Program-made: the position numbers and the translations under genes
In this document: one piece after another, positions 1 through 32,945 of the stretch
Layout: each line of letters opens with the position of its first letter
Position numbering within the stretch: position 1 is the stretch's first letter
Notes under the pieces: model-generated
Database searches by the model: none
Seen by the model: the letters and a program-made list of their open reading frames with translations, nothing else
What the model was told of the DNA's origin: nothing
IMG/VR virus record: IMGVR_UViG_3300045988_123769
Span: 1-32,945 of that record
DNA from: a virus
Length of the DNA stretch: 32,945 nucleotides
Reading direction: 5' to 3' (one strand)

Positions 1-80
1 CCTGCACGGAGCAGGAATTTGTGGACGAGTACTGCAAGCGCCACTTTGAAAAGTACGGCGAAGATTTTATCGTAATGTGA
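1..80 (+). CDS. 3' end of the 60-aa acidic protein gene (duplicate of 32827-32906 caused by the terminal overlap)
   Basis: Same sequence as the end of ORF 32724-32906. It reads ...EQEFVDEYCKRHFEKYGEDFIVM, with TGA at 78-80. Confidence 0.7.
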   Translation, partial: CTEQEFVDEYCKRHFEKYGEDFIVM

Positions 81-92
81 GACAGGGCAAAC

Positions 93-111
93 GGGCGGGC
101 AATGCCCGCCC
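93..111 (+). other. GC-rich stem-loop GGGCGGGC-aat-GCCCGCCC downstream of the 60-aa gene; no U-tract
   Basis: Perfect 8-bp inverted repeat seen directly. It is followed by cacccagaga, so it is not a canonical intrinsic terminator. Confidence 0.4.
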
Positions 112-140
112 ACCCAGAGATAAGGGAGGTCTAAAAGCAA

Positions 141-326
141 ATGCCAAGCTATGAGCGCAATAAAAAATACGCCGCCGCTTATCGCGCAAAAATTGAGCGC
201 ATAGACGTTTTTGTCCCGCAAGGGCAAAAGCGGATAATAAAAAATCACGCCGCAGAGCGCGGAGAAAGCATGAACGAATTTATAAACCGCGCCATCAATG
301 CTGCCATGCAACGCGAGGAAAATTAA
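141..326 (+). CDS. Ribbon-helix-helix (CopG/Arc/MetJ-like) DNA-binding protein, 61 aa
   Basis: The C-terminal GESMNEFINRAINAAM helix pattern is typical of RHH regulators. A GGGAGG SD lies 11 nt upstream of the ATG. Confidence 0.55.
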   Translation: MPSYERNKKYAAAYRAKIERIDVFVPQGQKRIIKNHAAERGESMNEFINRAINAAMQREEN

Positions 327-334
327 AAAGTCAG

Positions 335-419
335 CAAAAACCCCTTGACAACTATTCCGGTATAGTATATAATAAAGACACGATAAAGCAAGGGGCTAAA
401 GCCCCGAAGGGAGTTAAAA
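335..419 (+). promoter_or_regulatory. Early/moron promoter-leader cassette, copy 1
   Basis: TTGACA (345-350), 17 nt, TATAAT (368-373). The leader has a GGGGC-taaa-GCCCC hairpin (392-405) abutting a GAAGGGAG SD. It is about 90% identical to 31745-31833 and 32636-32723. Confidence 0.8.
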
Positions 420-704
420 ATGAAGGTTTACAAAGCGATTGAAGGCACCGAGACTTATGAGCAGTATGGCGAAGATTTTATCCCCATGTGGCGGGTAGCG
501 GAAAAAGACTTCCCCCGCAACGAAGTCCGCGCGGCTACGGCAGATGAGCTTATAGCGGCCATAGACGACGATGCCGAGTGGGAGCCGAATCTTGTCGAGG
601 CGCTGTGCTATGAGCTGGATATAGACTTTGACAGCTCCGAGGACTGCGAATCCGCCTACGATGCGGCAGTAGCCAAGCACGCCGCCGAGACGCTGAACCG
701 CTAA
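420..704 (+). CDS. Highly acidic 94-aa protein, paralog of the C-terminal domain of ORF 31834-32565
   Basis: It sits directly behind the promoter-leader cassette. 25 of 94 residues are D/E against 8 K/R. It shares the EGTETYEQYGEDF and LVEALCYEL...EDCE motifs with the other early proteins. Confidence 0.75.
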   Translation: MKVYKAIEGTETYEQYGEDFIPMWRVAEKDFPRNEVRAATADELIAAIDDDAEWEPNLVEALCYELDIDFDSSEDCESAYDAAVAKHAAETLNR

Positions 705-718
705 GACACAGAGGGTAA

Positions 719-737
719 GGGGCGGCAGCACCGCCCC
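719..737 (+). other. Stem-loop GGGGCGG-cagca-CCGCCCC after the acidic gene
   Basis: Perfect 7-bp inverted repeat 15 nt after the stop codon. No clear U-tract. Confidence 0.4.
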
Positions 738-750
738 GCATATGTCAAGC

Positions 751-790
751 CAAAAATAAAAAGCCCCCATTAGGGGGCATATTTTATAAG
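751..790. terminator. Bidirectional intrinsic terminator between the convergent early (+) and late (-) transcription units
   Basis: The GCCCCC-atta-GGGGGC hairpin (763-778) is flanked by an A-run (751-762, which is a U-run on the minus strand) and by atatttta on the plus strand. It overlaps the stop codon of 770-1009. Confidence 0.7.
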
Positions 791-1009
791 GGTTCTCTCC
801 GCTGCCTTGTATCGGCGGCGGATTTGGTCATACTCCAGCGGCGCATCTGTGTACCGCGCCTGATACTCCGCTGTAAGCCTGTCATACGGCACACCATCCA
901 GCAGGTGACGCGCCACAAGCCAGCGGTCGCGCTCGCAAAAAATCCGCTGATAGATTATCCCTTCCCACTCCGCACGGGATAGGGTTTGCAAAATACTTTT
1001 GTCCACCAC
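770..1009 (-). CDS. Small putative HTH protein (sigma-70 region-4-like pattern), last gene of the late/lysis transcription unit
   Basis: 79 aa with a GTG start. LSRAEWEGIIYQRIF...DGVPYDRLTAEYQ loosely resembles region-4 HTH proteins. No strong SD. Confidence 0.4.
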   Translation of the reverse strand: MVDKSILQTLSRAEWEGIIYQRIFCERDRWLVARHLLDGVPYDRLTAEYQARYTDAPLEYDQIRRRYKAAERTLIKYAP

Positions 1010-1011
1010 GC

Positions 1012-1050
1012 AGGCCGGCTTCTCAACGGCCTATCACCTCCGGCCTTTTT
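1012..1050 (+). terminator. Plus-strand-oriented hairpin with T5 tract between the holin gene and the 79-aa gene
   Basis: AGGCCGG (1012-1018) pairs with CCGGCCT (1040-1046) and is followed by TTTT. The loop is large (21 nt), so confidence is modest. Confidence 0.35.
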
Positions 1051-1076
1051 AGTGTCGCAGAGGGGCGGTGGCAATT

Positions 1077-1355
1077 TTATTTCTTATCGCGGGCTATGGC
1101 ATCATATGCGCCATTCGCGGCCAAAGATACTACTACGGCATTTATCACGCACAGCGCACCCGCTTCAAGGGTCAAGCCGCCGGTGAAAAATGTGGCTGCT
1201 ATAAGCACCACAAGCGCGATTACATAGCTGGTCAGGCGCGTGGGAATCTTGTCGATAAAGCCCACGCCCTTGATAAGCTGGGTTACAAGGCTGGTAGCGA
1301 GGGTCGCCCCCGCATAGGTCAAAAGCACTGCCCAAGTAAAAAATTCGTTCGTCAT
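1077..1355 (-). CDS. Holin (small multi-TM membrane protein)
   Basis: 92 aa with hydrophobic segments (WAVLLTYAGATLATSLV, SYVIALVVLIAATFF, ALCVINAVVVSLAA) and a charged C-terminus. AAAGGAGA SD. It lies next to the endolysin gene. Confidence 0.65.
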   Translation of the reverse strand: MTNEFFTWAVLLTYAGATLATSLVTQLIKGVGFIDKIPTRLTSYVIALVVLIAATFFTGGLTLEAGALCVINAVVVSLAANGAYDAIARDKK

Positions 1356-1360
1356 TATTC

Positions 1361-1675
1361 TTATCTCCTTTCAATTATGTGTTGCAAAAGTTCTGCACGG
1401 GCGTTTTTCAGCCCGTCAATTCCGTTCCCGTCAATCTCGTGGTTTATCAATGCCACAAGGCCGGTTATAATGGCCTGGTTTGTGACTTCCTGCCGCGCAA
1501 ATTTTGTGTTTACTTCCTCAAATCGCTTCAAATCGTTTGAATCATGCTCAAGCACTTTATCAAGCTTCTCCCGCATAGATAATGCGGGGGCTATGATTTC
1601 CCTTACCGCCTTTATGCCCTGCGCGATAAGCACGATAGCCCCCAGTATTGATGCACACCATCCCCACCATTCCAC
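1361..1675 (-). CDS. Lysis-cassette membrane protein (N-terminal TM plus coiled region)
   Basis: 104 aa with a GTG start and GGAGGG SD. N-terminal TM segment WWGWCASILGAIVLIAQGI. It sits between the endolysin and holin genes. Confidence 0.5.
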   Translation of the reverse strand: MEWWGWCASILGAIVLIAQGIKAVREIIAPALSMREKLDKVLEHDSNDLKRFEEVNTKFARQEVTNQAIITGLVALINHEIDGNGIDGLKNARAELLQHIIERR

Positions 1676-1678
1676 GGG

Positions 1679-2356
1679 CTAACCCTCCGTATGCGCCGTT
1701 GCAAACGCCTTTACAGCCGTCATTGTGGCCTTGCCACAGATTCCATCGGCCTTGCCGCAATCGTAGCCACAGGCGTTCAATGCGGCCTGCATAGCCTTGA
1801 CATTTTCACCGCGCATCATGGGCGAGGTCAGCTTAAAGACGGTCGGGGCGGCATCCTCGGCAAGCGCGGGGTGTCTGCCCTGATGTGTCCAGCCGCCGCA
1901 AGACAGATGGCGCATCACTACGCCAGCGTCACGGCCTTGTGCCTCTATCGCCATGCCGTTGCCGACGTATACGCCGACGTGTCCCATTTTGCCCTTAGCG
2001 AAGCTGTACCTAAATACAAGGTCGCCAGGCTGCATCTGCCACGCGGCAAGCTTGCCCTTTTGGGTACATTGTCTGTACAGTCCTGCGGCACTTGTGTCGC
2101 CGTCAATGAGCCCGCGTATGTCCCTAAGCCAATGAATTATAAGGCCGCTGCAATCGAAAGCATACAGCGGCGTTTTGGTGGCTTTTTTGATGTATGCAAG
2201 GGCGCGGTCGGCTTCGCGGCGTGAAGTTTCCTTCCTCCGCACCCATTTTTCAAGGTCGACGCGGTTGTCTACCCTTTCGCCCTGTGCGCCCCAGACGTAA
2301 GCGTCACCCAGATGGCTATTCAGGTATGCGACAAAATCGTCTATCTTTTTGCCCAT
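1679..2356 (-). CDS. Endolysin: NlpC/P60 peptidase domain plus C-terminal PG_binding_1-like domain
   Basis: Catalytic motifs FDCSGLIIHW and GHVGVYVGNG. The C-terminal GENVKAMQAALNACGYDCGKADGICG repeat matches a peptidoglycan-binding domain. Start moved to MGKKIDD (GGGGG SD). Confidence 0.85.
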   Translation of the reverse strand: MGKKIDDFVAYLNSHLGDAYVWGAQGERVDNRVDLEKWVRRKETSRREADRALAYIKKATKTPLYAFDCSGLIIHWLRDIRGLIDGDTSAAGLYRQCTQKGKLAAWQMQPGDLVFRYSFAKGKMGHVGVYVGNGMAIEAQGRDAGVVMRHLSCGGWTHQGRHPALAEDAAPTVFKLTSPMMRGENVKAMQAALNACGYDCGKADGICGKATMTAVKAFATAHTEG

Positions 2357-3081
2357 ACTCTTACCCCCAAGGTCAGCGCGGCAAGAATCATTATATAGCC
2401 TATATACACGGGCGCGGAGCCTGTCTGCGGGAGACCGGGCACGGCGGGACTTTCGGCGGTGTACCACCTTGCCACGCCCTCGGCCTTCACATTTTTGCCG
2501 AGGTTCGCCACAAGCGCGGCATCGTCCATGTATATCTTGCCCGCGTAGATGTCGTCAAGCGTCATACTCAGCGCGTTCAGCTCGCGGGTCAGGTCGGCAA
2601 GGCCGCCCGCTATGGACACATCTACCGCCACGCCTTTGCGGCGGACGAAGGTCAGGCCGCCTATGGTCACGGTATCCCCGCTTATGGTCACGGGCTTGCC
2701 GTCATAGGTCAGCTCCGCCAATGGAGTGGTATACTTGTATACCGCCCGCACGGCGGGGTATGCGCCTGTGACTATCGCGGCGACTACATCGCCATCAAGA
2801 TACAGCACGTCCATATCCGTAAGATTGATAGTGCCCTGCACGAGATTGCCTTCGGCATCCAAAAATTTTGCCGTAAAGTACACCACCGTGCCGACTGTAG
2901 CAGCCTTACCCGGTGAGGGGGTATAGGCCGCGCCGCTGGTGGTCGCCACCTTGTCCAGTTTGGTGACGGTCACGGTGTAAGTCGGGGGCGGATTGTCCGC
3001 GCGTCCCCAGCCCATAGCCATTGCGCCCGTGCATATGCACAGCAGTACAACGGCAAGCAACATTGCAAAGTATCTTTTCAT
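2341..3081 (-). CDS. Secreted LPXTG (LPQTG) sortase-anchored cell-wall surface protein
   Basis: N-terminal signal peptide MKRYFAMLLAVVLLCICTGAMA. The C-terminus has LPQTG, a 19-residue hydrophobic stretch and an RVWAKR tail. AAGGAGGG SD. Confidence 0.8.
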   Translation of the reverse strand: MKRYFAMLLAVVLLCICTGAMAMGWGRADNPPPTYTVTVTKLDKVATTSGAAYTPSPGKAATVGTVVYFTAKFLDAEGNLVQGTINLTDMDVLYLDGDVVAAIVTGAYPAVRAVYKYTTPLAELTYDGKPVTISGDTVTIGGLTFVRRKGVAVDVSIAGGLADLTRELNALSMTLDDIYAGKIYMDDAALVANLGKNVKAEGVARWYTAESPAVPGLPQTGSAPVYIGYIMILAALTLGVRVWAKR

Positions 3082-3085
3082 TATT

Positions 3086-3283
3086 TCAGCCCTCCTTTGG
3101 CTTTATAATCTCTTTGACGGTCTCCAGAAAGGCCGCCAGCTTTGACACGCTCGGCAGCCCCGTCATGCCATCTACCGCATCACGGATGCGGTCAAGCTTG
3201 GCTTTCAGCTCGTCCCGCTCCGCACGATCAGCCTTTATCCTGCGATTGTAGGCAAGGATTTTATTGCGCAATTTGTCCGTCAT
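3086..3283 (-). CDS. Hypothetical small coiled-coil protein
   Basis: 65 aa, translationally coupled within the late operon. Confidence 0.5.
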   Translation of the reverse strand: MTDKLRNKILAYNRRIKADRAERDELKAKLDRIRDAVDGMTGLPSVSKLAAFLETVKEIIKPKEG

Positions 3284-3444
3284 TCCGTTACCCCCGACAA
3301 TAGCATATTTAACGCTTCTTCAAGCGTTGCTATTCTTTCTTCTGCCGTGGGTTCGGGCGCGGGCTGCTCTGCCGCAAGCGCTTCAAGCTCCGCTATTTCT
3401 TCTGCGGTCATATCGCGGATTATGCCGTTTTCACAAATTTTCAT
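3280..3444 (-). CDS. Hypothetical small tail-fibre-adjacent protein
   Basis: Start moved to MKICENGIIRDMTAEEI, which gives an ATGA overlap with the upstream fibre gene. 54 aa. Confidence 0.5.
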   Translation of the reverse strand: MKICENGIIRDMTAEEIAELEALAAEQPAPEPTAEERIATLEEALNMLLSGVTE

Positions 3445-4691
3445 TCTCTCACCCCATATAATACAAAATGGCACCCAGGATATATCAGCATACCCGTCCC
3501 GCCTATAGATGTAATTGGCTTCGCCCATAACGTATCACCATACATAGTTCGTTGGTTATCACCTACGGCCCCATACACCGCATAGTCGTGAGCTGTGTCG
3601 TCAGACCAGCCGACGTTGCCGTTTATCTGCGCGTGCTCAATCTGTTGTGCGCCAGATACATCGACATAGTATATAGTGCCGGTTATAGTATTTGTGCTTA
3701 TCTTAGGCCATACCGAGGTATACAGCAATGGGGTAACTCGCCCTGTCGTTTTCCCATTAATCATGGCAAAAGAATAGTTTGGTATGGTGCTTGTACCCGT
3801 GTACGCAGGGAATTTGGCGCATAGACGCGCCTTTTTAAGCCTAAATGTGTTCCCGTTTTCATCGGCATTTATGGTCAATGCGTTAGCTTCGCCGGCATCT
3901 TCGGCTATGGTGATTTCTTTTATTTTTTCCCATTCTTCCTCACCCGGCAGATCCACCGCCTCCCACTCCGTGGGCTTGCCATCCTGCACGGCCTTTACCT
4001 TGATTATCTGGCCGGGGGTGGCGGCGGTTAGGCCGAGGGATATAGCCGTATCAGCCTTGGCAAGGCTTGTCTGCACATCGTCCGCAAGATCGGATTTGGG
4101 TATGCCGGATGCGGGTTTGGTGTACGCCGTTCCCGCTTTTTCAGCCCCGATATTCGTTCTGGCCTGTTCCTGCTGTTCGGTCGTCAGGGTTTGCGGGGTA
4201 TAAGTCACGGCATCCTTGCTACCGCCGCTCGCTGCCGCCTCGTTTATCGCCGCCACAAGACTGCTTTTGTCCTCCGTGGTCAAGTCGGCAAGATTGCCCA
4301 TATCTGCCCGCAGCTGCTCCTCCGCCGTGGGCGGGATTGTGGGGAAGGGATTACCCTCCGTGCCGCCTGTCGGGGCTACGCTGATACGCGCAACGTTTGT
4401 GGTGATACGCGGGATTACATCTCCGTCCCGCGCGGAGTTGCCCACAAGCCATACGCGCCAGTCGCCCGCTGTAAGGTTAAGCTGCTGCTTAGCGGTTATC
4501 TCCCCGCCTGTCACGGTCACTTCGTGCACCGTGCAGCCCTGTCCAAACATGGTCTTTATCTCGCGCCCCGTCCAGTCCTCGGTTTCACACACCACCTTTG
4601 CGGTAAGGTACTGTACGGATTCAGCGGCAAGGGGGAGATATTCGGCGGTCAAAGATTGGTGGTTGGCGGTTAGGGTGATATTGTAGGTCAT
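3441..4691 (-). CDS. Tail fibre / receptor-binding protein
   Basis: 416 aa at the distal end of the tail module, ahead of the lysis genes. No specific motif recognised beyond position and size. Confidence 0.6.
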   Translation of the reverse strand: MTYNITLTANHQSLTAEYLPLAAESVQYLTAKVVCETEDWTGREIKTMFGQGCTVHEVTVTGGEITAKQQLNLTAGDWRVWLVGNSARDGDVIPRITTNVARISVAPTGGTEGNPFPTIPPTAEEQLRADMGNLADLTTEDKSSLVAAINEAAASGGSKDAVTYTPQTLTTEQQEQARTNIGAEKAGTAYTKPASGIPKSDLADDVQTSLAKADTAISLGLTAATPGQIIKVKAVQDGKPTEWEAVDLPGEEEWEKIKEITIAEDAGEANALTINADENGNTFRLKKARLCAKFPAYTGTSTIPNYSFAMINGKTTGRVTPLLYTSVWPKISTNTITGTIYYVDVSGAQQIEHAQINGNVGWSDDTAHDYAVYGAVGDNQRTMYGDTLWAKPITSIGGTGMLIYPGCHFVLYGVRE

Positions 4692-4700
4692 GTGTCCTCC

Positions 4701-5159
4701 TTAGCCATTTTGTAGCTTTACAAGTGTATTCGAGCCCACGCGATAATAAAGCGCATTATTATACTGGGCATATAACGATATATCCTTGTTTTTGTCATTC
4801 GGCGAGTGTGCATTTTTAAGCGTCGCCGTGCGCAAAGACGATACACTAATAGATATGTTGGCGCTTCCGTCAAAGTTCGCCGTACCTTCCACATCGCCAG
4901 TCAGTCGGATTTGTCGGGCAGTACTAAGTTTATTCGCGCTGCCTGCGGTGCTTGCCGTCCCTGCATTGATTGCCTTTATGGGTCGGCCTACAACATATTC
5001 GACGACATATGTTCCGTTGTCCTCTAAAATTCTTACGCGGTCGCCCGCGTTAAAGACCACGCCGCTGTTGACCTTGTAATGCTTTTGCGATTCGCTGCCA
5101 TCGTCAAACGCCAGCGTCACCCCGTCGTCATACACGGCTTTTATGGTAGCAAAATTCAT
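4701..5159 (-). CDS. Short tail-fibre/baseplate protein
   Basis: Start moved to MNFATIKAVYDDG (ATGA overlap). LTGDVEGTANFDGSANISI resembles fibre-shaft repeats. Confidence 0.5.
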   Translation of the reverse strand: MNFATIKAVYDDGVTLAFDDGSESQKHYKVNSGVVFNAGDRVRILEDNGTYVVEYVVGRPIKAINAGTASTAGSANKLSTARQIRLTGDVEGTANFDGSANISISVSSLRTATLKNAHSPNDKNKDISLYAQYNNALYYRVGSNTLVKLQNG

Positions 5160-6250
5160 TCTGTTATCCTCCTTGCCTTGTGCCGCATCTTCCCGCCTGC
5201 ACGCAGTTCCATGCTCCACGCAGTCTCTTGGTAAATCTCGTTTATGCCAAGCATCTCGTGCTCAAATTGGTACACGTCCTTATACCCGTGCATCGGCATA
5301 AGCCCCGTCGCAAAGTCTATGCCGTGCAAGTCCGCCTCGGCTTCGATGGCTCGGCGGCGCACATACGCATCAAGCTCCGCCTGTGTGCTTATGTCGCGCA
5401 GTTCGATTACTTCCGTTACCACTTGCCTGTTTTTGGTGCTTAATGGCGACTGCGGGTCGGCGTTTTCATACACCGCCCGCATGGGCGCGACTTCCGGAGA
5501 TGATACATAAGCGATAAATCTATTTGGCGTGTCGAAGTAGTCTACAGCCTCCTTAGCCTCGCCCATTATCACGCTGTCCTGCTTGGTGCTGTACTTGTAC
5601 GCAATGTCGCTAAGCTCGATATCTCGCTGCTTGCGCGCGATAAAAATTCCGTTTGCGTCGGGGTGTATGGGCGTATAATTTATTGCCGCTAAAAGCTCGT
5701 TGATTATGTCCAGCCTATATGCTCCCGGGGCATACTCAACCGCCTCGGCAATAGTGTCCTCTGCGCCTTCGATGTTCGCGCGGGTTATGCCCGCGCCGTA
5801 CAACACATTAAGTACTATGTCTGTATAGCGCGTCCCTGCCGGATAGTATAGCCGCGTGGATATGCCATCCGTCTTTAGCAGCTGGGTAAGGTCGTATGCC
5901 TCTACCGTGCGCGATACCGTCTTAGCTTTCGCCACGCGCTCCGGCGACGACAGCACAAATACCCCCAGCGGCCACTCCGCCCACGTGTCGCCCATGCGCA
6001 GCCCGAAAACCGGGCGAATGCGCGCGCTGAGATAGTCTATCTCTTCGTCGCGCATTTCGAAAGCGGCAGTACGCATTATCGCACTGCCGCTGTCAAAGGT
6101 TATAGTGCCGCTGGATACAGTCGTTATGTCGCGCTTGTACTGCAAGTCGCGCCCCAGCAGTTCGTAGCGCACGCGGATTTGCCGCGTGGGTGCCACAAGC
6201 GCTGCCTGTATCTCTGCATCCGTATATCCTGCCCGTGCAAACTGCATCAT
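5156..6250 (-). CDS. Tail-associated (Tal-like/baseplate hub) protein
   Basis: 364 aa, immediately downstream of the Dit-like gene. Call is based on position in the module. Confidence 0.5.
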   Translation of the reverse strand: MMQFARAGYTDAEIQAALVAPTRQIRVRYELLGRDLQYKRDITTVSSGTITFDSGSAIMRTAAFEMRDEEIDYLSARIRPVFGLRMGDTWAEWPLGVFVLSSPERVAKAKTVSRTVEAYDLTQLLKTDGISTRLYYPAGTRYTDIVLNVLYGAGITRANIEGAEDTIAEAVEYAPGAYRLDIINELLAAINYTPIHPDANGIFIARKQRDIELSDIAYKYSTKQDSVIMGEAKEAVDYFDTPNRFIAYVSSPEVAPMRAVYENADPQSPLSTKNRQVVTEVIELRDISTQAELDAYVRRRAIEAEADLHGIDFATGLMPMHGYKDVYQFEHEMLGINEIYQETAWSMELRAGGKMRHKARRITE

Positions 6251-8139
6251 ACCACCTCGCTGTGCTCGACTTCGTTAATAGCAAACGATAGATTGTATAT
6301 CATACCGTAGTAGTCTGCGGGCTGGTCGGACGGGCTTATGCACACGCCGTACATTTTCATCCGCGCATTCCGGTACAGCACCGTTTTGCGCTGCTGTATC
6401 ACCCGTTCAAGTGCCTTATATGCGTCCTTGTCATTTGTGGCAAAGGATACCGTCACAGACCTCTGGGCAAGCTGCCCAAATTCTGCCACGGGCTTTTCGC
6501 GCCCCGAATATTCCATCATGCTAACGTCATAATCGGTATAATACCTGTCCTGTACGTTGTAGCGCACTTCAAACGGATGCGTGGGGTCGTCCACGGGCGT
6601 AAGCCATCCCGTCGTCAGCTCAAACGTCGTGCGTTGCTGCGCGCCCTTGCTTTCGCCGCTCGCACTTACCGCTATCACCTTATATCGCACTTCGCCATCC
6701 ATCACAGACCAGTCCTTATATTTTTTTGTCGTGGTGCTGCCGATGCGGATAAAATCCGCGTCGCCAGGGGCAAAGCGGTATATATCGTACCGCAGTATCC
6801 CTGTCTGATTGTGGCTTATTATTATTTCAATGCCATCTTTTTTTTTTGAAAGAAAGAAGGACGGCGTGGTCGGGGTTATGTAATTTGCCGTTATGGTATC
6901 CTCTGCCCATGCGCTGTAGTGCGCCGCCTCGTCCCGCGCCGATACGCGCACGGTGTACTGCTCCCCGTTTTCAAGCGCGACGGGGATGTCGTAAAATTGG
7001 TCGCTGCTCTCGGCGGTGATGTCCACTATGTAGGTCGCGCCCTTTAGGATTTGCACCTTGTATGCGCTCTGCGTAAAGGTGGTCGTCCATATCAAGCGAG
7101 GCTTTGCCGATGTGAAAACGCTTGTCACTATACTTGGCGCGGTCGGAGCCGTGCCGTAGTATGCATATGCCTGGTCGCTGTAATCGCTGGGCGCGTCGTC
7201 TGTGTCTATGGTCTGTACGCGCCAGTAAAAATTACCGCTGGGAATTTTCGCAACCGGCACATCGGCATATTGATTGGTGCTTGTCGCGGTGATTGTCTCC
7301 CACGTCAGGCCGTCACCCGATATTTGCAGATTGTAGCCCTTTTGCGGCAGATTGCTCTGCGGGCTGGGGTTATGCGCCCAGCTGAAGCGCACCACGCCGC
7401 CGCTTGGCGCGACCGTCTCGCCCAGTATCGGGCTTTTTACGGTCGGGATTTGCGGATAGTCGGCAACCACTATTTTTAAATAGTTTCGTTCGCTTAATTC
7501 TATGTTGTCCCCGTCTGTGCCAACCCTTGCCCAAAAGTCATAATATACTGCCGTTGTTACATTAGGTTCGGTATATTTATAGGCAGTTTTCCCGGGTATT
7601 CTGTTGTCTGCTGCGTTTTCTTGGGGTGTGTACGCGCGCATTTCTCGTACATATATGTATCCGCCCCTCGGATCCATCGCATGGTCATCTGGCAATTCAA
7701 GCGGTAGCCAATCGCCTTGCGACAGGCTATCGGGCTTAGGATATGTTCTTTTGATATAGGGTTTCCCCATATCAAACCAATATAGTGCCGGAGCGTCTAT
7801 TGGTATGATTGGCGTGGGCGCAACTTCGATATCTCGCGGATGGCTTGTCGTTGTCACCGTAGTATATCCGGCTGGCGCGTTGTCGGCGTAGCCAGTATAG
7901 CCGGCATAATATGTCGGGCTTTGATTCGGATAGTGCTGCCCGCCGTAAGTGCGTGCCGGAGCATTCACGCGTAGCATAAGTGTTTTGGATATTATTTTTT
8001 TGTTTGCAGGGAGCGTATAGCTGCCGTATTCTATCCCAAAGTATGCCGTTGTGCCAGCCGCCTGTGCTTGGTCTGCCGACCCGTATGCTACCGCCAATTT
8101 TGTCGTGTCAACTCCAACTCTGATTTCTGTTTTTGCCAT
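6247..8139 (-). CDS. Distal tail protein (Dit-like C-terminal domain) with a long N-terminal extension containing about three FN3-like modules
   Basis: 630 aa, directly after the tape-measure gene (TAATG overlap). FN3-like signatures include FYWRVQTID, YTVRVSARD and YKVIAVSASGE. The C-terminus resembles siphovirus tail-family proteins. Confidence 0.6.
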   Translation of the reverse strand: MAKTEIRVGVDTTKLAVAYGSADQAQAAGTTAYFGIEYGSYTLPANKKIISKTLMLRVNAPARTYGGQHYPNQSPTYYAGYTGYADNAPAGYTTVTTTSHPRDIEVAPTPIIPIDAPALYWFDMGKPYIKRTYPKPDSLSQGDWLPLELPDDHAMDPRGGYIYVREMRAYTPQENAADNRIPGKTAYKYTEPNVTTAVYYDFWARVGTDGDNIELSERNYLKIVVADYPQIPTVKSPILGETVAPSGGVVRFSWAHNPSPQSNLPQKGYNLQISGDGLTWETITATSTNQYADVPVAKIPSGNFYWRVQTIDTDDAPSDYSDQAYAYYGTAPTAPSIVTSVFTSAKPRLIWTTTFTQSAYKVQILKGATYIVDITAESSDQFYDIPVALENGEQYTVRVSARDEAAHYSAWAEDTITANYITPTTPSFFLSKKKDGIEIIISHNQTGILRYDIYRFAPGDADFIRIGSTTTKKYKDWSVMDGEVRYKVIAVSASGESKGAQQRTTFELTTGWLTPVDDPTHPFEVRYNVQDRYYTDYDVSMMEYSGREKPVAEFGQLAQRSVTVSFATNDKDAYKALERVIQQRKTVLYRNARMKMYGVCISPSDQPADYYGMIYNLSFAINEVEHSEVV

Positions 8140-9878
8140 TACTTAGCCCTTTCTGCCTGCCTCGCGCGCTTGAATGTTGCCGTCATTGCCGCCACGGTTT
8201 CCATGTCGCGCGATTGCACGGTCAAATAATAGTTATTCGTGCCGCCCATGCTGCGGCTGTCCTCCGCGCTGTATACCCTGCTCCCCTGCGGCAAGGATAC
8301 CAGTTCCGGCCCGCGTTCGCCTACCCAAGTCAGCCCGCCGGGCCAGTAGTCCGTGCCGTCCGCGTTGCGGCCTATATTTCTCCCAAAGCCGCCGCTCCAC
8401 GCCCGGGCGCTTGCTCCCTCGTCGCTAAAAACCTTGGCTATGTTTTCGCCATAGCGAGTAAGATTGCTGTCATCAAAGCCCTTGCCGCTGATAAGGTTAA
8501 ATAGCTGCTTAAACAGTTCTATTACTATTGCTATCGTGTTGGCTACTATGGTCAGCGCGTCGGCCAGAACGCCCAGCGCAAGCGCAAGGGTTTGCAGCAC
8601 AGGCACGCCATCCTCTGCCGTGCCGAAAAGCACATCAAAAAGCGGCTCGAGCGCGGATACCACGTCAAGCAGCGCACCGAAAACCTCTAAAATGCCCGAC
8701 CCTTCGGCGGCTTCTTGCAGCCGCACGAAAAGGTCAGTCCCTTTTTTCATTAGGTTTTCGACTGCCGGAGCCATGCCGACGGCAATCTGATTTTTGAGGG
8801 CTTCACTTGAGCGGTTCATGCGCTGAAGCTGGTCGTCAACCGCGCCCAAAGCATCTAATGCTTCCTCGCCCATTACATAGCCTACATCGTGCGCCTCTTG
8901 GGTAAGCTCGCGCAAGCCGTCGCTACCGGCTTTTATCAGCGGATTCAGGTCGCGTGCGGAACGCCCGAAAATGGTCATTGCTATCGCGTCGCGTTCTGTT
9001 TCGTTGCTTATAGCGCCAAGCGCGTCTATTACATCGCCGAAAACCTCTTGTGCGTCGCGCAGCGTGCCGTCCGCATTTTGCACGCCAATACCCAGCTTGT
9101 CAAAGGCTTCCGCTTGCTCTTTGCTGCCACGCCGTGCCGCATCCATGCTCCTTATCATTTTCGATTGGCTTGAAGTCAGCGTATCCAGCGATACGTCCAC
9201 AAGCTCGGCGGCATACTGATACTCTTGCAGCGCTTCGGTCGATAGCCCCGTCACCGCGGATTGCGTAAGTATTTCGTCCGCGTATGCCGCTGATTCTATC
9301 GTCAGGCTTATAAGCTTTTTTTCGACCTCTGCCACCGCCGCGGCTAAGGCGGCAAATGTACCTATCGTCACAAGCGTCTGCGTGTCGATTTTAAGCATCC
9401 CGTTAAGGGTGTTGGTCATTTCTTTCGGTAAGCTTATCCCAAACTTCCCGCCGATATCGTTAAGCGCGTCGCCAAGTCCCTGCGCTTTGTCTGCCGCGTC
9501 GTCCTCACCCTCGCCGAAGTCGTCCAGCGCCTTTGTATTTTCGTCAAGCGCGTGCTGTTGCTTTAGCAACGCAGTCTCTGTTTCTACTACGGCCTTGCGC
9601 ATACGCTGCGTGCGGTCGTCGCTTTCGCCGTAAGCTTGTGACAGCTCTGCCAACCGCTTTTTTTGCAAGTCCAGTTTGTCGCTAAGAGATAAGACTATCT
9701 GGTCAAGATTTTCATTGGTCGCGGTCAGGGCTTCAAGGCTTTTTTCGTTGCCCTTGTATTGCTCTTGCAGCTTCTTGCTCTCTGCGCTCAGCACGCTAAG
9801 TCCGCCGTTTATTTCCTTAAGCGCTTGCCTATACTCTTTTTCGCCTTCTGCGACAAATCGTGTCCTAATATTCGGCAT
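8139..9878 (-). CDS. Tail tape measure protein
   Basis: 579 aa, helical and Ala/Leu-rich, with a TP901-type core (AMTIFGRSARDLNPLI). It follows the G/GT chaperone pair. Confidence 0.85.
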   Translation of the reverse strand: MPNIRTRFVAEGEKEYRQALKEINGGLSVLSAESKKLQEQYKGNEKSLEALTATNENLDQIVLSLSDKLDLQKKRLAELSQAYGESDDRTQRMRKAVVETETALLKQQHALDENTKALDDFGEGEDDAADKAQGLGDALNDIGGKFGISLPKEMTNTLNGMLKIDTQTLVTIGTFAALAAAVAEVEKKLISLTIESAAYADEILTQSAVTGLSTEALQEYQYAAELVDVSLDTLTSSQSKMIRSMDAARRGSKEQAEAFDKLGIGVQNADGTLRDAQEVFGDVIDALGAISNETERDAIAMTIFGRSARDLNPLIKAGSDGLRELTQEAHDVGYVMGEEALDALGAVDDQLQRMNRSSEALKNQIAVGMAPAVENLMKKGTDLFVRLQEAAEGSGILEVFGALLDVVSALEPLFDVLFGTAEDGVPVLQTLALALGVLADALTIVANTIAIVIELFKQLFNLISGKGFDDSNLTRYGENIAKVFSDEGASARAWSGGFGRNIGRNADGTDYWPGGLTWVGERGPELVSLPQGSRVYSAEDSRSMGGTNNYYLTVQSRDMETVAAMTATFKRARQAERAK

Positions 9879-9882
9879 CGCT

Positions 9883-10397
9883 TTATACTCCTAAATAGTC
9901 TGCAAGGCTTACGGGCTTTTCAGCCTCTTTCGCCTTGCCTATCTCTTTATACGCTGTCAGAATTTTTGCTATGCGGTATGGCGTTGCAGTCGCCCAAAAA
10001 TCACGCTCGGGCAGCCGTAACGCCATCACCCACACGGCAAGGTACCATGCAAAATTCAGCGGTTCGCCGCTGTCTCCGTTTTTTTTTCTGTGTCCTCGCC
10101 GCCCGCGCTTTTCAGTGCCTCGGTCACAAGGGGCAGCACAACGCCGCTTATATAGCCCAGTTCGCTTATAGGGATTTCGCGGCCTACCTCGCGGACGGAC
10201 AAGTCGCCGTCCGTAGCGTCATTTATCATCGCCGTCAAAAATGTTAGCGTTGCCCGTATGGTTCTGCCCTTAAACGCGCGGGATATGTTGCCGCCGTAGG
10301 CTTCTTGCACATCCGCCAAAACATTCATATTGCAGCACAGCTTTATTTTTTCTCCGCGCCACTCAAACGGCGCGGTTTTAAGCCTGATGTCGTCCAT
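9883..10397 (-). CDS. Tail assembly chaperone -1 frameshift product (gpGT analogue)
   Basis: I translated the -1 frame after the A-run. It stays open (NGDSGEPLNFAWYLAVWVMALRLPERDFWATATPYRIAKILTAYKEIGKAKEAEKPVSLADYLGV) to a TAA at 9883-9885, 4 nt before the tape-measure ATG. Confidence 0.75.
10056..10397 (-). CDS. Tail assembly chaperone (gpG analogue)
   Basis: 113 aa, between the major tail and tape-measure genes. It ends just after an A9 slippery run. Confidence 0.8.
   Translation of the reverse strand: MDDIRLKTAPFEWRGEKIKLCCNMNVLADVQEAYGGNISRAFKGRTIRATLTFLTAMINDATDGDLSVREVGREIPISELGYISGVVLPLVTEALKSAGGEDTEKKTETAANR
10079..10087 (-). promoter_or_regulatory. Slippery A9 run (GAA AAA AAA ACG) for the programmed -1 frameshift
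   Basis: Nine consecutive T on the plus strand, at the 3' end of the chaperone ORF. Confidence 0.7.
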
Positions 10398-10406
10398 GTG
10401 GCCTCC

Positions 10407-10988
10407 TTACGCGCTCGCGCCAAAGCAAGCATTTATCCATGCTATAGCCCCAGCGGCATCTTCAAGCACGGCCACCTCCATTATATCTTGTGTGTCCGCG
10501 TCGCTCGGCAGGAACTCTCCCGACGTTGTCGGGGTCTGAAATTGTATGTTTTCGCCTTTGGTCTGCAAATTCATGGCAGGCTGGCCAAAAAGCACTTTGT
10601 GCACAAAACAAGCCGTTACCCTGTTCGAGCCGTCCCGCATGTCGGGCGCATAAAAGCCAAGGCCGACATACTTGGGCGTGTCCTTCGCCGTGGTCAAAAG
10701 GCTTTTGGTTGCCGTGGTAGATATGGTGCGGGATTTTTCGGTTACGCCGAACATTAGCTTCTGGGCATCGTCGGGTATGTACTTCACGCCCGCGGATATC
10801 GTGCCGCCCGTCACCTGTTTCATATATTCGGCAAGCTTGCCCTCCGCGTATAATCTGCCCTCGGCGGACGTAAGATTAAGCTGCACGGTCATAGCGTCGC
10901 CCATGCTTGTGGGGGTGTCGTATGTCACCGTACCGCTTGCGTTTTTGTACTCGGCCACTTTCAGGCCGCGCAAGTCAAAAGTAGGCAT
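10407..10988 (-). CDS. Major tail protein
   Basis: 193 aa. The N-terminus MPTFDLRGLKVAEY...GDAMTVQLNLT resembles phi13-type major tail proteins. It sits upstream of the chaperones. Confidence 0.8.
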   Translation of the reverse strand: MPTFDLRGLKVAEYKNASGTVTYDTPTSMGDAMTVQLNLTSAEGRLYAEGKLAEYMKQVTGGTISAGVKYIPDDAQKLMFGVTEKSRTISTTATKSLLTTAKDTPKYVGLGFYAPDMRDGSNRVTACFVHKVLFGQPAMNLQTKGENIQFQTPTTSGEFLPSDADTQDIMEVAVLEDAAGAIAWINACFGASA

Positions 10989-11411
10989 TTAATTTAGTCC
11001 TTTCTCCTTCAAAAAAAGGTCGGTTTTTTGATTTACAAGTTCTTCGTATTCTTTGCGGGCTTGTTCTTCCGCTTCCGTCCAAAAGCGTGTACCGGTGTAG
11101 TGTGATCGGCCATAATTCAGGACAAAGGCAATCTGGGCATTGGTAGTGCCCGTCTTTCGTTTCCCCGCCGCTACCACATCTACATACTTTCGTCCCTCTT
11201 TGTCTTTGGCTTTTTGGATTTTTATCGACCGCAGTAAGATGTCCGACACTGGGCGAATGTGCCCATGGCGCAGTATACTTTGTTCTACTTTTTCTTTTGC
11301 AATTTCCCCGCCGGCCGCGAGTAAATCGTCCACAAAGTCCGCTATGCCGTCCTCGGTCGCATGCAAGGCGTTTTGTATGTCGTCTATGCCGTCCACATAC
11401 ATCTTAGCCAT
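10989..11411 (-). CDS. HK97 gp10-like tail-completion/neck protein
   Basis: 140 aa. The NAQIAFVLNYGRS...GTRFW pattern and the position support the call. Confidence 0.55.
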   Translation of the reverse strand: MAKMYVDGIDDIQNALHATEDGIADFVDDLLAAGGEIAKEKVEQSILRHGHIRPVSDILLRSIKIQKAKDKEGRKYVDVVAAGKRKTGTTNAQIAFVLNYGRSHYTGTRFWTEAEEQARKEYEELVNQKTDLFLKEKGLN

Positions 11412-11730
11412 ATATACCGCCTATATGTGTCGCCGTCATGGGGATATGATATAGCCCCGTATCCGGCTCATAGTCCTCGGCATTTACGGTGCAAGTCCAT
11501 CCCGCCGTCTGCAAAAGTCGCTTGATTTCAAGCAGTTTCGCCTCAAACGGCACGGTCTTAGTGTAGTAGTCTACCGCATACAGTACGGACGTTTCAGCCT
11601 CGGTTCCTTCGGCGTATAGCGTTGTCGATTGGGTTATAAGCTGATAGGTCACGTACTCGTCGGCCTCCCCCTTATAAGGCGGGTGCGTTATAGGCAGTTT
11701 AAGCGCAGCTAAAGCACTATTTATTGTCAC
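11404..11730 (-). CDS. Head-tail joining protein (unassigned family)
   Basis: 108 aa, within the connector gene run. Call is from position only. Confidence 0.45.
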   Translation of the reverse strand: MTINSALAALKLPITHPPYKGEADEYVTYQLITQSTTLYAEGTEAETSVLYAVDYYTKTVPFEAKLLEIKRLLQTAGWTCTVNAEDYEPDTGLYHIPMTATHIGGIYG

Positions 11731-12031
11731 GCTGCCGCCTCCTTTCGCAGGTCAGCTCTACGCGGTCAAGGCTTGGCTGATATGTGCGTACAATGTCGTA
11801 TATATCGCCGTTATATTCAAGTTCTTCTTCGTCCGCAAAGTCAATTGTATTTACCACAAATATTACGTCGATTCGTCGATTGACGGCAGCCGCGGCATAG
11901 TATTCCTGCCGCGTTGCGCTCTGCCTGTCTGCCCATACCTCGCGGGTCGTCACGGTCTGCGTGGCAAACCCGTCTGTTATAGTCGGCGTTATCTTGCGTA
12001 GTTTTATGGTATCGTCAAAGTGGTTAAGCAC
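11717..12031 (-). CDS. Head closure / head-tail adaptor protein (SPP1 gp16-like)
   Basis: 104 aa. The pattern IKLRKITPT...DGFATQT...VWADRQS is typical of head-tail adaptors. Confidence 0.6.
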   Translation of the reverse strand: MLNHFDDTIKLRKITPTITDGFATQTVTTREVWADRQSATRQEYYAAAAVNRRIDVIFVVNTIDFADEEELEYNGDIYDIVRTYQPSLDRVELTCERRRQRDNK

Positions 12032-12293
12032 GGTACTTGCCGTTAAGCGCCATGCCGTTTTTTACGCGCTCGTACACGCTGCGCATTTGCGTGTCGCGCT
12101 CTATCATCCAGCGCACATACAGCATCACAGCTGCTTGCACCATTGGGTCGTAGTCGTTTATCCTCTCTACCCCTGCCGCAGACAAGTCCGCTTTCGCCGC
12201 CTCTATAAGCGGCACAAGTTCAAGCTGGTCTAAGTCCGTAGACTTGCGGCGCAGGGATGTGCGCACGATGTTCAGCAGCATTTCCTGTGCCAT
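12024..12293 (-). CDS. gp6-like head-tail connector protein
   Basis: 89 aa, first gene after the capsid gene. LIEAAKADL...VQAAVMLYVRWMIERD resembles the gp6-like family. Confidence 0.6.
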   Translation of the reverse strand: MAQEMLLNIVRTSLRRKSTDLDQLELVPLIEAAKADLSAAGVERINDYDPMVQAAVMLYVRWMIERDTQMRSVYERVKNGMALNGKYRA

Positions 12294-12317
12294 TCCATCC
12301 TCCTTCTTTTAGCAGGA

Positions 12318-12337
12318 GGAGGGGCTTGCGCCCCTCC
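12318..12337 (-). promoter_or_regulatory. Stem-loop GGAGGGGC-ttgc-GCCCCTCC immediately after the capsid gene (possible partial terminator or mRNA stabiliser)
   Basis: Perfect 8-bp inverted repeat in the 53-nt gap between the capsid and connector genes. No U-tract. Confidence 0.45.
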
Positions 12338-12346
12338 CGTTAGTCA

Positions 12347-13474
12347 TTAGGCGCTTGCTTTTACAAGCTTAACAACCGCTTCGCCCAGCGCAGGGGTGCA
12401 GTCAAACATGCACACGCCCAGATACTTGTAGCTGTTGGTGTTTATGTCAAAGGCGCTCTTTACACTCATGCTCTCCGGCATATTGCCGACTACCTTGCGA
12501 TAGTCGCCAAGATACGCTTCATGCAGCGTCATATAGTCGCTTATCAGCACGGGGTAGCCAAAGATGTAGTAATTTTTGCCCTCCATCGTAACGATGTCGT
12601 TCTTGGCTTTATCCTGCAAAGGCATAAAGTCAGTAAAAAGGGTGCGCTTGGACATCAAAAATTTAGCGTTGCTATCATAGCCCGCGTTAAGCAGCCCGAT
12701 AAGGTCAAGCACGTTCTGGGTGGACAGCGTGCCGGTCTTGGCGACGGTTATGCTGTTATCCGCGCCCCAGGTGTTGGCCTTGTCTATGCCCTTCGGTTCG
12801 GATGTGCCGGATCCAGATATTATCAAGTCCTCGACCTTACGAGCAAGGGCTTCTGCCAGCTTGTTTACTATCCAAGTCTCAAATGCGGGTATGCTCATTG
12901 TTTTTACGGTGTCGGATATCTGCACCAGCTTGGTGATTTCATAGCCACCGAGGGATACCGTCGCAAGGGTGTCCGCCGCCGCGGTTATAGTTGCGTTCTC
13001 GGTGTGGATGGACGCGGCGTTATTAGTGCCTTCGACCGCGTACTTGACATTGCCCGCTACGGACAGCAGGTCAATTTCATTCAGCATCGGCGCGATGGTT
13101 TTCATCTTGTCAATTATTTGGTTGGCAAGCGCAGTGGGGATTACTTCTGCGCCAGTACCAGTGCCGTTACTATAAGCGCGCTTTTCTGCGTCGGTCAAGG
13201 GCAGCCCGCGTATAGCCTTAGCCCATGCGTTACGATACTCAGGTGTATTATACGGGTCAGTGGGCTTTTCGGCCTTGCGCATTATGGGCGCGCCCTCGCC
13301 ATTATTGGTTATCTCCGCGATAAGCGCCTTGCGCTTTTCGGCGGTGGTAGTTATCTTCTGCTTTTCGGCAGTCAGGTTGCGCACCTCCTGCTCAAGCGCG
13401 TCAAGGTCGGCTCCATCCTTCTCAAGCTCGGCGGGTATAGCGGCCAGTCGGGCTTCAATTTCGGTCATAGTCAT
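12347..13474 (-). CDS. Major capsid protein, HK97 family
   Basis: 375 aa with an N-terminal coiled delta-domain-like segment (EIEARLAAIPAELEKDGADLDALEQEVRNL). It follows the prohead protease gene. Confidence 0.85.
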   Translation of the reverse strand: MTMTEIEARLAAIPAELEKDGADLDALEQEVRNLTAEKQKITTTAEKRKALIAEITNNGEGAPIMRKAEKPTDPYNTPEYRNAWAKAIRGLPLTDAEKRAYSNGTGTGAEVIPTALANQIIDKMKTIAPMLNEIDLLSVAGNVKYAVEGTNNAASIHTENATITAAADTLATVSLGGYEITKLVQISDTVKTMSIPAFETWIVNKLAEALARKVEDLIISGSGTSEPKGIDKANTWGADNSITVAKTGTLSTQNVLDLIGLLNAGYDSNAKFLMSKRTLFTDFMPLQDKAKNDIVTMEGKNYYIFGYPVLISDYMTLHEAYLGDYRKVVGNMPESMSVKSAFDINTNSYKYLGVCMFDCTPALGEAVVKLVKASA

Positions 13475-14051
13475 TTTTCATTACCTCCATTAAGATTTTA
13501 ATTTTTCTTTTTTGCCTTTCGCGCTTTACGGCCTCCGCCGCCTCTCGCTCCGCCTCCGCGGAGTAAAAAGACCGCGCGCTGATGCTTGTTGCATCATAGG
13601 CGGGTATATCTACGGCGGCCACATCAAAAAGCCGCTTGATACCTGTTATCGTGCGCGTCCGTGTGTCGCGATTGTATTCTTCCGCGCTCACCGTAAACGC
13701 AAAGGACATTTTATCTATATAACCGCCTTTAATTTCTTCGTACAGGCGGCGACCTTCTTCCGTGCCCGACAAGTCGGCGCTGATTTTCAGCCCCACGCTG
13801 TCCACAGTCAAGGTGAGCGTCCCGTTTTTCGTTCGCGCCACGGGTTTTCCCGTGTGGTTATAGTTCATTACCACATCGGCCATTTGTGTTTCGCTAAAGG
13901 CTCGCGCGTCAATGGATTCTTTATATTGCACCCCGTCCCATTCATACATGACGGTCGCGGAGTTAAAAATAGCCGCGTATCCCTCTACGCGGCACTCAGC
14001 CTCATTTGCTCGCACCTCAAAGGCGCGGTACTGCCTATCATTCGTTATCAT
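13455..14051 (-). CDS. Prohead serine protease, HK97 family
   Basis: 198 aa. VEGYAAIFNS, NYNHTGKPVA and IDKMSFAF are motifs typical of the HK97 prohead protease family. Confidence 0.8.
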   Translation of the reverse strand: MITNDRQYRAFEVRANEAECRVEGYAAIFNSATVMYEWDGVQYKESIDARAFSETQMADVVMNYNHTGKPVARTKNGTLTLTVDSVGLKISADLSGTEEGRRLYEEIKGGYIDKMSFAFTVSAEEYNRDTRTRTITGIKRLFDVAAVDIPAYDATSISARSFYSAEAEREAAEAVKRERQKRKIKILMEVMKNDYDRN

Positions 14052-15237
14052 TATCGTTCTCCGTTTCTTCCTCCGGTTCTTCCGGCTTCACCTCGCGTGG
14101 GGTCTTTGTTGCGTTGTCCGCGCTCATATATTCGCCGCGTATTACATAATCGTCGCCGCCCTCAATATGCGGCAGCTGCCATATATCGCAAGCCTGATTA
14201 CGGCTGATTATGCCGCGGTCAAGCAGCGTTTGCGTCACTTGCAGTTTTGCGCTTGTCGACGCATACTGTAAGCGGTTACTGCTAAACATGATTTCGTTGC
14301 CAAACGCTATTGCGCGGTCGCTGTACGTCATGTTGGTCATAGCAAGGCCAAGCTGCACCGCAAAAGGTTCTATTTTGCCCTCATAAAATGCGGTATAATC
14401 ATCCTCATCCCATTCGTTCCGCAGTATTTTCTCATTTACGCCGAAATAGTTATATACACTATCGTTTATGGCTTTCATTTGGTCGGCATCGACTATATAC
14501 GGCTTGCTGATTATTTGCTTAACCTCGGCATATTTTGTATCAAACATCATTACGCCGCCGTTGTTGGCCGCGCCAAAGTTCGATTTTACAAAGCGTTCCC
14601 TCTCCGCTTCTATGTCGTCGGGGCGAAGGGAGTTCCCAAGCTTGGCCATAAATCGGATTGCCGCCGAGTTTTTTATACCGAGCTCTATGCCTTGATTTTG
14701 CGTATCTATAAGCTGCAAAGTGGTGCGCAGGGGCGCATTATTCTCGCCGAAAAAATCTTGCTGATACTGAAATTGTGTTAGAACGCCAACCTTGCTAAAT
14801 TCAATCGCCGCTTTCGCGCCGTTTGAAAATGTGTACCTTAGCCACGGCTCGCCGTCGTGGTCTACCAGCTCCGCCATACTCGGTAGTATTGGGTAGTATC
14901 CGATTATGCGCTCAAAATACTCGTCGTATATCGGGACGATAAAAGCATTATTATCAACGGCAAAAATCGTTGCCACGCGATACAAAAACTGGCTCGTGTT
15001 CTGCCACGGGTTCGGGCGGTGCTGTAAAAGCCGCGCAAGCTGCTCATTGTTTGTCACTTCGGGTTTAAGCTTTGACGCATGAGTAGCAATCGCATGTATA
15101 GCCGCGCGTGTGATTTGCGCCTCATACACCCCTCCCGAAAAAGTGGTAAACGCCGGCGTGTATCCCGTCAGCGTCTGAAAATATCCGTCCACCGCCTTTG
15201 CTTGCGGTTTGGGGAAAAGCTTTTGAAAAAGTCCCAC
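14038..15237 (-). CDS. Portal protein, HK97 family
   Basis: 399 aa, between the TerL and protease genes, with an acidic C-terminal tail. Confidence 0.8.
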   Translation of the reverse strand: MGLFQKLFPKPQAKAVDGYFQTLTGYTPAFTTFSGGVYEAQITRAAIHAIATHASKLKPEVTNNEQLARLLQHRPNPWQNTSQFLYRVATIFAVDNNAFIVPIYDEYFERIIGYYPILPSMAELVDHDGEPWLRYTFSNGAKAAIEFSKVGVLTQFQYQQDFFGENNAPLRTTLQLIDTQNQGIELGIKNSAAIRFMAKLGNSLRPDDIEAERERFVKSNFGAANNGGVMMFDTKYAEVKQIISKPYIVDADQMKAINDSVYNYFGVNEKILRNEWDEDDYTAFYEGKIEPFAVQLGLAMTNMTYSDRAIAFGNEIMFSSNRLQYASTSAKLQVTQTLLDRGIISRNQACDIWQLPHIEGGDDYVIRGEYMSADNATKTPREVKPEEPEEETENDNDNE

Positions 15238-15248
15238 GGTATCCCCCC

Positions 15249-16949
15249 TTATATCATGTTTTCATAATCTGTTTTTTTATCTTGCAGCACTACATATGCA
15301 TCAAGCAGCGCCATAAAGCCGTCAATTCGCCGCGTCGGTCGAGACGTTTTGCACGGGCGGATATTAGCGTTTTTATCCTCTTCGTATGCTACATTGCTAA
15401 AATTCCACTTATCCAGCGGGTTGTCATTATAGACTATAAGCTTTGCAGCCAAATCCGCGCCAAGTGATTTCATCGGCGCGGACAGGGTTTTATATCCCTG
15501 TATCACAGGCACCATGCTTTCTGCCCCAAAGTGCCCCCGCATTTCTTCGACAAAATATGTTGCGCTCCAACTGTCGTAGCCAATCCACGGTATGTAGATG
15601 TCGTTCTGCTCCTGCTGCTCCACAAACCAGTCAACTACGTCGTGCGCATATACCTTATTGCCCGCACATGTGCGCATAAGCCCGCGCTCTATCCACACAT
15701 CATATGGGATTTTATCTTCGCGGACGCGCTTTTCTATTAAGTCTTCCGGCAGCCAATACATAGACTTGACGTATATGTGCGGGTCGCCCCGCACTTGGAA
15801 GATTACCTTTGCCGCCGTCAAGTCGGTAGTGCTCGACAAGTCCACGCCGCCTATACCGTAGCGCGGTTTAAGCTGTGCCAAGTCGTAGGTTGTTCTGTTT
15901 TCAACTTCTTCAAACGTCAGCCACGCTTCGGATGTTGTTTCGGGTATATTAAATTCTTTGCATACCAGATTTTTAACAAGCCCCGGGTTGTCCTTCGCGC
16001 GCTCGACCTTTCGGGCGAGCGTTTCATAATTCTTTATTGTGCCAAGTCCGGGGTTGGCCTTCTTCCAGCAGCTGGGGTCAGTCCACTCTGCCCGTTTATC
16101 CAGTTCATATACAAAAGCTATCATTGTTTCATCGTGATAGCCCGTTGGGTCGTCGTATCCGTTTATGACGCGGCGCGCCTCGTCGTATTTCTGGTCGTAT
16201 ATATCCTCGCGCACGGTTCCCGCCGTTGTCGTTATGATGTTCAGCGGTTGTTCGCGCGCGCTGTTGCCGTCGATTACTACGTCATACAGTTCCTTGCCGC
16301 GCTTCCATGCGGCAAGCTCGTCCATTATGCTCCCGTGGACGTTCAGACCGTCCAGCGTATCGCTATCGGACGCAAGCGGGCGGAATGTGGCTTCGTTAAA
16401 ATCTGCTACCATTTCGCCCACAAGCGGGCGCACCCGTCGCAGTAGCACAGGCGACTTTTTCACCATGCGTTTTGCTTCCAGCCACACAATTTTAGCTTGG
16501 TCTCGCGTGGTAGCCACGGCGTACACATCTGCACCAGCTTCGCCGTCCGCAAGCATAAGGTATAGCCCGATAGCGGACGCAAGTAAACTCTTACCGTTTT
16601 TGCGGCCTATAATCAAAATGGCCTCGCGGTATTTTCGGTTGCCTTCAATGTCCACAAAGCCAAATACGGTTGACAAAAAAGCTTTTTCCCAAAGTTCGAG
16701 CTGTATTTTCTGCCCGCCCAGTTTGCCCTTGCTGTGTCGGCAGTAGTTTTGTACAAAGTCTATGACATGCTGGGCGCGCTTGGGGTCGTAATAGTATTCG
16801 CTGTTTTTGCTGTCAAGGTCAGCTACCACCTTCTTGTACGTTCGCCTTACCTTGTCGCTTACAATTTCCTCCCCGCTTTCGATTTTCGCGTAGTATTCTC
16901 GGATAGGGTTAGCGGCTGCTGACAAACGCCTCGAAGCCATCATCATCAC
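15249..16949 (-). CDS. terL: Terminase large subunit
   Basis: 566 aa. Walker A-like IIGRKNGKSLLAS and a Terminase_1-type layout. Confidence 0.9.
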   Translation of the reverse strand: MMMMASRRLSAAANPIREYYAKIESGEEIVSDKVRRTYKKVVADLDSKNSEYYYDPKRAQHVIDFVQNYCRHSKGKLGGQKIQLELWEKAFLSTVFGFVDIEGNRKYREAILIIGRKNGKSLLASAIGLYLMLADGEAGADVYAVATTRDQAKIVWLEAKRMVKKSPVLLRRVRPLVGEMVADFNEATFRPLASDSDTLDGLNVHGSIMDELAAWKRGKELYDVVIDGNSAREQPLNIITTTAGTVREDIYDQKYDEARRVINGYDDPTGYHDETMIAFVYELDKRAEWTDPSCWKKANPGLGTIKNYETLARKVERAKDNPGLVKNLVCKEFNIPETTSEAWLTFEEVENRTTYDLAQLKPRYGIGGVDLSSTTDLTAAKVIFQVRGDPHIYVKSMYWLPEDLIEKRVREDKIPYDVWIERGLMRTCAGNKVYAHDVVDWFVEQQEQNDIYIPWIGYDSWSATYFVEEMRGHFGAESMVPVIQGYKTLSAPMKSLGADLAAKLIVYNDNPLDKWNFSNVAYEEDKNANIRPCKTSRPTRRIDGFMALLDAYVVLQDKKTDYENMI

Positions 16950-17262
16950 CGCCCTTGGTGCCCAGTTCCTTTATCAGTTTGACGATTCCGTCTGCCGTTC
17001 GCGTTGCGCTGTCGGCATGCTTCGGCAGCTCTTTTATCAGCGGGTGAGCGTATAGGTTTTCTCGTCCCTTGACGTATTCCTTTGATACGGCAGCGTCTGA
17101 GTTATTCAGTTCCTCACGTATCATTGATATTACACGCTGCTGTACGGCATACATTTCTATTTGTGATATTAGCAGCGGGTTTTCTTCCAGCCCATACGTT
17201 TTCGCAAGGGCGCGCAGTTCTTCCACGCCGACTTCCTTGCTCTTCTTTTTCCTTCCCGCCAT
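16909..17262 (-). CDS. terS: Terminase small subunit (P27-family-like)
   Basis: Start moved to MAGRKKKSKE (AAGGAGA SD). It lies directly upstream of terL and overlaps it. Confidence 0.7.
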   Translation of the reverse strand: MAGRKKKSKEVGVEELRALAKTYGLEENPLLISQIEMYAVQQRVISMIREELNNSDAAVSKEYVKGRENLYAHPLIKELPKHADSATRTADGIVKLIKELGTKGGDDDGFEAFVSSR

Positions 17263-17358
17263 GTTATTCCATCTCCTTCTATCTTCCAAAAATTCCATGC
17301 ACGACTCGCGTATTATTCGTATCTGGGGCGCACGGTATCGCCCACCCCACTCCGCGGA

Positions 17359-17664
17359 TCAGGATAGGGGAAGGGTCACTGTCCTGCCGTCCGGCATTAT
17401 CACGCTCGGCTGCGTCTTGCCATGCACCTTGTTGTGGCAGTCTTGGCAAAGATACATCAGATTGTCGTGATTAAGCGCCACGTCCGCGTCCGTAATGTTT
17501 TGTGGGTCAAGCTCCTGCTTGTGATGCACTATGTATCCCTGCGCCTCGTGGCACAGTTGGCATCGCCCTCCGTCTATCGCTATGCGCTCGGATATAAAAG
17601 AGGCGCGGCATTGTCGCCACGCCTTATGGGTGTAAAAGCCCTTGGTATACTCTTTAGCCATCAA
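17359..17664 (-). CDS. HNH endonuclease
   Basis: CQLCHE...IVHHK...NHDNLMYLCQDCHNKVH motifs. The position next to the terminase genes is typical of HK97-like cos phages. Confidence 0.85.
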   Translation of the reverse strand: MMAKEYTKGFYTHKAWRQCRASFISERIAIDGGRCQLCHEAQGYIVHHKQELDPQNITDADVALNHDNLMYLCQDCHNKVHGKTQPSVIMPDGRTVTLPLS

Positions 17665-18197
17665 TCTCCCTGCGCCATCACAATGGCCGCTGTCGCTATA
17701 TCGTCGTCAATGTCTATGACGTTCGCCGTGTCCCCGCGGCTGCAATTCCACGCGGCTATAATTTGCGGCTCGCCGCCATCCGATTCGTTTAATACGACTA
17801 TTGTTATTTGTTCAATGTCACCGTATTTGTCCACGCCATAATGCGCTATAAGGATATCAGCAATCTTTTTCTTAACGCTTTGCTTAAATTTTGCATCCGG
17901 GCTTGCGAGCGTGTACACCACAAGATTGTCCGTATCATCTATGTACCCCGCCACGCCAAAGGAGCTGATAATGTCGTCATATACGTCCGTCCCCTTGCCC
18001 GTGTGCGCAATCGCGTTAATCATAAGTGCTGCCACCAGCACGCACAAGACGATAAACCACGCTTGCTTGTATATCGGCTTTTTTGCCTTCGGTGGCTTCC
18101 CCTCACGCTCGCGCTGGATTTGCTCCGCGCACTCTTTGCAGTATCCGCTTTTACTTATCCATTCCGTTTCCTTGCCGCAATTCTTGCAGTAAGCCAT
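17661..18197 (-). CDS. Membrane protein with N-terminal zinc ribbon (CKNC...CKEC) and one TM segment
   Basis: Start moved to MAYCKNCGK (AGGAGGG SD). TM segment WFIVLCVLVAALMINAI. Confidence 0.5.
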   Translation of the reverse strand: MAYCKNCGKETEWISKSGYCKECAEQIQREREGKPPKAKKPIYKQAWFIVLCVLVAALMINAIAHTGKGTDVYDDIISSFGVAGYIDDTDNLVVYTLASPDAKFKQSVKKKIADILIAHYGVDKYGDIEQITIVVLNESDGGEPQIIAAWNCSRGDTANVIDIDDDIATAAIVMAQGD

Positions 18198-18256
18198 CCG
18201 TCCTGCCCTCCTGAATAATATGATACTCAAACGATACCATACAAGCCGCCACGGTG

Positions 18257-18382
18257 TCAACGACTTTTGCCCCTCCTTGCCGGATACGGGCATTCCTTTA
18301 CCCCGCACCGCCGCTTGCCCTTGTCATAGTGCTTGCACTCTTTACAGGTGGCGGGTGTGTGTATCCACTTTATAGGCTCCAT
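18257..18382 (-). CDS. Small Cys-rich protein (41 aa)
   Basis: Internal ATG with a GGAG SD. Sequence contains CKECKHYDKGKRRCGVKEC. Confidence 0.3.
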   Translation of the reverse strand: MEPIKWIHTPATCKECKHYDKGKRRCGVKECPYPARRGKSR

Positions 18383-18470
18383 ATTCACTCCACGCAAAAA
18401 GGCTCCCATGCGGAAGCCCTTTTTTGATGATATCAGTATAGCATATAAATCGTGTTGTATCGTGTTGACT

Positions 18471-18965
18471 TTATGGGGCAATGCGATTTATCAGCCGCTC
18501 CACGCCGTGCCGTTCTAAAGCCTTTGCCCAATCCTGCGACACGTGCATTCGCTGCGCCACCTTTTCCCAGTACCCGCTTTTAGCCACGCCATACTCCACA
18601 TACCTAAGCTTTATCACCTCGCACTCCAGCGGCGGCAGACACATCACCTCAAATTCTATCATGCTCGCGTGATAATTCAGCTCTTGCAGTTCGGCTTCAA
18701 GGCGCTGCTTTTTTCGTTCGAGCCGCTTTATCTCGCGCGCGGCCTTTAGCGCCGCGTTATATGTGGCATCAGATACCCCGCTGCCGTGCGGCATACCCGT
18801 TAGCATTTGAGGGTGAAGGTCGTACTGGCTTTCAATCTCTTCGTCCACCGTCACAAGCTGCCGCTCCTTGTCCGTGCGCGTGCGTTCTGCGTTGCCCCAG
18901 TACATCAGCAGCCGCCTTACTGCCGCGCGTTCATTTTGTCTCTTTTCTTTGTCGCTTTTATCCAT
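18471..18965 (-). CDS. Late-gene transcriptional activator, sigma-70 region-4-like (RinA/ArpU/DUF1492 class)
   Basis: It has the GMPHGSGVSDAT motif, followed by LPPLECEVIKLRYVEYG...VAQRMHVSQDWAKALERHG, which looks like an HTH. It sits upstream of the packaging genes. Start moved to MDKSDKEK. Confidence 0.6.
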   Translation of the reverse strand: MDKSDKEKRQNERAAVRRLLMYWGNAERTRTDKERQLVTVDEEIESQYDLHPQMLTGMPHGSGVSDATYNAALKAAREIKRLERKKQRLEAELQELNYHASMIEFEVMCLPPLECEVIKLRYVEYGVAKSGYWEKVAQRMHVSQDWAKALERHGVERLINRIAP

Positions 18966-19085
18966 CCTACTGCCTCGCCTGATTTTTCGCAAAAATCGAA
19001 ATTTTTTTGTTCCGTTGAGGGGCCCGCGGTACGGGCCGCCACGGCGCAGGGATTTTGATACCCCCTCCCGCCGCGGCATCATCGT

Positions 19086-19961
19086 CTATCCCCGCACAAA
19101 TTCTGGGCACTGCCGCACATGGTACGATTGCGTCGGCTTGTCGCTGTATAGCCGCGTCTCGTCTGCGTCCCAACCCTTGACGGGCTTAAAGCTCCTGCTC
19201 CATGCGCACCCGCGCTTGCCCGACTTGTCCGGCACGGCATTGGCGCAAGACCAGCACAGTGTCTGGGAGTATAGGGTTTTCTCGCAAGGGCTTGCGCCGT
19301 CATAATACTTATGCGCATCGCCTGTCGGCGCGCGGAGCGCCAAGTGCGCCATCATCCTGCGCAAGGTCGCGGTAGTCACGCCGATATGCTCGGCAATATC
19401 CGTCCATTTCTCCCCCTGCTCGCGCATCTGCTTCACATCTTCCCAGCCTGGCCAGTCAGGGTCAAGCATGGCATTCAATCTGTCGTATCTGCTGGGGCCG
19501 ATGGCAATGCCACGCCTGCCCGCACGCTTTTGCAGCGTCGGGCCACTTATGCCATACGGCTCCGCGATATCGCCCCATGTCTTGCCTGCCTCACGCTGCT
19601 TGCACACGTCATCCCAGTCCACTGGTGTCAGTGTGGGTTTACGCACTAAGCGCGTATCTATGCCATGCTCTTGCGCGTAGCTGTGTAGTCGGTCGCGCGA
19701 TACATGATACTTTGCGGTTATGTCAGCCCATTTCATGCCCTCCGTGCGCAAACGCTGTATATCCTCTATGGACGGCAGCGGATTATAATCTGTGCGCCTT
19801 GGTATATCCACGCCCGCAAGCCTTGCATACTTTGCCAGTGTGGCACCCGTTATGCCGTACAGCTCGCCCACTTGGTCAAGATTCGCGCCTTGCTCGCGCT
19901 GCCGCTTGATATCCTCCCAGTCCGCCGCGGTAATGTCATCCAGTTTTTGTATTTTTTTCAT
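19086..19961 (-). CDS. DNA-binding protein with four tandem HTH repeats and a C-terminal Cys-rich (zinc-finger-like) domain
   Basis: There are four repeats of about 50 aa with the pattern W(E/D)D(I/V)..(Q/L)R..G..W.DIA..YG(I/V)...TL. The C-terminus reads CWSCANAV...GCAWSRSFKPVKGW...SYHVRQCPEF. Start moved to MKKIQKLDD. Confidence 0.6.
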   Translation of the reverse strand: MKKIQKLDDITAADWEDIKRQREQGANLDQVGELYGITGATLAKYARLAGVDIPRRTDYNPLPSIEDIQRLRTEGMKWADITAKYHVSRDRLHSYAQEHGIDTRLVRKPTLTPVDWDDVCKQREAGKTWGDIAEPYGISGPTLQKRAGRRGIAIGPSRYDRLNAMLDPDWPGWEDVKQMREQGEKWTDIAEHIGVTTATLRRMMAHLALRAPTGDAHKYYDGASPCEKTLYSQTLCWSCANAVPDKSGKRGCAWSRSFKPVKGWDADETRLYSDKPTQSYHVRQCPEFVRG

Positions 19962-19975
19962 GCGTCTCCCCCTGC

Positions 19976-20104
19976 TCATGTCAGCGGCTTGCCGTCTGCA
20001 TCCACCATCACGCATACGCCGCCGCTATATACGCGCAAATACTGCACGCCCGTTAAGGTTATAATCAGCAGGGCTAACATTGCCATCGCTATTGCTCGTT
20101 TCAT
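19976..20104 (-). CDS. Small membrane/signal-peptide protein (42 aa)
   Basis: I translated it as MKRAIAMAMLALLIITLTGVQYLRVYSGGVCVMVDADGKPLT. It has an ATGA overlap with the upstream gene. It is not in the supplied ORF track because it is under 60 aa. Confidence 0.4.
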   Translation of the reverse strand: MKRAIAMAMLALLIITLTGVQYLRVYSGGVCVMVDADGKPLT

Positions 20105-20448
20105 TTTTCTGCCTCCATCTCCAAGCACATCTTTTCGCATTCATTTGTGACAAAGTCGTCAACCGCCTTGTAGAATTCTTCACCTTTCCCCGTTAGCCCC
20201 GTAACAAGTTTTTTTAGTTCTGGCTCGGTAAAAGCGTTTGTAGCCTTACCCATCACATATAGCACTCCCGCAAGTACATCGTACTCGCGTAGCTTCTTTT
20301 CCACGTCCGGCACTATACAATCCTTGATATTTTCCCTTATCACGGGCAACGGCACATGTCCGCGCTCGTTTAGCTCTTTCAGTTCGTTATCGTTTTCATC
20401 AAACGTATACATTGCAAGCAGTTTGTCTGCATCTGCGTACTGTGTCAT
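20101..20448 (-). CDS. Hypothetical protein (115 aa, acidic)
   Basis: GGAGGA SD, translationally coupled to the methyltransferase gene. Confidence 0.6.
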   Translation of the reverse strand: MTQYADADKLLAMYTFDENDNELKELNERGHVPLPVIRENIKDCIVPDVEKKLREYDVLAGVLYVMGKATNAFTEPELKKLVTGLTGKGEEFYKAVDDFVTNECEKMCLEMEAEK

Positions 20449-20963
20449 GTGTCCTCCTTGAAATCTTTCAGCTTGTCCTTTTTGTAGTCATTGCGGCACC
20501 TGCTACATTCACCAGACATTTCTTTTTTACCGTTGTTATAGATAACTACCATTGAAGGGAAGGGCGCGGGATCGGCGGCGTTCCCGTTGTCGTCCGTGAA
20601 CCGTAGCCGCCCGCGCACGAAGCGGACTTCCGCTTTCCCGTAAATGTAATCGTGAAAATATGCTGTGTCTGTCCGCGCTGGGATAAGTAAAACAATCGGA
20701 TACCCCCCCCGCGCTTCCTCGAAGGCCTTTTGAACCCACTTGCCGATCTCGCGTCCGTAAGGCGGATTGCAGAATACCGCGCCGCCGCGATCCCAGCTTT
20801 GTGAAAGCCCGTCCGTTTCCGGCGTGTAGTACAAAGGACATTTCGCCGTTTTGTCGGTCGCCGCTGGGTCAAGCACAAAACCAAATTCGGCGTCCAATTC
20901 ATCAAAGAAGTCTTGCGGCGTACACCAGCACATATTTTTAGAGGACAGCAGCGCCGCATTCAT
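20445..20963 (-). CDS. DNA N6-adenine methyltransferase (phage Dam-like, orphan)
   Basis: FCNPPYG catalytic motif with the surrounding pattern DPAA...YYTPE...W...VFCNPPYGREI..W. No restriction partner is present. Confidence 0.85.
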   Translation of the reverse strand: MNAALLSSKNMCWCTPQDFFDELDAEFGFVLDPAATDKTAKCPLYYTPETDGLSQSWDRGGAVFCNPPYGREIGKWVQKAFEEARGGYPIVLLIPARTDTAYFHDYIYGKAEVRFVRGRLRFTDDNGNAADPAPFPSMVVIYNNGKKEMSGECSRCRNDYKKDKLKDFKEDT

Positions 20964-21013
20964 TCGTTTTTCCTTCTTGCTTCCTCGGCATATTTGCGTA
21001 CTGTGTCATATCG

Positions 21014-21205
21014 TTACCTCCAGCGTTGCCCTTTGGGGTATTTTAACTTTTGTCCTCGATTTCTTCCCACAGGCGGTCGTGCTTCACCGCTCTGAATAAC
21101 TATTTCCTGCTCCGGTGTTAAATTGGGGCCAGCCCACACTTTCAGCAAAAGCTGCGTCATGCGAAAGTTCTCAACGAATGCGTCAACGTCTATATACTTA
21201 CTCAT
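21014..21205 (-). CDS. Hypothetical protein (63 aa)
   Basis: GGAGGA SD. The C-terminal half looks low in complexity or possibly degraded. Confidence 0.4.
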   Translation of the reverse strand: MSKYIDVDAFVENFRMTQLLLKVWAGPNLTPEQEIVIQSGEARPPVGRNRGQKLKYPKGQRWR

Positions 21206-21480
21206 TGCTTTTCCTCCTTTGGCGGCATTTTACCAATTTGGATTCCTGCGTAGTCCACATCATTTAATAGATATTTATCCCGCAAATATTCAGCCATTTC
21301 TTGCAAGCAAGCGGGGCATAAATGTACAGGGATTAACAGTGGTGTCGGTCTGCTGCCATCGCAAGGGATAAACCAGCCGGGCAATACTGCCTTCCCCAAT
21401 TCTGCTTTTTCGCACTGAAGCTGAAATTCCCGATTACACATATCACATTTTTGAAAATATCTTGCTACTACCTTACTCAT
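21202..21480 (-). CDS. Hypothetical Cys-containing protein (CDMC...CPAC)
   Basis: 92 aa, AAGGAGGA SD, possible zinc ribbon. Confidence 0.55.
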   Translation of the reverse strand: MSKVVARYFQKCDMCNREFQLQCEKAELGKAVLPGWFIPCDGSRPTPLLIPVHLCPACLQEMAEYLRDKYLLNDVDYAGIQIGKMPPKEEKQ

Positions 21481-21483
21481 GGA

Positions 21484-21771
21484 TTAGTCCTCCTTCGGCG
21501 GCTTCGGCAACGGCATCCAATGTGAAATGTAAGAGGAATCAGATGATAAATCATCAAGCCCGATTAGGGCATTTAGGTGCATTGAGATATCGTCAATCCC
21601 GATACTCCAGATTTTTTGCGTCGTGTCAAATTGCGCAATAGTCGTACAGCATCGGTCATACGATTCCCCAAAAATATCAGTTCCGTAATGCCAAATTGTT
21701 ACGATGCACTCAACATATATGCTTTCGCCATCGCGCTCCGGCAACCTATCTTTAACGCTTATCCATTCCAT
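21484..21771 (-). CDS. DUF551-like protein
   Basis: It starts MEWISVKDRLPE and ends SHWMPLPKPPKED, the characteristic DUF551 termini. Confidence 0.7.
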   Translation of the reverse strand: MEWISVKDRLPERDGESIYVECIVTIWHYGTDIFGESYDRCCTTIAQFDTTQKIWSIGIDDISMHLNALIGLDDLSSDSSYISHWMPLPKPPKED

Positions 21772-21774
21772 TCT

Positions 21775-22005
21775 TTAATCCTCCTCACAATACCGCACTC
21801 CTGCGGCTTCCAAAGCTTCACAATTTTCATCGTACACGCCCGCCGGAGCTTCAAAGTCGCGGCGCATTATGTATGTGTGTACCATGATAAAATCCAGCAA
21901 AGAGTCGCAATAATCGCAGTACATGCACTTCGCCTTGCCCCGTGATTCCGCCGCAACGTACAGCCCCGAATCATGCGAATCGTCCGTGCAAAAATATAAA
22001 TTCAT
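21775..22005 (-). CDS. Hypothetical protein (76 aa)
   Basis: ATGA overlap with the upstream clamp-like gene. Confidence 0.5.
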   Translation of the reverse strand: MNLYFCTDDSHDSGLYVAAESRGKAKCMYCDYCDSLLDFIMVHTYIMRRDFEAPAGVYDENCEALEAAGVRYCEED

Positions 22006-22586
22006 GCCTTCGTTCCCTCCTTCGGTGGTTCAGGATGTATCCGCATGGCCATCATCAGTTTTATATCTTCCTTGTTAGTCCTCAGAATAATAGGCTCTGA
22101 CGTCCCCCTGATCTCCAGCGTTATGCACTGCGAATGCTTACCGCCGCACGATATTTTTGCCGCCCGTAATGCGCTTAATAGCAAGTCACCGTTAAATGCA
22201 ATCTTATAGCGCACATCACTTCGGGGGACTACCTTTCCCCAGTCAAAACCTTCTATGGCAGGCTGTACATAGCCGTATATAAGCCCTTCGCAGTACACAT
22301 TAAGAATGTCGCCCTGCAATTCGATTTGTGCATACACGTCTTTGCGTGACGGCAATTTTATATTACCCTCAGTGTATGCGATAAAATCTTCGTCACACTC
22401 GTCCAACGCGGCGTTTTCAACGGCCATTCTAAAGCTGTCCATCGCAACCGCAGTTACACGCTTGTTTTTTGCGCTAAATTCCAGCTTGATACGCCTATAC
22501 AGCGGCCTTTCGCCGTGTACATCAACAAATGCTTTCGTTGCCGCAATAATGCGGTTAAATTCCCTTGTGTTAATTATCGCTTTCAT
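22002..22586 (-). CDS. Half-size DNA polymerase III beta-clamp-like protein (194 aa)
   Basis: MKAIINTREFNRIIAATKAF, EGFDWGKVVP, IAFNGDLLLSALRAA and PIILRTN...LMMAMRI line up by eye with conserved DnaN segments. The protein is only about half the usual length. Confidence 0.55.
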   Translation of the reverse strand: MKAIINTREFNRIIAATKAFVDVHGERPLYRRIKLEFSAKNKRVTAVAMDSFRMAVENAALDECDEDFIAYTEGNIKLPSRKDVYAQIELQGDILNVYCEGLIYGYVQPAIEGFDWGKVVPRSDVRYKIAFNGDLLLSALRAAKISCGGKHSQCITLEIRGTSEPIILRTNKEDIKLMMAMRIHPEPPKEGTKA

Positions 22587-22746
22587 TTCAGATACTCCTT
22601 TATCGTCCTAATTGCTTCCTCTGCGCCCCTGCAAACAACGGCCTTATAGCCTTGCTCCGCAAGCGCGGTTATCCAGCTTTTTTGCATCTCGCTCACCGTG
22701 CCGCCCTTTTGCCGCTTTAGCTCGATGTACAGGCCGTGATACCCGC
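22581..22746. repeat. 166-bp direct repeat, copy A (partner 24271-24436)
   Basis: My manual alignment gives 13 mismatches in 166 bp. The offset is exactly 1690 bp. Confidence 0.9.
22583..22746 (-). pseudogene. Remnant of the 3' third of a VRR-NUC gene (duplicate of 24273-24436)
   Basis: 92% identical to the 3' end of the intact VRR-NUC gene, with a 72-nt perfect core. It would encode [52 protein letters not shown] but has no start codon or N-terminal domain. Confidence 0.8.
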
Positions 22747-22881
22747 ATCATAGTAGTACCACCACTCCGGCAGCAGAATCCTTTCACGTATTTCGCCCCT
22801 AAATACCTGCCCGTCCCGTAGCAGTATGATTACGGGCTCTTTTTCTTCAGGCAATCTCTCTTTAACGCTTATCCAATCCAT
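22717..22881 (-). CDS. Truncated/chimeric DUF551-like ORF running into the VRR-NUC remnant out of frame
   Basis: It starts MDWISVKERLPEE with a GGGAGGA SD. It lacks the WMPLP end and terminates inside the duplicated segment. Confidence 0.45.
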   Translation of the reverse strand: MDWISVKERLPEEKEPVIILLRDGQVFRGEIRERILLPEWWYYYDAGITACTSS

Positions 22882-22883
22882 TT

Positions 22884-23207
22884 TTAATCCTCCCTTTCTA
22901 CGCATTTTTTCTCGCCGTTATTCTTATACCGTGATGCGTCGCCTTTGACTTTTAGTGTGATATCATCGATAGACATATCCATCATTGCTGCTATACCGCA
23001 CAATGCGGCGTACATTCGCCTTGCCTTCTGTAGGTTTTCGTCTTTTGGCTTGGGCGGCGGCGGTGTCTTTTTCAGCCGTTCCACTTTAGGGCGTATCATC
23101 GGGGCGGTATAGCTGTCCTTTATGCCCCTGTCGGCGTTGTATATCGCCGTATTTTCAGTTGGGCAAATATAGCCGCTGGCATTTGTGTAATCTCTTCGCG
23201 TTTTCAC
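22884..23207 (-). CDS. Hypothetical protein (107 aa) with a PPPPKPK linker
   Basis: ORF lies within the cassette bounded by the 166-bp repeats. Confidence 0.5.
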   Translation of the reverse strand: MKTRRDYTNASGYICPTENTAIYNADRGIKDSYTAPMIRPKVERLKKTPPPPKPKDENLQKARRMYAALCGIAAMMDMSIDDITLKVKGDASRYKNNGEKKCVERED

Positions 23208-23210
23208 TTT

Positions 23211-23651
23211 TTACGCCCCCTTATACGGGCATTCGCCCTCTGTGTTCCCGACTACGCCGCACCGTATCAACGCCCTGCGGCGGCCGCATTTGCGCACCTC
23301 CTTGCCCTCCAATTCGCAAAAGGGGCAAGGGTTTGAAAAGTCGTCTATCACCAGTGATTCAAAATCCTCACGCGGGCAGATATAAAATTCTTTGTCTATC
23401 CGCGCTGAGGTCTTAGGTACGGCGATAATCTCATAAAATCCCGCTTGACGCTGCAAGGCTTCTATCTGCTCCGCGTCCCGCCCCTGTAAAAGGTGCTGCG
23501 ATATCGTGGTGGCTGCGCCCATCATCAGCTTCGCCGCGTCCTCGTCCTCTTGGTGTAGCCGTCCGGTCTTGACCAGCACGTCACCAAAGCCAATCACAGA
23601 CGCAAGGGTGATGATAAGCTCCTTTAAGTCCTTGTTGATGTATGCTCCCAT
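23211..23651 (-). CDS. Hypothetical protein with C-terminal Cys cluster (CPFC...C...C...C)
   Basis: 146 aa. It is preceded by a 29-nt remnant of the VRR-NUC 3' junction, which supplies its SD. Confidence 0.55.
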   Translation of the reverse strand: MGAYINKDLKELIITLASVIGFGDVLVKTGRLHQEDEDAAKLMMGAATTISQHLLQGRDAEQIEALQRQAGFYEIIAVPKTSARIDKEFYICPREDFESLVIDDFSNPCPFCELEGKEVRKCGRRRALIRCGVVGNTEGECPYKGA

Positions 23652-23680
23652 AGATACTCCTTTATCGTCCTGATTGCTTC
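23652..23680. repeat. Third, 29-nt copy of the VRR-NUC 3'-end junction (AGATACTCCTTTATCGTCCTGATTGCTTC)
   Basis: One mismatch to 22590-22618. Confidence 0.8.
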
Positions 23681-23685
23681 GCCCA

Positions 23686-24276
23686 TCAGTATTTCACGGC
23701 CTCTCCGCGCGTGATGAAAAAATGTATACCCGCGGTGCATTCGTCCCAACGGTTTTCGTCAAAGTCTGGGGCCTCTGCGATTTCGCCGACACGGTAAACA
23801 AATTCTTTACTAAAATCGCTTGTGATTTCGGTTAAGCCGCTATCAGATCCATCTGAGTAGGTTATGCTCAGCACCTTCGCCTTGCTGCACCGGCATTTAC
23901 GCGATGTAGCGCTGCTACGTTTTGCATTTGCGCATATTTCTAACTCGACAATATAGCCGGAAGCCTTTTTATACCCGATAAACGACCCCGTCTCAGGGCA
24001 CTGTAATGGATAAAAGGCCGTGCGCGCATTCCACGCAATTTTATCGATATTTTTGGCATCGCGCAGGTTGGCACCGCTCAGGTTGGCACCGCTCAGGTCG
24101 GCATCGCTCAGGTCGGCACCGCGCAGGTTGGCACCGCGCAGGTCGGCATCGCTCAGGTCGGCACCGCGCAGGTCGGCACCGCGCAGGTCGGCACATTCCC
24201 CGCCATCCTCACCTCTTAGCCATTTTGCGTGCTTATAGATGATCGCCTTTAATTCCGTATAGGATATTTTTTTCAT
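23686..24276 (-). CDS. Pentapeptide-repeat protein with a phage-type C-terminal domain
   Basis: About 11 consecutive A(D/N)L(R/S)GA pentapeptides ([23 protein letters not shown]...). The C-terminal domain ends [17 protein letters not shown]. Start moved to MKKISYTEL (ATGA overlap). Confidence 0.8.
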
Positions 24277-24436
24277 TGCAGATACTCCTTTATCACTTTT
24301 ATCGCTTCCTCTGCGCCCCTGCAAACAACGGCCTTATAGCCTTGCTCCGCAAGCGCGGTTATCCAGCTTTTTTGCGTCTCGCTCACCGTGCCGCCCTTTT
24401 GCCGTTTTAGTTCGATGTACAGGCCATGATATTCGC
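24271..24436. repeat. 166-bp direct repeat, copy B (partner 22581-22746)
   Basis: As for copy A. Confidence 0.9.
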
Positions 24437-24653
24437 CACGCGCTACGGGCAAGCACATATCCGGCACGCCTGACTTAACGCCCTGTGCCTTTAACGCGAT
24501 TGCGGTCTTAATTGCCCGCTTGCCGCCGTTGGGGATGGCGTACAGAAGTCCCAGCTCAGGGCGGGCGGCGGTCTCCATTGCCGCCCATTGAAAGATTATC
24601 CGCTGCTCTGCGTCCTCCAAGGGCACGGTTGGCGGGGTGTATGTGCGCTTCAT
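24273..24653 (-). CDS. VRR-NUC domain nuclease
   Basis: The pattern [36 protein letters not shown] matches the PD-(D/E)xK VRR-NUC core. Confidence 0.8.
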
Positions 24654-24853
24654 TTTCTCCCTCCCCGTGCCTCAGCGGGTGCGTGTGCATCCGCCTGATA
24701 TATCGGCATTGTCTTGCCATCTATCCGCATACGGACAAGCCCTCCGCACTGGCATGCCGAGCGGTATGCCCTGTATAGGTCTTGGCGGCTGGTAGCGGTG
24801 TATAGCACGTGGACAATGCCGCAGTTTATCTCGATTAGCTCGTATGTGTGCAT
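24650..24853 (-). CDS. Hypothetical protein (67 aa)
   Basis: Start moved to MHTYELIEINCG (GGGAGGTG SD). Confidence 0.5.
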   Translation of the reverse strand: MHTYELIEINCGIVHVLYTATSRQDLYRAYRSACQCGGLVRMRIDGKTMPIYQADAHAPAEARGGRK

Positions 24854-24854
24854 C

Positions 24855-25493
24855 TTATTCACCTCCCAGCAAGTCAGTCCCCACGCTGTCAAGCTCTGCC
24901 GCACTGTATGCACGGCTACTGCACAAATCCCGCTGGCGGTTAGGGCGCGATGTGGCGGATTGCTTGCGCTCGGCATCCCGCTTTTCCCACGTCCGCACGG
25001 CCGCCTTCCAGTCCTTCATAGGTGCATTCCCCACTTTCCAGCCTTTAGCGGCATAAAAGTCCACAAACGCTTGTGCGTCTACGTGATTGCCGCGCTCCAC
25101 GCAGTATGCGCATACCTCGTCCGCTGTGGGTTTGACAAAGCGTTTTTCTGGGGGGCGCTCCCCCTTAGGGGGGATATCTCCGTTAGGAGATAGGGGGATA
25201 ATATTATTTTCTTTGTCTTTGTCTTTTAGGGTTTCGTTCGGTTTTTCTGGGTTATTTTGGGTTTTTGGTCGTCCTCCCTTTTTCCCGTTGATGGTGTTTT
25301 TCTCGGCTTCCGCCCTCGTACGGTCGATATTCAACTTTGCCGTGGGCCATAGTAACCGCTCGCCCCCGCGTAAGTCTGGCAGTTCTCCGGTGCTGGCATA
25401 GCGCAGCATCGCCGTGAAAAGCCTGCCCTTCTCAGCGTCGCCGAGCATCTCTATGGCTTCTTCAAAGTCTGTATAGACTTTAAGATACTTCAT
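24855..25493 (-). CDS. Replication-organiser-like protein (DUF6291-like N-terminus, DnaD-C-like C-terminus)
   Basis: The N-terminus has GDAEKGRLFTAMLRY. The C-terminus has PTADEVCAYCVERGNHVDAQAFVDFYAAKGWKVGNAPMKDWKAAVRTWEKR, a pattern common in Firmicutes phage replication proteins. Start moved to MKYLKVY. Confidence 0.55.
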   Translation of the reverse strand: MKYLKVYTDFEEAIEMLGDAEKGRLFTAMLRYASTGELPDLRGGERLLWPTAKLNIDRTRAEAEKNTINGKKGGRPKTQNNPEKPNETLKDKDKENNIIPLSPNGDIPPKGERPPEKRFVKPTADEVCAYCVERGNHVDAQAFVDFYAAKGWKVGNAPMKDWKAAVRTWEKRDAERKQSATSRPNRQRDLCSSRAYSAAELDSVGTDLLGGE

Positions 25494-25707
25494 AGCCTTG
25501 CTTCTCCTTTTTCGTTGGGGCGGCATCTCAGCTCCGCCCCGGCGCTGTTTTTATCTTCAAGCGACCAGACCATAATCTATATAGATTAAATTTGCTAACG
25601 TGCGGTCACTTAAAAGCTTTTGTCCGCCGCGGCTTGTGTAAACGGCATTGATGTGATATAATATCAATGCGGTCATTAAGACTGCGGCTTTATCTGGCTC
25701 ACCGTTG

Positions 25708-25836
25708 TTAACTCCCTCGGTGGGCTTTCTTTTTGCCCTTCGCCGCCTCCTTGCGGCAGATGTTAAAGGCGATTATCAGCATGATAGCCTCGCCCGCGAG
25801 CATGTACACCCATAATGCAACGTACCAAACATTCAT
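25708..25836 (-). CDS. Small membrane protein (42 aa)
   Basis: I translated it as MNVWYVALWVYMLAGEAIMLIIAFNICRKEAAKGKKKAHRGS. AAAGGTGGA SD, ATGA overlap with the upstream small ORF. Confidence 0.45.
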   Translation of the reverse strand: MNVWYVALWVYMLAGEAIMLIIAFNICRKEAAKGKKKAHRGS

Positions 25837-25967
25837 CTTTTTTTCCACCTTTCTGCGTCTATATGTGCCGACCGCACCCAGTACGCTTCTTTCTGCCCGC
25901 GTAGCTTGTCCTTCCTTCTGTCCGCCACGGCGTGGGCGATAAATTCAGCCCTTGTCAGCTTCGCCAT
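25833..25967 (-). CDS. Small basic protein (44 aa)
   Basis: I translated it as MAKLTRAEFIAHAVADRRKDKLRGQKEAYWVRSAHIDAERWKKR. AGGGAGG SD. Confidence 0.45.
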   Translation of the reverse strand: MAKLTRAEFIAHAVADRRKDKLRGQKEAYWVRSAHIDAERWKKR

Positions 25968-25970
25968 AGC

Positions 25971-26270
25971 TTACCTCCCTATAATGGCAAAATCGGGGTA
26001 TTTCTGCTTGCGCGTCTTACCCGTCTCTGCCATGTGCGCCATACTGCGCACCATCACCAGCGGCTTCTCTCCGCCTGTGCCTGTCAGCCGCCCATCGGCC
26101 AGCATCCGCCGCACGGTGACGGGGCTGACATTCAGCAGTTCAGCGGCCTGTGTGGTGGGGACGTACTCTCCGTGCGCCCGCACCATGCGATCTTCTACCG
26201 CCGCGGCATCGTTTATACGCTCGTCCACGGCTTGCTGTATCATCTCCCGCAGTATCTTTTCAAAATCCAC
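25971..26270 (-). CDS. Excisionase/MerR-type HTH DNA-binding protein
   Basis: TTQAAELLNVSPVTVRRMLADGRL matches the HTH_17/Xis-type motif. Confidence 0.55.
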   Translation of the reverse strand: MDFEKILREMIQQAVDERINDAAAVEDRMVRAHGEYVPTTQAAELLNVSPVTVRRMLADGRLTGTGGEKPLVMVRSMAHMAETGKTRKQKYPDFAIIGR

Positions 26271-26643
26271 TGCCCTCGCCCTCCCATTGTAGCTCTGTGA
26301 TCTTTACTCCACGGTATATGGTCGCTGCCCGCTTCCACTTCTCGCCCACCGGCTCTTGCTCTTCCTCCCACTTCTCCCCAGTGATGCGCTCAAAGGCTTT
26401 CCTGCCCGATAGGAGCTGAATGTGCTGCCCGTGCTCTCGATCCATGATACCGTGGTCATAGTCGAGGGTCGCGCAGGGTATAATCCCGCACTCCCTCAGC
26501 AGCCCATCAGCTACGCGCATGGCGAATATAGCTTTCACTATCATCCGGCACGCCCTATCAAGCTTCTCCCTGTCGCTCTCGCGCTCGCAGTCGCAGCGCT
26601 CCCCGCTGTCAAGGTTCGCGCCGCAATTTTCACATTTCCTCAT
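26260..26643 (-). CDS. Hypothetical protein with N-terminal zinc ribbon (CENCGANLDSGERCDC)
   Basis: 127 aa with a GGAGGAAAAAGGA SD region. Confidence 0.55.
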   Translation of the reverse strand: MRKCENCGANLDSGERCDCERESDREKLDRACRMIVKAIFAMRVADGLLRECGIIPCATLDYDHGIMDREHGQHIQLLSGRKAFERITGEKWEEEQEPVGEKWKRAATIYRGVKITELQWEGEGSGF

Positions 26644-26701
26644 TTCCTTTTTCCTCCTTCTTTCTCGCTCTGGATGTGACCCGACTATTATTCAGGTCAC
26701 C

Positions 26702-26917
26702 TTATGCCCCTTTCTTTTCTTCGGCAGCCATAAAAAGCGTGTCCTTGTCAATGTCCGGGAAAAAGCGGCTCTGTATCAGGCATACTTCGTCCCATTTGAA
26801 ATCGCGCTTACCCGCAAGCTTCAAGCCCAGGGATTTGGGGGATATGCCCAGCGCATCAGCGATGATAGTTTGTCTCATACCCCTTTCGACGATTTTGCCC
26901 TTAAGATAGCTGTACAT
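26702..26917 (-). CDS. Cro-like small HTH regulator
   Basis: 71 aa. HTH segment MRQTIIADALGISPKSLGLKLAGKR. It is divergent from the cI-like gene and sits behind a consensus promoter. Confidence 0.7.
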   Translation of the reverse strand: MYSYLKGKIVERGMRQTIIADALGISPKSLGLKLAGKRDFKWDEVCLIQSRFFPDIDKDTLFMAAEEKKGA

Positions 26918-26969
26918 CTATGTACCTCCTTTGGTCTTGTCAAATACCATCATTGGTCTTTATGCTGCC

Positions 26970-26998
26970 ATTATAATACCATCATAGGCACTTGTCAA
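26970..26998 (-). promoter_or_regulatory. Early lytic promoter: TTGACA, 17 nt, TATAAT
   Basis: The minus strand reads TTGACAagtgcctatgatggtatTATAAT (-35 at 26993-26998, -10 at 26970-26975). Confidence 0.75.
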
Positions 26999-27041
26999 TA
27001 ACTTTTTTTAATTTTATGTTCCGTTCGTGGAACTTTTATTC

Positions 27042-27070
27042 TTGATTTGGTATAAGATGTGGTGTATAAT
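27042..27070 (+). promoter_or_regulatory. Repressor-side promoter: TTGATT, 17 nt, (TG)TATAAT
   Basis: -35 at 27042-27047 and -10 at 27065-27070, with an upstream TG (extended -10). Confidence 0.65.
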
Positions 27071-27101
27071 ATCAGTAGATAAAGCAAAGGGGAGTGATGA
27101 A

Positions 27102-27431
27102 ATGCCGACAAAATTTGGGCGGTTTGCCGAGCTGCGCAAAGCACTTGGGATGGACTTAGAGCAGCTTGCCGCTGCGTCGGGTGTGCCGCTTAGCACGCTG
27201 CGCAAAATCAGCAGCGGCGCTACCACAAACCCGAACCTTGAGACAATGAAAGCGATTGCGCGGGCGCTGGGATGTACGCTGGACGATTTAACAGATGCAG
27301 CGCCCTCGCAAATGGAAGCCGAAAAAGCCGAGATACTTAATCTTTACGATTGTCTTGATGAACAGGGGCGGGCTGCGCTTGCGTCATATGCGAAATTTTT
27401 AGCAGCTCAGCGTAACAACGGAGAAGGCTAA
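27102..27431 (+). CDS. cI-like XRE-family repressor
   Basis: Start moved to MPTKFGRFAELRKALG (AAAGGGGAG SD). HTH segment LEQLAAASGVPLSTLRKISSG. The C-terminal LYDCLDEQGRAALASYAKFL motif is common in Firmicutes phage repressors. Confidence 0.75.
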   Translation: MPTKFGRFAELRKALGMDLEQLAAASGVPLSTLRKISSGATTNPNLETMKAIARALGCTLDDLTDAAPSQMEAEKAEILNLYDCLDEQGRAALASYAKFLAAQRNNGEG

Positions 27432-27693
27432 CGCCTTCTTCGCCCAAGCGGTCAACGGTGTGGGAAAATTCTGTGCGCGTCATTGTCTTATCCTCCGTGA
27501 AAAAATTGTTAAGATATGATACCATATCACAGACACCATACATCATATAATCTATGGTGGGTGGAGGGGGCGGTGGAGAAGCAAGGTAAGGTCGCGCCGC
27601 CCCCGGGTGCGCCCCTATGCGCATATCAAGCGTACCGCATATCGGGAGCAATTTATAGGGCTAAAAATGAGCCTTTCGACAAAATATTGGTAA

Positions 27694-27738
27694 AAAAATG
27701 AGCCTTTTGGGTATCAAAAATGAGCCTTTTGGGTATCA
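27694..27738. repeat. Tandem 22/23-nt repeat AAAAATGAGCCTTTTGGGTATCA x2 (partial third copy at 27663-27676)
   Basis: Read directly from the sequence. Each copy contains ATGAGCCTTT. Confidence 0.85.
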
Positions 27739-27770
27739 GAAATAGAAAACAGAAGAAAGAGGGCGAAAAT

Positions 27771-28205
27771 GTGGACACAATCACCGAATGTAACCAAAAG
27801 TATGCCGATGCTTTTGCAAGGCTGCGGGAAAAACACGGCGTGACGATTCAGGACGTAGCGCGAAGAAGTAAAATCCCGCTATCCACGCTCAAACGCACTT
27901 TGCAGGGCGAAACAGGTACGCCGATGGCGACGTATGAAATACTTGTTACCCAAGGCTTAGGCGCGACAATGCATGAATTTGCGGACGAGATTTACGGGGC
28001 CGTGCCGCAGGAGGCCGAAGCACCTACACAGAGGTACACCAACGCAGTCAGGCTGCTGCTTGCGGAAAAGGACAGGCGTATACAGCAGCTTGGCAAATGG
28101 CTTCGGTGGGCGGTGGTGTACAGCGTAAGCGTAACCGGGATATTGATAGGGGGTTTTTTATACGATGTGCTTAACCCCGCCGTGGGATGGCTCAGGCGGC
28201 CATAA
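27771..28205 (+). CDS. Membrane-anchored XRE-type HTH protein
   Basis: HTH segment VTIQDVARRSKIPLSTLKRTLQGE plus a C-terminal TM segment WAVVYSVSVTGILIGGFLYDVL. The GTG at 27771 follows an AAGAGGG SD. The track's ATG at 27720 lies inside the tandem repeat and has no SD. Confidence 0.6.
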   Translation: MDTITECNQKYADAFARLREKHGVTIQDVARRSKIPLSTLKRTLQGETGTPMATYEILVTQGLGATMHEFADEIYGAVPQEAEAPTQRYTNAVRLLLAEKDRRIQQLGKWLRWAVVYSVSVTGILIGGFLYDVLNPAVGWLRRP

Positions 28206-28210
28206 AAATT

Positions 28211-28233
28211 CCGTGCGGCTGCAATCCGCACGG
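28211..28233 (+). other. Stem-loop CCGTGCGG-ctgcaat-CCGCACGG between the HTH-TM gene and int
   Basis: Perfect 8-bp inverted repeat. No U-tract follows. Confidence 0.4.
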
Positions 28234-28311
28234 TACAAAGGAAAGGGAGCGAGATATAGCCGAACTACGCTCGCCCCTATTATATCATAAAATCACAAAG
28301 GGGGCAATGAA

Positions 28312-29454
28312 ATGGCGAAGCAAAAAGATGGGCGCTACCGTGCAAAAATAACTGTAGGCACGGACGCAAGCGGGAAAAGCATAGTCAAGTATGTATCAGG
28401 GCGCACCAAAAAAGAATTGGAAGCGGCTAAGGCGGCGGCGCGGGAAAAGTACGTCACGGGAGCAAACGCAGTGCCGGAGGGAATACTTTTTGACCGATAC
28501 GCGCTGACATGGTATGAGGTGTATAAGCAGCCGCATATAGGCGTATCCGCGCAAATGTCATACCGCACGGCACTATATAAGCACATCTTCCCCGCGTTGG
28601 CGGGGCGGCGGCTGACGGCAATTACCACGGAGGATTTACAGCGGCTGCTGAACGCCAAGGCCGACACGTGCGCGGCCATAATAGGCAACATATCTACAAT
28701 CCTGCGCGGGGTATTTCAGCGGGCGTATAGTCAGGGGCTTATCCCGCGTGACATCACTGTCGGGCTTACAATTCCGTCCAAGCCAAAGGAGACGCGCAGG
28801 GCATTGACGGACGCGGAGACGGATGCGGTTCTGCGCCTGATGGACGAGGACGGCACGCTAATGCTTGCGCTGCTATATTACACAGGTATGCGCTACGGCG
28901 AGGCTTGCGGCCTGCAATGGCGGCACGTTGACTTCAAGGCGGGGACAATCCGCGTTGAGCAGCAAGCGGCCGGCAAGACGGGTGAGATAGATGCACCCAA
29001 AACTGATAAGTCTGTGCGGACAATCCCCATGCCGCGCGATCTGGCGGACAAGCTGCGCCCCGTGCGCGGGCTGCCGCAGTCGTATGTAGTACCGTCGTCC
29101 ACAGGGTCATATCACCGCAATGCGACGCGATACCGCCTATGGGACGACTTAATGGCGCGGCTATATGATATCGCGCCGGAGATTGACGCGATTGAAAAGG
29201 GCGGGCGGATGATATCGGTCATAACCCCGCATTACCTTCGGCACAATTACGCCAGTGTACTATATAACGCGGGCGTGGACGTGCTTTCGGCGCAGAGGTA
29301 TTTAGGCCACACCAATGCAAAAATTACGCTTGAAATATATTCACACCTTTCGGCGCAGAAGGAAAAATACAGCGCAGAACAGTTACAGGGCGCATTTGAA
29401 AAAAGTTGCCGGAAAGTTGCCAGCCCCAAAGCGCACGGCAACGGCGGCAATTAA
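28312..29454 (+). CDS. int: Tyrosine recombinase (phage integrase)
   Basis: YTGMRYGEACGL (Arg), ITPHYLRHNYAS (HxxR) and LGHTNAKITLEIYSH (His and the catalytic Tyr). Confidence 0.9.
   Translation: MAKQKDGRYRAKITVGTDASGKSIVKYVSGRTKKELEAAKAAAREKYVTGANAVPEGILFDRYALTWYEVYKQPHIGVSAQMSYRTALYKHIFPALAGRRLTAITTEDLQRLLNAKADTCAAIIGNISTILRGVFQRAYSQGLIPRDITVGLTIPSKPKETRRALTDAETDAVLRLMDEDGTLMLALLYYTGMRYGEACGLQWRHVDFKAGTIRVEQQAAGKTGEIDAPKTDKSVRTIPMPRDLADKLRPVRGLPQSYVVPSSTGSYHRNATRYRLWDDLMARLYDIAPEIDAIEKGGRMISVITPHYLRHNYASVLYNAGVDVLSAQRYLGHTNAKITLEIYSHLSAQKEKYSAEQLQGAFEKSCRKVASPKAHGNGGN
29405..29421. repeat. GTTGCCGGAAAGTTGCC, copy 1 (inside the int 3' end)
   Basis: Exact 17-nt match to 29624-29640. Each copy is itself a dimer of AGTTGCC. 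Confidence 0.85.
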
Positions 29455-29478
29455 AAAATGCCTAAATCACTAAGAAAA

Positions 29479-29510
29479 AGCACCCATTTTTATGAGTGCT
29501 TTTCTTCTTT
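29479..29510 (+). terminator. Intrinsic terminator after int
   Basis: AGCACCCAT-tttt-ATGAGTGCT (one mismatch), followed by TTTCTTCTTT. Confidence 0.65.
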
Positions 29511-29623
29511 GGTATCCGGCAGCTACTTGGATTTTTTGCCCACCAAAGTACGTCATTGTCGCACAAAACGCCCGCAATTGGGCATTTTTGAAAACACGCG
29601 CCGCCGCAAACAAACAATAAAAG

Positions 29624-29640
29624 GTTGCCGGAAAGTTGCC
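29624..29640. repeat. GTTGCCGGAAAGTTGCC, copy 2
   Basis: Exact match to 29405-29421. Confidence 0.85.
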
Positions 29641-29659
29641 GGGGCATGGTGTAAATAGA

Positions 29660-29968
29660 TTACGCCTTATACATATCCTGATATCTTTTTACACGTTCCG
29701 TTTTGTCTATCTGTTTGCTGTGTAAATAGTTATACAGTGTCAGCATATCTGCGGGCGGGTCGCCATGCTTGGCCTTGTAGTCCGATATGGCGCGGGCTAC
29801 AAGGTCGTGCAGCATGGATGCGTGGGTCAGCTCCTGCCCCGATATGGTGTACAGGGTCTGCGCCACGGTCGGCATATCGTCCTTGACCGCAAGCGCCCAC
29901 TTAGCATACTTTTCAGCGTCCGCGATTTCTTCGCAAATCTGGTCGGATAAATCGTTAATCAGCTTCAT
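29660..29968 (-). CDS. Helical protein with a ferritin-like half motif (E...ExxH), function unknown
   Basis: 102 aa. INDLSDQICEEIADAEKYAKWA...GQELTHASMLHDL. A GGAGG SD is embedded in the upstream gene. Confidence 0.6.
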   Translation of the reverse strand: MKLINDLSDQICEEIADAEKYAKWALAVKDDMPTVAQTLYTISGQELTHASMLHDLVARAISDYKAKHGDPPADMLTLYNYLHSKQIDKTERVKRYQDMYKA

Positions 29969-30375
29969 TTTTTAGCCGCCTCCGCCACGGTGGCGACGGC
30001 TCCGCCAGTCAGACCCGTCAAGTCGTTATTCGGCGCACAAGGCGGGTTGCCAAGCAGCTTAAACGTCCCGCCCGTGGGGGTGGTGGCCACCACGGTGCTG
30101 TACTTGGTGCGCTTGCGCATGCTGCACGCTGTCACTTGTGCGCAGCAGCGGTTTGTCAGGGGATACTGCGCCGTGCCTGTGCCGATGGTGATATATACGG
30201 GCGCGGATATGGTGGTGGTATCGGGTATGCTCTGCGCCACGACGATGCAATATTTCTCGCCGTTGGCGTACACTCCTGCGGGCAGATTGATAATAAGCCC
30301 AGTACCCGCCACAAATGTCACGGACTGGGATATAATCAGGTGGGGGCAAAGCTGGCATATATTTTTACAAGCCAT
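29965..30375 (-). CDS. Cys-rich orphan protein (136 aa)
   Basis: N-terminal ACKNICQLCPH and an internal NRCCAQVTAC. AAAGGAGA SD. Confidence 0.6.
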   Translation of the reverse strand: MACKNICQLCPHLIISQSVTFVAGTGLIINLPAGVYANGEKYCIVVAQSIPDTTTISAPVYITIGTGTAQYPLTNRCCAQVTACSMRKRTKYSTVVATTPTGGTFKLLGNPPCAPNNDLTGLTGGAVATVAEAAKK

Positions 30376-30451
30376 AATTTTCTCCTTTCATAATCAAGGG
30401 GCGGTCAAGCCGCCCCGATAGTCACGGCAATGCCGGATGGTGTGTCATGTC

Positions 30452-31078
30452 TTAGCAGCAGCTATTGCCGCAGCCGCAGCCGGAGCCGCAAAACGGGCTA
30501 TTCCCGGCGTTATAGGTGTAGCCGTTGGGGTAGCGTACCACGCCCGTCAGCTGCTCACGCACAAAGAGTTGGTTATTAGCCTGCTCAAGCTGGGCTATGC
30601 GCTGCTCAAGCTGCGCCTTTTCAAGGGCCGCGAATTTTGCGTCGATATTGGCGTTGATGGCATCCATGCCGCGCTGCACGGCGCAGCAGCACTCCGCCAT
30701 CTGGGACTGTATGCCGTTCGCGGACTGCATAACGGTCATATTCGTGGTATTCTGCGCGAGGGCCATTTCCTTCCCCAGCTGGCCGATATTGCCCTGCATA
30801 TCGTAGCCAAGGCTGCATATGCCGTTGCCAATGTTGGTCAAGCGGTCATTAAGCTGGCCAAAATGCTGACCGAAAAGGATTTCCTGCTGCGTCGCTGCGG
30901 TCGCGTACTGGCCGTAGTCACCGTTGCCACGGTTGCCCCAGCCGCCAAAGCCTCCGCCCATCATAGCCAAAAGCACGATAAGAGCAAATATCCAGAATCC
31001 TCCGCCCATGCTACCGCCAAGGCCGTCATTTTTGTCTGTCACGGCGGCGATATCCGCCAAAGAGGGTACATTATCCAT
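30452..31078 (-). CDS. Gly-rich TM / coiled-coil / Cys-tail orphan protein (208 aa)
   Basis: GGSMGGGFWIFALIVLLAMMGGGFGGWG segment, a central ECCCAVQ, a heptad-like AQLEQRIAQLEQANNQL, and the C-terminus FCGSGCGCGNSCC. GAAGGAGA SD. Confidence 0.65.
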   Translation of the reverse strand: MDNVPSLADIAAVTDKNDGLGGSMGGGFWIFALIVLLAMMGGGFGGWGNRGNGDYGQYATAATQQEILFGQHFGQLNDRLTNIGNGICSLGYDMQGNIGQLGKEMALAQNTTNMTVMQSANGIQSQMAECCCAVQRGMDAINANIDAKFAALEKAQLEQRIAQLEQANNQLFVREQLTGVVRYPNGYTYNAGNSPFCGSGCGCGNSCC

Positions 31079-31129
31079 TGTCTTTTCTCCTTCACAATTT
31101 TATTTTTTGGTATATAAATCGCGCGTGAT

Positions 31130-31345
31130 TTATCGTATCTGTGATAAGATGCTTTCAGGGTCTATGCCGCGCTGCTGGCACAGGCTGTAAAACATCTGCT
31201 GGGGGTCACGCCCGCCGAGCATCCGCATTACCTGCTGCATTTGCGCGGGCATCCCCATCATGCTTTTGGCCTGTGCGATTAGCTGCGGGGATATTTGCGG
31301 GGTCTGCTGGCTTCCAGCTTTCATTGCTTGCAATATGGGATTCAT
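31130..31345 (-). CDS. Gln/Met-rich small orphan protein (71 aa)
   Basis: A strong GGAGGA SD lies 8 nt upstream. The sequence looks helical. Confidence 0.6.
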   Translation of the reverse strand: MNPILQAMKAGSQQTPQISPQLIAQAKSMMGMPAQMQQVMRMLGGRDPQQMFYSLCQQRGIDPESILSQIR

Positions 31346-31634
31346 TTAATTTATCCTCCAATTTTGATATTCGTGCCGCGAGGTCGTTAATGTCCACAGG
31401 CGGCGCAGGCTGATACGGCGTGATGGTGTACGGGGTTAATGTAGGATACCCCGCGCTGTCGGTACACTTGTGCCAGACTATGGGCGCGGTGGTGTCCAGC
31501 AGCAGGATGCTGCTATTGGGCGCAAGGCTGTACGCCTTCGCCCCGCCCTCGCCATTGACTTGGGCAATTTCGGTGCGCTGCTGGTACTGCTGGGGCTGCT
31601 GATAGCCGCCAAAAAAGGGGTTAGGATTCCACAT
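31206..31634 (-). CDS. Gln/Pro-rich orphan protein (142 aa as an open frame; the last ~45 aa overlap the next gene)
   Basis: AAGGAGG SD. N-terminus MWNPNPFFGGYQQPQQYQQ. The frame stays open 140 nt into ORF 31130-31345. Confidence 0.55.
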   Translation of the reverse strand: MWNPNPFFGGYQQPQQYQQRTEIAQVNGEGGAKAYSLAPNSSILLLDTTAPIVWHKCTDSAGYPTLTPYTITPYQPAPPVDINDLAARISKLEDKLNESHIASNESWKPADPANIPAANRTGQKHDGDARANAAGNADARRA

Positions 31635-31674
31635 TTTTTTCGCCTCCTTATGCCTTATTTTCGCAAAAATTAAG

Positions 31675-31705
31675 CCCCGCGCTCAGGGCGCGGGGAGGGA
31701 ATTTA
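31675..31705 (-). terminator. Minus-strand intrinsic terminator just upstream of the cargo operon
   Basis: On the minus strand, CCCCGCGC-cctga-GCGCGGGG is followed by CTTAATTTTTG. Confidence 0.6.
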
Positions 31706-31744
31706 TAGGGCATTTAATGAGCAAAAATATTTTTTCAAAAAAAG

Positions 31745-31833
31745 TATGCAAAACCGCTTGACAACTATACCGGAATAGTATATAATAAAGCCATGATAAA
31801 GCAAGGGGCCGAAGCCCCGAAGGGAGTTAAAAA
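31745..31833 (+). promoter_or_regulatory. Early/moron promoter-leader cassette, copy 2
   Basis: TTGACA (31758-31763), 17 nt, TATAAT (31781-31786), then a GGGGCC-ga-AGCCCC hairpin and a GAAGGGAG SD. Confidence 0.8.
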
Positions 31834-32565
31834 ATGTTGAACGAGAAAATGATAATGAAGCTTGAGGACGCGGGTTTTAAGCGCTGGACTAAGGGCGATT
31901 ACGACAGGCTTTACATTGACGCTACTGCCTGCGGCCTTGAATGCGACACTTACAAGTCTGGTAATATTTCCTCCGCCACTTTTAACGGCGAGAGCATCTC
32001 CAACGCCCGCGCGGGCCGCATGAAGGCCATGAAAATGTATGTTGATATAGCGACCGGCGAATTTCACGCCGAGCATGCTTACGGTGCTAAGGGCGACACC
32101 GAAATAGCCGCAGCCGCCGAAGCCATCTATACCGCAATCGTCGAGGCCGCAGAGGCCGAAGAAGCTGAGCAAAAGGTTGAAGAAGCCGAGGAAATGACCG
32201 AAGAAGAAAGGCATAGCGCCTTGTATACCATAAAGGAAGGCACGGAGATGTACGAAGACTATGCCAAGCTGGGCGCGCAGTACCTCAAGGGCGCAATTAA
32301 GCACGGCTATGAGATAAATCCCGTCGAATACCATCCTTTTACCGCCGAGCAAAAAGATAATTTTGCCTACTTGCAAGCAAGCTATCGCAAAATCGGTCTT
32401 GCCGAGCTGGTTGAGATGCTAAAAGACCCCTTCTATGCGCCCCGCGAGGACGAGATATTGGAAGCCATATGCCAGGCCCTCGGCCTTATGGATAGGTGGG
32501 AAGATAAAGATTTTTGCTGTGAGGATATCATAGAGACCGCCGAAGCAAAGCTGAATAGCAAGTAA
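31834..32565 (+). CDS. Acidic 243-aa protein: novel N-terminal domain, poly-E/A linker, C-terminal domain paralogous to ORF 420-704
   Basis: It sits behind cassette copy 2. The linker reads EAAEAEEAEQKVEEAEEMTEEE. The C-terminal IKEGTEMYEDYA...ILEAICQALG...DKDFCCEDIIETAEAK parallels ORF 420-704. Confidence 0.75.
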   Translation: MLNEKMIMKLEDAGFKRWTKGDYDRLYIDATACGLECDTYKSGNISSATFNGESISNARAGRMKAMKMYVDIATGEFHAEHAYGAKGDTEIAAAAEAIYTAIVEAAEAEEAEQKVEEAEEMTEEERHSALYTIKEGTEMYEDYAKLGAQYLKGAIKHGYEINPVEYHPFTAEQKDNFAYLQASYRKIGLAELVEMLKDPFYAPREDEILEAICQALGLMDRWEDKDFCCEDIIETAEAKLNSK

Positions 32566-32635
32566 AAAGAAGCGCTTCTATCATTATAGTACCACCGGGC
32601 GTGCAAAAGTCAACGGAAAAATATTTTTTCAAAAG

Positions 32636-32723
32636 AAAGCAAAACCCCTTGACAACTATACCGGAATAGTATATAATAAAGGCACAATAAAGCAAGGGGC
32701 TAAAGCCCCGAAGGGAGTTAAAG
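32636..32723 (+). promoter_or_regulatory. Early/moron promoter-leader cassette, copy 3
   Basis: TTGACA (32649-32654), 17 nt, TATAAT (32672-32677), followed by the same hairpin and SD. Confidence 0.8.
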
Positions 32724-32906
32724 ATGGAAAACATAGTAAATGTAAACGGCAACGAAGTAAGCATGGACGCAGCGGTTATGCTGATGGATGACGAGATCCG
32801 CGAAGCGATACACTCTGACATCGCGCCCTGCACGGAGCAGGAATTTGTGGACGAGTACTGCAAGCGCCACTTTGAAAAGTACGGCGAAGATTTTATCGTA
32901 ATGTGA
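32724..32906 (+). CDS. Acidic 60-aa protein sharing the YGEDFI motif with ORF 420-704
   Basis: It sits behind cassette copy 3. 15 D/E against 4 K/R. GGCGAAGATTTTATC is identical at nucleotide level to 468-482. Confidence 0.75.
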   Translation: MENIVNVNGNEVSMDAAVMLMDDEIREAIHSDIAPCTEQEFVDEYCKRHFEKYGEDFIVM

Positions 32907-32945
32907 GACAGGGCAAACGGGCGGGCAATGCCCGCCCACCCAGAG
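32827..32945. repeat. Terminal direct repeat, copy 2 (identical to 1-119)
   Basis: Exact match. Confidence 0.95.

Follow-up and report, generated by a model that had tools for sequence, protein, structure and literature searches.

A widely conserved five-gene accessory cassette of gut phages with a predicted membrane-anchored coiled-coil core

A five-gene cassette at the integration end of the genome

Five co-directional genes occupy the minus strand at positions 29660–31634 of the window, the 32,945-nucleotide stretch of viral DNA analysed here. We name their products by length: p142 (slot 1; 31206–31634, 142 amino acids), p71 (slot 2; 31130–31345, 71 amino acids), p208 (slot 3, the core protein; 30452–31078, 208 amino acids), p136 (slot 4; 29965–30375, 136 amino acids) and p102 (slot 5; 29660–29968, 102 amino acids). 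Each begins with ATG and has a Shine–Dalgarno sequence of the GGAG/AGGAGG type 6–10 nt upstream (GGAGG for p71), which confirms the gene calls and ribosomal binding sites of a preliminary description of this DNA. The p142 and p71 reading frames overlap by 140 nt in the window; in relatives the overlap of slots 1 and 2 is about 45–75 nt and is in the +1 register every time. A 4-nt ATGA overlap joins the p136 and p102 genes and, judging from this arrangement, p102 is translationally coupled to p136. Homologues that number in the thousands and a conserved gene order establish that these are real genes and not chance reading frames.

The sequence features quoted in the preliminary description (a Gly-flanked segment, CCC, AQLEQRIAQLEQ, a FCGSGCGCGNSCC tail, ACKNICQLC, NRCCAQVTAC and E...ExxH) are all present. 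Its portrayal of the set as rich in cysteine, glycine and glutamine holds in part: enrichment in cysteine is confined to p208 (9 residues, 4.3%) and p136 (8 residues, 5.9%), p142, p71 and p102 having one cysteine each, while glutamine is abundant in p71 (19.7%) and glycine in p208 (15.4%). Hydrophobic leaders are absent from p142, p71, p136 and p102, none of which has a signal peptide, and no lipobox was found in any of the five products. Scans of the five proteins against Pfam, NCBIfam and PADLOC returned no match at curated thresholds, and their PHROGs matches are to unknown-function families only, in keeping with the initial impression that they resemble no recognised phage family. The genes are nonetheless not orphans, as had been proposed: p208 has more than 3,393 homologues (850 clusters at 50% identity) and p136 has 2,947, and the cassette is represented in PHROGs 16490, 21718 and 22984.

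The cassette converges on a plus-strand tyrosine integrase gene (28312–29454; Pfam Phage_integrase, 82.6 bits), and attP would be expected in the intergenic region between them (29455–29659). Among the relatives that are prophages, host DNA starts 350–460 nt past the last cassette gene; in relatives, slot 5 is followed directly either by DNA of the host or by an exchanged integration module. Together with the adjacent integrase, this bears out the suggestion that the cassette sits at the prophage end beside the attachment site. The lysis genes of the window (1077–2467) are separated from the cassette by the window ends and by two genes on the opposite strand.

Several putative regulatory elements surround the genes. 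Just upstream of slot 1 on the minus strand, an all-GC hairpin of 8 bp and, after it, CTTAATTTTT (31675–31695; fold −17.3 kcal/mol) looks like an intrinsic terminator. A hairpin and T-run of different sequence occupy the same position in most other lineages, and the one in the record of Butyrivibrio phage Ceridwen is annotated as a terminator. Downstream of the hairpin, a −10-like GAAAAT (31662–31657) and an AAGGAGG Shine–Dalgarno sequence (31649–31643) form a minus-strand element (31643–31662) that is the counterpart of the conserved TTTTTTGTAYCATAAAGGCA after the hairpin of relatives; we infer that it may be an activator-dependent promoter. Neither a σ70 −35/−10 pair nor any other autonomous promoter was found on the cassette strand. 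Direct 9-mers, TAAATGCCC and TAAATTCCC, read from the minus strand 11 nt apart, abut the hairpin (31697–31716), and at the corresponding site other lineages carry direct repeats that differ from these; the repeats are possible regulator sites, and short enough that they could also have arisen by chance. A 7-bp all-GC hairpin between p208 and p136 (30398–30416, minus strand) has GC-hairpin counterparts after p208 in five other lineages and may be an internal attenuator or mRNA-stabilising element. What had been described as an upstream early promoter region consists of two perfect σ70 promoters that point away from the cassette and read into AcrIC5, which encodes an anti-CRISPR, and into an acidic ORF. 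An Rfam scan of 29300–32945 gave a chance-level match only (E = 0.83), and a by-eye comparison of the sequence upstream of the hairpin with the Bacillus σE, σK, σG and σF promoter consensus sequences yielded one loose ATA-N17-CATACTTT in the window, which was discarded as it is not conserved in other lineages.

Architecture of the cassette proteins

The p208 protein combines an acidic N-terminal tail of about 27 amino acids, which carries a conserved SLADIAAVT motif, with a Gly-flanked hydrophobic core of 13 residues (KD19 maximum 1.97 at residue 28) and a single long helix of about 105 residues (73–178) that has the CCC at its centre. Beyond the helix lie a conserved VVRYPNGY.YNAG.SPFC knob and a Cys-rich C terminus. 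An AlphaFold2 model built from a diverse 62-sequence alignment is of low confidence (pLDDT 53.5) and contains only the transmembrane segment (28–40) and the 73–178 helix. The protein matches PHROG 16490 (E = 6.7 × 10−16), identity is 64–100% across the best 80 loci and the transmembrane segment is kept throughout the family. The flanks of this segment differ in net charge (about −1.8 on the N-terminal and −0.4 on the C-terminal side), and lysine and arginine favour the C-terminal side in 22 sequences and the N-terminal side in 5. From this weak charge bias we place the Cys-rich end in the cytoplasm; p208 would be bitopic, its acidic tail probably outside the cell and the coiled-coil stalk and Cys-rich tip probably inside. 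The transmembrane segment had been likened to small YjcZ-type sporulation proteins, for which the NCBIfam/TIGRFAM scan gave no match. Weak matches to Baculo_PEP_C, MreB-like_C, bZIP and ZorA all fall in the coiled-coil region and were taken as compositional; those to the ZorA tail reach E = 2 × 10−4 in PADLOC and 1.8 × 10−3 in NCBIfam, and one to AbiEi about 10−2.

The p142 protein has an N terminus rich in glutamine, proline and tyrosine, then a conserved core of about 70 amino acids (family consensus VNG..GA.A....PNSS.LL.D...PIVW.K.TD.AGY) and a short LE..LE coiled coil. Alignment with relatives marks its C-terminal residues, about 45 in number, as a lineage-specific read-on that overlaps slot 2. 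It matches PHROG 21718 (E = 1.3 × 10−12); sequence and profile searches with the family found no meaningful relative in the Protein Data Bank (PDB) and none in Pfam. The start of the p71 gene falls within slot 1, in the +1 frame, and the gene encodes a small, helical, Gln-rich protein.

The p136 protein is β-rich and has invariant cysteines at positions 3, 7 and 10 (CX3CX2C) and 43, which stay invariant in alignments down to 27% identity. This set is typical of a metal site and suggests that p136 contains one. The earlier view of the cassette cysteines as cross-linkable is correspondingly doubtful: the invariant cysteines of p136 form a metal-type set, and the charge bias puts the Cys-rich end of p208 in the cytoplasm. 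Pfam gave no match, including to BclA_C (PF18573) and DUF3992, for p136 or 26 family members, and sequence and profile searches against the PDB returned nothing meaningful. An AlphaFold2 model made with 26 homologues is poor (pLDDT 48.5; the family is too uniform, at 64–76% identity), and Foldseek comparison of this model with the PDB gave noise (E = 2.6 or worse).

The identification of p102 as a half-ferritin, made by eye from its E...ExxH motif, is upheld. Across 14 sequences (13–92% identity), E14, D17, Y21, E46 and H49 are invariant, giving the ligand pattern E-x6-Y...ExxH, which relatives with 29–92% identity to the window protein retain without exception. A p102 profile matches the BfrB ferritin structure 3qd8 (E = 9.7 × 10−6), bacterioferritins (2 × 10−3) and symerythrin, over helices A and B only, and Pfam Rubrerythrin was matched in all 14 members, each below the 22.8-bit cutoff. 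A search of residues 57–102 for a second E/ExxH pair found no ExxH. By its invariant motif and these profile matches, p102 is a predicted ferritin/rubrerythrin-like half domain comprising helices A and B, and with one metal-ligand helix pair it would have to dimerise to form a complete di-iron site.

Conservation and context in other phages

We surveyed synteny in about 100 loci, together with 80 loci anchored on p136. The order is fixed in the approximately 100 phage loci: a p142-family gene, a Gln-rich gene of about 70 codons, p208, a small β-rich protein, and the half-ferritin or an alternative. A p142-family member occurs in 89 of 91 loci surveyed. In slot 2, the main type forms a cluster that is found in 80 loci and matches PHROG 22984, and the type of the window forms a cluster found in 9 loci, to which the 78-kb phage L121 can be added. 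Among 96 loci surveyed for slot 4, 81 have a BclA_C/C1q-like protein and 13 a p136-type protein. The BclA_C-like family matches BclA structures by profile at about E = 10−4, and Pfam BclA_C was matched below threshold in 20 of its 23 members. We rejected kinship between this family and p136, as hhalign paired 17 N-terminal columns only, at a probability of 25%. The preliminary description's picture of a coherent, compact module whose genes occur together elsewhere therefore stands: the core genes recur in the same order, with alternative families occupying slots 4 and 5.

The hosts of the relatives (Oscillospiraceae, Lachnospiraceae and Clostridium) are mostly monoderm Bacillota. In Oscillospiraceae prophages, Butyrivibrio phage Ceridwen and Clostridium perfringens phage CPD1, the cassette follows holin and endolysin genes on the same strand, and in 78-kb phages it adjoins an XhlA-like gene. 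In Crassvirales, which infect Bacteroidales, homologues of p208, and not the whole cassette, are detectable and follow holin and L,D-carboxypeptidase genes; the p208 family also occurs in a Bacteroides phage. Against a lysis-related role, the location next to lysis genes may reflect no more than the tolerance of operon ends for insertions. Phage Ceridwen carries the full cassette, and its annotation contains no integrase. It is lytic in culture, and no cycle other than the lytic one has been observed for it (PMC7372960). An ‘integrase’ label in the CPD1 record was set aside as unreliable, given loosely labelled neighbours such as a ‘recombination related exonuclease’ on an 86-amino-acid protein.

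A gene for a small sigma70_r4_2 protein (34.4 bits, which exceeds the Pfam cutoff) stands at the head of the cassette, immediately ahead of the hairpin, in 56 of 88 loci. At locus L001 this σ-region-4-like gene begins 7 nt after the holin stop codon, which suggests co-transcription with the holin and thus late lytic control. It was found neither in the window nor in MT835524.1. Literature searches on DUF7841, phage BclA/C1q-like modules and the crAss ‘spike glycoprotein’ brought up no pertinent work. By homology and synteny, the five genes are a widely conserved and previously uncharacterised accessory cassette of gut phages.

Proposed role and competing explanations

We tentatively favour a role for the cassette around lysis and release, as a late-expressed and separately regulated complex, containing metal and cysteines, on the cytoplasmic membrane, and not as a factor expressed by the lysogen. 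In this model p208 would be the invariant core, its membrane-anchored stalk carrying the complex. Because none of the other four products has a signal peptide, we place them on the cytoplasmic face, where p142 (with a short coiled coil of its own), p71, the slot-4 ‘head’ and p102 would assemble on the stalk. The head would be p136 with its metal-type site in this phage, whereas most relatives would have a trimeric BclA-C/C1q-like domain in its place, and p102 would need to dimerise to complete its di-iron site. The cassette would be a separate transcription unit, insulated upstream by the hairpin and T-run and with the second hairpin after p208, and in most relatives the σ70-region-4 protein encoded at the end of the lysis operon would activate a ‘very late’ burst at the end of lytic growth. 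Such an activator-dependent burst seems the likeliest mode of expression, given a separate transcription unit and a σ-region-4 gene that ends the lysis operon. In this particular window, which has no σ-region-4-like gene and has two divergent genes before the lysis genes, the cassette could instead be expressed from the prophage.

The preliminary description had proposed a lysogenic-conversion module, and a moron expressed from the prophage might indeed alter the host envelope or build a Cys-cross-linked layer resembling the spore surface or exosporium. The cassette occupies the classic slot for such genes, in the interval from the lysis module to att; terminator-like hairpins delimit it and, in the window, it is uncoupled from the late operon. 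The spore-surface version can draw on the resemblance of slot 4 in most relatives to the C-terminal domain of BclA from the Bacillus exosporium nap, on the lack of signal peptides, a trait shared with the coat proteins that the mother cell assembles, on a stand-alone σ-region-4/LuxR-type regulator reminiscent of GerE, and on the many hosts in Oscillospiraceae and Lachnospiraceae, families that include sporulating members. Both versions fit the family as a whole poorly. The complete cassette of Ceridwen belongs to a lytically growing phage whose Butyrivibrio host is non-sporulating, which makes a spore-surface or lysogeny-specific function improbable; the p208 core extends to the Crassvirales and a Bacteroides phage, and the σ-region-4-like gene is apparently co-transcribed with the holin. 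Against a spore layer in particular, p136 shows no detectable similarity to BclA_C, Ena (DUF3992) or any coat family and its invariant cysteine pattern points to a metal site, collagen repeats are absent and inspection by eye revealed no promoter of the sporulation type. We consider conversion of the lysogen unlikely. Superinfection exclusion or inter-phage competition, in which a membrane complex blocks DNA entry or aborts infection, is a weaker candidate again. It would suit temperate and virulent carriers alike, and it is consistent with the membrane protein, the shuffling of the cassette among phages with differing integrases and structural modules, its position within a variable region, immediately next to an anti-CRISPR locus, the exchange of slots 4 and 5 for unrelated families, as an arms race predicts, and the weak similarity of p208 to the ZorA tail. 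That similarity sits in the coiled coil, however, and PADLOC gave no convincing family; nuclease, NTPase, protease and toxin domains are all absent, the conservation of p208 (64–100%, as above) is atypical of an arms race, and, since exclusion usually operates either early or in the lysogen, linkage to the late operon fits it badly.

The recurrent place after endolysin and holin, in phages that infect monoderm as well as in phages that infect diderm bacteria, raises the idea of a spanin-like lysis accessory, in which an external p208 coiled coil helps to breach an outer membrane, S-layer or capsule. An N-terminal transmembrane segment, long coiled coil and conserved cysteines recall the i-spanin Rz, and there are small overlapping genes nearby. 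We regard this as improbable: monoderm Bacillota predominate among the hosts, a lipobox is lacking from every product and hence there is no lipoprotein partner, the acidic tail favours an N-out/C-in topology, the partners lack export signals, and neither Pfam nor PHROGs revealed similarity to any spanin family. A slimmer chance attaches to a membrane-anchored iron/cysteine redox complex, in which p136 and p102, as a split rubrerythrin-like pair docked on the Cys-rich tip of p208, would sense or detoxify oxygen or peroxide when infection nears its end. If true, phages of strict anaerobes (Clostridia, Bacteroidales and possibly methanogens) would time or protect lysis and virion release by this means, and the cassette would represent a new class of phage environmental sensor or protector across gut host phyla. 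The least probable explanation is a virion-associated protein, such as a fibre or a decoration, that bears a C1q-like head. Receptor-binding fibres of viruses often have C1q/TNF-like heads carried by trimeric stalks, late expression is likely, and crAss-like homologues are labelled ‘spike protein/glycoprotein’ or ‘viral fiber’. Such labels on members are artefacts of automated coiled-coil matching and not the outcome of experiments, however, and conservation of the transmembrane segment across the p208 family, the location of the genes beyond the lysis cassette and not within the morphogenesis operon, and the ferritin-like and Gln-rich proteins, which are atypical of virions, all speak against it.

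Significance and relation to known systems

Thousands of gut phage genomes carry the cassette or its p208 core, among them prophages of Oscillospiraceae and Lachnospiraceae, isolates from C. perfringens and Butyrivibrio and, for p208, Crassvirales. The module appears to have regulation of its own, a fixed order, a membrane anchor, a ferritin-type site and interchangeable heads, the signature of a real molecular machine, and defining it would fill a recurrent blank beside the lysis genes of many gut phages. The cassette may reveal a step of the infection cycle outside current models, be it in release, exclusion or redox. The question is directly testable in two culturable carriers, Ceridwen, which grows on B. 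fibrisolvens, and the CPD1-like phages of C. perfringens.

Among known systems, classical morons (lambda bor, staphylococcal and streptococcal toxins, and the SP-beta sublancin operon) share the genomic slot, the insulation by terminators and the mobility across integrases. In contrast to these, the cassette is not confined to temperate phages, as Ceridwen and the Crassvirales homologues of the core attest, its regulator is apparently co-transcribed with the holin, and no autonomous σ70 promoter was found. The BclA, exosporium and Ena proteins of Bacillus resemble the cassette in the BclA-C/C1q-like jelly roll of slot 4 in 81 of 96 loci (by sub-threshold Pfam and PDB profile matches), in the lack of signal peptides and in terminal cysteine motifs, which at the N terminus of p136 takes the form CX3CX2C. 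They differ in that p136 of the window has no detectable similarity to BclA_C or DUF3992, and the cassette, which is phage-borne and also found in non-sporulating hosts, has neither a collagen-like stalk nor an exosporium-targeting N-terminal motif. Bacterioferritin/BfrB, rubrerythrin, symerythrin and the encapsulated ‘half’ ferritins are matched by p102 over helices A and B, whereas p102 has one metal-ligand helix pair and scores below Pfam thresholds; coupling to a four-Cys protein in a phage cassette is known for none of these families.

Like the lambda Rz/Rz1 spanins, the cassette lies directly downstream of holin and endolysin in relatives, has small overlapping genes in its neighbourhood and encodes an N-terminal transmembrane segment with a long coiled coil and conserved cysteines. 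Unlike them, it shows no homology, has no outer-membrane lipoprotein, resides in phages of mostly monoderm hosts and consists of five or six genes, including ferritin-like and C1q-like or four-Cys members, and the topology suggested for p208 is the opposite. XhlA and BhlA of Bacillota phages are likewise small, bitopic, coiled-coil proteins encoded in or beside lysis cassettes, and it is an XhlA-like gene that adjoins the cassette in L121; p208 is not homologous to them, is two to three times longer and is distinguished by a Cys-rich tip and four dedicated partners.

A family of cassettes with fixed gene order

Five minus-strand genes of the window (29660–31634) make up a cassette, a phage module that is genuine, coherent and as yet uncharacterised. 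They encode p142 (31206–31634), p71 (31130–31345), p208 (30452–31078), p136 (29965–30375) and p102 (29660–29968), which are named after their length in amino acids and occupy slots 1 to 5. All five start with ATG and have Shine–Dalgarno sequences, and the motifs quoted in the preliminary description are all present in the window. The same description took the genes for orphans, which they are not: a large protein collection holds more than 3,393 homologues of p208 and 2,947 of p136, all of them unnamed and mostly on contigs of phage-genome size (about 40 kb), and the PHROGs families 16490, 21718 and 22984 already cover cassette proteins, without an assigned function. None of the five proteins reaches the curated thresholds of Pfam, NCBIfam or PADLOC, and no informative relative of p142 or p71 was found. 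In an exhaustive profile search, the relatives of p208 formed 850 clusters at 50% identity; all are approximately 180–260 amino acids in length and none of the clusters contains a fusion to another domain.

Gene order is fixed across the loci that we surveyed (around 100 anchored on p208 and 80 anchored on p136; hosts of metagenomic contigs were assigned from MAG titles, of which those naming Bacteroidaceae may reflect mis-binning). Of 91 loci, 89 have a p142-family member in slot 1. Slot 1 is followed by a Q-rich protein of about 70 amino acids, of two sequence types, the start of which always lies within the end of slot 1 in a constant frame register (an overlap of 140 nt in the window), and then by p208 in slot 3. 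Slot 4 is filled by a family of 130–156 amino acids in 81 of 96 loci and by the p136 type of the window in 13 of 96, and the sequences of the two are unrelated. Slot 5, which overlaps p136 by ATGA in the window, encodes a p102-family protein (54 loci), a DUF7841 protein (32 loci; Pfam, 81 bits) or, in larger phages, a Tyr-, Arg- and Gly-rich helical protein. Upstream of slot 1, 56 of 88 loci have a gene for a stand-alone σ70 region 4 protein of 80–115 amino acids (Sigma70_r4_2, 34.4 bits; cutoff, 25.7). This sigma-4-like gene is absent from both the window and the 94%-identical MT835524.1.

Predicted properties of the proteins

The acidic N-terminal tail of p208 is conserved (SLADIAAVT; D9 is invariant). 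The hydrophobic core of the protein, 13 residues long, lies between Gly runs. A low-confidence AF2 model predicts a single helix for residues 73–178. The CCC at the centre of this helix is retained in 47–52 of 62 diverse relatives, and the helix gives way to a conserved knob, VVRYPNGY.YNAG.SPFC, and to a Cys-rich end. The charge flanking the hydrophobic core is more negative on the N side (about −1.8) than on the C side (about −0.4), and K+R are biased towards the C side in more sequences (22) than towards the N side (5), which weakly suggests an N-out/C-in topology. A hydrophobic leader occurs in none of p142, p71, p136 and p102.

The proteins had been described as Cys-rich, which applies to p208 (9 Cys) and p136 (8 Cys) but not to the remaining three. 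The Cys motifs reported for p136 are present in the window, but the CC...C pattern is not invariant across the family. Instead, C3, C7, C10 and C43 are invariant, including in the Clostridium perfringens phage CPD1 at 27% identity, and these four residues, with their CX3CX2C arrangement, suggest a metal centre in preference to structural disulfides. The partial AF2 model of p136, also of low confidence, is β-rich, and sequence and profile searches detected no relatives outside its own family. The common slot-4 family, as judged from its sequence, resembles the BclA C-terminal/C1q-like domain; its profile matches BclA structures at an E value of approximately 1e-4, as well as cerebellin, and Pfam BclA_C matches 20 of 23 members (best E value, 2.7e-7), with recorded scores below the 38-bit cutoff.

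In the p102 family, E14, D17, Y21, E46 and H49 are invariant, and the profile matches BfrB (E value, 9.7e-6), bacterioferritins and symerythrin over helices A and B. At the level of sequence, these residues and matches support the assignment of p102 as a predicted ferritin/rubrerythrin-like half domain.

Genomic surroundings and regulation

By gene content, the window is a fragment of a tailed-phage genome. TerL, portal, HK97-type capsid and tape-measure-like proteins are encoded on the minus strand, as is an NlpC/P60 endolysin (1679–2467), whereas two HTH regulators and a tyrosine integrase (28312–29454) are on the plus strand. After the endolysin come two ORFs for small membrane proteins (1077–1675, minus strand). 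One, of 104 amino acids, combines an N-terminal TM segment with a coiled coil, and the other is a multi-TM, holin-like ORF of 92 amino acids; neither has a match in Pfam.

In Oscillospiraceae prophages, the endolysin and holin genes are followed by the cassette on the same strand. Because host genes or a convergent recombinase gene come directly after slot 5 in these prophages, att lies immediately beyond slot 5, in agreement with the placement originally proposed. MT835524.1 and the window part ways 3 nt past the p102 stop codon, and MT835524.1 has a tRNA-3′-end-like sequence (GGTTCGATTCCC...CTCGCCA) at approximately 29655–29760 (against 29455–29660 in the window); the integration module has thus been swapped exactly at the cassette edge. 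One Neglectibacter-type prophage has a Sequestin gene (Pfam PF21825; 6509–6757 of locus L002) between endolysin and holin, which is missing in close relatives.

In the window, the cassette and lysis genes are kept apart by two plus-strand genes, each with a perfect TTGACA-N17-TATAAT promoter. One is a 60-amino-acid ORF (32724–32906; promoter, 32649–32677) of the AcrIC5 anti-CRISPR family (Pfam PF22147, 82 bits; cutoff, 27), with a small GC hairpin between promoter and gene. The other is a highly acidic ORF of 243 amino acids without a family match (31834–32565; promoter, 31758–31786), and the same unit of promoter and GC hairpin (31805–31818) stands ahead of it. This ORF is a candidate second anti-defence gene in the AcrIC5 locus.

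An all-GC hairpin with a T-run (31695–31675, minus strand; −17.3 kcal/mol) is found 40 nt before the p142 start. Most other lineages have a hairpin and T-run of different sequence at the matching position, and that of Butyrivibrio phage Ceridwen is independently annotated as a terminator. After this hairpin, other lineages carry the conserved element TTTTTTGTAYCATAAAGGCA, within which TAYCAT resembles a −10 hexamer without a −35 partner. No σ70 promoter was found on the cassette strand of the window. The window shares with five other lineages a second GC hairpin downstream of p208. In one relative (L001), only 7 nt separate the holin stop from the start of the sigma-4-like gene. In the simplest reading, we infer a cascade in which the late operon would supply the sigma-4-like activator, which would in turn switch on the cassette.

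In some lineages, additional genes separate the hairpin from slot 1. An ORF of about 44–68 amino acids before slot 1 is common to Ceridwen and Oscillospiraceae phages (loci L088–L100). A 125-amino-acid protein of Ceridwen (QHJ73765.1; 3704–4081 of locus L181) recalls a papain-like peptidase in its Cys/His/Asp pattern and has no match in Pfam. Homing-endonuclease-like genes, recognized by eye from sequence motifs, occur inside the cassette of a 78-kb phage (L121, 2355–2915, minus strand), between slots 2 and 3, and in that of Ceridwen (6079–6942 of locus L181, plus strand), after slot 4.

Phyletic spread and possible functions

The endolysin and a holin-like gene of Ceridwen are directly followed by a complete cassette, consisting of a sigma-4-like ORF (recognized by eye only, with no match to Pfam or to the HMM built for this gene), the terminator, slot 1 (HMM E value, 9e-19), slot 2 (7e-13), a p208-like gene (1e-14) and a BclA_C-like gene (2e-15). 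Its host, Butyrivibrio fibrisolvens, is not known to sporulate. The annotated genes of Ceridwen all lie on a single strand, and there is no annotated integrase among them. Only lytic growth of the phage was observed, and it was judged virulent (PMC7372960). CPD1 has sigma-4-like, p142-like, p208-like and p136-like genes downstream of an amidase and a holin, and phages of about 75–80 kb carry the cassette mid-genome, beside an XhlA-like gene. In crAss-like phages and a Bacteroides phage, p208-family proteins (HMM E value, 5e-20) follow a holin and an L,D-carboxypeptidase, and their neighbours have no detectable homology to the other slots.

Crassvirales members of the p208 family include a protein of cr116_1 (3632–4528 of locus L184), and the cultured Bacteroides phage C3_41T2LP also encodes one. 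Automated labels on the Crassvirales homologues (‘spike protein/glycoprotein’ and ‘outer capsid protein/viral fiber’) look like coiled-coil artefacts. A weaker match (27% identity; E value, 3e-8) is to vir335, a predicted archaeal virus of Methanomassiliicoccales.

We tentatively propose that the cassette is a separately regulated unit that is probably expressed late. Its products would come together on a coiled-coil stalk anchored in the membrane, probably on the cytoplasmic side, with metal-binding components among them; we infer both the orientation in the membrane and that a complex forms. The preliminary description put forward, as speculation, lysogenic conversion at the envelope or the spore surface; such a module would be expressed from the prophage. 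In this window, the lack of a sigma-4-like gene and the uncoupling of the cassette from the late operon are consistent with conversion, but the presence of family members in Ceridwen, CPD1, the 75–80-kb phages and crAss-like phages weakens the case for a spore or lysogeny function, which we regard as unlikely.

Superinfection exclusion or defence is somewhat less probable again, and a role as a spanin-like accessory to lysis is doubtful, slightly more so than exclusion. We consider it very improbable that the products are components of the virion. Phages of strict anaerobes could also use the cassette as a split redox module resembling rubrerythrin, a reading to which we assign a small probability, close to that of the spanin-like role.

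Follow-up and report, generated by a model that had tools for sequence, protein, structure and literature searches.

Aca proteins, including one of the ribbon-helix-helix (RHH) type, repress several neighbouring anti-defence operons by way of repeated inverted repeats (Feussner et al. 2026 preprint, bioRxiv 10.64898/2026.07.27.740549). Aca-controlled loci have been described for the RHH regulator Aca14 (bioRxiv 10.64898/2026.07.27.740549) and for Aca11 and Aca13 (PMC12282945). An RNA motif is reported to be bound by the Aca2 regulator itself (Birkholz et al. 2024, as relayed in bioRxiv 10.64898/2026.07.27.740549). The PeSLs of T4-type phages are mobile regulatory cassettes whose stem-loop terminates transcription effectively (Arbiol et al. 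2010, PMC2839356; Comeau et al. 2014, PMC4122927), and in archaeal viruses a conserved strong-promoter sequence precedes many early anti-defence genes and predicts new ones (Bhoobalan-Chitty et al. 2024, PMC11065993). An acrIC5-racrIC1 bicistron is found in a Bifidobacterium prophage, and solitary CRISPR repeats occur near acr genes (Camara-Wilpert et al. 2023, PMC10651486).

Here we describe three promoter cassettes in a stretch of viral DNA of 32,945 nt (IMG/VR record IMGVR_UViG_3300045988_123769), the whole of which we call the window. In the reading that we prefer, with a probability of roughly 0.7, each is a copy of one module for the expression of anti-defence genes, in a temperate gut phage with an acr-aca-type locus, and one repressor serves the three promoters. 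Control of several reiterated promoters by a single repressor is a principle already described in 2025-2026, and the present locus is a variant of that known arrangement. As in Aca loci, an acr gene is followed by a gene for a small, apparently DNA-binding protein, an inverted repeat lies within a strong predicted promoter, and the same repeat stands before adjacent operons of further candidate anti-defence genes; as in Aca14 loci, the putative regulator is RHH-like rather than HTH, and the start codon is at a conserved distance. Unlike in Aca loci, it is the whole unit of ~90-115 nt that is reiterated at ~90% identity and not the operator alone, the source is human-gut metagenome phages rather than Proteobacteria, and three other operator-regulator pairs are found with this cassette in sister phages. 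The candidate operator (ACTATWCCGGWATAGT) is also unrelated in sequence to the Aca14 site (TGTATATGTAAGCATATACA); whereas the latter is an AT-rich inverted repeat over the -10, the former lies in the spacer, has a CCGG core and ends 1 nt 5' of the -10. The archaeal-virus consensus is likewise a repeated strong promoter before anti-defence genes (candidates in our case), but the promoters there are archaeal and a leader hairpin is not described there. The acrIC5-racrIC1 case has in common with ours an AcrIC5 homologue in a gut-bacterium prophage or phage and CRISPR repeats near cassette genes, which occur in two relatives (L001 and L002) and not in the window.

Anatomy of the cassette block

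A repeat search of the window returned one repeat family with three 92-nt copies, at 327-418, 31740-31831 and 32631-32722, with 86, 100 and 91% identity, respectively, to the reference copy. The earlier note had spoken of three cassettes about 90% identical, each with a perfect promoter and with a hairpin directly 5' of the SD near the ATG, and the anatomy bears it out: identity is 86-91%, the sigma-70 consensus is matched at 12/12 positions with a 17-nt spacer in all three copies, and the hairpin-SD unit is found at 392-413, 31805-31826 and 32696-32717, with 6, 7 and 6 nt between SD and ATG. Exact TTGACA-N17-TATAAT occurs four times in the window vs. 0 in 100 shuffles, the fourth instance (26998-26970, - strand) being an unrelated cro-like promoter, and GGGGC-N4-GCCCC followed directly by GAAGGGAG occurs exactly three times vs. 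0.03 expected. The AT-rich upstream segment said to be common to copies 2 and 3 is present in the alignment and is seen again in class B and C cassettes of other phages (see below); in copy 1 most of it is missing, as the upstream gene reaches to 326. The cassettes are therefore confirmed as genuine reiterated promoter-leader-SD units before acidic accessory genes, and these strongly imply the co-regulation of the three genes that had been proposed; transcription starts and promoter strength are predictions. The description of a small acidic gene behind each cassette holds as to acidity and fails as to size for the 243-aa protein (Table 1). A miniature transposon was considered and rejected, as the cassette ends have neither terminal inverted repeats nor target duplications.

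Table 1. Positions of the cassette block and its features in the window, in the order in which they follow one another around the circle
Feature	Position	Strand	Remarks
Strong terminator-like hairpin, 8 G-C pairs and T-run	31675..31695	-	Left border of block
AT-rich segment AAAAATATTTTTTCAAAAAAA 5' of cassette 2 -35	31723..31743	+	UP-element position
Cassette 2 promoter TTGACA-17-TATAAT	31758..31786	+	12/12 sigma-70 consensus
Cassette 2 candidate operator ACTATACCGGAATAGT	31764..31779		Palindrome in spacer; pairs with RHH-1 across phages
Cassette 2 hairpin GGGGC-CGAA-GCCCC (31805-31818) and SD GAAGGGAG (31819-31826)	31805..31826	+	
243-aa acidic protein (G3), pI 4.59	31834..32565	+	Candidate anti-defence gene
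Promoter-like site TTGACT-16-TACTAT (32613-32586), then palindrome AGAAGCGCTTCT and T-run	32568..32613	-	
AT-rich segment 5' of cassette 3	32617..32634	+	
Cassette 3 promoter TTGACA-17-TATAAT	32649..32677	+	12/12 sigma-70 consensus
Cassette 3 candidate operator ACTATACCGGAATAGT	32655..32670		Palindrome in spacer
Cassette 3 hairpin GGGGC-TAAA-GCCCC and SD GAAGGGAG	32696..32717	+	
60-aa AcrIC5-family anti-CRISPR homologue, pI 4.13	32724..32906	+	Pfam PF22147, PDB 7yhr
Intercistronic hairpin GGGCGGGC-AAT-GCCCGCCC, without T-run	32919..32937	+	Between acr and RHH genes
Terminal redundancy, joins 3' end of window to 5' end	1..119		Identical to 32827-32945
61-aa basic protein, pI 9.77, RHH-like (RHH-1)	141..326	+	Candidate Aca-type repressor
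Cassette 1 promoter TTGACA-17-TATAAT	345..373	+	12/12 sigma-70 consensus
Cassette 1 candidate operator ACTATTCCGGTATAGT	351..366		Exact reverse complement of cassettes 2 and 3 operator
Cassette 1 hairpin GGGGC-TAAA-GCCCC and SD GAAGGGAG	392..413	+	
94-aa acidic protein (G1), pI 4.05	420..704	+	Candidate anti-defence gene
Bidirectional terminator GCCCCCATTAGGGGGC between A and T runs	763..778		Sole + strand terminator of block

The repeat search also returned positions 1-119 as a 100% identical copy of 32827-32945, indicating a circular assembly. The cassettes, which lie at opposite ends of the linear window, are therefore adjacent in one ~2-kb + strand block that reads cassette 2, 243-aa gene, cassette 3, 60-aa gene, 61-aa gene, cassette 1, 94-aa gene, terminator. 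The circular contig also has terminase, portal, head, tape-measure, integrase and repressor genes, as would a temperate phage, so that the block resides on a mobile genetic element, as acr-aca loci do. On its left border, the - strand terminator (GGGCGCGGGGAGGGAATTTA...) is conserved in relatives 5' of the first cassette. A terminator scan of the window found no + strand terminator-like sites between the units, and the likeness to stacked morons with a terminator after each gene had to be given up: every moron unit comes with a promoter and a terminator to itself, whereas here three promoters share one + strand terminator (763-778). Between the acr and RHH genes, folding gave -20.7 kcal/mol (z=-3.3) for the intercistronic hairpin, which recurs at 93-111 owing to the terminal redundancy.

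The 60-aa protein matched the AcrIC5 profile of Pfam (PF22147) over positions 1-53 of 53 (E=3.1e-23, 82 bits vs. a cut-off of 27) and the AcrIC5 structure 7yhr over its full length (E=6.3e-10), and by this homology it belongs to the AcrIC5 anti-CRISPR family. As expected of an acr-aca locus, the block thus encodes a homologue of an Acr that has been validated by experiment. For the 94-aa and 243-aa proteins, searches gave no significant match in PDB, Pfam or PHROGs and no family recognisable there, the sole match being that of the 243-aa protein to phrog_34763, of unknown function (E=0.0059). AlphaFold2 gave a usable model of the 94-aa protein (pLDDT 85), and a Foldseek search of this model against PDB returned nothing below E=1. 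A natural fusion of the 94-aa protein with an AcrIC5 domain (P0007) is found behind a class A cassette, and homologues of the 243-aa protein stand behind class B and C cassettes in other phages; we infer an anti-defence role for both proteins.

Directly 3' of the acr gene and in the same orientation, as in acr-aca loci, the 61-aa gene starts 60 nt past the acr stop across the circular junction. Its product matched phrog_13890 (E=3e-14) and the Arc-like repressor phrog_582 (E=7e-4) in PHROGs and gave seven sub-threshold matches to RHH-type Pfam families (E=0.02-0.2); PF10723 is precomputed for close homologues. AlphaFold2, run on six near-identical sequences, gave a poor, all-helical model with no beta-strand (pLDDT 63), which we kept out of the fold search. 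Compared with Aca14 of P. multocida, BLASTP gave a marginal match (30% identity over 47 aa, E=0.056), and hhalign aligned the N-terminal helix and the RHH region collinearly (E=0.026, probability 1.9%). On the PHROG and Pfam matches, the protein looks, if only faintly, like an RHH repressor.

Between the -35 and -10 of each of the three cassettes lies the 16-bp palindrome ACTATWCCGGWATAGT, as would an operator in an acr-aca locus. The earlier note had overlooked this palindrome, as it had the AcrIC5 homology and the RHH-like gene. A search of the window found it without mismatch only in these three spacers, and 4 sites with up to three mismatches vs. 0.17 expected. In the related contig L001, the perfect palindrome ACTATTCCGGAATAGT occurs twice, adjoining an RHH-1 orthologue. 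From this anatomy, the AcrIC5 homology, the strict operator-regulator pairing and the conservation of the hairpin established here, we infer that the promoters are active and that the RHH protein represses them. Six parts make up each module: an AT-rich upstream segment, a full-consensus sigma-A promoter, the palindromic candidate operator within the 17-nt spacer of that promoter, a conserved sequence at the predicted start of the transcript (GATAAAGCAA), a 5-bp G-C hairpin and a strong SD. Upon infection, host RNA polymerase would fire the three promoters, so that an anti-CRISPR of AcrIC5 type is made along with two acidic proteins that are candidates for an anti-defence role. The RHH protein, encoded by the last gene of the middle unit, would accumulate, bind the palindrome between the -35 and -10 of the three promoters and shut them down jointly, while the hairpin would be a separate part, independent of the regulator.

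Operator-regulator pairs and variable gene content in related phages

About 100 homologous cassettes were found in human-gut phage contigs. An exact promoter pattern was too strict in IMG/VR, where it retrieved one relative only. Our first set comprises the window and 33 fetched loci (IMG/VR, MT835524), with 59 cassettes on 30 contigs; 31 gut-metagenome loci partly overlap it. The 59 cassettes fall into four operator classes, and each of the 25 contigs with at least two cassettes carries a single class (25/25). In all 24 contigs whose fetched DNA includes a regulator, class and regulator are paired one to one: A with RHH-1, B with RHH-2, C with an HTH protein and D with RHH-3. The same pairing was seen again in the 31 gut-metagenome loci. 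As in a swap of the operator slot, cassette 2 and a class B cassette (L014) agree at 65/68 positions upstream and 46/52 downstream, and at only 4/18 in the spacer. The cassette family is a narrow one of closely related human-gut phages, and its conservation is in part shared ancestry.

The same relatives suggest a second role. The cassettes could mainly be recombination modules, similar to PeSLs, that offer ~90-115 nt of homology for swapping, deleting or fusing genes, with the hairpin and leader merely travelling along. This explanation is compatible with the joint repression that we prefer, and as the main function of the cassettes we consider it possible, if rather doubtful. Indeed, contigs have from one to three cassettes, and in close relatives the cassettes persist with different genes behind them: where the window has AcrIC5 and the RHH protein, MT835524 encodes a 202-aa protein and an HTH regulator. 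In one relative (L048), cassette 1 is missing together with the gene behind it, and the break falls precisely on the border of the cassette; in another (L052), a cassette is joined to a truncated integrase gene. The 94-aa protein also occurs fused to AcrIC5. PeSLs provide a documented precedent: there, as here, short reiterated units that combine a stem-loop with a strong early promoter of sigma-70 type flank small, variable genes of unknown function, and close relatives differ in the genes that they carry at the cassettes. Against this, the swaps could stem from ordinary mosaic exchange in an accessory region, and the layout differs. The stem-loops of PeSLs are terminators 5' of the promoter; here the hairpin is in the leader, 18-20 nt past the -10, and is followed by GAAGGGAG with no + strand U-tract. 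Furthermore, the present cassettes carry a candidate repressor operator, and the phage is temperate.

More speculatively, the cassette may be a regulator-agnostic, plug-and-play module for both expression and recombination of anti-defence genes. The AT-rich segment and the leader with its hairpin would be constant and serve as homology arms, the 17-nt operator slot would be exchanged in all copies of a genome upon acquisition of a new repressor, and genes would be swapped, lost or fused at the cassette borders. The hairpin would be an undescribed, Aca-independent element of Firmicutes acr mRNAs that acts post-transcriptionally, and the 94-aa, 243-aa and Zn-ribbon-like proteins encoded behind the cassettes would represent new gut-phage families with an anti-CRISPR or anti-defence function. 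We offer this set of proposals tentatively, since that they all hold jointly is unlikely.

The leader hairpin

Conservation of the leader in relatives had been anticipated, together with covariation, and the first part was amply borne out: all 59 cassettes of the first set and 41 more in gut metagenome contigs retain the hairpin. When the search pattern placed no constraint on the hairpin region, no true cassette without a hairpin turned up; the 13 loci that this pattern added were all chance matches in AT-rich DNA. Among the 59 cassettes there are 18 hairpin variants, with stems of 4-5 pairs, almost all G-C, and loops of 3-6 nt. MAFFT misplaces the stems because the loops differ in length, and stems were therefore counted by script. 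Covariation was minimal, with one compensatory change (C:G to U:A) and one G.U pair; the three outer pairs are invariant and partly matched the search patterns, and therefore carry no covariation information. Folding gave -8.7 kcal/mol, and the SD stays unpaired. Rfam scans gave no match of the window to any curated covariance model at the gathering score, and at E<=10 over 31600-32945 (cassettes 2 and 3) only chance-level hits, none on the leaders; the leader of cassette 1 was covered by the gathering-score scan only. The position of the hairpin is fixed in the 59 cassettes, at 18-20 nt past the -10 and 13-18 nt before the ATG. A start ~7 nt past the -10 would place it ~12 nt from the 5' end of the transcript, which is not ideal for a classical 5'-terminal stabiliser.

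Every cassette keeps the hairpin, no matter which regulator accompanies it, and loop length varies between 3 and 6 nt. The hairpin is therefore probably an RNA element that works in cis and independently of the regulator; it may stabilise the mRNA, present the SD, or insulate it from read-through RNA. The closest precedent would have it otherwise. If the hairpin were an RNA site for the regulator of the locus, as in Aca2 or Aca1 systems, the regulator would block translation as well as transcription. Indeed, the layout resembles that of the aca1, aca2, aca10 and aca12 operons, with a DNA motif over the promoter, a 5' UTR that contains an RNA hairpin, and a start codon whose position is fixed, and the hairpin ends 3 nt 5' of the SD core. 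Like the Aca2 and Aca1 5' UTR motifs, as far as the preprint cited above relays them, it is a conserved stem-loop that adjoins the ribosome-binding site of an acr operon on the side of the promoter-operator. Unlike the Aca2 motif as relayed there, it is unrelated to the operator and unchanged when the regulator changes: the same hairpin accompanies four unrelated regulators (three RHH types and one HTH) and resembles none of the four operator half-sites. This lack of covariation with the regulator argues against a regulator-binding RNA, as do the variable loop length and the fact that no conserved RNA motif was found for the only tested RHH Aca. We therefore regard regulator binding by the hairpin as improbable.

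A role on the opposite strand is just as hard to credit. The hairpin and the conserved TTGCTTTATC after it on the - strand could form a weak intrinsic terminator that stops antisense transcripts before they reach the promoters. The terminator scan flagged all three hairpins on the - strand, and antisense transcription seems to be expected in the block from the - strand promoter-like site (32613-32586) and the strong - strand terminator (31695-31675) that guards the left border. However, the stem is no more than 4-5 pairs long and is followed by a broken U-tract, and the G.U variant (in L002) would be a C.A mismatch in - strand RNA. In addition, GATAAAGCAA also occurs without the hairpin in the leader of the repressor gene (27079-27088) and therefore has a + strand role.

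Remaining alternatives and implications

It is also improbable that the cassettes are ordinary early or moron promoters without a dedicated repressor, in which the palindrome is incidental or a CI/Cro site. The phage does have CI-like and Cro-like genes and another perfect consensus promoter (26998-26970), but the switch promoter has different repeats (ATGATGGTATT, twice) and no cassette palindrome, and in 24/24 contigs the class of the palindrome tracks the small regulator inside the block. Least likely is a boxB-like nut site for an N-type antiterminator. In its favour are a short G-C stem with a purine-rich loop, a place in the leader of early promoters, and the common variants GGGC-GACAA-GCCC and GGGC-GAAAA-GCCC in relatives, which we take to recall the boxB pentaloops of P22 and lambda. 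However, the loops are 4 nt in the window (UAAA, CGAA) and 3-6 nt across the family, unlike a defined pentaloop fold; neither a boxA-like element nor an N-like protein was identified, and no + strand terminator lies inside the block for an antiterminator to overcome.

Only a handful of anti-CRISPR loci and regulators from uncultured gut phages like these are known. As a sequence tag the cassette is sharp, and with it at least five protein families already stand out as candidates for anti-defence genes, among them the orphan-fold 94-aa protein that is also fused to AcrIC5. Moreover, four operator-regulator pairs in an otherwise identical promoter context (three RHH, one HTH) amount to a natural test of the specificity of Aca-type repressors, and of how several promoters of one genome are converted together. 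Because the hairpin remains constant while the regulator changes, a cis-acting RNA function could be studied here apart from regulator binding, a separation that is hard to make in Aca1 and Aca2 systems.

Finally, in the two relatives with CRISPR repeats, a solitary repeat or a two-repeat mini-array lies between cassette genes, at the spot that corresponds to 32568..32613 of the window. Rfam gave no meaningful match for this CRISPR-like repeat at gathering or permissive thresholds; presumably the repeats are of type I-E rather than I-C. One of these two relatives (L001) is a 37.8-kb phage contig deposited as an uncultured Christensenellaceae MAG, and the close relatives in GenBank are unannotated faecal contigs.

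Layout of the cassette block

A repeat search of the window returned one family of three 92-nt copies, and the three near-identical cassettes that the earlier note had described are indeed present. Each matches TTGACA-17-TATAAT at 12 of 12 positions; the exact promoter occurs four times in the window vs. 0 in 100 shuffles, the fourth belonging to a cro-like gene outside the cassette family. The window has exactly three instances of GGGGC-N4-GCCCC with GAAGGGAG immediately after it, vs. 0.03 expected. The proteins encoded behind the cassettes are acidic, as that note had also claimed (pI 4.05, 4.13, and 4.59).

The window begins and ends with an exact 119-nt repeat (1-119 = 32827-32945) and is therefore circular, 32,826 bp as assembled, which places the cassettes next to one another. 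The phage is tailed and temperate, with terminase, portal, major head, tape-measure, NlpC/P60 lysin, integrase, and CI-like repressor genes outside the block; the block itself occupies an accessory region flanked by the lysis end of the late operon and by the integrase side. The strong, co-regulated expression proposed for the cassette genes is supported, if indirectly. The accompanying picture of stacked morons is not, as a terminator scan of the window found no + strand terminator-like sites between the units; the block would yield nested transcripts with a common end and not three self-contained morons.

Features of the block (in order on the circular map) and of other regions of the window
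Feature	Coordinates	Strand	Remarks
Five-gene cluster	29660-31634	-	
Strong terminator-like hairpin	31675-31695	-	~40 nt upstream of start of gene at 31634
Cassette 2	31758-31826	+	first in block; repeat copy 31740-31831 (reference, 100%)
243-aa gene	31834-32565	+	
Promoter-like site and palindrome	32568-32613		
Cassette 3	32649-32717	+	second in block; repeat copy 32631-32722 (91% identity to reference)
60-aa gene (acr)	32724-32906	+	
Strong hairpin GGGCGGGC-AAT-GCCCGCCC	32919-32937 (= 93-111)		between acr and RHH genes
61-aa gene (RHH-1)	141-326	+	
Cassette 1	345-413	+	third in block; repeat copy 327-418 (86% identity to reference)
94-aa gene	420-704	+	
33-nt DNA repeat	47-79 and 458-490		
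Bidirectional terminator	763-778	both	end of block
VRR-NUC-associated repeat	22581-22746, 23652-23680, 24271-24436		79-97% identity
Pentapeptide-repeat + DUF5758 gene	23686-24276	-	
Divergent switch region	26930-27104		
Promoter of cro-like gene	26998-26970	-	perfect consensus; two ATGATGGTATT repeats
Promoter of CI-like repressor gene	27042-27070	+	
Leader of CI-like gene	27079-27104		
Three AAAATGAGCCTTT repeats	27649-27735		
161-aa HTH-like gene	27720-28205		

Candidate operators and their paired regulators

Two features missed in the earlier note are the anti-CRISPR context of the block and a 16-bp near-palindrome that fills the 17-nt spacer of each cassette promoter. Cassettes 2 and 3 have the near-palindrome as ACTATACCGGAATAGT, and cassette 1 has it as the exact reverse complement, ACTATTCCGGTATAGT; without mismatches, no further copy was found in the window beyond the three spacers. 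In a sister phage (L001), two cassettes contain ACTATTCCGGAATAGT, a perfect palindrome, and an orthologue of the 61-aa protein is encoded next to them. The 61-aa protein is basic (pI 9.77); its PHROG matches are phrog_13890 (E=3e-14) and phrog_582, an Arc-like repressor (E=7e-4). Of its eight weak Pfam matches, seven, all below cut-offs, are ribbon-helix-helix (RHH) or RHH-like, and its close homologues have a precomputed PF10723 match; the predicted structure was of too low a quality to establish the fold.

A search by leader pattern yielded 32 IMG/VR loci and one genome-collection contig (deposited as a MAG), and a similarity search one GenBank faecal phage contig; after a relaxed rescan, the comparison set comprised 59 cassettes on 30 contigs. 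A metagenome scan gave 31 human-gut loci with 41 cassettes, partly overlapping this set. Common to the cassettes are an AT-rich upstream segment, the -35 and -10, the motif GATAAAGCAA, the hairpin, and the SD, and four operator classes occur among them.

Operator classes and the regulators found with them
Class	Operator	Position	Regulator
A	ACTATWCCGGWATAGT	promoter spacer	RHH-1
B	TAGGTATATACCTA	promoter spacer	RHH-2, 64 aa
C	TTTGTCA-N10-11-TGACAAA	over -35	159-aa HTH_3 protein (E=1.9e-7)
D	CATACTGG-NN-CCAGTATG	promoter spacer	RHH-3 (RHH_1, E=7e-4)

All 25 contigs with at least two cassettes hold a single operator class, and class and regulator pair 1:1 in 24 of the 24 contigs with a regulator found in the fetched DNA; the metagenome set has the same pairing. 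Cassette 2 and a class B cassette of a related locus (L014) agree at 65/68 positions upstream and 46/52 downstream, but at only 4/18 in the spacer. Judged by these alignments, the operator appears to behave as an exchangeable slot. Taken together, the comparisons are strong evidence that the palindrome is the probable binding site of the block's small regulator, binding itself being what we infer, and that one regulator would serve all cassettes of a genome.

The principle of such a locus is already known. Aca repressors bind inverted repeats within strong acr promoters, most Aca families are predicted to control neighbouring anti-defence operons via repeated sites, and such control has been shown experimentally for the RHH protein Aca14 (Feussner et al., bioRxiv 10.64898/2026.07.27.740549). 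Aca11 and Aca13 are a further example of several operons under one Aca (PMC12282945). From its sequence, the window locus would work like these. Aca14 and the 61-aa protein share 30% identity over 47 aa (E=0.056; hhalign E=0.026, low probability), and their operators differ in sequence and position.

The leader hairpin

Folded in isolation, the hairpin has an energy of -8.7 kcal/mol and leaves the SD free. This energy is not unusual relative to shuffles (z -0.5 to -2.0), and the case for the hairpin must therefore rest on conservation. It is present in all 59 cassettes, in 18 variants whose stems have 4-5 pairs, nearly all of them G-C, and whose loops are 3-6 nt long and variable in sequence; a search with the hairpin region left free found no true cassette without it. 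Its position is fixed at 18-20 nt past the -10 and 13-18 nt ahead of the ATG. In 46 of the 59, the run of Gs in the 5′ arm is as long as the run of Cs in the 3′ arm, and there is one compensatory stem change (GGGGT-AAA-ACCCC, L001) and one G.U stem pair (GGGGC-TAAA-GTCCC, in the second sister phage, L002). Conservation of the leader in relatives, which the earlier note had considered together with covariation, is thus borne out; statistical covariation is weak, because the outer three stem pairs are invariant and the family is narrow.

Hairpins at fixed positions in 5′ UTRs have been described in Aca work (Feussner et al., bioRxiv 10.64898/2026.07.27.740549), and a second operator or an Aca-binding RNA might be considered here. 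We argue instead for a regulator-independent RNA element, since the same hairpin accompanies all four regulators, resembles none of the four operators, and varies in loop length, a variation incompatible with a dimeric DNA site. In the leader of the CI-like gene, GATAAAGCAA also precedes an SD, but without the hairpin, and GATAAAGCAA is therefore probably the transcript start; the hairpin resembles an insertion confined to anti-defence cassettes. With a start ~7 nt past the -10, ~12 unpaired nt would lie ahead of the stem, an arrangement not ideal for a classical 5′-terminal stabiliser in Firmicutes, as known from Bacillus subtilis mRNA decay. We tentatively suggest, at somewhat less than even odds, that this RNA element acts in cis on mRNA stability or SD presentation, also in read-through transcripts from upstream cassettes.

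In their whole-unit reiteration, and in the gene swaps at unit borders, the cassettes resemble the PeSL cassettes of T4-type phages (PMC2839356, PMC4122927), although the stem-loop of the window cassettes is not a terminator, and in archaeal viruses a consensus regulatory sequence likewise precedes many anti-defence genes (PMC11065993). What is new is a complete promoter-operator-leader cassette in three copies per genome, a natural series of one cassette with four different operator-regulator pairs, and a leader hairpin that remains the same across different regulators.

Genes of the block and other features

The 60-aa protein matches the entire Pfam AcrIC5 profile (PF22147) at E=3.1e-23, a score that exceeds the curated cut-off by a wide margin, and the solved AcrIC5 structure 7yhr over its full length (E=6.3e-10). 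AcrIC5 orthologues are already known from human-gut Firmicutes and Actinobacteria (PMC7913775). A 66-aa unannotated ORF of a human-gut microvirus, Gokushovirus WZ-2015a (KT264799.1, 3702-3902; L053 556-756), also belongs to the family (Pfam E=5.7e-21) and has 74.6% DNA identity to the acr gene of the window.

Sequence searches matched the 94-aa and 243-aa proteins to no family or solved structure, and the 94-aa protein gave a good structure model, yet no fold match. It also occurs in natural fusion with an AcrIC5 domain (P0007, 153 aa, AcrIC5 E=1e-21; L052 2096-2557) behind a cassette of class A, the class of the window, which suggests a functional tie to anti-CRISPR activity. In L052, a truncated integrase start directly abuts the cassette. 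The 94-aa and AcrIC5 proteins share an 11-residue motif, YGEDFI, encoded by the 33-nt repeat. In another locus (L048 1-260), the terminator comes immediately after the RHH gene; cassette 1 and the 94-aa gene are missing, the break falling exactly at the cassette border. The hairpin between the acr and RHH genes (-20.7 kcal/mol, z=-3.3) lacks a T-run and might set the Acr:repressor ratio or be a processing or stability element.

In both sister phages, CRISPR repeats lie between the genes of the first two cassettes (L002 3927-3950; L001 about 8006-8092), one solitary and the other a two-repeat mini-array. The repeat, GTTCCCCGCGTAAGCGGGGGTGAC on the - strand, is preceded by a promoter of that strand and followed by a palindrome and T-run, and looks like an RNA anti-CRISPR (Racr) or mini-array, presumably resembling type I-E. 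The window keeps the promoter-like site and palindrome, and no CRISPR repeat was found there.

The VRR-NUC-associated repeat of the early region consists of the 3′ end of the VRR-NUC gene and the next gene's SD, in one place as a fragment of 166 nt that is fused to a different ORF; the copies resemble recombination scars or junction modules. The pentapeptide-repeat protein is encoded by ~10 tandem 15-nt units, and its repeat part is about 91-93% identical over 140 nt to pentapeptide genes of Salmonella P22-like and Edwardsiella phages. The AAAATGAGCCTTT repeats lie just upstream of the HTH-like gene; a sister contig has three copies of CAAAAATGGAAAAG in the same place, and the related AATTTATAGGGC recurs at 31699.

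Follow-up and report, generated by a model that had tools for sequence, protein, structure and literature searches.

An AcrIC5 homologue and a candidate Aca-type regulator in a putative anti-defence island of a temperate phage from human-gut Bacillota

What are the small, strongly acidic proteins encoded beside the lysis genes of a temperate phage for, and do they belong together? The question is raised by three open reading frames (ORFs) of the IMG/VR virus record IMGVR_UViG_3300045988_123769, positions 1 to 32,945, and the whole of this 32,945-nt stretch is referred to here as the window. An original prediction, made from the sequence alone, described the three as a paralogous family of anti-restriction or anti-defence proteins standing behind duplicated promoters, with a small ribbon-helix-helix (RHH) gene among them. 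On sequence comparison the first and last 119 nt of the window are identical, which marks it as circular; the ORF at its beginning is therefore contiguous with the two at its end, and the genes constitute one block in the order A243, B60, RHH61 and C94, with the integrase arm on one side and the lysis cassette on the other (Table 1). We put at about 70% the probability that these four genes serve the phage, which is temperate, siphovirus-like and associated with human-gut Bacillota, as an anti-CRISPR/anti-defence island. The anti-defence interpretation of the original prediction is upheld because one of its ORFs, B60, encodes a full-length AcrIC5 homologue and because the locus is built like a set of acr-aca operons. 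The charge of -17 stated for C94 was reproduced by computation, and a search of the window against Rfam matched no family.

Table 1. Features of the island, in window coordinates and in their order on the circle
Feature	Position	Strand	Basis or remark
Promoter cassette 1 (TTGACA, 17-nt spacer, TATAAT)	31758..31786	+	12/12 consensus; 0 expected in shuffles
Putative operator of cassette 1, ACTATACCGGAATAGT, palindrome in spacer	31764-31779	+	sequence
5'UTR hairpin GGGGCCGAAGCCCC, then A243 ribosome-binding site GAAGGGAG	31805..31818	+	kept across cassette classes
A243, two domains, 243 aa, net charge -23	31834..32565	+	ORF; identical protein on 25 contigs (P0009)
N-module of A243 (aa 1-85), neutral, beta-rich	31834..32088	+	AF2 pLDDT 91-95; profile search
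Acidic helical linker of A243 (aa 89-119), containing AIVEAAEAEEAEQKVEEAEE	32098..32190	+	AF2 helix 89-119
C-terminal domain of A243 (aa ~120-243)	32191..32562	+	distant C94 paralogue; stand-alone as P0015, 134 aa
LC-module inside A243 (aa 191-241)	32404..32556	+	sequence families
Promoter cassette 2, putative operator ACTATACCGGAATAGT at 32655-32670	32649..32677	+	sequence
5'UTR hairpin GGGGCTAAAGCCCC ahead of B60 ribosome-binding site	32696..32709	+	sequence
B60, AcrIC5-family protein, 60 aa, net charge -11	32724..32906	+	Pfam, PDB match
15-nt stretch GGCGAAGATTTTATC common to B60 and C94, encoding G-E-D-F-I	32883..32897 (= 468-482)	+	codon shuffles
RHH61, basic, RHH-like, 61 aa, aca position of B60 operon	141..326	+	Pfam, PHROG
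Promoter cassette 3, putative operator reversed, ACTATTCCGGTATAGT at 351-366	345..373	+	sequence
5'UTR hairpin GGGGCTAAAGCCCC ahead of C94 ribosome-binding site	392..405	+	sequence
C94, acidic, 94 aa, net charge -17	420..704	+	AF2 pLDDT 87.6, pTM 0.74
LC-module inside C94 (aa 39-93)	534-698	+	
Terminator-like hairpin, bidirectional, island end	763..778	.	sequence

The original prediction recognised no characterised family among the acidic proteins, which is incorrect for B60. Its product matches the AcrIC5 model of Pfam (PF22147) with an E-value of 3.1e-23 and 82.1 bits (cut-off 27) over profile positions 1-53 of 53, and a sequence search of the PDB returned crystallised AcrIC5 (7yhr; E 6.3e-10), to which 26 of 56 residues are identical (46% over 56 aa). 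Judged by sequence, B60 is a member of the AcrIC5 family. AcrIC5 blocks type I-C CRISPRi, i.e. DNA binding, its homologues are known in Firmicutes and Actinobacteria, and it inhibits the I-C system of the gut bacterium Eggerthella lenta (PMC7913775). The mechanism proposed in the literature is a block of target-DNA binding (PMC7913775; preprint 10.1101/2025.06.06.658234), and an AF3 model puts AcrIC5 on the PAM-binding site of Cas8c (preprint 10.1101/2025.06.06.658234). We infer that B60 most likely stops a type I-C Cascade of the host from binding target DNA.

The duplicated promoter cassettes of the original prediction are present: three near-identical sigma-70 cassettes, matching the consensus at 12 of 12 positions, stand one upstream of each acidic ORF. 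In each, a perfect sigma-70 promoter is followed by a 5'UTR with a GC hairpin and by a strong ribosome-binding site, and the 17-nt spacer of all three promoters holds a 16-bp palindrome, ACTATWCCGGWATAGT, where none is expected by chance; no further copy of the palindrome in the spacer of a 12/12 promoter was found in the 33 kb. The stop of B60 at 32906 corresponds to position 87 on the circle; RHH61 begins at 141, and no promoter intervenes. The block would be read as three transcription units with one cassette each: A243; B60 with RHH61; and C94. The 5'UTR hairpin, whose stem varies in relatives (GGGCGACAAGCCC, GGGGCTAAAGTCCC), was also considered as an Aca-specific RNA operator, and was rejected in this role since none of the three regulator classes described below lacks it.

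RHH61, the RHH-like gene that had been reported among the acidic ORFs, was found again at that place. Its product matches eight RHH-type families of Pfam, all below threshold (E 0.008-0.18; RHH_1, RHH_5, RHH_7, Antitox_RHH, RepB-RCR_reg and others), as well as phrog_13890 (E 3e-14) and the Arc-like repressor phrog_582 (E 7e-4) in PHROGs; no match was found among PDB sequences, and a search for relatives in IMG/VR returned none. These matches and the position of the gene make RHH61 a candidate Aca-type repressor of the three cassettes. Produced from the middle unit, it would bind the spacer palindrome as its operator and would silence the three promoters once an initial burst has passed. The weak matches to antitoxin and RepA/CopG-type RHH families would also suit a toxin-antitoxin or plasmid-type copy-control pair formed by B60 and RHH61, to which the other acidic ORFs would be unrelated. 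In RHH-antitoxin operons, however, the usual gene order is the reverse of the one seen here, where the gene for the small acidic protein comes first and the RHH gene second. This order, the full-length AcrIC5 homology of B60, the two further units under the same operator and the lack of any matched toxin family render such a pair very improbable, and the toxin-antitoxin reading was rejected.

For RHH61 as a candidate repressor, related phages allow operators and regulators to be compared. Among the 12 sequences that have RHH61 or its near-identical L001 copy (the window, L001 and L038-L047), the palindrome is present in 29 of 29 cassettes. The phage L005 has the same scaffold with another palindrome, TAGGTATATACCTA, and an unrelated 64-aa protein at the aca position, and three others (L006, L036, L003) combine an inverted repeat over the -35 element with a 159-aa HTH_3 regulator. 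Operator class thus follows regulator class, three against three on one scaffold, with only three independent classes, and the genes that fill the cassette slots are exchanged between related phages. In 10 of 10 places a B60-type acr gene is followed by RHH61. The co-occurrence in relatives that the original prediction had proposed as a check was found in full for AcrIC5, RHH61 and C94, which stand together in all ten, and in part for A243, which is present in six and absent in four.

The paralogous family originally proposed for all three acidic ORFs was borne out for C94 and the C-terminal domain of A243, and failed for B60 and for the N-terminal 85 aa of A243. C94 is built of an N-terminal beta/alpha extension followed by an acidic, helical module of ~55 aa, here termed the LC-module, which is common to C94 and the C-terminal domain of A243. 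BLASTP of C94 against A243 aligned only a 14-aa motif (E 0.015), the Smith-Waterman score of C94 against the C-terminal ~125 aa is 57 compared with 28.7 +/- 5.1 for shuffled sequences (4 of 5000 shuffles reach 57), and hhalign gives an E-value of 0.0018 over 67 collinear columns with a probability of 15% from shallow profiles. A related phage encodes a 61-aa bridging protein that matches both families. Modest as these statistics are, they support the view of C94 and the C-terminal domain of A243 as true but distant paralogues. The 15 nucleotides reported as identical between B60 and C94 are confirmed, are in frame in both ORFs and are equalled in 0 of 2000 codon shuffles. The similarity of the two proteins, however, comprises 11 residues only (YEQYGEDFIPM vs FEKYGEDFIVM), and the motif G-E-(D/E)-F within it is found throughout the AcrIC5 family, so that B60 was rejected as a global paralogue of C94; it was likewise rejected as a paralogue of A243, since 964 of 5000 shuffles match its alignment score.

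C94 and the A243 C-terminal domain, which have the acidic three-helix LC-module in common, would most likely act as additional inhibitors of host immunity. Stand-alone LC-module proteins of ~60 aa form at least 433 clusters (90% identity) that carry no annotation, and further LC-module genes are located in similar small-gene islands adjoining lysis genes, with an HTH gene close by. On a single metagenomic contig (L001, protein P0002), C94 is joined in frame to AcrIC5 behind the same cassette, with the RHH gene downstream.

The N-terminal part of A243 is a second module, the N-module, with the conserved pattern GFKRWTKG..DRLYI...YKSGNIS...GE.ISN...K.YIDIATGE. A profile search found at least 1560 representatives at E<=1e-3 (clusters at 50% identity), and N-module and LC-module are both widespread and previously undescribed. 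The N-module had no match in Pfam (12 of its members included), PHROGs, NCBIfam or the PDB, and the same profile, searched against genome contigs, gave three loci only, all distant. Three proteins (P0011-P0013) have N-modules 93-95% identical to that of A243 and unrelated C-terminal domains, and the acidic linker of A243 is the breakpoint at which near-identical N-modules exchange these domains. Beside 40 stand-alone forms, 103 tails in 68 clusters were found attached to the N-module; they are highly variable and 97% of them are net acidic, whereas the N-module itself is neutral. Among these combinations, AcrIC5 is the fusion partner of the N-module in three separate clusters (P0021, P0050, P0063), and the LC-module is its partner in A243, P0025, P0033 and P0058. 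The N-module is also found in two polyvalent proteins (P0152 and P0164), at approximately residues 1688-1784, after ddrB-ParB and just upstream of LPD3; a literature search for fusions of polyvalent and anti-CRISPR proteins found none. The N-module of A243 would carry interchangeable acidic inhibitor domains, and may itself serve in targeting, oligomerisation or delivery, or as a second inhibitor.

Neither C94 with the canonical LC-module proteins nor A243 matched anything in Pfam, PHROGs, NCBIfam or the sequences of the PDB. Foldseek of the confident C94 model against the PDB gave no match (best E 1.4), and the model of A243, in which aa 125-186 of the C-terminal domain are poorly modelled, gave none in the PDB (best E 1.1) and uncharacterised gut-virome proteins only in BFVD. 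Because C94, the LC-module and the N-module have no sequence or fold match to anti-CRISPR or anti-defence proteins, their assignment to an anti-defence role is one of guilt by association and fusion. It is conceivable, if unlikely, that B60 is the sole anti-defence gene and that C94 and A243, expressed early or in the lysogen under the same control, are accessory proteins with a different task, for example superinfection exclusion, host take-over or the inhibition of some DNA-binding protein of the host; they would share the variable arm because it tolerates cargo. Such a role would agree with the lack of resemblance to known anti-defence proteins by homology or fold, with the McrBC and ResIII/restriction endonuclease genes that the arm of relatives also carries as defence-type cargo, and with the many unannotated small early genes amid which canonical LC-module genes are found. 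It does not, however, account readily for the in-frame joining of AcrIC5 to C94 and to the N-module, for that of the N-module to LC-modules, for the one operator common to all units including the acr operon, or for the presence of the N-module within polyvalent conflict proteins.

The more specific proposal that C94 and A243 block restriction-modification or BREX as DNA mimics of the Ocr/ArdA type is inferred from acidity, and appears improbable. The acidity is indeed strong (C94, -17 and pI 4.05; A243, -23 and pI 4.59), the modules are small and helical, and the neighbouring AcrIC5 is thought to act at a DNA-binding site (preprint 10.1101/2025.06.06.658234). However, no match to ArdA, Ocr or another DNA mimic was found in Pfam, PHROGs, NCBIfam, the PDB sequences or by Foldseek against the PDB, which leaves this part of the original prediction without support, and anti-CRISPR proteins of other mechanisms are often acidic too.

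Under the favoured reading of an anti-CRISPR/anti-defence island, the phages of human-gut Clostridia, a little-studied group, would gain a concrete anti-CRISPR locus with a known Acr as its anchor, and its RHH-type regulator would be only the second such class after Aca14. The locus also draws attention to two large families that lack annotation, the LC-module with at least 433 clusters and the N-module with at least 1560, and it does so on the strongest criteria that computation can offer, namely fusion in frame with a validated Acr family, a common operator and cassette swapping. A bolder extension, which we hold to be speculative and rather unlikely, is that the N-module is a general carrier for polymorphic anti-defence effectors and that the LC-module represents a large unrecognised anti-CRISPR/anti-defence family of gut Bacillota phages. 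The N-module would have recombined at the acidic linker with dozens of unrelated acidic domains, AcrIC5 and the LC-module included, and the effectors may be packaged in the virion and enter the cell together with the DNA, a route proposed for polyvalent proteins; alternatively, the N-module may dock them on one shared structure of the host or the phage. The combination of an invariant N-module with an exchangeable acidic tail recalls polymorphic toxin systems, and a delivery or docking device of this kind would have implications for the long-standing question of how Acr proteins manage to act fast enough after infection.

Four known systems offer points of comparison. With Ocr and ArdA, C94 and A243 share small size and extreme acidity, but no detected sequence or fold similarity. 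The polyvalent proteins of phages and conjugative elements have been proposed as conflict proteins (Iyer et al., 2017; PMC5512222), and the N-module is found in examples of 3618-3780 aa together with SLT, ddrB-ParB, LPD3 and LPD38. It resembles the LPD domains in being found singly and in short fusions as well, although it matches no named LPD model in Pfam, and A243 differs from the polyvalent proteins in being a two-domain protein of 243 aa with its own early-type promoter rather than part of a giant virion protein. Aca14 is an RHH protein that recognises an inverted repeat in its promoter and represses its own and neighbouring anti-defence operons (NAR 2026; PMC13551039); RHH61 is likewise a small RHH-like protein encoded after an acr gene, a likeness by description, and the inverted repeat here too lies inside the promoter and recurs upstream of neighbouring candidate anti-defence units, although the operator is placed in the spacer between -35 and -10, whereas that of Aca14 lies over the -10 element. 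The fourth system is AcrIC5 itself (PF22147; 7YHR; Pseudomonas delhiensis; Leon et al., 2021; PMC7913775), with which B60 shares a length of 60 aa, acidity, alignment over the full length, the conserved C-terminal G-E-(D/E)-F motif and a gene directly upstream of that for a small DNA-binding regulator. B60 differs from it in host, belonging to a gut Bacillota phage rather than to Pseudomonas, and in partner, which is an RHH protein in place of Aca1, and in relatives of B60, unlike plain AcrIC5, the AcrIC5 domain is joined to C94 or to the N-module.

The window begins and ends with the same 119 nt (nt 1-119 and 32827-32945), which marks the record as a circular or terminally redundant assembly of ~32.8 kb in which features near either end are physically adjacent, and the seemingly distant ORFs A243, B60, RHH61, and C94 consequently form one plus-strand block (see table). 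On one side the island is flanked by a tyrosine integrase and four minus-strand genes, and on the other by a gene of 79 aa, two small genes that resemble membrane-protein genes and occupy the holin position, for which a Pfam search gave no match, and an endolysin with NlpC/P60 and PG_binding_1 domains. In its large terminase the window shares 63% identity with phages of Caldibacillus, Bacillus, and Terrisporobacter, and MT835524.1, a phage scaffold from human faeces without annotation, is the closest record; the sequence belongs to a temperate gut Bacillota phage. The four minus-strand genes are conserved in all relatives examined and have no Pfam match; their products are rich in Cys, Gly, and Gln, and one ends in ...CGSGCGCGNSCC. 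On the integrase side of the arm that holds the island, the cargo varies among relatives: some carry McrBC, others an RNase_T exonuclease or a ResIII/restriction-endonuclease protein of 961 aa, so that defence-type and anti-defence cargo share one variable prophage arm; one such locus, L039, lies on a 270-kb contig and would be an integrated copy.

Coordinates of the island genes and associated features (L numbers, loci on other contigs)
Feature	Sequence	Position	Strand	Remarks
A243	window	31834-32565	+	243 aa, net charge -23
B60	window	32724-32906	+	60 aa, net charge -11
RHH61	window	141-326	+	61 aa, basic, net charge +4
C94	window	420-704	+	94 aa, net charge -17
Tyrosine integrase	window	28312-29454		
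Four unannotated genes	window	29660-31634	-	102, 136, 208, and 142 aa; between integrase and island
Pentapeptide-repeat ORF	window	23686-24324	-	
5'UTR GC hairpins	window	31805-31818; 32696-32709; 392-405		
phrog_16123 middle-slot genes	L005; L006; L036	4908-6004; 4977-5585; 4619-5227		
Defence-type cargo	L039; L042; L038; L041	1-1263; 1-759; 1-90; 1-137		integrase-side arm
LC-module genes	L054	3501-3704; 5172-5375		
AcrIC5-like ORF	KT264799.1, Gokushovirus WZ-2015a (L037)	756-956		66 aa, between VP4 and VP5
AcrIC5-like ORF	MG945373.1	3784-3951		Microviridae

B60 matches the Pfam profile of the anti-CRISPR AcrIC5 (PF22147) over its whole length (E 3.1e-23, 82 bits, cut-off 27) and is 46% identical over 56 residues to the crystallised 7YHR (E 6e-10); judged by these matches it is an AcrIC5 homologue, and the statement in the original prediction that no characterised family occurs here was wrong for this protein. 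AcrIC5 inhibits type I-C CRISPR-Cas at the DNA binding step, has homologues in Firmicutes and Actinobacteria, and in its Pseudomonas form also acts as an inhibitor against the type I-C system of Eggerthella lenta, a gut bacterium (Leon et al., PMC7913775). It has been modelled on the PAM-recognition site of Cas8c, with its acidity stressed (preprint 10.1101/2025.06.06.658234). In two gut Microviridae, an ORF without annotation is also clearly homologous to AcrIC5, at 55-61% identity to B60; it would be notable for an ssDNA phage of 5 kb to encode an anti-CRISPR.

One promoter cassette occurs in three copies, upstream of A243, B60, and C94, and consists of TTGACA, a 17-nt spacer, TATAAT, ~30 nt, the hairpin GGGGCyrAAGCCCC, GAAGGGAG, and ATG. 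All three promoters match the sigma-70 consensus at 12 of 12 positions, and their spacers are filled by a 16-bp near-palindrome, ACTATWCCGGWATAGT, whose only copies in the 33 kb are these three (0.01 expected by chance). RHH61 lacks its own promoter and lies behind B60, giving the transcription units A243, B60-RHH61, and C94, and the block ends in a bidirectional terminator-like hairpin at 763-778.

The identification of RHH61 as a ribbon-helix-helix protein is moderately supported by homology: eight RHH-type Pfam families match at sub-threshold E-values, PHROGs searches return phrog_13890 (3e-14) and the Arc-like repressor phrog_582 (7e-4), and the protein is 50% identical over 36 aa to an annotated Arc-like repressor of Flavonifractor phage Chenonceau. 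Comparison among relatives gives stronger evidence. The collection lists the exact protein in 127 blocks, and the order AcrIC5-RHH61-C94, the co-occurrence that the original prediction had proposed to check, is retained in all ten places read, A243 being found in six and missing from four. In the 12 sequences with RHH61 or the near-identical L001 copy (the window, L001, and L038-L047), 29 of 29 cassettes carry the ACTATWCCGGWATAGT palindrome in the promoter spacer. Three related phage contigs and one MAG prophage have the same arm and cassette scaffold with a different regulator and operator. At L005, the aca position, which is that of RHH61 in the window, holds an unrelated 64-aa basic protein with no BLASTP similarity to RHH61, and the spacer holds TAGGTATATACCTA; at L006, L036, and L003, it holds a 159-aa HTH_3 protein, the spacer palindrome is absent, and TTTGTCA-N11-TGACAAA lies over the -35 element. 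Such a joint change on a constant scaffold is expected if the small protein represses all cassettes, and RHH61 thus appears to behave like an anti-CRISPR-associated (Aca) repressor.

The leader hairpin folds as predicted and leaves the ribosome-binding site free. Its role as an Aca-specific RNA operator was considered and rejected, since it is present, with stem variants, across all three regulator classes, and we take it for a leader element of general function, in mRNA stability or insulation. Read on the minus strand, it looks like an intrinsic terminator, with a T-rich run directly after it, and the GC hairpins could shield the island against antisense transcription besides stabilising the sense mRNAs.

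The original prediction had placed the three acidic proteins in a single paralogous family, which holds, at a distance, for C94 and the C-terminal domain of A243 but not for B60. Neither C94 nor A243 matches Pfam, PHROGs, NCBIfam, or PDB sequences, and full-length C94 relatives form only eight clusters among 5.8 billion proteins. BLASTP aligns C94 with the A243 C-terminal domain over a 14-aa motif only. The Smith-Waterman score is 57 (shuffles 28.7 +/- 5.1, reached by 4 of 5000), and hhalign finds 67 collinear columns at 30% identity (E 0.0018, probability only 15%). A 61-aa protein in the C94 slot of L006 matches both families in a 1935-sequence set (A243, 2e-3; the C94 relative P0008, 8e-3), as well as the C-termini of other proteins that share the N-terminal module of A243 (P0025, 5e-12; P0058, 3e-6; P0033, 4e-4). 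On this sequence evidence the distant paralogy appears real. The shared part is a ~55-aa three-helix acidic module, the LC-module (C94 aa 39-93, A243 aa 191-241), with the consensus …EIA..IRN..EWD..LC.ELCELAGM..EWE.ADGETFE.VVY.AAEKLGVEI; its profile finds at least 433 clusters at E <= 1e-3, nearly all stand-alone proteins of 57-79 aa with neither Pfam domain nor name. AF2 gives a confident model of C94 (pLDDT 87.6, pTM 0.74), and the Foldseek comparison suggested in the original prediction gave no PDB match (best E 1.4), with 7YHR absent among the 50 matches listed. Canonical LC-module genes occur twice per island or phage genome at L054 and at L051/L052 (one 167-kb contig); those of L054 flank an HTH gene beside a prophage lysis cassette, mirroring the arrangement in the window.

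B60 is tied to C94 only by the YGEDFI segment, 15 identical nucleotides (32883-32897 and 468-482) that lie in frame in both genes, a length that 2000 codon shuffles never reached. In the alignment, the whole AcrIC5 family has G-E-(D/E)-F near the C-terminus, and outside the segment B60 does not align with C94 or A243; the 15 nt are no evidence for a third paralogue, and that reading was rejected. We interpret it as the footprint of recombination or gene conversion, or as a short motif shared within a locus that demonstrably recombines. Recombination is evident from the variable presence of A243 noted above, from a hybrid cassette, and from the exchanged middle slot. Two loci lacking A243, L041 and L045 (at 3683), contain a hybrid cassette in which an A243-type leader (AAAGCCATG...GGGGCCGAAGCCCC) is joined to the B60 start, which shows that A243 was removed when two cassettes underwent homologous recombination; genes are gained and lost by recombination at the repeated cassettes. 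The middle slot of relatives holds AcrIC5 or phrog_16123 proteins, of 139 aa plus 218 aa or of 202 aa, which are candidates for further anti-defence genes under the same cassette logic. These are Cys-rich and zinc-ribbon-like, with an N-terminus MKY[DE]VKFSCGHTA...CPxCY.

A243 itself is modular. Its relatives have in common residues 1-85, here called the N-module, and an acidic helix, and past AEAEE they diverge completely; P0011-P0013 have N-modules 93-95% identical to that of A243 and unrelated C-terminal domains, and the A243 C-terminal domain also stands alone as a gene of 134 aa (P0015). AF2 models residues 1-85 (pLDDT 91-95, two helices and seven strands) and the linker helix 89-119 with very high confidence, and residues 125-186 poorly; the model has no PDB fold match, and BFVD gives uncharacterised gut-virome proteins only. 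Against 1.84 billion representatives, the N-module profile finds at least 1560 proteins at E <= 1e-3, of which 673 reach E <= 1e-10. Cultured phages of Limosilactobacillus fermentum and Rathayibacter carry the module too, in proteins annotated as hypothetical. The module occurs as a stand-alone protein of ~100 aa, with a Phage_Gp111 add-on at the N-terminus, in 150-330-aa fusions, and just before LPD3 in two giant proteins (3618 and 3780 aa) that contain SLT and ddrB-ParB domains, with LPD38 in the 3780-aa protein only. The giants are phage-type polyvalent proteins, a class for which a role as injected conflict proteins has been proposed (PMC5512222). Of 161 N-module proteins, 103 have a tail of 50 aa or more, and these tails form 68 sequence clusters. 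A net acidic charge is seen in 97% of the tails, with a mean of -0.13 per residue; the N-module is neutral. The tail is an AcrIC5 domain in three proteins (P0021, P0050, and P0063) and an LC-module in five full-length ones (P0009, which is A243, P0010, P0025, P0033, and P0058). Likewise, one of the eight C94 clusters, P0002, is an in-frame C94-AcrIC5 fusion (…LNR|VNVNGNEV…), with the same cassette upstream and the same RHH gene downstream on contig L001.

The original observation of three acidic ORFs, with a 15-nt identity, promoter cassettes, and an RHH-like gene among them, was largely correct, and its anti-defence reading is supported by the AcrIC5 homologue and the acr-aca organization, whereas DNA mimicry of the Ocr/ArdA kind finds no support beyond acidity. 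Beside the observed B60 family membership, three consensus promoters with one operator, regulator/operator co-variation, and fusions and domain swaps, we propose that the three cassettes would fire after phage entry, or at low level in the lysogen, until RHH61 builds up and represses them. B60 would block target-DNA binding by type I-C Cascade, C94 and the A243 tail may inhibit the same or another defence, and the N-module may position or deliver its tail or add a second activity. Elsewhere in the window, an ORF encodes a pentapeptide-repeat protein and contains a stretch of ~140 nt (24053-24194) that matches P22-like phages of Salmonella and Edwardsiella at 91-93% identity, an odd cross-phylum DNA match. 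Pentapeptide-repeat proteins are classical DNA mimics, and this one may be another anti-defence candidate.

Aca14, the first RHH-type Aca, binds to an inverted repeat within its promoter, represses an adjacent anti-defence operon as well (PMC13551039), and is a published precedent for an RHH61-type repressor of all cassettes. The AcrIC5 gene and the RHH regulator add new members to known kinds; what is new in this acr-aca island is the LC-module, an N-module whose acidic tails are polymorphic, and an exchangeable cassette in three copies, and the two modules are well-anchored candidates for new anti-defence families.
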